This document shows, piece after piece, positions 1 through 45,172 of a DNA stretch of 45,172 nucleotides. Source of the DNA: Deltaproteobacteria bacterium TMED58 (GTDB lineage Bacteria > Desulfobacterota_D > UBA1144); the NCBI GenBank assembly GCA_002167555.2, contig NHDL02000002.1:86072-131243 (forward strand), written 5' to 3'. Below the pieces are notes generated by a model that saw only the letters and a list, made by a program, of their open reading frames with translations, made no database searches and was not told the origin of the DNA. The first letter of the stretch is position 1, and every line of letters begins with the position of its first letter. Both the position numbers and the translations under genes were made by a program.

Positions 1-438
1 GAAGAAGTAAGAATTACCGAAACGGACTCAACTCCAGAGCGTCTATTTTCAGTTCTAAAGAATCTTGGTGACAAAAATGGTTGGCTTGCCTGGAACTTTC
101 TCTGGACTATCCGTAAGTTGCTTGATCGTTTGGTTGGCGGAAAAAAGATTATAGATAGTGATAGAGAAAATCTAAAAGTTGGAGATTCTATGGATTGTTG
201 GAGAGTTGAAAAATTCGAAAATAATAGGAAAATATTATTAAAAATGACTTTGAAGTCTCCTGGAGATGCTTGGCTAAAGCTCGAATCTATACCTCATTAC
301 TCAAAGACTTTCTTGGTAATTACCGCCATTTTTGAACCTAAAGGGATATGGGGATATTTGTACTGGTATTCAATCTTTCCTTTTCATAAGTTTATATTTC
401 GTGATTTAGGTGCGGCAATAATTTCCAAAGCAAGATAA
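1..438 (+). CDS. C-terminal part of a YbjT-like SDR/DUF2867 protein (5' truncated by window)
   Basis: Frame is open from base 1 (EEVRITE...GWLAWNFLWTIRKLLDRLVGG...GDSMDCWRVE...PGDAWL...FEPKGIWGYLYWY..PFH.FIF), matching the DUF2867 pattern. Confidence 0.8.
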   Translation, partial: EEVRITETDSTPERLFSVLKNLGDKNGWLAWNFLWTIRKLLDRLVGGKKIIDSDRENLKVGDSMDCWRVEKFENNRKILLKMTLKSPGDAWLKLESIPHYSKTFLVITAIFEPKGIWGYLYWYSIFPFHKFIFRDLGAAIISKAR

Positions 439-513
439 TCTAATTTTCTTATAAGCCTAAACTTCCTAAAGTATTAGCTTTTTAATTAAAAATAAAAATG
501 GTACAAGATTTGC

Positions 514-542
514 TTGACTCATACTATATATAGTGGTTTAAT
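514..542 (+). promoter_or_regulatory. sigma70-type promoter of nrdAB
   Basis: TTGACT (514-519), 17 bp spacer, TG-G-TTTAAT extended -10 (534-542). Confidence 0.65.
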
Positions 543-568
543 GAATTTATAATCACAATATATGGTTA
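521..568 (+). promoter_or_regulatory. Tandem NrdR boxes
   Basis: atactatatatagtgg (521-536) and tcacaatatatggtta (553-568) fit acaCwAtATaTwGtgt, start 32 bp apart and lie upstream of nrdA; box 1 sits in the promoter spacer. Confidence 0.85.
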
Positions 569-616
569 ATTGTGCATATAAAGGACAGATAGTATTTTAG
601 AGTGATTATGGACTAC

Positions 617-676
617 CGGGGCAAGGACTAGGTTTAAATTCCCCTTTTGCACCCCGTTAAGCTTTTTCCTTGCCTC
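617..676 (+). promoter_or_regulatory. Structured 5' leader element of nrdA (family unknown)
   Basis: GC-rich patch; 618-637 pairs with 657-676 (ggggcaagga/tccttgcctc plus aggtttaa/ttaagctt); alternative pairing of 617-626 with 645-656. Confidence 0.5.
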
Positions 677-704
677 TAAAAATCATCATATAGGGAGGAT
701 ATAA

Positions 705-3506
705 ATGAATCAAATTGAGCAGTTACTAGTAGTTAAAAGGTCAGGTGAATTAGTTGAATTTGATTCGGTTAGAATCCTTAATGCAATAAATGCAGCAATA
801 AATGCGGGAAGCGAGGAAGAGCCTTCAGAAGTTAATACTCAAGATATTGTAGATAATATCGAAGAGGAGATTTTTTCAAGGTTTTCAGAGTTTTATCCAA
901 ATGTTGAGAATATTCAAGACATCGTAGAGAAGCATTTAATAAGAGCCGATCTCTTTACAGTTGCTCGTCGCTATATTATATACAGGGCGGAAAGAGCAAA
1001 AGAAAGAGAAAAGCAAAAAGAAAAAATTTCTCAAAAAGCTGAATTAGGAAAGTTAAAAATCAGAAAGAAAGATGGAATAAATGTTCTTTTTAATCCCCAA
1101 AAAATTAGAAAAACTGTATCAAGAGCTTGTGAAAAATATTTAGATACCACCTCAGTAGACTCTATTGTAAAAGAGTTGACAAGAAATATTTTTGATGGCG
1201 CAACTACACAAGATTTAGAGAGAGCACTGATACTATCTTCTACGGCCTTTATAGAGAGGGACCCTGATTATAGTAAGGTTTCAGCAAATCTCTTTCTTCA
1301 AAGGCTTTATAAAGAGTCTATGGAAGTATCTGTCACGTCAGATACTTTAGAGTCACAATATAGAGAGACCTTCATAAATGGAATAAGGTTGGGAGTCAAG
1401 CATGGATACTTAAGTGAGAAGCTTTTAGATTTTGATTTAGAGAAATTATCAAATTCTTTAGATTTAAATAGAGATCAACTTTTTGAGTTTATTGGAATCC
1501 AAACTTTATATGAAAGATATCTTCTTTCTCACGAGGGAAGAAAATTCGAATTGCCTCAATCCTTTTGGATGAGAGTAGCAATGGGTGTATCAATTAATGA
1601 AAAGAATAAAGACTCTAGGGCTTTGGAGTTTTACAACAAACTTTCTTCAATGGAATTTGTTTCTTCTACTCCGACATTATTTCATTCAGGAACTCCGCAC
1701 CCACAACTTAGCTCTTGTTATTTAACTACAGTTTCAGATGATTTATCTCATATATTTAAATGTGTCGGAGATAATGCTCAGTTATCGAAATGGTCTGGTG
1801 GTCTGGGGAATGATTGGACTAATATAAGAGCGACGGGCTCCCGAATAAAAAGTACAAATGTTGAAAGCCAAGGAGTTGTTCCTTTTCTTAAAATTGCCAA
1901 CGATGTAACGGTGGCTATTAATAGAAGTGGGAAAAGAAGGGGCGCTACATGTGCTTATCTTGAAACATGGCATCTTGATATAGAGGATTTTTTAGATTTA
2001 AGAAGAAATACTGGAGATGATAGAAGAAGAACTCATGATATGAATACATCAAATTGGATTCCTGATTTATTTATGAAAAGGGTTGTAAACAAAGAAGATT
2101 GGACTTTGTTTTCTCCGGAAGAAGTACCCGACTTACACGATTTATTTGGAAGTGAATTTGAGAAAGCTTACATAGGTTATGAGGAAAAAGTTACAAAAGG
2201 GAAGATTAAGAAGCATAAAAAAATCCACGCCCCTGACTTATGGAAAAAAATGCTTACAAGAATTTTTGAAACTGGCCATCCTTGGATAACGTTCAAAGAT
2301 TCGTGTAATGTTAGATCCCCTCAAGATCATGTTGGTGTGGTTCATAGTTCAAATTTATGTACAGAAATCACACTAAATACTTCAGCTGATGAGACCGCAG
2401 TTTGTAATTTAGGGTCCATTAATCTTTCGAAGCATATTGTTAACGGTAAATTAGACAAAGATTTATTAAAGGAATCTGTACAGGTAGGAATAAGGATGCT
2501 TGATAATGTGATAGATTTAAATTTTTACCCTACAATTGAAGCCAAAAATTCAAACTTTAAACATAGACCAATAGGGATGGGAATAATGGGTCTACAAGAT
2601 GCATTATTTAAATGTAATTTATCTTTCGAGTCGCCTAAAGCACTTAATTTTTCTGATCAACTAATGGAGTTCATTTCTTATAATGCGATTGACTCATCCT
2701 CTGAATTAGCAAAAGAAAGAGGTTCATATGAAACATTTGAAGGTTCAAAGTGGGATAGAGGAATATTTCCTCTTGATACTTTAACTATGCTTGAGGAACA
2801 AAGAGGTGACCATATAGATGTAAATAAGATAACTTCAATGGACTGGGAAGAATTGAAGGATAAAGTCAAAAAGCATGGTATGAGAAATTCAAATACTATG
2901 GCAATCGCTCCGACAGCCACTATTTCAAATATTGCAGGTTGCTATCCATGTATCGAGCCAATTTACAAAAATATTTATGTGAAATCCAATATTAGCGGTG
3001 AGTTTACTGTTGTTAATTCTTACTTGGTTAATGACTTAAAAAATTTAAACCTTTGGTCTAAAGAAATGTTGGACAAGATAAAGTATTTTGATGGGAACTT
3101 AGACCAGATTTTAGAAATCCCAGAGGAGCTTCGAGAGAAACATAAAGAAGCTTTTGGAATAGATCCTCATACTCTTTTAAAACACACATCGGTCCGAGGG
3201 AAGTGGATTGATCAAAGCCAATCTCATAACATATTTATGCAAGGTGTATCAGGAAAGCTGCTAAGTGAAATTTATATAGCAGCATGGAAGCTTGGTTTAA
3301 AAACAACATATTATTTAAGAACTTTGGCAGCAACCCAAATTGAAAAATCAACACTTGATGCTAATAAATTTGGTTATACTCAGAAAAGAGAGTATAAAGA
3401 TGTCGCTGAAGGGAATATGCAGGAGCAATCTCAATCTGATAAGCCTGCATCAGAAGTAACAAGTGCATGCAGCATAATGGACCCAGATTGTGAAGCTTGC
3501 CAGTAA
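705..3506 (+). CDS. nrdA: Class I ribonucleotide reductase alpha subunit with two N-terminal ATP-cone-like domains
   Basis: VVKRSG and IRKKDG cone starts; QLSSC, SSNLCTEI, APTATIS, TTYY, C-terminal CEACQ; SD agggagg. Confidence 0.97.
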   Translation: MNQIEQLLVVKRSGELVEFDSVRILNAINAAINAGSEEEPSEVNTQDIVDNIEEEIFSRFSEFYPNVENIQDIVEKHLIRADLFTVARRYIIYRAERAKEREKQKEKISQKAELGKLKIRKKDGINVLFNPQKIRKTVSRACEKYLDTTSVDSIVKELTRNIFDGATTQDLERALILSSTAFIERDPDYSKVSANLFLQRLYKESMEVSVTSDTLESQYRETFINGIRLGVKHGYLSEKLLDFDLEKLSNSLDLNRDQLFEFIGIQTLYERYLLSHEGRKFELPQSFWMRVAMGVSINEKNKDSRALEFYNKLSSMEFVSSTPTLFHSGTPHPQLSSCYLTTVSDDLSHIFKCVGDNAQLSKWSGGLGNDWTNIRATGSRIKSTNVESQGVVPFLKIANDVTVAINRSGKRRGATCAYLETWHLDIEDFLDLRRNTGDDRRRTHDMNTSNWIPDLFMKRVVNKEDWTLFSPEEVPDLHDLFGSEFEKAYIGYEEKVTKGKIKKHKKIHAPDLWKKMLTRIFETGHPWITFKDSCNVRSPQDHVGVVHSSNLCTEITLNTSADETAVCNLGSINLSKHIVNGKLDKDLLKESVQVGIRMLDNVIDLNFYPTIEAKNSNFKHRPIGMGIMGLQDALFKCNLSFESPKALNFSDQLMEFISYNAIDSSSELAKERGSYETFEGSKWDRGIFPLDTLTMLEEQRGDHIDVNKITSMDWEELKDKVKKHGMRNSNTMAIAPTATISNIAGCYPCIEPIYKNIYVKSNISGEFTVVNSYLVNDLKNLNLWSKEMLDKIKYFDGNLDQILEIPEELREKHKEAFGIDPHTLLKHTSVRGKWIDQSQSHNIFMQGVSGKLLSEIYIAAWKLGLKTTYYLRTLAATQIEKSTLDANKFGYTQKREYKDVAEGNMQEQSQSDKPASEVTSACSIMDPDCEACQ

Positions 3507-3530
3507 AAAAATTATTTTAGGGAGTGCAAA

Positions 3531-4529
3531 ATGACTATATTAAGTAACGATTCTAAGACTGACCCAAATAAGATTCTACCTATGACTTATATGTGGGCTA
3601 GAGAACACTATAAAGACGGAGTTGCAAATAACTGGACCCCAGAAGAAATATCTATGCAAAAAGATGTTGAGCAATGGAAGTCTCCTGATGTTTTATCTGA
3701 TATTGAAAAAAGAATGATTCTTTGGAATCTAGGCTTTTTTTCAACTGCTGAATCATTAACAGCTAACAACATTGTTCTCACTGTTTACAAGCATGTAACA
3801 AACCCTGAGGCTAGACAGTATTTATTAAGACAGGCATATGAAGAAGCAGTTCATACTGACACATTCATTTACTGTTGTGATACTTTGGGACTAGACCCAG
3901 AATACATTTATAATATGTATGAAACTATTCCATCTATAAAAGAAAAAGACGATTATGTAGTAGGTCTTACAAAATCAATTATGGATCCTAACTTTGAATT
4001 GAGGACCGACGAAGATATTAAGATTTTTCTTCAAGATGTAGTTGGATATTACGTAATAATGGAAGGAATCTTTTTTTATGCGGGGTTCGCTATGATGTTG
4101 GCTCTCAAAAGGCAAAATAAGATGGTTGGCATTGGAGAACAGTTTGAGTATATAATGAGAGATGAAAGTATTCATTTAGCTTTTGGATGTGATTTAATAA
4201 ATACAATCAAAGAAGAAAATAAAGGTATTTGGACAAGTGATGTTCAGAAAAATATCACTGATTTAATTATACAAGCTGTTGACCATGAGAAAAAGTATGC
4301 TTTTGACGCCTGTCCTAATGGATTACTTGGGATTAACCCAGAACAGTTTTGCGAATATGTAGAATACATTGCTGATAGAAGACTTGAGAGAATAGGTCTT
4401 GATAAAGTATATGGAACTGATAATCCTTTTCCATGGATGTCTCAATCAGTCGATTTGTCAAAAGAGAAGAATTTCTTTGAAACCAGAGTCACCGAGTACC
4501 AGACCGCTGGTTCATTAGATTGGGATTAA
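3531..4529 (+). CDS. nrdB: Ribonucleotide reductase beta subunit, class Ic (Mn/Fe) type
   Basis: FFSTAE(74), EEAVH(108)TDTF(112), ME(178)GIFF, RDE(212)SIH(215), NFFETRVTEY; Phe at the radical-Tyr position and Glu as first ligand. Confidence 0.95.
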   Translation: MTILSNDSKTDPNKILPMTYMWAREHYKDGVANNWTPEEISMQKDVEQWKSPDVLSDIEKRMILWNLGFFSTAESLTANNIVLTVYKHVTNPEARQYLLRQAYEEAVHTDTFIYCCDTLGLDPEYIYNMYETIPSIKEKDDYVVGLTKSIMDPNFELRTDEDIKIFLQDVVGYYVIMEGIFFYAGFAMMLALKRQNKMVGIGEQFEYIMRDESIHLAFGCDLINTIKEENKGIWTSDVQKNITDLIIQAVDHEKKYAFDACPNGLLGINPEQFCEYVEYIADRRLERIGLDKVYGTDNPFPWMSQSVDLSKEKNFFETRVTEYQTAGSLDWD

Positions 4530-4534
4530 TTTAT

Positions 4535-4606
4535 AAGGCATTTGTTTCACTTTAGTCTGATTATTTTTTTCTAAGGAAGTTATATTTAGTGATATATGGA
4601 TGCCTT
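4535..4606 (+). terminator. Long imperfect hairpin just after nrdB (3' end structure or possible terminator)
   Basis: aaggcatttgt..tcact (4535-4551) pairs with agtga..atggatgcctt (4588-4606) using G-U pairs; no clear U-tract. Confidence 0.4.
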
Positions 4607-4670
4607 CTAAATATTATAATACTATTATCACTCTCAAGGGTATTTTTTCTAGGATAGCTTACTAAGGCCA

Positions 4671-5984
4671 CTACTTTTTAAAAGGGTCTTTTATCTCGGG
4701 ATGCCAAAGTGCAAAATGATTTTTATGAGACTCTGTATAGGCTCCTTCAGGATAAAACTTATCATAGAAATCTAAATCTATATGGTGGTTTTGAACCATC
4801 ATACGACAGTACATAGGGTCAGAAAAACCAGGAAATTTACCATATGTATCAAAAATATAATTACAGATATCTTTTACAATTTGAATCTCTTCTTTGCTTG
4901 GTTTGGGAGTCGCATTTAGAACGCCAGAAGGATCTTTATATGGCATATATTTAGAGTCCCAATTCCCCCATTTCATCTCATTGAATGCATCAACTGCTTC
5001 AGACATATTTTTAAAATAAGGTGGGCAGAAAGATTCAAAATGTCCATCGAGCCCTACAGGAGCTTTTGAAACCGCAGAACCCCACTCATCTCCTTGATCT
5101 TTAGATTCAATACAAGTGAATCCGAGACCGTCAAAACTTTCATCAGCTCCGAGTATATGCCTACTCTGAAAACCGCTGAACATCCAACCACCGAGCCCAA
5201 GAATTTGTTGAGTTAGTACAACATTCTGACAAAACAATGGTTGCTCAGCAATGTAACCATTTGCGAATCTCAGTTCTGCTTCTATTAATGGAATAGGGTT
5301 TGATTTTTTAATGTATCCGTTGTCTATCCATTTTTGGGTTCCTGCCGGCTTCATTTTATTCAGCTCATCAACAAAATTAAACCTATGTCCCTCTCTCATA
5401 TAAAAGAATAAAATATTTATTAAGCCTGCGGATAAATCCGTCACAGGCATAAATAAAGTTGTACCAGGCTTGTTAACACTCCAAGTGTTATGTATAGCGA
5501 GGCCGGGAGGCACATCTGGTATTTTAGCTCGACCATCATGAATTTTTATTCTTGATTCTCTAAAAAGCTGTAAAATCTTATCAATTTTATCTTCTCTTTT
5601 TAAACCTTCTATTCCTTTTAAATCAGGCGCGTCTTTATCGTTTAATTTAAGCAAATACAACCCTTCATCGTTGGTATAGAATAATTCTGTTCTATGAATA
5701 TCTCCAAGTGATGGAATTGTCTTACTCATAAACTTTACTTCTAAATCTAATCCTTTATGAGGAGGGAAATCAGAAAGATTTATATTTTTAATACCTAATC
5801 CATTCCAAGCTAGAATTGCTTCTTCTATTTCACTTAAAGGAACTGGAGAATGATTCGATTTATATTTAAGTGGACCTTCATCTATTTCACCACCCATTGG
5901 AAATCTTCTAGATCTTCTCTCATAAAGTGCATCTAGATAAGAATGATTAATTGCATTATCTAAACCTGGTGGTAACTTTGACAT
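4671..5984 (-). CDS. Uncharacterised nitroreductase-fold-like flavoprotein
   Basis: N-terminal ERRSRRF (FMN-phosphate-binding-like), TIPS, and QNVVL..QILGLGGW, all nitroreductase-like; 437 aa. Confidence 0.6.
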   Translation of the reverse strand: MSKLPPGLDNAINHSYLDALYERRSRRFPMGGEIDEGPLKYKSNHSPVPLSEIEEAILAWNGLGIKNINLSDFPPHKGLDLEVKFMSKTIPSLGDIHRTELFYTNDEGLYLLKLNDKDAPDLKGIEGLKREDKIDKILQLFRESRIKIHDGRAKIPDVPPGLAIHNTWSVNKPGTTLFMPVTDLSAGLINILFFYMREGHRFNFVDELNKMKPAGTQKWIDNGYIKKSNPIPLIEAELRFANGYIAEQPLFCQNVVLTQQILGLGGWMFSGFQSRHILGADESFDGLGFTCIESKDQGDEWGSAVSKAPVGLDGHFESFCPPYFKNMSEAVDAFNEMKWGNWDSKYMPYKDPSGVLNATPKPSKEEIQIVKDICNYIFDTYGKFPGFSDPMYCRMMVQNHHIDLDFYDKFYPEGAYTESHKNHFALWHPEIKDPFKK

Positions 5985-6022
5985 ATTAGTATTTTAACTC
6001 AAAATAATAATAACTGTTAAAA

Positions 6023-6553
6023 ATGAAAAACTTTTTATTAGATTATTTAAAGAAAAATTCTATTTTAAAGGGTGATTTTACACTTTCCTCTGGAGAAAAA
6101 AGCAACTATTATATCGATGCAAGAATTAGCACTCTTTCCTCTGAGTCTTTGGGTATTATTGCGGAGATTTTCTATAGTAAAATTTCTGAAAGAGGAATCT
6201 CATTTGTTGGTGGGCCCACGATCGGAGCTGATCCAATAGTTGGAGCAATATTAAACAAATCATATTCTAACAATGAAAATTTAAAGGGTTTCCTTGTAAG
6301 ATCTGGAGAAAAAAAGCATGGAACTAAGAAAATAATTGAGGGCCCAAATATTGAGAATTCGCAAGTTGCTATTGTTGAAGATGTCGTTTCCACTGGAGGT
6401 TCAATTCAATCTGCGATTAAAGAAATAGAGAAACAAGGTTCAAAAGTAGTTTTAATTCTTTCAATTGTTGACAGAGAAATGGGCGCTGTTGAAAAATTTG
6501 CTAATGAAGGAATAGAATATATACCAATCTTTGCTATTTCTGAACTAATCTAA
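6023..6553 (+). CDS. pyrE: Orotate phosphoribosyltransferase
   Basis: GDFTLSSG.KSNYYID, R..EKKHG, PRPP motif IVEDVVSTGGS. Confidence 0.95.
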   Translation: MKNFLLDYLKKNSILKGDFTLSSGEKSNYYIDARISTLSSESLGIIAEIFYSKISERGISFVGGPTIGADPIVGAILNKSYSNNENLKGFLVRSGEKKHGTKKIIEGPNIENSQVAIVEDVVSTGGSIQSAIKEIEKQGSKVVLILSIVDREMGAVEKFANEGIEYIPIFAISELI

Positions 6554-9500
6554 GCAAAAGATTTTGATAATTTCTTCTTTAAATCAATAAAACATAGATA
6601 CAAGCATGGAATTAGGAAAAGTGTTATGAAAGTAGCAAATACTAGTCCAAGTCCCAATGATATGGCCATTGGTGCTAAAAATGCCGCTTCTCCTCTTGTT
6701 TCAAACATCAAAGTGAATAGACCCGCGAAAGTAGTTAAGGTTGTTAAAATAATTGCCCTAAATCTATTCTTAGCAGAATAAAAAATAGAATATATAAAAT
6801 TATTATTTCTTATACCTTTATTGATAAAATTCATAAGAATTAAACTATCATTTATCACTACTCCTAGTAGGGCCACTATTCCTATAAGACCTGTAATTGA
6901 TATAGGATCTCCTCTTAAAAGAACTCCAACTGTTATTCCAATTATAGTGAAAGGAAGTATAGACATAATCAAAATAGGTTGAAAATAAGACCTAAGTATT
7001 GTTGCCAGTATTAGATATATTATTAATATAGAAATTATCGAAGCCCTTTTGACACTTTCTAGCGATTCTCTCGTGTCTTGCTCTTCTCCATCTAAAGCTA
7101 ATTTGTAGCCAGGAAAGTCTTTTTTTATTTCATTAAAATATTTGATAACACTTTTGATTGTCTGTCTTGGTGTAGTAATATCCGAATCAATTTCTGCTGT
7201 AATACTTGCTGCTCTCTCCCTATTATACCTTGAAATACTAACTAATGATGAATCAGTAGAGGTATTAGTAAAATTTGAAATAGGTACATATGAGCCGTTT
7301 TGAGTTCGAACCAAATGTTCAGAAAGATTTAAAGAACTATTCTTATTAAACGAATTAGTGATTTTTATTTTTATGTAAGCCTTTTCATCGTTAACTCTTG
7401 TCTCATCTATAGTTAAACCATCAACTATGGCTCTTATTTCTTTACCAAGGTCTAATGTGCTAAGTCCATATAACGCTGCTTTTTGCTCATCTACGTTAAT
7501 ACTCAATTTTGTCTTACCATATGACAAATCATCAGTAACACCGTAAACACCATCTTTTGATTTAAGAAATTTCTTAATCTTCTTGCTAATTTGGGTTAAA
7601 ACTTCAATTTCATTACCTATAATTCTAATATCTAAATCTTTTCCTTTAGGTGGCCCGGCTGTTTGAACAAAACTAATACTTTCTGGCCCAATTATTTTTT
7701 CTTCCACAATAGCCTGGACTTTTTTCATTGAATCTAAACCATTTTCTTTTCTTTCTTCAAAATCTTGAAATTGAATTAGTATATTAGATACATGGTCACC
7801 AAATACAGGTGGTTTTTTAGAAAAATCAATCCCCAAAGTTGTTAAAGAATTTTTTAAAAGATTTTCAGATGTATTATCCGAAACTATTTTTTCAATTTCC
7901 GATGATTTCTTATCTGTTAGCTCTAGACTATAGTTGGTAGGATTTTGAATTTTTATTAAATATTGGTTTACATCTGATACATAAAGTAGTACAAAAGGAA
8001 TTTGAAATAATATAAAGAAGCTTAGGGCTAACAAGGTTGATGACATTCCAATAACAAAATATCTGTATCTTAATGCATTGATTAAAACACTAAGATACTT
8101 TCTTCTAAAAGAATTGAAAAGTTTAGAAATAAAACTCGTTTCTTTTGTTATCTTAACAAAATCCGCACAATGAGAAGGCAATATTGCTAGTGCTTCTACA
8201 AGCGAGAATACAAGAGCAAAAATTGCAACTTGCGGAATAATTGACAAGAAAATACCCAGGGTCCCTTGAGCCAGCAAAATAGGGAATAGTGATGCAATAT
8301 TAGTTAAAATAGTTGCTATAACTGGCCAAGCTACCTCTTTAGTACCAATAATGGCCGCATCTTTTGGTTTTAACCCTTTTTGAATATGCCGTTTTACATT
8401 CTCGACAACAATTATGGCGTCATCGACAACAATTCCTAGCACCATTATGAGGCCAAACATAGTAATAACGTTAAGACTGGCACCTGTATATTGCATAACT
8501 ATGAATGCACCAAAGAAAGCTACAGGTAAACCAAGGGCTGCTAAAAAAGCTGATCTAAAATCTAAAAATAATGCCAAAATAATTAGAACTGCCATGATTC
8601 CAAAAACCCCAGTTTTAACCATAGATTCAAACCTACCTTCAACCCAATAGGAGGAATCATTTGATATAAAAATTTTAATATCGTCAGGTATAGTTTCCTC
8701 AAAAGTTGAAACAGTATCTTTAATTTTTTGAACTGACTTAATTGCATCTTTATTTTTTTGTTTTTCTATCCAAAAGGAAACTGATTTAAATCCATTTATT
8801 CTAGAAAGTGAGAGATCTTTCTCTTGACCTAGTTCTATATCTGCTATATCACCGAGAACCAGTGGAATCTTATTGAATCTTTTATTTAAAGGTATATTTT
8901 CAAGTTCATAAACATTTTCTATTCTTCCTTTTGTACGAATTGTATATTCTTGCTCACCCGTTTCTATTGCCCCTGCAGGCAAATCAATATTCTTGGATTG
9001 AATAGTGGATATAATTTCATTTAAGCTTAGTTCATATTGAAGTAATTTTTTCTGATCTATATTAATCCAAAAAACTAAATCCCCATATCCTGACTCAATT
9101 AGACCGTCTATTTCATCCAGTTTTTCTAGCCTATCTTTTAGCTTGGTAGCATAAAATCTTAACTCATTTTCATCACCCTTACTTCCAATTGATACATTTA
9201 TTAATGGTGCACTTGCTTCAACTTCTTCAGTTATTGGGTCATCAATATCATCAGGTAAATCATTTCTTATTTGAGAGACTTCAGATCTAATTTCCTGAGC
9301 AATTTCTTTTATATCCTCATTAGGCAGAAGTTCAGCAACAATAAATGACCTTGATTCTGATGATGAAGAGGTGATTTTTTTTATTCCAGAAATTCCAGAA
9401 ATTTGATCCTCTATTGGAATAGTTATAAGTTTCTCTACATCTTCTGCAGTTGAATTTTCATATATTGTTACAATAGTAACTCTTTCGAAACCTATAGATG

Positions 9501-9612
9501 GAAATAATTCTTTAGGTAAATTTTTCCCGATATAAAAACCAAAAATTATAATTGTCGCCATTAAAAGATTTGAAAATACAGGGTTTTTAACTGAGAATTC
9601 AATTAAACGCAT
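6550..9612 (-). CDS. RND efflux permease (AcrB/CzcA superfamily)
   Basis: 1020 aa; GIVVDDAIIVVEN, RFRAIILTT, APMAISL..GL; two TM blocks separated by large periplasmic loops. Confidence 0.93.
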   Translation of the reverse strand: MRLIEFSVKNPVFSNLLMATIIIFGFYIGKNLPKELFPSIGFERVTIVTIYENSTAEDVEKLITIPIEDQISGISGIKKITSSSSESRSFIVAELLPNEDIKEIAQEIRSEVSQIRNDLPDDIDDPITEEVEASAPLINVSIGSKGDENELRFYATKLKDRLEKLDEIDGLIESGYGDLVFWINIDQKKLLQYELSLNEIISTIQSKNIDLPAGAIETGEQEYTIRTKGRIENVYELENIPLNKRFNKIPLVLGDIADIELGQEKDLSLSRINGFKSVSFWIEKQKNKDAIKSVQKIKDTVSTFEETIPDDIKIFISNDSSYWVEGRFESMVKTGVFGIMAVLIILALFLDFRSAFLAALGLPVAFFGAFIVMQYTGASLNVITMFGLIMVLGIVVDDAIIVVENVKRHIQKGLKPKDAAIIGTKEVAWPVIATILTNIASLFPILLAQGTLGIFLSIIPQVAIFALVFSLVEALAILPSHCADFVKITKETSFISKLFNSFRRKYLSVLINALRYRYFVIGMSSTLLALSFFILFQIPFVLLYVSDVNQYLIKIQNPTNYSLELTDKKSSEIEKIVSDNTSENLLKNSLTTLGIDFSKKPPVFGDHVSNILIQFQDFEERKENGLDSMKKVQAIVEEKIIGPESISFVQTAGPPKGKDLDIRIIGNEIEVLTQISKKIKKFLKSKDGVYGVTDDLSYGKTKLSINVDEQKAALYGLSTLDLGKEIRAIVDGLTIDETRVNDEKAYIKIKITNSFNKNSSLNLSEHLVRTQNGSYVPISNFTNTSTDSSLVSISRYNRERAASITAEIDSDITTPRQTIKSVIKYFNEIKKDFPGYKLALDGEEQDTRESLESVKRASIISILIIYLILATILRSYFQPILIMSILPFTIIGITVGVLLRGDPISITGLIGIVALLGVVINDSLILMNFINKGIRNNNFIYSIFYSAKNRFRAIILTTLTTFAGLFTLMFETRGEAAFLAPMAISLGLGLVFATFITLFLIPCLYLCFIDLKKKLSKSFA

Positions 9613-9615
9613 TTA

Positions 9616-10704
9616 TTAATTTTTAATCCTTACCTGGTCATTATCCTGAAGCTTGGCTTGGCCATTAGTTATAATTTTATATTGGGGAGGGATTTTATTT
9701 TCTGGCACTATTAGAATTTTATTATTTAACCGTATCGGAAGAATTCTTATTTTTTTTACTTTTAAGTCTTTCATAATAAAAAGATAATAGTTGTCTTCTT
9801 CCATAGTAACTGCCGAGGTAGGGAATGAAATATGATTTTTGTACTCTGCAATTATGATTTCTAGTTCAACTACTTCTCCAGGGATGAAAGTTTTATCCTC
9901 ATTGCTAATTTCGAACTCTAGCTTATAAGATGGGGCATCATTACTCATTTGCCTTCCTATGCCAAGTAGTTTTGCTTCAATTGAATATTTATTGTTTTTA
10001 ACCAATAGAGGACCCTTAGAATTTCTAATTTTCTCAGCATTTTCAGAACTAATATTTGCCTTACCAATTAATAGATTATTATCTAGGAACTGTATTAACT
10101 GAGCACCCCTAGAAATTTTTTGACCAATGTCAAAGAAGTACTTATTTATGTATCCGTCAAATGGAGCTCTAATGCTTAAATTATCAAATTCCCATAATAC
10201 TTTCTTATATCTTATTTTTTGAGCCTCATATTCAAATTTATATGACCTATATAGATTCCACTGTGTTTCTTTTTCTTTATCTGAAATTATATTTTTTTCA
10301 TGAAGCTTCAAACTATTTTTATAATTCGAGGAAGCTTCATCAAGCCTTGCTTTTGAAGCTTCTAGTAAATCTTCCGACTCCTTAAGTTCAAGCACCTTTC
10401 TTGTATCGGTCATTTGCATTATAATTTGACCTTTTTTAACAAAATCACCTATTTGAAACTCTTTATTTTTGATGGTTCCGTCAGTTTCAGAAATTATTAT
10501 AATACTTTTATTGCTATGTAATTTGGCTAAAAAATAGGACTTTTTCGCAAAATTTTCTACTTTTCTTTCGATGATTTCAACTTTTGGAGTTAATGGCTCC
10601 GGCGCTACAATAGCTTTTTTGGCAAATTTTATGTAATAGATTGAAGCCAATATTAAAGAAAATATTAAAAAGAATAAAAAAAGGCCTCTTTTCTTCGCCA
10701 ACAT
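9616..10704 (-). CDS. RND periplasmic adaptor (membrane fusion protein)
   Basis: N-terminal TM, GDFVKKGQ and IRAPFDG lipoyl-like halves flanking a coiled coil; adjacent to the RND gene. Confidence 0.9.
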   Translation of the reverse strand: MLAKKRGLFLFFLIFSLILASIYYIKFAKKAIVAPEPLTPKVEIIERKVENFAKKSYFLAKLHSNKSIIIISETDGTIKNKEFQIGDFVKKGQIIMQMTDTRKVLELKESEDLLEASKARLDEASSNYKNSLKLHEKNIISDKEKETQWNLYRSYKFEYEAQKIRYKKVLWEFDNLSIRAPFDGYINKYFFDIGQKISRGAQLIQFLDNNLLIGKANISSENAEKIRNSKGPLLVKNNKYSIEAKLLGIGRQMSNDAPSYKLEFEISNEDKTFIPGEVVELEIIIAEYKNHISFPTSAVTMEEDNYYLFIMKDLKVKKIRILPIRLNNKILIVPENKIPPQYKIITNGQAKLQDNDQVRIKN

Positions 10705-10741
10705 TATGCTGATTAATATACATGATTTTAAAAGATAAAAT

Positions 10742-10770
10742 TTGCATTTTTAGTATTAAAAAACTATTAT
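10742..10770 (+). promoter_or_regulatory. Putative promoter of hup
   Basis: TTGCAT-17 bp-TATTAT; SD aggagg downstream. Confidence 0.55.
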
Positions 10771-10821
10771 TAGGAAAAAAGGTACTTTACTTAATATTTA
10801 GTACTTAGGAGGCTTATAATT

Positions 10822-11100
10822 ATGGCGTTAACAAAATCACAAATTTCTAGTGCACTAGCTGAGAAATTAGGCATTTCTAAAGCTGATGCAACCCGTTTTA
10901 TGGAATCTTTTGCTGAGCTGGCATGTTCTGAAGCTAAAGCAAGTGGGACTTTTACTGTACCTGGATTAGGAAAACTTGTCCTAGTGGATCGTAAAGCAAG
11001 ACAAGGAAGGAATCCTCAGACTGGTGAAGTAATTCAGATTCCTGCAAAGAAGGTTGTAAAATTTAGAATTGCTAAAGCATGTAAAGATTCAATTTTATAG
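10822..11100 (+). CDS. hup: HU family DNA-binding protein
   Basis: GLGKL...RKARQGRNPQTGE.IQIPAKKVVKF. Confidence 0.95.
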   Translation: MALTKSQISSALAEKLGISKADATRFMESFAELACSEAKASGTFTVPGLGKLVLVDRKARQGRNPQTGEVIQIPAKKVVKFRIAKACKDSIL

Positions 11101-11110
11101 ATTTATTTAT

Positions 11111-11152
11111 AGAATGGAATTATCTCTAAGATAATTCCATTCTTATTCTTTT
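11111..11152 (+). terminator. Perfect 15-bp inverted repeat, likely hup terminator, overlapping the coaBC 3' end
   Basis: agaatggaattatct-cta-agataattccattct (11111-11143) followed by tattctttt. Confidence 0.75.
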
Positions 11153-12349
11153 AATATAGTCCCCTATTTTAATAGACAAGTTTGGTTTTGAAATGAGCCC
11201 CAAGTCTTCCACAGACTTATTTTTTGACACCATATAAGTAAAATTATTATTTTTACCGAATCCTGAATCAGGGAATGATATGTCATTGGCTACTATTAAG
11301 TCCAAATTCTTATTCTTAATCTTCTTCATGGCATTATTAATTGTATTCTCAGTTTCAGCACTAAATCCAATTAGAATTTGATTTGGTTTTTTTTCTTGAC
11401 CAAGCCTAGCTAAGATATCATTTGTTTTTTCCATCTCAAAATTAATTCCACTATCATTTTTTTTAACTTTATTTTTTTTAAATTTTTTAAATTTATAATC
11501 ACCAACTGCGGCCGCTTTTATTATTACAGTGAACTTATTCAAATCTTTAAATACCTCACGTTCCATATCTTCAACTGATTCACATTTTACTGTATTAAAA
11601 TTACTAGCGAATTTTTCTTCCATATGCCCACATATAATTTTTGTTTTTGCGCCTCTTGCCTCTAAAACTTTAGCTAGGGCCAACCCCATCTTACCAGAAG
11701 ATGGATTTGATATGAATCTTATGGGATCCAGATACTCTCTAGTTGCACCACAAGTAATTAATATATTTTCTTCTGTTAAATCCTTATTTTGGTCTTTTTT
11801 TTTAATAAAATTAAAAATTTTTTCCGGTTCGGCTAGGCGTCCTTTTCCTTCCCAACCGCATGCAAGTTCACCACTATCAGGCTCTACAAATTCCACACCA
11901 TACTCCTGAAGTTTATTGATATTTTTTTGTATTACTGGATTTTCATACATATTTACATTCATTGCCGGGCAGATTATGACTCTTGATTTAGTTGCTAATA
12001 GTATATTTAGTAAAAGATTGTCTGCAATTCCATTAGAATATTTTGAGATAAAATTTGCAGTTGCAGGACATATTAAAATCAGGTCTGCTGAATCAGCGAT
12101 ATTAATATGAGAAATTTCTGATTCGTTCTCATCATACATATTTGACAAGACCTTGTTTCCAGATAAATATTGGAAAGTCATTTTACTTACAAATTTCTCA
12201 GCATTTTTTGTCATAGCAACAGTAACTTTAGCACCTTCCTTAATAAGCAGTCTGACCATTTCGCAGGCTTTATAGGCTGAAATGCCACCGGTTACTCCCA
12301 AAATTATATTTTTATTTATTAAACTATCTTTGCTTTTAATTTTTACCAT
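11126..12349 (-). CDS. coaBC: Phosphopantothenoylcysteine decarboxylase/ligase
   Basis: [46 protein letters not shown]. Confidence 0.96.
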
Positions 12350-14012
12350 CTGTTATTGCACCTTCAGAAGCTGAGCTAACTAATGCTGAATATTTATAAA
12401 TTGCACCTGTCAAATGTTTTTGTGAGGGCTTTTTCCATTTTTTTTGTCTGGCAGCTATTTCTTTTTTAGTAATCTTGATTTCAAGTAATCTTCTAGATGA
12501 ATCAATCTTGATAACATCATTATTTTTAATAATAGATATAAGCCCGCCGTCAAAGGCTTCGGGTGTTACATGTCCAACCACGAAACCATGAGTACCACCA
12601 GAAAATCTCCCATCTGTTATAAAAGCAACATCTGAGCCCAATCCTTGACCCATGATGGCTGATGTTGGAGCTAACATTTCTCTCATTCCTGGACCACCTT
12701 TTGGCCCTTCATATCTTATTACAATTACATGTCCTTTTTTAATTTTCTTTTTTAATATTGACTCCATACATTCTTCCTCTGAATCAAAAACAATTGCGGG
12801 TCCTTCGAATACTAGACCTTCTTTTCCAGAAATTTTTGCAACTGCTCCATCTGGTGAAATATTCCCCTTGAGTATAACAAGGTGACTATCCTTCTTAATA
12901 GGGTTAGAAATGTCTCTTATTATTTTATTTCCCAAATTATCTTTTACATTTTTTAAATTTTCTTTCATTGTCTTTCCAGTAACTGTTAAACATTCACCAT
13001 GTAAAAGATTATTATCTAACAGCCTTTTAAGTAACGGAGGAAGGCCACCAATCTCACAAAATTTTGCCATTACATGAGAGCCACTGGGCTTTAAATCAGC
13101 TAGAACGGGAACTTTTTTTCCAATTCTTGTAAAATCATCAATGGAAATTTTTACTTTTATAGCTTTAGCCATTGCAATTAAATGAAGAACAGAATTTGTT
13201 GAACCTCCTAGGGCGATTGTAACAGTTATTGCGTTCTCAAATGCTTTTTTTGTCATTATATCGCTTGGCCTAATATTTTTTTTGACAAGATTAATTAAAG
13301 CTTTGCCGGAGTTTAAACAATCCTTTTTTTTGTTGGGAGATATTGCTATTTGAGTTGAGCTCCCAGGCAAGCTCATACCTAATGCCTCAATAGCTGAAGC
13401 CATGGTGTTGGCGGTATACATCCCGCCACAAGAGCCTGGTCCAGGTATTGCTGATTTCTCTATTTGTTCTAATTCTTTTCTTGAAATTTGTTTATTGGAA
13501 TAAGATCCTACAGCTTCAAAGACAGATACAACATCAATAGGTTTTTTCTTATGGATTCCAGGCATTATTGATCCACCATAAATAAAAATAGATGGTCTAT
13601 CAAGTCTTGCCATCGCAATAAGACAACCAGGCATATTTTTATCACAACCACCAATAGTAATAACGCCATCAAATCCCTCTGCAGCAGAAACAGTTTCTAT
13701 TGAATCAGCAATTACTTCTCTTGATATAAGTGAGTATTTCATTCCAGGAGTTCCCATAGAAATCCCATCAGAAACTGTAATTGTATTAAAGATTACAGCT
13801 TTACCACCATTTGTATTAGCTCCTTTGGCAGCTTGATTTGCCAACCCATCTATGTGCATATTGCATGGTGTAACCATTGCCCATGTAGAGGCAATCCCTA
13901 TTATTGGCTTATTAAAATCAGGATTAGTAAAACCTACAGCCCTTAACATTGCTCTGTTAGGAGCCTTATCAAGTCCGTTGGTTACAAAAGATGAAAATTT
14001 TTTGTTTTTCAT
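12336..14012 (-). CDS. ilvD: Dihydroxy-acid dehydratase
   Basis: [42 protein letters not shown]. Confidence 0.97.
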
Positions 14013-14614
14013 TATTTTAGATTGCTTTCAACAGCTTCCCAATTAATAATTTCCCAAAAAGCGTTTATATAGTCTGGCCTTTTATTCTGATAGTTAAGGT
14101 AGTAAGCGTGCTCCCAAACATCTATTCCTAATATAGGATTTAGACCAGAAGAAATAGGAGTATCTTGGTTTGGTGTTGAAAGAGTCACGAGTTTTCCACT
14201 CTTATCTTGGCACAGCCATCCCCACCCACTCCCAAATTGTTTAGTAGCTTTTTCATTAAATTCTGATTTAAAATTATCAAAACTTTCAAAAGAATCTGTA
14301 ATTAAGCTATTCATATTCTCACTAGGTTTGCTGTCAGACTTTGGTCCAATAATTTGCCAAAATAATGTGTGATTATAATGACCACCACCACCATTTCTAA
14401 CTGCAACTCTAATTGATTCAGGTATTTGATCCAGATTCGCTAACAAATCTTCTAAGCTTTTTTCAAAAAGCTCTGGGTAAGATTCTAGTGCTTTATTTAA
14501 GTTGGTTATATATGTTTGATGATGTTTTGAATGGTGAATCTCCATTGTTTTTGCATCAATGTAAGGTTCTAATGCATCATAAGAATATTGAAGTCTTGGT
14601 AGTTCAAAAGCCAT
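14012..14614 (-). CDS. sodA: Superoxide dismutase with Mn-type signature
   Basis: [37 protein letters not shown]; GGH and NQD are the Mn-type discriminators. Confidence 0.9.
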
Positions 14615-14679
14615 AGTGGCACCTCTCTTTTAGTAATTTATATACTCTTAAATATACACTATGAAAAAAATTTTTGCAT

Positions 14680-15567
14680 TTACCAGCTTTTTTTTGAATT
14701 GAATATTATTGATAAAAGTTTATATGCCAATTTTGCAGTAATAAAATTACATGAATTTATATTTTTAATTGGTGCCAGCTCTGTGATGTCTGCACCAATT
14801 ACATTAGAATTTTCACTGATAGCTTGGATTAAATTAAGTGTTTCATCCCAAAATAACCCACCCGGCTCTGGTGTCCCTGTTGCTGGCATTAGGCTGGGGT
14901 CAAATACATCGACATCAAATGTAATATATACATTTTTATCCTGGATAAATTTCTTGATTTTTTTTAAATCCCATGATTTTTTATCTTTTGCATAAAAAGT
15001 ATAGATTCTAGTCTTATTATTTTTTATAAAAATAATCTCTTCCTCTGATGTACTTCTAACCCCGATTGATACTAGCTTTAAATTTTTATTATCTAAACAT
15101 CTTCTCATAGTACATGCATGAGAAAATTTATCGGATTTATATTTATCTCTTAAGTCTGAATGAGCATCAAATTGTACAAGAACTAAATCTTTGACTCTTT
15201 TAGTTATAGAATTAATGGCACCAATAGTTATTGAATGCTCCCCGCCCAAAATTAGTGGAAATTTATTTATATCTAAAACAGAATCAATTATTTTTTCTAA
15301 GTTACTAATAGCATTTATTGTATTGCCCAATTTTTGCTTAACTTTTAATGTTCTAATCCCAATTTTTTTAATTGGTTCATATTTTAGATCCTCATCATAT
15401 AGTTCTAACTGATGTGAGGCCAAAATAATTTCACTCGGCCCCTTTTTTGTACCGGTACCGTAACTAACAGAGTTTTCTAAGGGATAAGGAACTATAATTG
15501 CTTGATAATTATCTTTTTTTGAATATTCAATACCTAGAAAATTCTTTTTTGAATTTTGAAAAATCAT
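14680..15567 (-). CDS. speB: Agmatinase
   Basis: GGEHSIT, DAHSD, DVDVFDP...PATGTP; start moved to the ATG at 15567, just past the ispF stop. Confidence 0.9.
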   Translation of the reverse strand: MIFQNSKKNFLGIEYSKKDNYQAIIVPYPLENSVSYGTGTKKGPSEIILASHQLELYDEDLKYEPIKKIGIRTLKVKQKLGNTINAISNLEKIIDSVLDINKFPLILGGEHSITIGAINSITKRVKDLVLVQFDAHSDLRDKYKSDKFSHACTMRRCLDNKNLKLVSIGVRSTSEEEIIFIKNNKTRIYTFYAKDKKSWDLKKIKKFIQDKNVYITFDVDVFDPSLMPATGTPEPGGLFWDETLNLIQAISENSNVIGADITELAPIKNINSCNFITAKLAYKLLSIIFNSKKSW

Positions 15568-15569
15568 AG

Positions 15570-16058
15570 CTATATATTTTTTTCTATTTTTTGAAGCAAC
15601 ACTATTGTTTTGCAAGCTATTGCTTCATTTTTACCAATGGGTCCTAGACCTTCAAATGTTGTGGCTTTGATTGATATATTTTTCATATTTATTCTTATTA
15701 TTGAACTCAACGACTTTCTTATTTTATTTTTATATCTAGATAAGTTTGGTTTTTCGCATATAATCGTGGAATCAATATTAACAATTCCATATGATTCTTT
15801 ATCTAGTAATTTTAATATTTTTTTAAGAAAGTAGGTACTTCTTTTGTTCTTATTCTTTTGCTCTTTGTTACTGAAATGTTCACCAATATCACCCAGAGCT
15901 AGAGCTCCTAGGATTGCATCACAAATAGTATGAATTAACAAGTCAGCATCAGAATGACCGTCTAGACCTAATTTGCTAGGAATGTTTATGCCACCAATAT
16001 AAAGCTTTCTTCTTTCTTTAGTTCTATGAATATCAAATCCAAGACCGATTCTATACAT
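15570..16058 (-). CDS. ispF: 2-C-methyl-D-erythritol 2,4-cyclodiphosphate synthase
   Basis: RIGLGFDIH, GHSDAD, GDIGEHF, IKATT. Confidence 0.95.
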   Translation of the reverse strand: MYRIGLGFDIHRTKERRKLYIGGINIPSKLGLDGHSDADLLIHTICDAILGALALGDIGEHFSNKEQKNKNKRSTYFLKKILKLLDKESYGIVNIDSTIICEKPNLSRYKNKIRKSLSSIIRINMKNISIKATTFEGLGPIGKNEAIACKTIVLLQKIEKNI

Positions 16059-16737
16059 CTTTCAAAAGCTTTTTATAAATACTTAAATCCTTTTTAGTTG
16101 TTATTTTATTATTATATTCTAAATTCTCATAGATTTTAATCTTAAAATTATTTTTCTCTAAAAGTTGGGATTCATCTGTGTATGACTGAAAATCAATCCT
16201 ATTTGAATAGCATTTTTCTAGAGCTGAATATTTAAAAATTTGTGGTGTTTGTGCTTTCCACAAACTCTTTCTATCTATTGTTTGAAGAATTGTTCCTTTT
16301 CTATTTTCTTTAATTGTATCAGTGATTTTAGAGGCAAGAATAACACCATGAGAACTCTTGATTTCCTTAGTAATATTATTCAAAAAACTAAAATTAAAAT
16401 TAGGTCTAACAGAATCATGAATCACCACTAAATTCCTTTTGTTCTTTATTTCCATAAAAGCTCTATAAACACTCTTTGATCTAGAATTTGAGCCATAAAC
16501 AATCTTGATATTATCCAAACCAAAGTTTTGAAGTTCCTTATAAATTGATTCTTCTTTTATTGATTTGTTAATTGTTAAGAAAATTTCACTGACATTTTTT
16601 ATTTTTTTGATGGAAAGTAAGGGATAAATATAAATTGGAATTTTATTTATTTTTTCAAACTGCTTTGGACGAGTACTTCCAAATCTAGTACCTTTTCCAG
16701 CGGCTGTTACGATAATCGAAAGCATTTGCTCAGACAT
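16051..16737 (-). CDS. ispD: 2-C-methyl-D-erythritol 4-phosphate cytidylyltransferase
   Basis: AAGKGTRF....KQF, HDSVRP, AQTPQ, TDE, N.KITT; first ATG at 16737. Confidence 0.93.
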   Translation of the reverse strand: MSEQMLSIIVTAAGKGTRFGSTRPKQFEKINKIPIYIYPLLSIKKIKNVSEIFLTINKSIKEESIYKELQNFGLDNIKIVYGSNSRSKSVYRAFMEIKNKRNLVVIHDSVRPNFNFSFLNNITKEIKSSHGVILASKITDTIKENRKGTILQTIDRKSLWKAQTPQIFKYSALEKCYSNRIDFQSYTDESQLLEKNNFKIKIYENLEYNNKITTKKDLSIYKKLLKDV

Positions 16738-16760
16738 GAAATTAATAATAAGCAAGTACT

Positions 16761-17759
16761 CTAATCATGTAAATCACCTACTTTAGAGAAAATCATTCTT
16801 CCAGTAGGTGTTTGAATTACGCTTGTAATTACAATATCAACAAATTCGCTTATATGTTTTTTACCATTATCAATTACGACCATGGTCCCATCATCGAGGT
16901 ATCCAACACCTTGTTTTTCATCTTTGCCTGATTTTGAAACTTTAATTTTCATTTTTTCACCAGGTAGTATTACAGGCCTTAAGGAATTTGCTAGTTGGTT
17001 AACATTCAATACTCTTACGCCCTGGAGGTTTGCAACTTTGGTTAAATTGAAATCATTGGTAACTAAATGAGCAGTTAACTCTTTGGCCAGCCTCACTAAT
17101 TTTAAATCAACCTCTTTTATATTTGTGAAGTCTCTATCAAAAATTTTAACTTTTACATCTTTTTGTTCTTGTAATGCCTTAAGAACTTCGAGACCTCTTC
17201 TCCCTCTGACTTTTTTTAAGCTGTCATTTGAATCTGCAATCCATTGCAATTCCCTAATTACAAATTGTGGAACAACTATAGTTCCTTCCACGAAACCTGC
17301 TTTTGAGATATCGGAAATTCTTCCGTCAATTATAGCGCTAGTATCTAAAACTTTACTATGAAAAAATTCGTTTTCTTTTTTATCTTCAGGGTCTGGTCCG
17401 CCACCTTTTTTAAGACCAACGGCAATACCAAGGCATAAAACAGATAAGAAAACAATTGGATAGGTATAAAAAGGATATCTACTATTTAGTCCAATCATCT
17501 CAGAAAAATATGCAAAGGTTAGAAAAAAGAGTAGGGCTGCAGCAGTTCCTATAGTTGCACCTATTAATGCTTTTGCACTTAAATCCGTAAAAAGTTTTTC
17601 AGAATAGTAAACAAAAAAGAAAGTCAAAAGTCCGCAAAATAGACCGATACCAACTGAATATGGAAGAATTAAGTTTCCTGCGGACTTTAAATTACCTAAG
17701 GTAATCCAGAATCCTGCAATAGAACTAAGAATAGTAAAAATAATCCTTAAGGGAGTCAT
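16761..17759 (-). CDS. Membrane PIN/TRAM-domain protein (YacL family)
   Basis: Four TMs, LDTSAIIDGRI, RGRRGL, TNDFNL, QGVGYLDDGTMVV; usual linkage to ispDF. Confidence 0.92.
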   Translation of the reverse strand: MTPLRIIFTILSSIAGFWITLGNLKSAGNLILPYSVGIGLFCGLLTFFFVYYSEKLFTDLSAKALIGATIGTAAALLFFLTFAYFSEMIGLNSRYPFYTYPIVFLSVLCLGIAVGLKKGGGPDPEDKKENEFFHSKVLDTSAIIDGRISDISKAGFVEGTIVVPQFVIRELQWIADSNDSLKKVRGRRGLEVLKALQEQKDVKVKIFDRDFTNIKEVDLKLVRLAKELTAHLVTNDFNLTKVANLQGVRVLNVNQLANSLRPVILPGEKMKIKVSKSGKDEKQGVGYLDDGTMVVIDNGKKHISEFVDIVITSVIQTPTGRMIFSKVGDLHD

Positions 17760-17765
17760 TTAAAA

Positions 17766-17826
17766 ATTATAATGAATAAGGGTTAATTAACAAGTTTATG
17801 TAAGACATTTTAAAAATGTGTATAAT
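17766..17826. promoter_or_regulatory. Divergent promoters of the YacL-like gene and purB
   Basis: TATAAT on minus strand (17766-17771) 6 nt before the ATG; TGTG-TATAAT on plus strand (17817-17826). Confidence 0.55.
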
Positions 17827-17839
17827 ATACTTTACCTAA

Positions 17840-19132
17840 ATGATAGACAGATATAGTACAAAAGAAATGCAAAATTTGTGGTCTGATGATAACAAATATC
17901 AGAAATGGCTAGATGTTGAACTTGCTGTCTGTGAAGCATGGTCATTCTATGGTCATATACCCAAACAATCTTTTTTACGTATAAAAAAAAGAGCAAAATT
18001 TAATACAAAAGAAATTGATATGCTGGAGAAGGTTATCAAGCATGATGTGATTGCATTTACTACTAATCTGGCAAAATCCATAGGTAAAGATTCGCGATTT
18101 GTACACCTAGGTTTAACGTCATCAGATGTTTTAGATACCTCACTATCTTTATTAATTGTAGATTCTGGAAATTTAATAAAAAAAGAGTTGAGTAATACAG
18201 TTAAGATTTTAACAAGGCTTGCAAAAGAACATATAAATACACCAATAATGGGTAGGTCGCATGGAATCCATGCCGAAGTAACTACATTCGGGCTAGTCGT
18301 TGCTAATTGGTTAGATGAAATGAAGCGCGCAAGAGATAGGTTAGAGAAGTCAATCAAAGTTTGTAGTGTAGGAAAGATGTCTGGAGCTGTTGGAACTTAT
18401 TCAAATGTTCTTCCGAAAATCGAGGCGAAGGCCTGTTCTATACTAAAGTTAAAACCGGCAAAAATTAGCAGTCAAATCATTAATAGAGATTATCATGCCG
18501 AGTACTTCACTTCGTTATCTTTTATAGCCTCTTCAATTGAGAGGATTTCAGTCCAGATTCGACATATGCAACGAACCGAGGTTTTAGAAGTTGAAGAGCC
18601 CTTTTCAAAAGGTCAGAAAGGCTCCTCTGCTATGCCACATAAAAGAAATCCTATTCTATCTGAAAATTTATCGGGTTTAGCTAGAATAGTTAGATCTAAT
18701 GCTCAAGCATCTTTTGAAAATATACCTCTATGGCATGAGAGAGATATTAGTCATTCTTCTGTAGAAAGAGTTATTGGGCCAGATTCTTCGACTTTAGTTC
18801 ATTTTATGCTTAAGAGATCTAATTACATGCTTCAAAATTTAAATGTCTATAAAGAAAATATGTTAAGAAATATCTGGAAAACTAATGGAGTAATATTTTC
18901 TCAAAATATTTTAGTTAAGCTAATAGAGAAAGGTTTATCTCGTGAGGAATCCTATAAAATGGTTCAAGACTTAGCATTTCAAGCATGGAACAATGACAAA
19001 AATTTTAAAGACTTATTGCTTTCAGATAAAAAGATAATGAATATTCTCAACAAAGAGGAGCTTGAAAATTGCTTTGCTTTCAATAGTCTTTTTAAAAATG
19101 CAAAGAGCATACTTTCAAGAGTTATGAAGTAA
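17840..19132 (+). CDS. purB: Adenylosuccinate lyase
   Basis: MIDRY, HDVIAF, GRSHGIHAE, GSSAMPHKRNP, LWHERDISHSSVER. Confidence 0.97.
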   Translation: MIDRYSTKEMQNLWSDDNKYQKWLDVELAVCEAWSFYGHIPKQSFLRIKKRAKFNTKEIDMLEKVIKHDVIAFTTNLAKSIGKDSRFVHLGLTSSDVLDTSLSLLIVDSGNLIKKELSNTVKILTRLAKEHINTPIMGRSHGIHAEVTTFGLVVANWLDEMKRARDRLEKSIKVCSVGKMSGAVGTYSNVLPKIEAKACSILKLKPAKISSQIINRDYHAEYFTSLSFIASSIERISVQIRHMQRTEVLEVEEPFSKGQKGSSAMPHKRNPILSENLSGLARIVRSNAQASFENIPLWHERDISHSSVERVIGPDSSTLVHFMLKRSNYMLQNLNVYKENMLRNIWKTNGVIFSQNILVKLIEKGLSREESYKMVQDLAFQAWNNDKNFKDLLLSDKKIMNILNKEELENCFAFNSLFKNAKSILSRVMK

Positions 19133-19995
19133 TGAACTTGGTTAGATTTACTCTTTTTATTCTTTTCTTTATTGTTGGTTGCGATTCTTTTAGGGGAGAC
19201 CAAGAAAAAGAAGTAATCCTTGATAAGAATAAAGTTTTAAAAGATTTTAAGGGTAAATTTTCAGCCATAATTCCTGATGAGTCAATTGTAACAATTAGCG
19301 CTATCAAAGATTCTCCTATTAAAGGATTAAAAGAGGGAGTAATACTTTTTAAGACTATGAACGAGACTCAACAGTTATCTTTTTTTATATCGAATGATGG
19401 AAGATATATAATATTTCAACCACAGGTTTATGATTTTTCAGGGCCTACAAGGAATCCTGATTTAATGAATTCAATTAATTATAATGGAGTTCCAAGTACA
19501 AATGATAGGTCTGATAGCATAAGGATAGTTGAATATTCCGATTTTCAATGTCCAGCATGCAAATACGGTGCAAATATAGTAGCTAGATTAAAAAGTGAAT
19601 ATGGAGATAAGATTACTTTTTATTTTAAACACTATCCTTTGAGTTTTCATAAGTGGGCTGATGATGCAGCTTATTTTACCTCTTGTATTAATGAAAAGCT
19701 TGGAGCAACAAATTTTTGGAAGGCACATGATTTAATTTTTGCAAATCAGGAAAAATTAAGCGAACAGTCTTTCAACGAAAATATAAATCAGATTTTTACT
19801 GCAAAGGTAAAATTTGACTTTAATTCATGTTTAAATTCAGAATCTAAATATTCAAAGTTTGTTGAATCAAGTATAGAAGAGGGTGTTTCTCTAGGTGTTA
19901 GATCTACTCCAACTTTTATTGTAGAGGGACATATAATCCCAGGAGCTGATTATAAAAAAATAAAAGATGCAATAGACACTTTCATTGAAAATTAA
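19132..19995 (+). CDS. DsbA/DsbC-like thiol-disulfide oxidoreductase, probable lipoprotein
   Basis: Lipobox IVGC, EYSDFQCPAC, GVRSTPTF. Confidence 0.88.
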   Translation: MNLVRFTLFILFFIVGCDSFRGDQEKEVILDKNKVLKDFKGKFSAIIPDESIVTISAIKDSPIKGLKEGVILFKTMNETQQLSFFISNDGRYIIFQPQVYDFSGPTRNPDLMNSINYNGVPSTNDRSDSIRIVEYSDFQCPACKYGANIVARLKSEYGDKITFYFKHYPLSFHKWADDAAYFTSCINEKLGATNFWKAHDLIFANQEKLSEQSFNENINQIFTAKVKFDFNSCLNSESKYSKFVESSIEEGVSLGVRSTPTFIVEGHIIPGADYKKIKDAIDTFIEN

Positions 19996-20049
19996 AAATG
20001 TTTTCTTCGTTTCTTGGAGTAATTTATATAAAGCTGGTGATATCTTAGT

Positions 20050-21300
20050 ATGACTTTTTTAGAAAAAATAAATCAAATTGTGGATTTAAACAAAGAGAAA
20101 ATTTCAGATTGGTTTGTAAAGAAAGAATCAGAGGTGAGTCTACCCTTTTATACTTCTGTTGATTTAAGAGTTTCCGAAAATAAAATTGCTGCTGTTGATA
20201 CAAATATTTTTCCTGGTGGTTTTAATAATTTGTGTACTCAGTTTATTAATGAAGCTGCATTACTCACTAAAGAATTTAAAGCTAAAAGTCATAGCAGAAA
20301 GATTAAAAAAGTTTTAATTGTTCCGGAGCTTCACACTAGAAATAATTTTTATTGGGACAACATACTTTCTCTTATTCAAATTTTAGAAAAGGCTGATATG
20401 AAAGTTAGAGTAGGTTTGTATGAAAGTGAATTCGATAAATATGACTTCTCAGCATCTAACAATGAAAAAGTTATGGCTGCGAAGATTGTAAGAGAAAATA
20501 ATAAATTATTTTTAAAAGATTTTGAACCAGATTTAGTTTTAATTAATAACGATTTATCAGACTATTCCCCGCGTATACTTCAAGATTTGGATCAATTAGT
20601 TGTTCCACCAATAGAAGTAGGATGGCATGCAAGAAAAAAAAATATTCATTTTGAATTTTATAATAAGTTAGTTGCAGAATTCGCTGAAATGTTGTCTTTA
20701 GATCCATATAATTTTTCACTTTCTACAAAGTTAGTTGACGATATTAATTTTGATATATCTGAAGACAGGGAGAGACTTGCTGATTTGGTTAATCAGATGA
20801 TTAAAGAATTAAAAAAACACTATAATGTCAAAAAACCTTTGATTTTTATTAAAAATAATACTGGTACATATGGGATGGCGGTTATGCAGGTTCAAGATGG
20901 AAATGAGTTGTTGTCATTGAATAGAGATGGTAGAAAGAAAATGAAAGTCTCAAAAGGAGGAAGTTTCTTGAAGAATATCATTATCCAAGAAGGTGTTGAA
21001 ACTATATATACAAATAAAGAACCTGTTTATTACCTAATAAACTCTTCAGTGGCAGGTGGATTTTATAGGTCTAATGATTCGAAAAACTCTAAGCAGAATC
21101 TTAATACAAAAGGAATGTATTTTGAATGTTTATGTAAAAAGAAAGGTGAAGGGTGTAATGATATTGATTGTCAGAGATATGTCTTTCCCTCTTTAGAGGC
21201 AATTTCTCGTATTGGGTCTTTAGCTACAGGCTATGAAATTGAATACTTATTGAAAAAGAATCAAAGTTCAGATGATTCTTCACTTAGCGCTTTATTGTAA
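20050..21300 (+). CDS. gshA: Glutamate-cysteine ligase, ATP-grasp-like (Acidithiobacillus/betaproteobacterial) type
   Basis: PFYTSVDLR, VDTNIFPGGFNNL, PELHTRN, LINNDLS, GTYGM, IIQEGV, GGFYR. Confidence 0.85.
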   Translation: MTFLEKINQIVDLNKEKISDWFVKKESEVSLPFYTSVDLRVSENKIAAVDTNIFPGGFNNLCTQFINEAALLTKEFKAKSHSRKIKKVLIVPELHTRNNFYWDNILSLIQILEKADMKVRVGLYESEFDKYDFSASNNEKVMAAKIVRENNKLFLKDFEPDLVLINNDLSDYSPRILQDLDQLVVPPIEVGWHARKKNIHFEFYNKLVAEFAEMLSLDPYNFSLSTKLVDDINFDISEDRERLADLVNQMIKELKKHYNVKKPLIFIKNNTGTYGMAVMQVQDGNELLSLNRDGRKKMKVSKGGSFLKNIIIQEGVETIYTNKEPVYYLINSSVAGGFYRSNDSKNSKQNLNTKGMYFECLCKKKGEGCNDIDCQRYVFPSLEAISRIGSLATGYEIEYLLKKNQSSDDSSLSALL

Positions 21301-23003
21301 GCAATTAGCGCGTCTCTTCTTGCAAGAATCCCAAGAATTTTCTTTGATCCAGTTCTTGAAACAACAGGAAGCATGTCGCCTTTATCCCAATGTTTGAGGA
21401 CTTCTAGCATTGATTCATCAGGAGTAACAGTGTTTACATTTGTTGACGCTAAGTCTTTCATTACAATTACATCACGTAGCTCTTCTTCCAGGACCCATCC
21501 ACGGTAATCTTGAACAGTTATGATTCCTGATAGGTTATCGTCTTGATCAATTAAAGGAAATGTTGTTAAGTGAGTGGATGGTAGAAATTCAATAAATTTA
21601 CCAAGAGTCATTTTTTCTGGAATAGTTACAACTTCTTTCCTCATGATTTCATTTACTTTCATATTGCTTAATATATTTGATTCTTCGTTCTGGATAATTT
21701 CTAAGTTTTCATTTTTTAAATAGCATGCTTCAAAAGACCTACCAATGATTAGCCTATAAATTGATGTCCCAATGACAGAACTGATCATAACGGGTAGAAC
21801 CGCTTGGTATGTTTGTGTTAGTTCAAAAGTGAAAAAAATGGCAGTTAAAGGCGCCTGAGTCATAGCTGCAAGGAAAGTACCCATTCCTACAATAGAATAC
21901 GAAGTTGTTAATTCCCCTGGTATTAATTGAGGATAGAAAATTGATTCTACACCGAAGCCAAAGAGATATCCGCATATCGCACCCATAAAAATCGAAGGAG
22001 CAAATATACCTCCTGGCCAGCCGCTATTAAGAGTTATCGAGGTAGCTATGGGCTTTAATAAAAGAATTCCAATTGCTATCCAAATTGAATATTCATAAGT
22101 CATCGCTTTTCTCAGGGCATCGGATCCATCACCTAATACATCTAATCCTATACCGAAAGGAATTATTGCCAAAAGTCCCAATACTACTCCCCCTATTATT
22201 GGTCTTATTTTAAAATTTGGTACATAATCATCAAATTTCTTCTCTATAAAAAAGTGAAGTTTAGTAAAGAAAGATGATGCAAAACCAATTGCAACACCCA
22301 TGAGTGCATATATAAAAAGCTCATTGTAATTAAAGATAAGGAAATCTATTCTGGTAAATATATCTTGTTCTGTTCTAAAAAAGCCCGCAATTACCGTTGC
22401 TGTAGCAGCAGATATGACAACAGGTAAGAAGCTTCTAATTTTGATATTTCTGAGTAAAGCAACTTCTTCAACAAAAAGGACTCCTGTAATAGGAGCATTA
22501 AATGCAGCAGCAATAGCACCTGCAATTCCACAAGCAATAAATATTTTTAAGTCACTTTTCTTTATTCTAATTCTTTGCCCTACAATACTACCAATTGATC
22601 CTCCGAGTTGGGCCATAGGTCCTTCTTGGCCCACAGATCCTCCAAAACCTAAAGATACAATTTGGGAGAAACCTTTTAATATAGTTTCTTTTATTCCTAT
22701 AACTCCACTACCCCTAGAAACTGTATGAATAAATTTATGAAATTTATATCCAAGAATATCGTCCCTATCTGATAAATATGAAATAAAAAATAAAATCAAG
22801 CCCCCAACAATTGTTCCAAATATGACCATATTGCTAGATTCTAGAGGGGAAATAAATAAAAGATTAACGGTATTATATAGCCAATGAAATATAACATTAG
22901 AGAAGCCAGCACATATACCAACAATAAATCCCACTATAATGAAATAGGTGTATTGATTAGTCCAGAGATCTGAAATAGTTAAACGAATTTTTTTGCTAGG
23001 CAT
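21261..23003 (-). CDS. ClC family anion transporter/channel with CBS pair
   Basis: GGSVGQEGP, AAFNAP, GGIFAP, APLTA..FELT; C-terminal CBS domains. Confidence 0.93.
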   Translation of the reverse strand: MPSKKIRLTISDLWTNQYTYFIIVGFIVGICAGFSNVIFHWLYNTVNLLFISPLESSNMVIFGTIVGGLILFFISYLSDRDDILGYKFHKFIHTVSRGSGVIGIKETILKGFSQIVSLGFGGSVGQEGPMAQLGGSIGSIVGQRIRIKKSDLKIFIACGIAGAIAAAFNAPITGVLFVEEVALLRNIKIRSFLPVVISAATATVIAGFFRTEQDIFTRIDFLIFNYNELFIYALMGVAIGFASSFFTKLHFFIEKKFDDYVPNFKIRPIIGGVVLGLLAIIPFGIGLDVLGDGSDALRKAMTYEYSIWIAIGILLLKPIATSITLNSGWPGGIFAPSIFMGAICGYLFGFGVESIFYPQLIPGELTTSYSIVGMGTFLAAMTQAPLTAIFFTFELTQTYQAVLPVMISSVIGTSIYRLIIGRSFEACYLKNENLEIIQNEESNILSNMKVNEIMRKEVVTIPEKMTLGKFIEFLPSTHLTTFPLIDQDDNLSGIITVQDYRGWVLEEELRDVIVMKDLASTNVNTVTPDESMLEVLKHWDKGDMLPVVSRTGSKKILGILARRDALIAYNKALSEESSEL

Positions 23004-23112
23004 TGTAACTCTATAATTTTAATAATAAACTATTATAGATTTACTCTCCATAGTAATCGGTTTGACTATGACTTTTTTTCATGTGAAACTTAAGTCGTTT
23101 TAGAGGCACAAA

Positions 23113-24351
23113 ATGGCTATTGATGATCCAAATAATTATTCGTTGGGAAGTTTTTTTCTTGCATTAGCAAGCATTTTTGTAGTTGGAAAAGTTATAAGCT
23201 CGATTTTTGTCAAATTTAGACAACCCGAGGTTCTTGGTGAGCTCACTGCAGGCGTGATACTTGGTTCTCTAGCATTAATACCTTTATTAAATGAGCCCGG
23301 ATATCATGTATTTCATTTATTAGCTGAGGTTGGAGTAGCTATTCTACTTTTTGAAATAGGCCTCGAAACAGATTTAGATGATTTACTAAAAGTAGGAGTC
23401 CCTTCTTTGCTTGTAGCTATTTTAGGGATTGTAGTACCTTTTGGTCTAGGTTTTTATTCTGTCTACATATTGAATACATACTCTTTGATTAGTTTTACCT
23501 CTGACACATCTTTACTGCTCGCTGCTCTGACCATCGGCGCTACTCTTACTGCCACGAGCGTTGGAATAACTGCAAGAGTTTTGTCAGAATTAAAAAAGTT
23601 AAAAAGTATAGAATCCAAAATCATTTTGGGCGCTGCTGTTATCGATGATGTTTGTGGATTAATAATTTTAGCTGTAGTAAGCGCACTTATTACCTCTACA
23701 AACTCTGGGGGAGGTGCTACTGTTGAATTATTAACTGTGGGAATTATTTCGGCTAAGGCAATAGGATTTCTATTTATTGCAATAATACTCGGCAACCTTT
23801 TTACAAAAAAGTTATTTATTTTTATTCATAGTTTAAAAGCCAGAGGAAGTTTACTGCTCGGAGCGCTTGCTTATACTTTTGTCTTTGCCTACTTAGCTCA
23901 ACTTGCGGGTTTGGCACCAATAATAGGAGCTTTTGCCGCAGGCTTACTTTTAGCTAAAACTCACCAAAAAGATTTAATTGAAGACAGACTTAAACCAGTG
24001 GCTGATGTGTTTATACCTATTTTCTTTATTATGGTCGGATCCGCTGTTGATGTTTCTGTTTTCAATCCCTTTATAAAAGAAAATATTGCGGTTATAATTT
24101 TAGCTTTAGTTTTATTTATAATTGCTGTGATAGGTAAATTAGTTAGTGGCTTGGGTGCTTATTCTTTAAAAGCAAATAAGCTAGTAATAGGAATCGGAAT
24201 GATACCGAGAGGAGAAGTAGGACTTATTTTCGCTTCAATGGGACTTGCTACAGGAGTCTTAGGCAGTAGTGATTATTCAGCTCTTACAGTAATGGTTATG
24301 TTGACAACTTTTATAGCTCCACCTCTCCTTTATCGTTTCTTTAGAGATTAG
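23113..24351 (+). CDS. CPA2 cation:proton antiporter
   Basis: LGEL..G, LLFEIGLE, ATSVGIT, AAVIDD, GMIPRGEVGL. Confidence 0.93.
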   Translation: MAIDDPNNYSLGSFFLALASIFVVGKVISSIFVKFRQPEVLGELTAGVILGSLALIPLLNEPGYHVFHLLAEVGVAILLFEIGLETDLDDLLKVGVPSLLVAILGIVVPFGLGFYSVYILNTYSLISFTSDTSLLLAALTIGATLTATSVGITARVLSELKKLKSIESKIILGAAVIDDVCGLIILAVVSALITSTNSGGGATVELLTVGIISAKAIGFLFIAIILGNLFTKKLFIFIHSLKARGSLLLGALAYTFVFAYLAQLAGLAPIIGAFAAGLLLAKTHQKDLIEDRLKPVADVFIPIFFIMVGSAVDVSVFNPFIKENIAVIILALVLFIIAVIGKLVSGLGAYSLKANKLVIGIGMIPRGEVGLIFASMGLATGVLGSSDYSALTVMVMLTTFIAPPLLYRFFRD

Positions 24352-24353
24352 TA

Positions 24354-24866
24354 ATGAATAGTTTTTTTATTTTTTTAGTTTTATTTACTTTTGATGCTGT
24401 TGCAGCTGATTCCTCCAATGTCTTATCCGTTGATAGTACTTTTTTTATTGAACTAGGAATTTTTATTTTTATAATCCTTTTTTTAAATAAGTTCTTATTT
24501 CAGCCACTTCTTGATTTAAAGGAAAATCGTGATGTGGAAACTTCTGTCAGAATTGAAAGAGCCAAAAGTATGGACGAACAAGCTATTGAAATCGAGAAGG
24601 ACTATAAAAAAAGAATATCGGATTTCAAGATTGAGATTGAAAATTCATCAAATGATAAGATTACTGAAGCCAAGAAACAGGCCGAGGACCTAATTAGAAA
24701 AGCCAAAGACCAATCGTTAATGGAAATTGAAAATGCTAGGAAGAACCTAAATTCTGAATTATATTTAAAGATAGCTGATATTAGTATTGATGATATAGGC
24801 AAAGAAGATAGTGAAGTAGCTAAAAAAATAAAAGAATTAGTGTCTGAAATAAAAGGGAAACTTTAA
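24354..24866 (+). CDS. ATP synthase F0 subunit b' with signal-peptide-like N-terminus
   Basis: TM followed by LNKFLFQP.....R and a coiled coil; first of two b-like genes. Confidence 0.8.
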   Translation: MNSFFIFLVLFTFDAVAADSSNVLSVDSTFFIELGIFIFIILFLNKFLFQPLLDLKENRDVETSVRIERAKSMDEQAIEIEKDYKKRISDFKIEIENSSNDKITEAKKQAEDLIRKAKDQSLMEIENARKNLNSELYLKIADISIDDIGKEDSEVAKKIKELVSEIKGKL

Positions 24867-24869
24867 ACT

Positions 24870-25385
24870 ATGTCTGAAGAAATTAATATCGCTGGTCAGT
24901 TAAAATTTGCTTCGCAGCACCTTTTTAACTTAATTGTCTTCATAGGCATCTTATATTATTTTTTAAAAGATATTGTCGTCAAGTTTTTTTCGAGTAGGAG
25001 TTTAAAAATTAGTAAGGAAATACAAGAAGCAAATGCAGTAATCGAAACTTCTCAAGAAGCATATAATATTAGTTCTCAGAAAATAAGCCTTATTGATTCT
25101 GAACTTACAGAATTGAGAAATTCAATAGATTTGACTACGAATCGTAAAACTTCAGAAATAATTGATAATGCAAATATTATTGCAAAAAAAATTAAGACAG
25201 ATACTGAAGATATTATAAAGCTCGAGTCTTTGAGACTGAAACTAGAAGTAGAAAGTATTATCCTAGAAAAGTCTTTAGAGATAGCAAAGTTAGAGATTAG
25301 AAAAGAAATAAATGATGAAAAAGATATACAATTAATATCATCCTTTTTAAGCGAGGTAAAGCAGAATGCCATCAGCAACAGTTAA
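24870..25385 (+). CDS. atpF: ATP synthase F0 subunit b
   Basis: N-terminal TM (FNLIVF.GILYYF), FF..R, coiled coil; operon position. Confidence 0.82.
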   Translation: MSEEINIAGQLKFASQHLFNLIVFIGILYYFLKDIVVKFFSSRSLKISKEIQEANAVIETSQEAYNISSQKISLIDSELTELRNSIDLTTNRKTSEIIDNANIIAKKIKTDTEDIIKLESLRLKLEVESIILEKSLEIAKLEIRKEINDEKDIQLISSFLSEVKQNAISNS

Positions 25386-25908
25386 TGATTTTTTTATTGC
25401 TCTAACTTCTGAGGCCTCATCCAAAGAAAATTTAGAAAAGGTTTATCTAGGTCTTTCAAATTTTGTCCGTGCTTTTGACAATGATAAGAATATAAGACTT
25501 TGTTTAATTAACGATATATACCCCTCTGCAGTTAAGAACGATTTGATTTCTCAAATAGTTTCTGAGTGTGAATCGACGAGGAAGTTTCTTGAAGTTATTA
25601 TTGAATTTAATCTTCTCAAGTCCTTTGTTGAATCAAGAGAGTTTTTTTTAAAAAAACTCAGAAAACTTTTAGGTAAGGTTAAAATTGAAGTTGTAACTGT
25701 TAATGTCTCCCAAAAAGATAAATTAGATTTTATTAAATCACAATTAGAGGGAATTTGGGGAACTAACCTCGAACTTTCATTCAAAGAAAACCAAGAAATA
25801 TTAGGCGGAATAGTTTTACAAGTGGAAGATAAGTATTTTGATGGTTCCATATTAGGAAAAGTTAATGAATTAAAAAAAATAAACATAAAAGGAGAATTCA
25901 ATGTCTGA
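25366..25908 (+). CDS. atpH: ATP synthase delta subunit (divergent)
   Basis: C-terminal ILGGIVL......DGS; directly before atpA. Confidence 0.85.
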
Positions 25909-27406
25909 TATTAACGTCCAAAATATAAGTGAGCAACTAAGACAAAAAATTCAAGGATTTCAGTCAAGCTTCAAATCTTCAGAGGTAGGTACTGTGACAA
26001 CTGTTGGAGATGGTATCGCAAAAGTTTATGGCTTAGATGAAGCTATGGCTGGAGAGTTGGTTACATTTGATAGTGGTGTTTTTGGTTTAATTCTTAACCT
26101 AGAAGAAGATAGTGTAGGTGTTGCAATCTTTGGTGCTGACGAATTAGTTATTGAAGGTGATAAAGTAAAAAGGACCGGAGAAATTGCACGTGTTGGGGTA
26201 TCTGATTCTATGCTCGGTCGTGTTGTAGATGGCTTAGGAAAACCAATCGATGGTAAAGGTGATGTCGTAACTGATGAGTTTAAAACTGTTGAAATTAAAG
26301 CCCCCGGCGTTGTTGCTAGGAAGTCAGTAAATGAACCTTTGCAAACTGGGATAAAAGCTATTGACTCAATGATTCCTATAGGAAGAGGCCAGAGAGAACT
26401 TATTCTGGGGGATAGACAAACAGGTAAAACTGCTATTGCTATCGATACAATAATCAATCAAAAAGGAAAGGGAGTATATTGTATTTACGTTGCTATAGGA
26501 CAGAAGCAATCAACTGTCGCCCAAGTTGTGGAAAAATTAAAAGAGAATGGAGCTTTAGAGTATACAACGGTAGTCGCGGCAAATGCCAGCGATCCGGCAC
26601 CATATCAATTCTTGGCACCCTTCACAGGTTGTGCTATAGGTGAGCATTTTAGAGATTCCGGTAGACATGCATTAGTTATTTATGACGATCTCACAAAACA
26701 TGCATATTCTTACAGACAATTATCTCTCTTGCTTAGAAGACCTCCGGGTAGGGAAGCTTACCCTGGTGACGTTTTCTATCTTCATTCTAGATTGCTCGAA
26801 AGAGCTGCAAAAATGAGTGACGAAAATGGTGGAGGTTCTTTAACTGCTTTGCCAATAATTGAAACTCAAGCTGGAGATGTTTCAGCCTATATTCCTACTA
26901 ATGTTATATCAATTACCGATGGCCAAATATATTTAGAAACTGACCTTTTTTATTCCGGCGTTAGACCTGCTATTAATGTTGGGCTATCTGTATCAAGAGT
27001 AGGAGGCTCAGCTCAAGTGAAAAGTATGAAAAAAGTTGCAGGTACGCTCAGATTAGACTTAGCTCAGTATAGGGAAGTTGAAGCGTTTTCTGCCTTCGCT
27101 TCTGATTTAGATGAAGCAACAAAAGCTCAATTAAAAAGGGGCTCTAGATTAGTTGAAGCTTTAAAGCAAGGCCAATATGTTCCACTTCCTGTAGAAAAGC
27201 AAGTCTTACTTTCTTTTGCTGTAACCAATGGATTTGCAGATGAGATTGAGGTCGAAAAAATTGGTGACTTTGAAGAAAAACTTTATGATTACTTTGAGTC
27301 TTCACATAGAGATTTGTTAGATAAACTTCAAACAGATTACTCAGATGAAATTATCTCAGAATTAAAAGCATCTCTAGAAAAGTTCAAAGGAGTGTATACA
27401 ACATAA
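25901..27406 (+). CDS. atpA: ATP synthase alpha subunit
   Basis: [31 protein letters not shown]. Confidence 0.99.
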
Positions 27407-27407
27407 A

Positions 27408-29685
<2,278 letters not shown>

Positions 29686-29686
29686 T

Positions 29687-29956
29687 ATGAGTGATTTTTT
29701 CGATTTAACTATATATTCTCCTGAAGATATTATTTTTAATAATCAGGCTGTAGAACTGAATGCAACAAATTCAGTTGGTGACTTTGGAATTTTACCTGGA
29801 CATACTTTTTTCTCTTCAAATATTATTTCCTGTAATTTAACATTTAAGAGTAAGGAAGGGACCCTTAAAAAGTACAAGGTGGGCCCAGGCCTAATTAGCG
29901 TGAAATCAGATAAAGTTATTGTTGTTTTGGAAACGGCAGAAAATATAAATATATAG
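29687..29956 (+). CDS. atpC: ATP synthase epsilon subunit, beta-sandwich only
   Basis: SPE, GDFGILPGH; ends at 89 aa. Confidence 0.88.
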   Translation: MSDFFDLTIYSPEDIIFNNQAVELNATNSVGDFGILPGHTFFSSNIISCNLTFKSKEGTLKKYKVGPGLISVKSDKVIVVLETAENINI

Positions 29957-29960
29957 AGTA

Positions 29961-31280
29961 TTATTCGTAGTAATAGTCTAATCCGAGATGATCAATGTTC
30001 TTTTCTCCAGCTAAAAATCTCAAAGTATTTTTAAGTTTCATAGATTGAATAAATACATCGTGTTCCGGATAAAGCTTTGACCCTACCATTGGGCTTTTAA
30101 AGTAAAAAGACATCCATTCTTGGATACCATCCATTCCTGCTCTTTGAGCTAAATCCATAAATATAATTAAGTCTAAAACTATAGGTGCAGCTAATATGCT
30201 ATCTCTACATAAGAAATTAACTTTGATTTGCATCTCATATCCTAGCCAACCAAATATATCAATATTATCCCATGCTTCTTTCTGATCTCCTCGTGGAGGA
30301 TAATAATTAATTCTGACTTTATGATAATAATCTCCATATAGCTCTTTATTGATTTCTGGTTGAAATATATGCTCTAATACACTTAACTTACTTTCTTCTT
30401 TAGTTTTAAAATTCTTTGGATTATCGAGAACCTCTCCATCTCTATTACCTAGAATATTTGTTGAAAACCATCCATTTAATCCTAGTAATCTACTTTTAAT
30501 CCCAGGAGCAAGTATTGTTTTCATTAAAGTTTGTCCAGTTTTAAAATCTTTACCTGCTATTGGAACCTTATTATTTTTGCTTAATTTTTCTAAAGCTGGT
30601 ATGTCAACAGAAAGGTTAGGGGCACCATTTGCGTATGCGGCACCACACTTGATAGCAGCATAAGCATATATCATGCTGGGCGATATAAATTTGCTGTTCT
30701 TTTTTAGACCATCTTCAAAGCTTTTTATAGTTTCGTGGACACTGCTTTTTTTAAGAAAAATTTCAGTACTTCCACACCAAATCATTACAAGTCTATCAAT
30801 GTTCTTTTCCTTTTTAAAAGTTTTGATTTCATTTATTAATTCATTGGCTAATTTAAAATAATTTTTTTCTTTTTTTATATTTTTTCCATTTAGGTTTTCT
30901 GCAAACTTTTTATTAAATACTGCCTTTCCTGGCTTAATCATTTCAAGCTCACTTTTAACTTCCTCAACCAAAGACCCATCTAAAACACCGGCCTTTTTAG
31001 TTGCTTTATAGCAGTCATCTGAGTAGACATCCCATCCAAAAAATTCTAAATTTTCGACTTTTGCTAAATCTACTAAGTCTTTGATTAAGGGTGATTTTTT
31101 TTCAGTGCGTTTACCTATTCTTATGGTCCCCATTTGAGACAATGAGCCAAACAACTTCCCATTTCCTTTTTTGTATAGTTCTATGCCTGCAATGAAAGTT
31201 GTGCTGACCGCTCCACCAATACCAGGTATTAAAACGCCTAATTTTCCTTTGGGTTTTGAAATCTTGAATTTCTTTTTCAT
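29961..31280 (-). CDS. ino1: myo-inositol-1-phosphate synthase
   Basis: GKDFKTGQT, WFSTNILGNRDG, YYPPRGD.KEAWD, CRDSILAAP, YFKSP; start at ATG 31280 avoids overlap with rpsI. Confidence 0.95.
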   Translation of the reverse strand: MKKKFKISKPKGKLGVLIPGIGGAVSTTFIAGIELYKKGNGKLFGSLSQMGTIRIGKRTEKKSPLIKDLVDLAKVENLEFFGWDVYSDDCYKATKKAGVLDGSLVEEVKSELEMIKPGKAVFNKKFAENLNGKNIKKEKNYFKLANELINEIKTFKKEKNIDRLVMIWCGSTEIFLKKSSVHETIKSFEDGLKKNSKFISPSMIYAYAAIKCGAAYANGAPNLSVDIPALEKLSKNNKVPIAGKDFKTGQTLMKTILAPGIKSRLLGLNGWFSTNILGNRDGEVLDNPKNFKTKEESKLSVLEHIFQPEINKELYGDYYHKVRINYYPPRGDQKEAWDNIDIFGWLGYEMQIKVNFLCRDSILAAPIVLDLIIFMDLAQRAGMDGIQEWMSFYFKSPMVGSKLYPEHDVFIQSMKLKNTLRFLAGEKNIDHLGLDYYYE

Positions 31281-31293
31281 TGTTTCGAGACTT

Positions 31294-31680
31294 CTATCTT
31301 TTAGAGAACTGTTGACCTCTTCTGGCTTTTCTTTTTCCATATTTTTTACTCTCAACCATTCTGGAATCTCGAGTAAGAAGGCCTTTAGGCTTTAATTTAG
31401 ATCGAAAAGATTCATTATATAAAAGAATTGCTTTAGATATTCCAAGCCTAACAGCTCCTGATTGACCACTTAGCCCACCACCTAAAACGGATATATTAAA
31501 ATTGAAGTCATTATCTGTTTCTGTAACACTTAGGGCTTCTGTTGCATTCTTTACCCAGAATTCTCTAGGAAAATATTCCTTTATATCTCTTTTATTAATT
31601 GTAATATGACCATCACCTTTTGTAAGCCATACTTTAGCGATAGAGTTTTTTCTTCTTCCTGTAGCGTAATATTTATCCAA
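31294..31680 (-). CDS. rpsI: 30S ribosomal protein S9
   Basis: TGRRK, GGGLSGQ, QFSKR; TTG start. Confidence 0.98.
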   Translation of the reverse strand: MDKYYATGRRKNSIAKVWLTKGDGHITINKRDIKEYFPREFWVKNATEALSVTETDNDFNFNISVLGGGLSGQSGAVRLGISKAILLYNESFRSKLKPKGLLTRDSRMVESKKYGKRKARRGQQFSKR

Positions 31681-31681
31681 T

Positions 31682-32083
31682 TTAAACCTCTATAGCCTTT
31701 GGATTCTGACCCTGATGAGGATGAGATGAATCTTTATAGACTTTTAATCTTTTCATAAATATGCTTTGCCATTTATTTTTTGGAAGCATACCTTTAACAG
31801 CTTTTCGTAAAACTTCTGTTGAATCCTTTTCCATTAAATCACCAGCTTTTGTACTTCTGAGACCGCCAGGGTAGCCAGTATTTTTGTAGTAAAATTTATG
31901 CTCTAATTTATTACCAGTAAATTTTATCTCATTTGAATTCACTATAATTACAAAGTCTCCATTATCACAACCTGGAGTATAATCAGATTTATTTTTACCT
32001 ATTAAAATACTTGCAACTTTGGTAGCCAACCTTCCTACAATCTTATCTTTAGCATCTAATAGTAGCCATTCTTTATTGCTCAT
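31682..32083 (-). CDS. rplM: 50S ribosomal protein L13
   Basis: W..DA....GRLA, GK.K..YTP..D.GD, GYPGG, GMLPKN; SD aagga. Confidence 0.98.
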   Translation of the reverse strand: MSNKEWLLLDAKDKIVGRLATKVASILIGKNKSDYTPGCDNGDFVIIVNSNEIKFTGNKLEHKFYYKNTGYPGGLRSTKAGDLMEKDSTEVLRKAVKGMLPKNKWQSIFMKRLKVYKDSSHPHQGQNPKAIEV

Positions 32084-32147
32084 AACTTTCCTTAATTAAA
32101 TGAAATTAAGCTATTATAGTACTGTAATGTTGTTGTAAGTCAATAAT

Positions 32148-32172
32148 AGTTTTGAGTGAAATAGTCATTTTT
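32148..32172 (+). promoter_or_regulatory. Putative IscR type-1-like operator
   Basis: Core TTGAgTGAAATAGTCA (32152-32167) against YYGACTRWWWYAGTCR has one mismatch; flanks match poorly. Confidence 0.5.
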
Positions 32173-32209
32173 ATCGGTTATATTATCTTTATGAATATGG
32201 GGAGATACA

Positions 32210-32629
32210 TTGCAGGTAAGTAAGTCCTTAGACTATGCTGTTCGTTCTTTAACTTATATAGCTAAAGAAAAAGCAAACGTCTTTACAATTAGAGATATTT
32301 CTGAAAAACAGCACATACCACAGAATTATTTGGCAAAGATTATGAGGAAGCTTGTTCAAAAAGGTCTTTTGAGCTCTTCACCCGGTCCCGAAGGTGGGTA
32401 TTCTTTGAGAAAGTCTACTGACGAAATTTCGCTTAAAGATGTATATGAAGCAATAGAAGGAGATATGCAGCTAATAGATTGCATGGAAAAAAATGTTGTC
32501 TGTGAACTGTTTAATTCATGTAGTCAAAGATCAGTTTGGGACCATCTTCAATTACATACTCTGAATTTTCTTAATGATATTTCCGTAGAAGATATTGCTT
32601 CTAATAATTTTAAAATGAAAACTAAGTAA
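32210..32629 (+). CDS. Rrf2/IscR-like Fe-S regulator
   Basis: DYAVR, YLAKI, GPEGGY, C-x6-C-x5-C followed by W.H. Confidence 0.9.
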   Translation: MQVSKSLDYAVRSLTYIAKEKANVFTIRDISEKQHIPQNYLAKIMRKLVQKGLLSSSPGPEGGYSLRKSTDEISLKDVYEAIEGDMQLIDCMEKNVVCELFNSCSQRSVWDHLQLHTLNFLNDISVEDIASNNFKMKTK

Positions 32630-32650
32630 TAGTGAGGGGGAGATTAAGGG

Positions 32651-34108
32651 ATGACCGAAGAATTAAAGATTGATAATGATCAAGCAACTAAAGAGATGCT
32701 TGAAAATAACGAATATAAATATGGTTTTGTTACTGATATTGAGCAAGAAATAATACCAAAAGGAATCAGTGAAGAAGTTATAAATTTTATTTCAAAAAAG
32801 AAAAATGAACCTAGTTGGCTTTTAGATTTTAGACTTAAAGCTTATAGTAAATGGAAGAAAATGAAGGAGCCCTCTTGGGCAAAACTTAATGTTGAACCCA
32901 TAAAATATGATGACATAAGTTATTTTGCCGCTCCTAAGGAGATGCCAAAATCACTAGATGATATAGACCCCGAAATTCTTGATACATATAATAAATTGGG
33001 CATACCTTTAGAGGAGCAAAAGCAGTTAGAAGGAGTTGCAGTTGATGTAGTATTCGACAGCGTATCGTTAGTTACTACTTTTAAAGAAAAACTTGCAAAG
33101 CTTGGAATAATTTTTTGCTCATTTTCTGAAGCTGTAGAGAATCACGAGGACCTTGTAAAAAAATATTTAGGAAAAGTAATACCCGCTGGCGATAACTATT
33201 TTGCTGCTTTAAATGCATCTGTTTTTACTGATGGCTCATTTGTTTATATACCTAAGGGTGTCAAATGTCCAATGGAGCTTTCAACTTATTTTAGAATCAA
33301 TGCTGAAGATACTGGGCAATTTGAAAGAACTCTTATAATAGCTGAAGAGGGAAGTAGTGTTAGCTATTTAGAGGGTTGCACTGCCCCTAAAAGAAGTACA
33401 AGTCAGCTGCATGCAGCATGTGTAGAATTAATTGCCTTTGACGACGCTACCATTAAATATTCCACAATCCAAAATTGGTACCCCGGCGATAAGAATGGAA
33501 AAGGCGGAATTTACAATTTTGTAACTAAAAGAGGGAATTGTGTTGGTAAGAATTCAAGAATATCCTGGACACAAGTAGAAACAGGTTCATCTATTACATG
33601 GAAGTATCCAAGTTGTATCTTAACAGGTGATAATTCCGTAGGTGAATTTTATTCAGTGGCACTAACAAATAATAGACAACAGGCAGATACAGGCACCAAG
33701 ATGATTCATTTAGGAAAAAATACTAAAAGTACTATTGTTTCAAAGGGTATATCTGCAGGTCATGGACAAAATATCTACAGAGGCTTGGTCGAAGTCTCAA
33801 AAAATGCTACAAATGCTAGGAACTATACGGTTTGTGACTCGATTCTAATTGGTGAAAATTGCGGTGCTCATACTTTTCCCTATATAGAAGTTAAAAATAC
33901 AACTGCACAGCTTGAGCATGAGGCCACTACTTCAAAAGTTGGTGAAGATCAAATTTTTTATTGTCAGCAAAGAGGAATGTCTGAAGAAGATGCGCTCTCG
34001 TTAATTGTTAACGGTTTTTGCAAAGAGGTATTTAAAGAGTTACCTTTTGAGTTTGCTGTTGAAGCAGAAAGGCTTCTCAGTGTAAGCTTAGAAGGAAGTG
34101 TTGGCTAG
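32651..34108 (+). CDS. sufB: Fe-S assembly protein SufB
   Basis: [32 protein letters not shown]; no intein. Confidence 0.98.
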
Positions 34109-34143
34109 ACTTTAAAGTTTAATTATTTATTAGGGAGTTTTTT

Positions 34144-34884
34144 ATGTTAGAGATTATAAATCTTCATGCTGAAGTTGAGGGCCAAAAGATTTTACAAGGC
34201 CTTAATTTGAAAATTGACAAAGGTGAAGTTCATTCTATTATGGGCCCTAATGGTTCTGGAAAGAGTACACTTGCATCTATTCTTGCTGGCAAAGAAGATT
34301 ACGATATTACTGATGGCGACATAGTCTATAAAGGTGAAAGTATTTTAGAGCTTTCTCCTGATGAAAGAGCGCAAGAGGGCATTTTTTTGGCTTTTCAATA
34401 CCCTATAGAGATACCTGGCGTATCTAATGGTTATTTTCTTAGGGAAGCATACAATTGTATAAATGAGGCACGTGGTAATAAGCCGTTGAAGCCTGTTCAA
34501 TTTGGAAAATTAGCAAAAGAGAAAATTAAAATGTTAAAAATGGACGATTCCTTTTTACAAAGGTCTTTAAACGAAGGCTTTTCTGGTGGAGAGAAAAAAA
34601 GGAATGAGATTTTACAAATGGCAATATTAGAGCCATTACTATCAATTTTAGATGAAACTGACTCAGGCCTGGATATTGATGCGTTACAAATTGTAGCTAA
34701 CGGCGTCAATTCATTAAGAAGTAAAGAGACGTCTTTTTTGGTCATAACTCATTATCAAAGGCTCCTTGACTATATAGTTCCTGACTTCGTTCATGTTCTA
34801 GTAGAGGGAAGAATAGTTAAGTCAGGAAATAAAGACCTCGCACTAGAGCTTGAATCAAAAGGGTACTCTTGGTTGGAAGATTAA
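34144..34884 (+). CDS. sufC: Fe-S assembly ATPase SufC
   Basis: [29 protein letters not shown]. Confidence 0.98.
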
Positions 34885-34886
34885 AT

Positions 34887-36182
34887 ATGGAAAAATTAGA
34901 TACCAGACTTATAAAGAATTTCGAAGAAAGAAACCTTAGTAAGCATTCACTAGGTTGGATTAGTGATTATAGATCAACTGCAATTAATTTAGTTAAAGAG
35001 ATGGGAATGCCGAAACTTTCTGATGAGGACTGGAGGTTTACAAGCTTGAAAGATTTTTCTTTAAAAGATTTTTCACCTATCTTTTCATCAAAATCTAACT
35101 TTAAAAAGCCTAGTCTCCCAGATTATATTGATAAAATTGACGGATATTTTATTTATATTCATAATGGCAATCTTGTCTCAGGCACCGAATACCCATTTAT
35201 TGTTGAACCGTTGGAAGCTTCTTTTGAATACCCCGAGGTTAAAAAAGTCTTGCTAGATGATACATTGTCTAAAAACAAGGATTTTTTTTATGAGCTTGGT
35301 TCTGCTTTTATTGAAAATGGACTCTATTTGAAAATAAATAAATCACAAAAGATTGATAAGCCCATAATTATAATTAATAGCTTTGACTCTGAGTTAGATA
35401 ATAAATTCTTAAATACTAGAAATATATTCTTTTTTGGTGAATCATCATCGGCAGAAATAATAGAATATTCTCTTTCAGACTCACAAAATGAATATTTTTT
35501 AAATAAGACTACAACTGTTAATATTGAAAGTAACTCTAATGTGGAGCATTTACTTGTCGAAGCAGGAAATAAAAATTCATATATTTTTTCAAATCTTAAA
35601 ATTATTCAATCCAGAGACTCCAACTTTACTACTAATTCGATTCTAACAGGAGGACTCCTTATTAGGAATAATGTCCATCCAATGTTAAATGGTGAAGGTG
35701 CAAATTCCAATATTTTAGGACTTTATCTTTCAACAGAAGAACAACTAATGGATAATTATATGTTCGTTGAGCATTTAAAGGCAAATTGTGAAAGTAGGCA
35801 GTTGTATAAAGGACTATTGAATGATTCCTCAAAAGGTGTTTTTCATGGAAGAATTCTTGTTCATGAGGAGGCTCAACAAACTAATGCCTATCAAACGAAT
35901 AGAAACCTTTTACTGTCCGATGATGCTCAAGTCGATACTAAGCCACAATTAGAGATTTATGCAGATGATGTTAAGTGTTCGCACGGTGCTACAATTGGTC
36001 AAATAGATAAAGAGGCACTTCTATATCTTCGTGCCAGAGGAATTAGTAAAGATAAAGCAATGTTAATGTTAATAAAGGCTTTTACGGATGAAGTGTGTGA
36101 GCCAATAAAAAATCAAACCTTGCTAGACGCTTTTCATAATATAGTTAACAATTGGTTTGAAAAATCTAAATTGACTAATTAA
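34887..36182 (+). CDS. sufD: Fe-S assembly protein SufD
   Basis: EDWRFT, KPQLEIYADDVKCSHGAT, YLRARGI; ATG at 34887. Confidence 0.95.
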   Translation: MEKLDTRLIKNFEERNLSKHSLGWISDYRSTAINLVKEMGMPKLSDEDWRFTSLKDFSLKDFSPIFSSKSNFKKPSLPDYIDKIDGYFIYIHNGNLVSGTEYPFIVEPLEASFEYPEVKKVLLDDTLSKNKDFFYELGSAFIENGLYLKINKSQKIDKPIIIINSFDSELDNKFLNTRNIFFFGESSSAEIIEYSLSDSQNEYFLNKTTTVNIESNSNVEHLLVEAGNKNSYIFSNLKIIQSRDSNFTTNSILTGGLLIRNNVHPMLNGEGANSNILGLYLSTEEQLMDNYMFVEHLKANCESRQLYKGLLNDSSKGVFHGRILVHEEAQQTNAYQTNRNLLLSDDAQVDTKPQLEIYADDVKCSHGATIGQIDKEALLYLRARGISKDKAMLMLIKAFTDEVCEPIKNQTLLDAFHNIVNNWFEKSKLTN

Positions 36183-36255
36183 TTTATTGATTGGATCAAT
36201 TGATTAAAATTTTTTGTAAAAAAATATTCAAAGCTCTTTTTTATAAAAAAACTTC

Positions 36256-36284
36256 TTGACAATTTTTTTTAAAAACCTTACAGT
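36256..36284 (+). promoter_or_regulatory. sigma70-type promoter of the H1-like gene
   Basis: TTGACA-17 bp-TACAGT with A/T tracts upstream; SD ggagg. Confidence 0.7.
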
Positions 36285-36375
36285 GAAAATAAATATTGAA
36301 TTTTTAGTATTTTTTTTGTGTTCGTTAAAAATATTAAATATTTAATTTTATATTCTAAAGTGGAGGTATAAAGTT

Positions 36376-36687
36376 ATGGCAGTTGCAAAAAAGAAAAAAA
36401 CTGTTGCTAAAAAGAAACCAGCAGCAAAAAAGAAAGTTGTAGCTAAGAAGAAGACTGCAGCTAAAAAGCCAGCGGCTAAGAAAAAGACTGTAGCTAAGAA
36501 GAAGACTACGGCTAAAAGAAAGCCTGCAGCTAAGAAAAAGACTGTAGCTAAGAAGAAGACTACAGCTAAAAGAAAAAGTGCAGCTAAAAAGCCTGCGGCT
36601 AAGAAAAAGACTGTAGCTAAGAAGAAGACTACGGCTAAAAGAAAGCCTGCGGCTAAGAAACGTAAAGCTACTAAAAGAAAGAGGTAG
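36376..36687 (+). CDS. Histone H1-like (Hc2/HctB/AlgP-like) Lys/Ala-rich protein
   Basis: 46 Lys and 6 Arg in 103 aa, no acidic residues; KKPAA, KKTVA, KKTTA repeats; has its own promoter and SD. Confidence 0.85.
   Translation: MAVAKKKKTVAKKKPAAKKKVVAKKKTAAKKPAAKKKTVAKKKTTAKRKPAAKKKTVAKKKTTAKRKSAAKKPAAKKKTVAKKKTTAKRKPAAKKRKATKRKR
36475..36660 (+). repeat. Intragenic near-identical 54-bp repeats
   Basis: Units start at 36475, 36529 and 36598 (AKKKTVAKKKTTAKRKPA); the second carries a 15-bp insertion. Confidence 0.9.
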
Positions 36688-36700
36688 TAATAGTTTAGTT

Positions 36701-36729
36701 TAGGGGTGTCAACTCAGTTGATGCCCTTA
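36701..36729 (+). terminator. Hairpin at the convergent H1-like/rho junction
   Basis: taggggtgtcaac-tca-gttgatgccctta, 13-bp stem with G-U pairs; includes the rho stop codon; weak U-tract. Confidence 0.6.
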
Positions 36730-38028
36730 GCTATTCATTGCTTTTAAGAAATCTTTATTAGATTTAGACCCTTTTAGTTTATCTAAAAGAAATTCCATAG
36801 ATTCATTTGGACTCATAGGATTGAGAACTTTTCTAAGCAACCATATTCTGTTTAAGTCATCTGGCTCTATAAGTAATTCTTCTTTTCTTGTTCCAGATCT
36901 TTGAAGATCAATTGCAGGATAAATCCTTTTTTCGGCAAGCTTCCTTTCTAAATAAATTTCCATATTACCGGTACCTTTAAATTCTTCAAAGATTACTTCG
37001 TCCATCCTACTGCCAGTCTCTATCAGGGCTGTAGCAATGATAGTCAGACTACCACCCTCTTCTGTATTTCTTGCAGCACCAAAGAATTTTTTAGGCCTCT
37101 GGAGTGCATTAGCTTCCATACCTCCTGTGAGAACTCGACCACTTGAAGGTGAAACTGTATTGCTGGCTCTTGCAAGTCTGGTGATACTATCTAACAGTAT
37201 TACTACATCATTTCCATGTTCCACAAGTCTTTTTGCTTTCTCAAGAACCATATCCGCAACTTGTACATGTCTTTGGGGGGGTTCATCAAAAGTTGAGCTA
37301 ACAACTTCGCCCTTGACTGTTCTTTCCATCTCTGTAACTTCTTCGGGTCTTTCATCAATCAAAAGGACAAAAAGAGATACGTCTGGATTATTATCAGTTA
37401 TTGCCCTAGCTATTTTTTGGAGCAAAACAGTTTTACCAGTCCTTGGTGGAGCCACAAGAAGAGCCCTCTGACCCTTACCTATAGGAATAAACATATCAAT
37501 CACTCTGGTTGAAAGCTCATCAGGATTACTTTCCATATCTAATCTATTATTTGGATGTAGAGGAACTCTATTACCAAAACTAATTCTTTCTCTACAATAG
37601 TCTGGGTCGCCAAAATTTACTGATTCAATTTTTAAAAGAGCTAAGTTTTTTTCGCCTTCTCGTGGTAGCCTCACGTAGCCGCCAACAGTATCTCCTGATT
37701 TGAGAATAAAAGATCTCACTTGGGATTTTGAGACATATATATCATCCGGACCAGGAAGATAACTATATTTTGGAGATCTTAAAAAACCATAGCCTTCATT
37801 TAGGATTTCCAAAACACCTTCAGCATATATCTCACCTTTGCTCTCATACTGAGATTTTAGAATAGCGTATGTTATTTCTTGCCTAGTCATTCTACCAATA
37901 TCATCTATCTTTAAATCTAAGGCTATTTTTTGGAGTTCTTCAGATTTGATTTCTCTTAATTCATTGAGATTCATCATATCTATACTTTTTTTATTAGAAT
38001 TTTCAGCATCTTTGGTTTTTTTACTCAT
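36727..38028 (-). CDS. rho: Transcription termination factor Rho
   Basis: [36 protein letters not shown]. Confidence 0.98.
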
Positions 38029-38182
38029 CTGGAACCTTTGGGTTAATAATATTTTGGAATAATTTTAAATATACAAAAGGTATATACCTATATTTATAAT
38101 CATAATTGAAGAAATGTCAATTTTTAATTGTTTTGTATTGTTTTTTTTGATAATATTTGTAATTACTAATAGGTGAGGAAAT

Positions 38183-38929
38183 ATGTCTGGACATTCTAAA
38201 TGGAGCTCTATAAAACATAAAAAAGGAGCTTTAGACGCAAAAAGAGGCAAAATTTTTACTAAACTTATCCGTGAAATTACGGTTGCTGCTCGAGATGGAG
38301 GAGGAGATCCTGACGCCAATCCTAGACTGAGATTAGCTTTATTAAATGCAAGAAGTGCCAATATGCCAAAAGATACATCTGAGAGAGCTATAAAGAAAGG
38401 GACGGGTGAGCTGGCCAGCGATACATTTATTGAAACAACATATGAAGGTTATGGCCCTGGAGGAACAGCCGTCTTGGTTGAAGTTTTAACTGATAATAAA
38501 AATAGAACCGTCTCTGAGCTTAGAAGAGCATTTAGCAAGTTTGGAGGGAACTTAGGTGAGTCTGGATGTGTATCATGGATTTTTTCTAAAAAGGGTAAAT
38601 TTGAGATTCCTATTGATACAACCGATGAAGATTCTTTAATAGATATTTCTCTGAATTTGGGAGCGGAGGATGTTATAAAAGATGGAGATTTCTTCTCTAT
38701 ACTAACTGAAGTTGAGAATTTTGAAAATGTACGAAAAGGTTTAGAAGATAGTAATATAGCGATTGAAAATTCAGAAATATGTATGATACCTTCAAATTCA
38801 GTAAAAGTTGAAGGAAAGCCTGCTGAACATATGTTAAAAATGTTGGATTTGTTAGATGATTGCGATGATGTTCAGAAAGTACACTCTAATTTTGATATAG
38901 ATGACTCTATAATCGAGGCACATATTTAA
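38183..38929 (+). CDS. yebC: YebC/PmpR family protein
   Basis: MSGHSKW, NPRLR, YEGYGPGG, TDNKNRT, DDVQ. Confidence 0.97.
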   Translation: MSGHSKWSSIKHKKGALDAKRGKIFTKLIREITVAARDGGGDPDANPRLRLALLNARSANMPKDTSERAIKKGTGELASDTFIETTYEGYGPGGTAVLVEVLTDNKNRTVSELRRAFSKFGGNLGESGCVSWIFSKKGKFEIPIDTTDEDSLIDISLNLGAEDVIKDGDFFSILTEVENFENVRKGLEDSNIAIENSEICMIPSNSVKVEGKPAEHMLKMLDLLDDCDDVQKVHSNFDIDDSIIEAHI

Positions 38930-39282
38930 TTTGACTCAATCCATTTGTCTAGCCAATTTCTGAAATCGGGGTAAAATTCAATTTCAGTTTTTTTTTCTTT
39001 CTTCGGTGTGCTATAGAACATTATCATTCCATACTTTCTCATTGCAGACTTTACCTCTCTTGCTTTTTCAGGCTTAGAAACATAGCCTCTCTTGCATTGA
39101 ACACCAATCCACGTTCTTTTTTTACCATTTAAATCATAAAAACCAAATATTAGATCAGCTGCTCCTTTGCTTCCTCTGCTCTCGATTCCATAAAACTTTA
39201 TGTTTTTATATCCAGATACAATTTGTGCAATCTCTAAGTGCGTTTTTTTTTCAAATAAGTAGCCTTTTCTGTATTGGGACAT
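38926..39282 (-). CDS. Hjc-like PD-(D/E)xK nuclease (putative Holliday-junction resolvase)
   Basis: YRKG..FE, SRGSKG.ADL, VQCK in 118 aa. Confidence 0.7.
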   Translation of the reverse strand: MSQYRKGYLFEKKTHLEIAQIVSGYKNIKFYGIESRGSKGAADLIFGFYDLNGKKRTWIGVQCKRGYVSKPEKAREVKSAMRKYGMIMFYSTPKKEKKTEIEFYPDFRNWLDKWIESN

Positions 39283-39367
39283 ATTTACTTATACAATAAT
39301 AAGGAATGTATGACAAAATTTTTTTGATTAGTTATTAGGAATAAATAGTCTACAATAATACTCTAAT

Positions 39368-40009
39368 ATGAAGATAACTTTTGTTAGACACTGTGAAACA
39401 GATTGGAATAAGGAAGAAAGGTGCCAAGGGATTACTGACTTGGAATTAAATTCCAATGGATTTATGCAGGCAAAAAAGTTGGGAATATTTTTTAATAATG
39501 AAGAGGTTCAGTATGCTTTTTGTAGTGACTTAAAAAGAGCGAAGCAAACGATAGATAATATTAATTATGATCGAAGGTTTAATATTACTTATTCTGAAAA
39601 ATTAAGAGAGATGGATCAAGGTGAATTTGAAGGTCTATCACTTAGTTATCTCAGGGATAAATACTCTAACGAGTTAAGGATATGGAGAGAGAACCCTGAA
39701 AATTTTAGATTACCAAAAGGTGAAACATTAGGAGAAGTAAGAGATAGAGGGATGGGTTATTTAAAATATATTACTGAGGACTTGCCGCAAGATTGCACTG
39801 TACTTATTGTGACTCATAATTTAGTAATTGCATCAATACTTTGTACAATTGCCAAAAAGGAGCTTAAATTTTTTGCAGATTTTACAACAGCTTCAGGTGC
39901 AATATCTAGAGTTAATTTTTTAAATAATATCTTTACCCTAGAAGAATTTGATTTCATAGATCATTTGAAGGAAGTTGATAAAACGGCAAAGTCTGCTGGA
40001 GAGTATTAA
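39368..40009 (+). CDS. Histidine phosphatase (CobC/PspA/GpmB-like)
   Basis: VRHCETDWN, SDLKRA, LREM..GEFEG, GET, VTH. Confidence 0.9.
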   Translation: MKITFVRHCETDWNKEERCQGITDLELNSNGFMQAKKLGIFFNNEEVQYAFCSDLKRAKQTIDNINYDRRFNITYSEKLREMDQGEFEGLSLSYLRDKYSNELRIWRENPENFRLPKGETLGEVRDRGMGYLKYITEDLPQDCTVLIVTHNLVIASILCTIAKKELKFFADFTTASGAISRVNFLNNIFTLEEFDFIDHLKEVDKTAKSAGEY

Positions 40010-40028
40010 ATAATTTAAGGTTGTAAGA

Positions 40029-41678
40029 ATGTTAAAGGATTTTATTGAAGATAAAATTAGAATTTCATTATCAGACAAAAGTAAGAGCAAGTTTTTTGAA
40101 CTTGATATCTCTAAGCTTGTTTTATCTATTCCTAATAATCCGGACCACGGGGACTTTTCAACAAATTTTGCTTTAATAAATGCGAAAGCCTTAAAGTTGA
40201 ATCCCTTTGAACTAGCAAGAGAAATATCAACTTTATTAGATAATGAGGATAGCGACCTCTTTGAAAGAGTGACCGTTGAAAAGCCAGGTTTTATAAATTT
40301 TAAAATTTCCAAAAAGATTTACCATGATTTTTTGGCTGAAGTTTTAATTAAAGGTGAAAATTTTGGTTCTTTCCCACTAAATGGAAAAAAAATATTAATT
40401 GAATTTGTTTCAGCAAATCCAACTGGACTTCTTCACCTAGGACATCTAAGGAATGCTGCAGTGGGCGATTCAATCGCCAGGATTTTAAAGTTTTCAGGAT
40501 ATAGTGTGACAACCGAATATTATATTAATGATTATGGGAACCAGATTAGACTTTTAGGTGAATCCTTAAAATCAAGAGTAATGCAAAAGCTAAAAATAGA
40601 ATCGAAAATACCTGAGGAAGGATATAAAGGTGAATACTTATTGGATGTTGCGGAGCTTTTATTATCCGAGGTAAAATCAGATGATTTACTTAGTAAGGAT
40701 TATGAGTTTTTTTCTAATTATGCAATAAAATATTTAATTAATGAAATAGATAAGGACCTTAAAGATTTAGATATTAATTTTGATTCATGGTATTCAGAAA
40801 GAGATCGAATCCACAATACCGATTTATTATCAAAGACTAGGAATCTTATAAAGTCAGTGCAGGGTCTTTACGAAAAAGATGATGCTCAATGGATAAAAAC
40901 TTCAGAATATGGTGATAATGATGATTGGGTTGTTAAGAAAAGGGATGATGCATCTACTTATTTTATGAATGATATAGCATATCATCATGATAAATTTCAA
41001 AGAGGTTTTGATAACATAGTGAACATATGGGGTGCTGACCATCATAGCCATATATCAAGACTGAAAGCCTCAATGAATTTGCTATCTAATGATTCGCATA
41101 AGCTCAATTTTGTTCTTATACAGTTCGTAAGGTTAATTAAGGATGGAAGAGATGTGTCAATGTCCAAGAGATCTGGAACTTATACTACAATTAGAGATAT
41201 GTTAAGTGAATTTAATAAAGACTTAGTAAGATTTATGATGGTATCAAGAAGTTCTGATTCACATTTTGACTTTGATTTGGATAAATGTAGAGAGGGTTCA
41301 GATGATAACCCTATTTTCTATATTCAATATGCTAGTGCAAGAATCAATAGTATATTGAATAAGGATGAAGTTGTTAAATTTACTGAATCCCAGGTAGATT
41401 TATCTTTATTAATAGAGGACAAAGAAATTAATATAATTAAGAAGATTTTAAACTTCCCAGATATAATTTTAGATGCATCCAACTCAATGTCCCCTCATAA
41501 ACTCGCATTTTATCTCCAAGAATTATCAGCACTTTTTCATAGTTATTACAGAGAAACTAAAATTCTAGTTGATGAAAGAGAGTTAAGCGGAGCAAGATTA
41601 TTTTTACTTAAATCTTTAAAAACAGTTTTTACAAACGGATTAACTTTACTTGGTGTTTCATCGCCTGAGAGAATGTGA
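40029..41678 (+). CDS. argS: Arginine-tRNA ligase
   Basis: EFVSANPTG.LHLGH, GADH, MSKR, YIQYA, PERM. Confidence 0.98.
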   Translation: MLKDFIEDKIRISLSDKSKSKFFELDISKLVLSIPNNPDHGDFSTNFALINAKALKLNPFELAREISTLLDNEDSDLFERVTVEKPGFINFKISKKIYHDFLAEVLIKGENFGSFPLNGKKILIEFVSANPTGLLHLGHLRNAAVGDSIARILKFSGYSVTTEYYINDYGNQIRLLGESLKSRVMQKLKIESKIPEEGYKGEYLLDVAELLLSEVKSDDLLSKDYEFFSNYAIKYLINEIDKDLKDLDINFDSWYSERDRIHNTDLLSKTRNLIKSVQGLYEKDDAQWIKTSEYGDNDDWVVKKRDDASTYFMNDIAYHHDKFQRGFDNIVNIWGADHHSHISRLKASMNLLSNDSHKLNFVLIQFVRLIKDGRDVSMSKRSGTYTTIRDMLSEFNKDLVRFMMVSRSSDSHFDFDLDKCREGSDDNPIFYIQYASARINSILNKDEVVKFTESQVDLSLLIEDKEINIIKKILNFPDIILDASNSMSPHKLAFYLQELSALFHSYYRETKILVDERELSGARLFLLKSLKTVFTNGLTLLGVSSPERM

Positions 41679-41693
41679 TAAGAATGGTGAAAT

Positions 41694-42473
41694 ATGAATA
41701 ATTATTTAGGTTTATTATCACCCCAAAATATTTTTTTTGTGATAATAATTTCACTTTTTTTTTATAAAGCATGGCTATACCTTATGAATAAAACTTTTGA
41801 TAATAGCTATAATGAAACAATTTTAAAAGCTACAAAAAGTAATGAAGGCTATTCAGATGATACAGTAATCTCAAGTGTTTTTAAGGAATGGTGGACTTAT
41901 GTGATTTCACCAATTGAGGAAAGCCTTGTTGTTAGTAGAATTAATCCTAATTTTTTAACAGTGATGTCTTTTCTAGTATCTTTTATAACGGCATATTTAT
42001 TTTCAGTGGGATATATCTTTTCCGCATCAATAGTTCTATTAGCTGGGTCAAGTTTTGATATTTTAGATGGTAGAGTTGCAAGAATTAATAATTTGACCTC
42101 TGACAAAGGTGCTTTTTTAGATAGTTGCCTTGATCGTTTTTCAGAGATTGTAGTAATGTTTGGGCTTCTTGTTTTTTATAGCTCAACTGATTTTATTTAT
42201 ATTATATATTCCGCTATAGCTTTCAGTCTAACTGTAAGTTATGTTAAAGCGGCAGCAGAGAATCATGGTTTTAATGCTAATGTGGGTATAATGCAAAGAC
42301 CTGAGAGAGTAGTATGTCTGGGGTTAGGGGGATTGATAAGTTCAGCCTTAGAGTATTATGGATTTCAATTCTTTGGTTTTGACCACTTATTCTTTATGCT
42401 TACAATAATTTTTATAACAACCCTTTCATTTTATGCAACTATTCAAAGATTATTTTTGAGCCTAAAAAGTTGA
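41694..42473 (+). CDS. CDP-alcohol phosphatidyltransferase resembling phosphatidylinositol-phosphate synthase
   Basis: PN.LT, DILDG.VAR, G.FLDS.LDRFSE, SYVKA..E, G.MQRPER; extra N-terminal TM. Confidence 0.8.
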   Translation: MNNYLGLLSPQNIFFVIIISLFFYKAWLYLMNKTFDNSYNETILKATKSNEGYSDDTVISSVFKEWWTYVISPIEESLVVSRINPNFLTVMSFLVSFITAYLFSVGYIFSASIVLLAGSSFDILDGRVARINNLTSDKGAFLDSCLDRFSEIVVMFGLLVFYSSTDFIYIIYSAIAFSLTVSYVKAAAENHGFNANVGIMQRPERVVCLGLGGLISSALEYYGFQFFGFDHLFFMLTIIFITTLSFYATIQRLFLSLKS

Positions 42474-42815
42474 TTATTTAGAACTTTCTTTAATTCTTGA
42501 AGCTTTCTTTGAAAGGCCTCTAATATAATATAGTTTAGCTCTTCTAACCTTGCCTTTCTTCTTAACCTCAATTTTATCAATTTGTTTGGAATGAACAGGG
42601 AAGATTCTCTCGGTTCCAACACCATATGAAATTTTTCTTACGGTGAAGGTTTCCTTAATGCTAGCGCCACTCTTGGAAATAACTATGCCCTCAAAGATTT
42701 GAATCCTTTCCTTTTCACCTTCTTTGATTTTATAGGATACAGCAACTGTATCACCTGATTTAAAAGATGGTACTTTTTTAAGACTCTTTGTTTCTAATTT
42801 ATCTAAAATATTCAT
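42474..42815 (-). CDS. rplS: 50S ribosomal protein L19
   Basis: [21 protein letters not shown]; ATG at 42815. Confidence 0.98.
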
Positions 42816-42822
42816 ATTACAC

Positions 42823-44115
42823 CTAAAAGTCGCAACCAAAAATTCTATCCAAAATTATTGCAACTGCACTCCTCACGGATAAATGATTATAATCATAATA
42901 ACTTCCGACTGGCTTAAGAATATAATCAGAATTATCTAAAACTTCTTTAGCTAAACCCCATCCAGTTCCAAATAAAAACAAATAAGGGGTATCATCCGTA
43001 GTTAATTTACGTTTGATGTCAGAATAATTAACCATATTATGCATAATTCTTCCATCAGTTGCAACTACTTTAGGTCTCATGCCATGAATCTTGGTGATTT
43101 TTTTAATAGTAGAATTTATGCTGTTATTTATCTCAACATTTCCTAAAGCACTATGTTTCGTTGAGCTATTCTTGGAGCTGGCACTCTCTCTCCAATAATC
43201 TAGAACATTTTGACCTAGTTTTCTTTGTTCTTTTATAGGGTGAGTAATAAAGTACTTTTTAATTCCATATGCCATACAGGATCTAGCTATGTCTTGAATA
43301 TCTAGATTTGTAAGAGAGGTTTTGATTATTTCTCCTTTAATATTTTGTATAGGGTAGTGGACTAATGCCAAGTATGAGTTTGATGAAATCGTATCCCTTT
43401 TAATTTTCTTTAGTGCCTTCCTTTCCTTAATTGTAAGCTCAGCATTTGATAATAAATCTTCTCTCATTTTTAAAGTTGCCATAAGAGATGATTCACGATT
43501 GAACTCTTTTATTTTTTTATGATCCCCAGATACTAGTATTTTTGGAACTTTTTTATTGGATATTTTTTCAGGTCTAGTGTAAACAGGATGTTTTAATAAT
43601 GAATTATTCAAGCTATCAGTTTTAACTGATTGTTCGTTTCCAACTACCCCTGGAATTAACCTTGATATAGAGTCCATTAAAATTACTCCTGGTATTTCGC
43701 CACCAGAAACAATGTAGTCCCCAATTGATACCTCGTAATCAGCATATTCGTCAATTATCCTTTGATCAAAGCCTTCGTACCTACCGCAAACAATTGATAT
43801 ATTATTCAGTTCTGATAATTTTTTAGCTAAATCATTATTAAGAGTCTGTCCTTTAGGGGTAAGGAAGATTATCTTTGTTCTTGGATTAAAATTCTTTATT
43901 GCTTTTATAGCTTTAGATGCATTTTGATATTTGATTACCATTCCTGGGTCTCCACCAAATTGTTTATCATCTAGTCTTTCAGATTCTTTTAAAAAATTTG
44001 AATAGGAGAATAGATTTACTTTTATCTTCTTATTTCTTATAGCTTTTGAAAGAATCCCATATTTAAGACTTGGCTTTATTATCTCATTAAAAACACTAAG
44101 AACATTAAAAATCAT
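42823..44115 (-). CDS. trmD: tRNA m1G37 methyltransferase TrmD fused to a second SPOUT (TM1570-like) methyltransferase
   Basis: [21 protein letters not shown]; then [32 protein letters not shown] in the same frame. Confidence 0.93.
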
Positions 44116-44375
44116 AAGCTTGAAATTTCCTCGATATTTTTTACAGTGATTGTTTCCCTTTCTTTATCAATACAGATTATAAACGCATTATTTATAGGTA
44201 TAAGATAACTTTTTTCTAAGTACTCCACTTCAAGTAGAGATGTAATGTTTGACCCTAAGACTCTTGAAACTTTTCCATATTCAATATTAGAATCTGAAAT
44301 AATATTAAAACCTACAAAATCGAGATTGGAATAATCCTGGATATTCAAATCAGAAAATTTACTTTCTTTTGCCAT
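44112..44375 (-). CDS. rimM: RimM, PRC-barrel domain only
   Basis: D.VG......YGKV, LLEV, LIP...FI..ID; sits between khpA and trmD; about 87 aa. Confidence 0.75.
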   Translation of the reverse strand: MAKESKFSDLNIQDYSNLDFVGFNIISDSNIEYGKVSRVLGSNITSLLEVEYLEKSYLIPINNAFIICIDKERETITVKNIEEISSL

Positions 44376-44405
44376 ATAAGTATTTACAATCAAACAGTCT
44401 ATAAT

Positions 44406-44648
44406 TTATTGCTCTACTATTTCTAAGACAGCTCTTCTTTTATCTTTTGCAGCAGCGGCACCTAAAAGAGTTCTCATAGCTTTAGCAGTTTTACCTTGCT
44501 TACCAATTATTTTACCTAAATCTTCTTGAGCAACCTTCAATTCATAAACTGTTGTTGTATCACCTGTTACTTCGTGAATTTCTACTTCCTCTGGTTTATC
44601 TACAAGAGAGCTAGCTATCGACTTGATTAATTCTGCAACTTTATTCAT
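44406..44648 (-). CDS. khpA: KH-domain RNA-binding protein
   Basis: LVDKPE, DLGKIIGKQGKTAKAMR. Confidence 0.95.
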   Translation of the reverse strand: MNKVAELIKSIASSLVDKPEEVEIHEVTGDTTTVYELKVAQEDLGKIIGKQGKTAKAMRTLLGAAAAKDKRRAVLEIVEQ

Positions 44649-44726
44649 TTTTAACCTCTATTCACGATTATACAATACTTAGAATAAATAAGCTTATTTT
44701 TTTTAATATTGCGTAGATTTGCACAA

Positions 44727-45172
44727 TTAGTCTTTATTTTCTGAAACATCCTTTTCAGCAGCAGGTTCTGCAGCTTTCTCTTCAACAGCAGCTTCAGGAG
44801 TAGCTTCAGCAGGTTCAGCAGCTTTCTCTTCAGCAACAGGTTCAGCAGCTTTCTCTTCAACAGCAGGTTCAGTAGCTTTCTCTTCAACAGCAGCTTCAGG
44901 AGCAGCTTCAGTAGATTCAGCAGCTTTCTTTGGTTTACGTTTTGGTTTATTTTTTACAAGCTCTGCATATTTCTCGGGATCCGTTAAATGTTGGACTCTG
45001 TTGCTTAACTGAGCTCCCTTTTTCACCCACTCATTAAGTTTATCCATATTTATTGAAACCTTTGCAGGTTCTTGTAATGGGTCATATGTGCCAAGTATTT
45101 CAAGGAATTTTCCGTCTCTTGGTGATCTAGAATTTGTAGCCACCACTCGGTAAAAAGGTCGTTTTTTTCTTC
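44727..45172 (-). CDS. rpsP: 30S ribosomal protein S16 with long acidic tail (5' truncated by window)
   Basis: Frame runs to the window edge: RKKRPFYRVVATNSRSPRDGKFLE.LG.YDP, W..KGAQ. Confidence 0.96.
   Translation of the reverse strand, partial: RKKRPFYRVVATNSRSPRDGKFLEILGTYDPLQEPAKVSINMDKLNEWVKKGAQLSNRVQHLTDPEKYAELVKNKPKRKPKKAAESTEAAPEAAVEEKATEPAVEEKAAEPVAEEKAAEPAEATPEAAVEEKAAEPAAEKDVSENKD
44755..44929 (-). repeat. Intragenic 27-bp (9 aa) repeats encoding the S16 tail
   Basis: agctttctcttca recurs near 44772, 44820, 44847 and 44874; the protein repeats EPAVEEKAA and PEAAVEEKA. Confidence 0.85.

Follow-up and report, generated by a model that had tools for sequence, protein, structure and literature searches.

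The open reading frame at 3531..4529 (forward strand, 332 aa) of the window, i.e. the whole 45,172-nt stretch of DNA analysed here, very probably encodes a class Ic (R2c-type) ribonucleotide reductase (RNR) beta subunit, NrdB, whose partner is the NrdA encoded just upstream, the two forming the organism's sole RNR. A phmmer search of PDB chains with NrdB returned 1syy_A (E value 6.9e-136, query 5-331, chain 21-346) and the 4d8f/4m1h/4m1i group (E value 8.4e-136). We take 1SYY, 4D8F/4M1H/4M1I and 2ANI (F127Y variant) to be structures of the class Ic RNR beta subunit from Chlamydia trachomatis. NrdB and 1syy_A align end to end with a single one-residue gap and are identical at 198/327 aligned positions (~61 %, identity line counted by hand). 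Alignment blocks starting at query 108/chain 123, 211/226 and 314/329 give the offset of +15 that the earlier note had proposed, and it holds for all the residues named there; before the gap, which lies near NrdB residues 51-52, the offset is +16 and W35 stands opposite chain W51. One of these entries, 4M1I, is named as a class Ic structure in PMC8463856. The trees described below contain no NrdB from Chlamydia or Pseudomonas; hence, the link to a characterised enzyme is the PDB alignment alone.

Profile searches agree with this assignment. NrdB scored 294.2 bits against PF00268 (cut-off 33.6, residues 14-299) and 536.9 bits against NF005550 (cut-off 309), and fell below the cut-offs of the class Ia model NF006576 (84.2 bits, cut-off 346) and the class Ib model TIGR04171 (80.2 bits, cut-off 355).

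The key residues of NrdB are W35, E74, E105, H108, F112, E178, F182, Y207, E212, H215 and Y323, and a script run on 3531-4529 read back every residue that had been named from the letters, including the first ligand E74 (GAA, 3750-3752) and F112 (TTC, 3864-3866) at the radical site. Together, four Glu (E74, E105, E178 and E212) and two His (H108 and H215) make up a complete, ferritin-like ligand set. E105/H108, E178 and E212/H215 are identical to 1syy_A and invariant in 120/120 homologues among the matches listed, and W35 and Y323 are likewise kept in all 120. The C-terminal tail, ending in TEYQTAGSLDWD, aligns with the C-terminus of 1syy_A; in beta subunits, the conserved Trp and C-terminal Tyr are radical-transfer residues and the tail binds R1. 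In the phmmer alignments, 2ani_A differs from 1syy_A by a y in place of f exactly opposite NrdB F112. In the Chlamydia protein, E89, E193 and E227 serve as cofactor ligands (PMC11883743), and in the PDB-chain alignment, they lie opposite NrdB E74, E178 and E212. According to a passage in PMC4118035, the first ligand is Asp in classes Ia and Ib and Glu in class Ic; in place of the class Ia/Ib pattern of an Asp first ligand plus a radical Tyr, NrdB has E74 and F112. As far as sequence can speak, the match to the R2c signature is well beyond chance, and the class Ic assignment of the earlier note is borne out by the Glu first ligand, the Phe at the radical site, the identity to a solved protein and the NF005550 match.

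The likeness to C. trachomatis R2c thus takes in all six ligands, the radical-site Phe, the Trp, an outer-sphere Phe (F182/F197), a Tyr (207/222) and the C-terminal Tyr with its tail. The two differ in that NrdB is ~15 residues shorter at the N-terminus and in their hosts, a free-living marine bacterium of ~1 Mb as opposed to an intracellular pathogen. The second-best solved relative, the beta subunit of PDB 6Y2N (E value 1.9e-120, residues 7-332), presumably the R2c-type protein of Saccharopolyspora erythraea, is farther from NrdB than the Chlamydia protein.

The partner gene, nrdA (705..3506, forward strand, 933 aa), encodes a full-length class I RNR alpha subunit with two ATP-cone stretches, and its stop codon lies 24 bp from the start of nrdB, which is preceded by GGGAG, in keeping with the claim that nrdB has a cognate nrdA. 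NrdA scored 1318.4 bits against NF005544 (cut-off 965) and contains the Pfam domains Ribonuc_red_lgC, Ribonuc_red_lgN and, twice, ATP-cone. It carries the motifs LSSCYL (335), SNLCTEI (549), AVCNLGS (565) and TTYYLR (867), which we take to hold the catalytic Cys, Asn and Glu residues and the Tyr-Tyr pair, and ends in CSIMDPDCEACQ. Its best PDB match was 5im3_A (1030.9 bits, residues 6-933), presumably the class I alpha subunit of Pseudomonas aeruginosa, which has tandem ATP-cones. The two have in common a pair of ATP-cone regions at the N-terminus, the catalytic and YY motifs and a C-terminal CxxxxxDCEACQ tail. The P. aeruginosa beta subunit carries a tyrosine, unlike the Phe-bearing partner of the NrdA described here; among the PDB matches of NrdB, none was a solved P. 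aeruginosa beta chain. The C. trachomatis RNR differs too, since chlamydial NrdA has three ATP-cones.

The genome (1.01 Mb, 92.8 % complete, GC 0.30-0.35 in 3-kb windows) is streamlined, as had been surmised, and the window also contains purB, ilvD and a phosphoribosyltransferase-domain ORF corresponding to the pyrE of the earlier note. Within this 92.8 % complete genome, PF02867 and PF00268 each matched once and NRDD not at all, and the nrdAB pair therefore appears to be the sole RNR of a free-living ocean bacterium. The genome also returned no catalase or KatG match.

The stretch is present in 18 RNA-library runs from several studies, suggesting that the habitat is seawater. In four of these runs (three studies), contigs span most of nrdA-nrdB with an identity of 95-100 %, and three contigs bridge the junction between the two genes (X4, 2645-4262; X2, 3353-4357; X5, 3112-3672). 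This evidence consists of assembled contigs, in which DNA may be included and from which neither the strand nor the real ends can be read.

Class Ic is already a well-known and widespread enzyme type, and public genomes commonly encode R2c-type proteins. The E74 plus F112 signature was found in 120/120 close homologues among the matches listed and in 80/80 genome loci from many phyla (79 read by script and one, L066, by BLASTP). Among 150 representatives at 50 % identity, an Asp first ligand goes with Tyr in 54/55 rows, and F, V, L, I or A occupies the radical site in 49 of the 56 rows that have both a Glu first ligand and a residue at that site. Because Glu also occurs together with Tyr, in seven representative clusters, the class cannot be assigned from the first ligand on its own. 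The spread of class Ic RNRs in public genomes is far wider than the handful of studied cases, with nrdB itself an ordinary member that offers biochemistry a small R2c source outside pathogens.

Those seven Glu-plus-Tyr clusters bear on the idea that NrdB is a conventional tyrosyl-radical beta subunit relying on another nearby tyrosine, such as Y114, two residues past F112; both Y114 and Y207 lie near the metal ligands in sequence. We regard this as very improbable: a Tyr follows the corresponding Phe of the Chlamydia protein at the same distance of two residues ('tfly' opposite 'tfiy'), and yet that protein is described as using a metal-based oxidant rather than a Tyr radical (PMC8463856). Moreover, Phe occupies position 207 in 7 of the 120 close homologues listed and in the two genus g30 sequences that were checked, indicating that Y207 is dispensable. 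Still further from credible is a role outside ribonucleotide reduction, as a ligand-binding, R2-like oxidase (R2lox) or another ferritin-like oxidase. R2lox proteins share with NrdB a ferritin-like fold and a Glu first ligand, the latter and a Mn/Fe site being common to R2lox and R2c (PMC9314684, PMC4118035), and PDB R2lox chains do occur far down the phmmer match list (7qbk_A, E value 1.1e-11). However, the earlier note had named placement among R2lox proteins as a reason to abandon its reading, and all five R2lox NCBIfam models scored NrdB far under their cut-offs (31-61 bits, cut-offs 194-346; best NF006200, 61.3 versus 194; the four others, 31-60 versus 274-346). NrdB also keeps the channel-blocking F182, opposite Chlamydia F197, where R2lox has an Ala that opens the ligand channel (PMC4118035), as well as the conserved C-terminal Tyr and R1-binding tail. 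In addition, its gene is encoded with nrdA, across the short gap bridged by RNA-library contigs, and the genome has no second NrdB that could serve NrdA in its stead.

If NrdB is a class Ic beta subunit, the next question is its metal. We infer a Mn(IV)/Fe(III) cofactor by analogy. On the model of C. trachomatis biochemistry, O2 (or H2O2) would oxidise a Mn(II)/Fe(II) pair whose Mn occupies site 1, giving Mn(IV)/Fe(III), and this high-valent metal centre would stand in for the tyrosyl radical; it would then be reversibly reduced while oxidising the active-site cysteine of NrdA via a W35/Y323/YY pathway. We consider it unlikely that NrdB instead works in the cell with a high-valent Fe/Fe site, or with whichever metal is available, and has no dedicated Mn/Fe cofactor. 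PMC4118035 describes metal identity as not assignable a priori from sequence or structure and states that, by 2014, no R2c had been shown to hold Mn/Fe in vivo; the genome, for its part, yielded no clear Mn importer (Nramp marginal at 31.7 bits, cut-off 29.8; ABC-3 without a match), a result that tells little either way. Against this, high activity of R2c requires the mixed-metal cofactor (PMC4118035), and poor activity would come at a cost because nrdAB is the genome's only RNR. The seawater habitat suggested by the runs also argues against an Fe/Fe site, as surface seawater is iron-poor. Tolerance of peroxide and NO is a hypothesis put forward for the Chlamydia enzyme (PMC4118035).

In phylogenetic analysis, NrdB fell within a clade of marine MAGs (support 99, starred), and the enclosing clade, in which every member has Glu and Phe, was recovered both by FastTree (82 rows, support 100, starred; the L066 row of this tree came from a wrong ORF and has a branch 4.75 long) and by a quick IQ-TREE run (33 rows, support 97, starred). 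The 82-row FastTree placed Woesearchaeota/Micrarchaeota as sister with a support of 89, which is not starred, and branching inside the 33-row clade lacks resolution; hence, a donor cannot be named. NrdB is present in 16/18 other genomes of the window's family and in 0/22 sampled genomes from four other (sister) families. All 22 of the latter have a lone PF02867 large-subunit gene, which in the three checked is a class II NrdJ (TIGR02504, 535-556 bits, cut-off 400). The family's NrdB is nested within proteins from other phyla and from archaea, suggesting horizontal acquisition, and we infer that nrdAB was transferred horizontally into this marine family, in place of the class II enzyme that the sister families keep, the direction of the class II to class Ic replacement being unrooted. 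Avoidance of B12 was considered as a general reason for this replacement and rejected since the genome retains four B12-binding-domain matches above the cut-off.

More speculatively, and with the odds against the scenario as a whole, a streamlined pelagic family might have exchanged a B12-dependent class II enzyme for an acquired Mn/Fe class Ic enzyme as its sole RNR, under the control of NrdR and of a lineage-specific 5′ UTR RNA switch. A 2014 review places class Ic enzymes mainly in extremophiles and pathogens and holds that an organism with class Ic only would need permanent iron limitation (PMC4118035); were the scenario true, this lineage would be a natural case of that prediction. With a sole class Ic RNR, a free-living seawater host, no catalase or KatG match in the genome and the gene present in marine RNA libraries, the lineage is a possible natural test of both the iron-sparing and the peroxide-tolerance ideas. 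Our literature search returned no report that connects class Ic RNR with Dadabacteria or ocean bacterioplankton. The main text of a paper on marine Dadabacteria has 0 occurrences of 'ribonucleotide', and its supplementary tables could list the gene.

Upstream of nrdA, we identified a putative nrdAB promoter consisting of a -35-like hexamer, TTGACT (514..519, forward strand), 17 nt upstream of a -10-like hexamer, TTTAAT (537..542, forward strand). The former is kept in 11 distinct family loci (TTGACT, with TTGACA in one) and the latter is invariant in 11 family loci; TTGACT at 514..519 was not among the output of a consensus promoter scan. RNA-library contigs start just downstream of the -10-like hexamer, at 549 (X1) and 559 (X5), a weak hint that transcription begins there. 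Two palindromes resembling NrdR boxes overlap this promoter, with centres 32 bp apart, and are conserved in the family. Box 1, ACTATATATAGT (523..534, forward strand), lies between the -35 and -10 hexamers and is a perfect palindrome (12/12 self-complementary), and box 2, ACAATATATGGT (555..566, forward strand), is 10/12 self-complementary. The pattern AC[AT]ATATAT[AG]GT occurs only at 523 and 555 in the 45-kb window. Both are candidate NrdR boxes by their likeness to the NrdR-box consensus, and the genome encodes an NrdR (172.5 bits, cut-off 124.65), which may repress nrdAB transcription at these two sites. An NrdR gene and two AT-rich palindromes over the nrdAB promoter are reminiscent of NrdR-repressed nrd operons, from which the present locus differs in having an additional conserved structured 5′ UTR element after the boxes.

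This element (594..695, forward strand, alignment A1) comprises a hairpin with arms at 618-627 and 667-676, and its apical CCCCTTTTGCACCCCGTTA (641-659) is invariant. Of the 15 pairs in the consensus hairpin, 5 show compensatory changes, compared with 1.5 in shuffles (0/500) and 0-1 in slid controls. In minimum free energy, 570-710 does not surpass shuffles (z 0.23), so support for the hairpin comes from covariation only. A covariance model, R1, found one match per genome in 19/19 family genomes and none in the 101 remaining genomes of the phylum sample or at 74 other loci. An Rfam scan of 380-760 with permissive filters returned no family at an E value ≤1 except one chance miRNA match (E value 0.63, 18 bits, gathering score 72), placing the leader outside the described RNA families. 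In the 4/64 parts of a metagenome scan that were completed, the 14-base apical motif occurred at 119 loci, of which one (L112) also has the flanking arms; the remaining 118 look like chance matches, and these parts added no wider diversity of the element.

The 3′ arm of the hairpin is complementary to the Shine-Dalgarno region (693-698), and an alternative pairing was computed for the element. A hypothetical regulatory role can be sketched from these features, in which the 3′ arm would have a rival for the 5′ arm in the invariant apical sequence, and the anti-Shine-Dalgarno stretch would be freed on a signal that might be a metal, a nucleotide or a protein. The family-specific structured leader before nrdA is a further candidate regulatory RNA.

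The ORF at 3531–4529 (+) is an open frame from ATG to TAA encoding a 332-residue NrdB (P0001, to which residue numbers refer). An earlier note had read it as a Chlamydia-type class Ic (Mn/Fe) ribonucleotide reductase (RNR) small subunit, and its observation is exact, as a script read returned all of the named residues (W35, E74, E105, H108, F112, E178, Y207, E212, H215 and Y323) and both quoted codons (GAA, 3750–3752; TTC, 3864–3866). A phmmer search of P0001 against all PDB chains placed 1syy_A first (E value 6.9e-136, 456 bits, query 5–331, chain 21–346), followed by the 4d8f/4d8g/4m1h/4m1i group (8.4e-136), 2ani_A (2e-135) and 6y2n_A (1.9e-120), beyond which the next match was a yeast small chain at just 147 bits. 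A figure legend in a review identifies 4M1I as the class Ic structure (PMC8463856). The P0001/1syy_A alignment (198 identities in 327 aligned positions, counted by hand on the identity line) contains a single gap of 1 residue near query 51–52, after which chain numbering runs 15 ahead of query numbering through to the end, as previously claimed; upstream of the gap the offset is +16, with W35 facing chain W51. Relative to 1syy_A, 2ani_A, which we take to be the F127Y variant, carries a tyrosine right at the column of F112, indicating that this column is the radical-site position. E74, E178 and E212 face Chlamydia E89, E193 and E227, described as cofactor ligands (PMC11883743), and the first ligand is given as Asp in class Ia/Ib and as Glu in class Ic, ligand-binding R2-like oxidases (R2lox) and monooxygenases (PMC4118035).

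P0001 scored 294 bits with the Pfam model Ribonuc_red_sm and 536.9 bits with NCBIfam NF005550 (cut-off 309), and fell below cut-off with the NCBIfam models for class Ia (84 vs 346) and class Ib (80 vs 355). An R2lox identity, with which a Glu first ligand would also agree, was rejected: all five R2lox NCBIfam models remained far below their cut-offs (31–61 bits vs 194–346), and F182 of P0001 faces Chlamydia F197, a position described as Ala in R2lox, where it opens the ligand channel (PMC4118035). On these scores and the retained F182, P0001 does not place among R2lox proteins. The predicted class Ic assignment of the earlier note also stands.

That signature is well conserved. Among the matches listed from a search limited to 8000 candidates, 120 close homologues (77–100 % identical) all retain E74, E105, H108, F112, E178, E212, H215, W35 and Y323, and at residue 207 113 have Tyr and 7 have Phe; the signature is likewise present in 80/80 loci kept from species-representative genomes (79 by script, L066 by BLASTP). 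Following an exhaustive search of 50 %-identity clusters, the best 150 representatives were aligned, and the first-ligand and radical-site positions were found to covary strongly, in line with class expectation: Asp occurs with Tyr (54 rows) or Cys (1), and Glu with Phe (34), Val (9), Leu (3), Ile (2), Ala (1) or Tyr (7), the remaining 39 rows being fragments or other combinations. The seven Glu/Tyr clusters (P0156, P0157, P0213, P0214, P0236, P0243 and P0193) match neither the Ia/Ib nor the Ic pattern. Many NrdB cluster representatives (e.g. P0122, P0124, P0126, P0129 and P0130) are 610–680 aa long and match the query as two stretches, the break often lying near query 214, between E212 and H215, a pattern resembling an intein-type insertion within the helix of the metal site.

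The cognate nrdA that had been proposed is present as a complete gene directly upstream (705–3506, +; 933 residues), ending 24 bp before nrdB. Its product scored 1318 bits with NF005544, contains Pfam barrel, all-alpha and two ATP-cone stretches, and has as its closest solved relative 5im3_A (1031 bits over residues 6–933), presumably the tandem-ATP-cone enzyme of Pseudomonas aeruginosa. NrdA contains the motifs LSSCYL (335), SNLCTEI (549), AVCNLGS (565) and TTYYLR (867) as well as CSIMDPDCEACQ at its C-terminus, which would correspond to the catalytic cysteines, Asn/Glu, radical-transfer tyrosine pair and re-reducing cysteine pair of class I RNRs. Among the runs listed, 20 contain the nrd stretch or part of it; 18 are RNA by record, each with a marine or seawater metagenome label. 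In four of the RNA-library runs, belonging to three studies, contigs span the greater part of nrdA and nrdB at 95–100 % identity, and the nrdA/nrdB junction is spanned by contigs X4 (2645–4262), X2 (3353–4357) and X5 (3112–3672). The 5′-most contig ends lie at 549 (X1), 559 (X5) and 637 (X2), a hint that nrdAB is expressed from a start near 549–559, although assembled contigs are no proof of transcription, strand or true ends. At four loci in other genomes (L005, L009, L085 and L087), nrdA apparently starts at TTG rather than ATG (…GGAGTAAATTTTGAATCAT…), the first-ATG reading giving 855 aa. One family genome (G009) carries a second NrdA-like ORF on another contig (L094:1183–3669 on C11; 829 aa, NF005544 1011 bits), which may be a paralogue, a fragment or contamination; searching that genome with the window NrdB found no second NrdB.

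The window genome (1,011,758 bases, 6 contigs, estimated 92.8 % complete) returned one RNR large-subunit and one small-subunit match, both belonging to the nrdAB operon; no glycyl-radical NrdD and no other RNR was found in this 92.8 %-complete assembly, nor was catalase (PF00199) or a KatG-type peroxidase (PF00141). The neighbours are ordinary chromosomal genes: a PRTase-domain ORF, an RND efflux pair, coaBC, ilvD, an Fe/Mn superoxide dismutase (14012–14614, −), ispDF, purB, gshA, the ATP synthase operon, rpsI/rplM, sufBCD and rho. Of the pyrE, purB and ilvD named in the earlier note, the latter two are in the window and the first corresponds to the PRTase-domain ORF. With even GC (0.30–0.35 in 3-kb windows) and such neighbours, the window bears no sign of a recent island. 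Converging on nrdB is a 437-aa ORF (4671–5984, −) with no Pfam or NCBIfam match, whose protein-atlas neighbours are 'hypothetical protein' clusters, one with Nitroreductase on 16 % of its members. A second ORF (42823–44115, −; 430 aa) fuses a TrmD tRNA (m1G) methyltransferase domain to a second SAM-dependent RNA methyltransferase domain (PF09936).

The sequence data thus establish an R2c-type metal site that is complete yet lacks a radical tyrosine, along with the transfer residues, a full NrdA and the occurrence of nrdAB in RNA libraries. By analogy with the Chlamydia enzyme as described in PMC8463856, a Mn(II)/Fe(II) pair whose Mn occupies site 1 would react with O2 or H2O2 to yield Mn(IV)/Fe(III), and this centre, not a tyrosyl radical, would oxidise the NrdA cysteine. 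Efficient assembly of the Mn/Fe cofactor is described only with substoichiometric iron, and the class Ic group as known mainly from extremophiles and pathogens (PMC4118035). A seawater bacterium with nrdAB as its sole detected RNR and no catalase match fits ideas of iron sparing and peroxide tolerance, without being a test of them.

NrdB itself belongs to a well-known kind that is very widespread in public data, with an estimated 1200 or so matching stretches in the scanned collection. Among named records, a 'bacterium' MAG (98 %) comes nearest, ahead of MAGs carrying the label Candidatus Dadabacteria or Thermodesulfobacteriota and one labelled Hydrogenedens (86–88 %); further off, at 74–82 %, are Dependentiae/TM6, Pseudomonadota MAGs, Acidobacteriota (Thermoanaerobaculia) and archaea, among them Woesearchaeota and Micrarchaeota. 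The labels of these relatives suggest Dadabacteria as the lineage name, and in size and base composition the genome agrees with published accounts of streamlined marine Dadabacteria of the pelagic zone (PMC8115339). What appears to be new is the context, namely the only RNR found in an abundant-type pelagic lineage, its probable acquisition in place of class II and a candidate family-specific leader RNA.

In a sample of 40 relatives, NrdB was present in 16 of the 18 that share the window's family and in 0/22 from four other families; each of those 22 has one PF02867 protein of about 815–880 residues and none has NrdD above cut-off. Three extracted PF02867 proteins are class II NrdJ (TIGR02504, 535–556 bits, cut-off 400). 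Across a 120-genome phylum sample, NrdB occurred at E≤1e-20 in 15/18 of the family, in one genus of another family (6/7, 63–69 % identical; Glu and Phe in both sequences checked) and in none of the remaining 94. A 146-row FastTree placed the window in a nine-row clade of marine MAGs (support 99), nested in an 82-row clade (support 100) with Glu and Phe in all but two rows, both being representatives that have Ser as the first-ligand residue; Asp/Tyr clusters fell mostly outside. In a quick 56-row IQ-TREE (LG+G4, SH-aLRT only), the family (6 rows, 99) lay within a 33-row clade (97) that also contained Dependentiae, archaea, Acidobacteriota and Pseudomonadota MAGs, and to which the phylum's other NrdB-bearing genus was sister. 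The NrdB phylogeny proposed earlier thus yielded placement in a Glu/Phe clade, but from rows without named Chlamydia or Pseudomonas NrdB sequences. In the tree, the family's NrdB is nearer to proteins of other phyla and archaea than to its phylum's other NrdB; this nesting, taken with the class II enzyme that sister families carry, points to horizontal acquisition. Branching inside the 33-row clade is poorly supported, the tree names no donor, and the direction of the class II/class Ic change is unrooted. Avoidance of B12 was rejected as the explanation because four B12-binding-domain proteins are still encoded in the genome.

Upstream of nrdA, 11 distinct family loci share a promoter layout: a −35-like TTGACT (514–519, +), a perfect palindrome ACTATATATAGT (523–534, +), a −10-like TTTAAT (537–542, +) and a second palindrome ACAATATATGGT (555–566, +). 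The centres of the two AT-rich palindromes are 32 bp apart, and the pattern has no further occurrence in the window. They look like tandem candidate NrdR boxes, a layout that we assume to be typical of these; an NrdR gene lies elsewhere on the same contig (G000:C3:232754–233179).

Between the boxes and the nrdA start codon, a conserved 5′ UTR element (594–695, +) matches our covariance model R1. Its hairpin arms (618–627 and 667–676; 15 pairs in RNAalifold) enclose 19 apical bases, CCCCTTTTGCACCCCGTTA, identical or one base different in 11 aligned sequences, and the 3′ arm is complementary to the Shine–Dalgarno region. Both-sided changes affect five pairs, against 1.5±0.9 in shuffled (0 of 500) and 0–1 in slid controls, for 10 distinct, related sequences with the structure taken from the same alignment. 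The model finds exactly one copy in each of 19/19 family genomes and no copy in the phylum sample's 101 other genomes, in 72 nrdAB loci from other phyla or at two loci of the phylum's other NrdB-bearing genus, and Rfam returned no match. Folding the leader parts separately gave three pairings in 11/11 sequences: the long hairpin (A, −17.9 to −27.1 kcal/mol), the 5′ arm with the apical UUUUGC-A-CCCC (B, −8.6 to −12.5 kcal/mol) and the freed 3′ arm with the Shine–Dalgarno region (C, −4.8 to −22.1 kcal/mol). As B plus C is the overall optimum in 3/11 sequences, two of them near-identical, the leader could possibly act as a two-state translational RNA switch.
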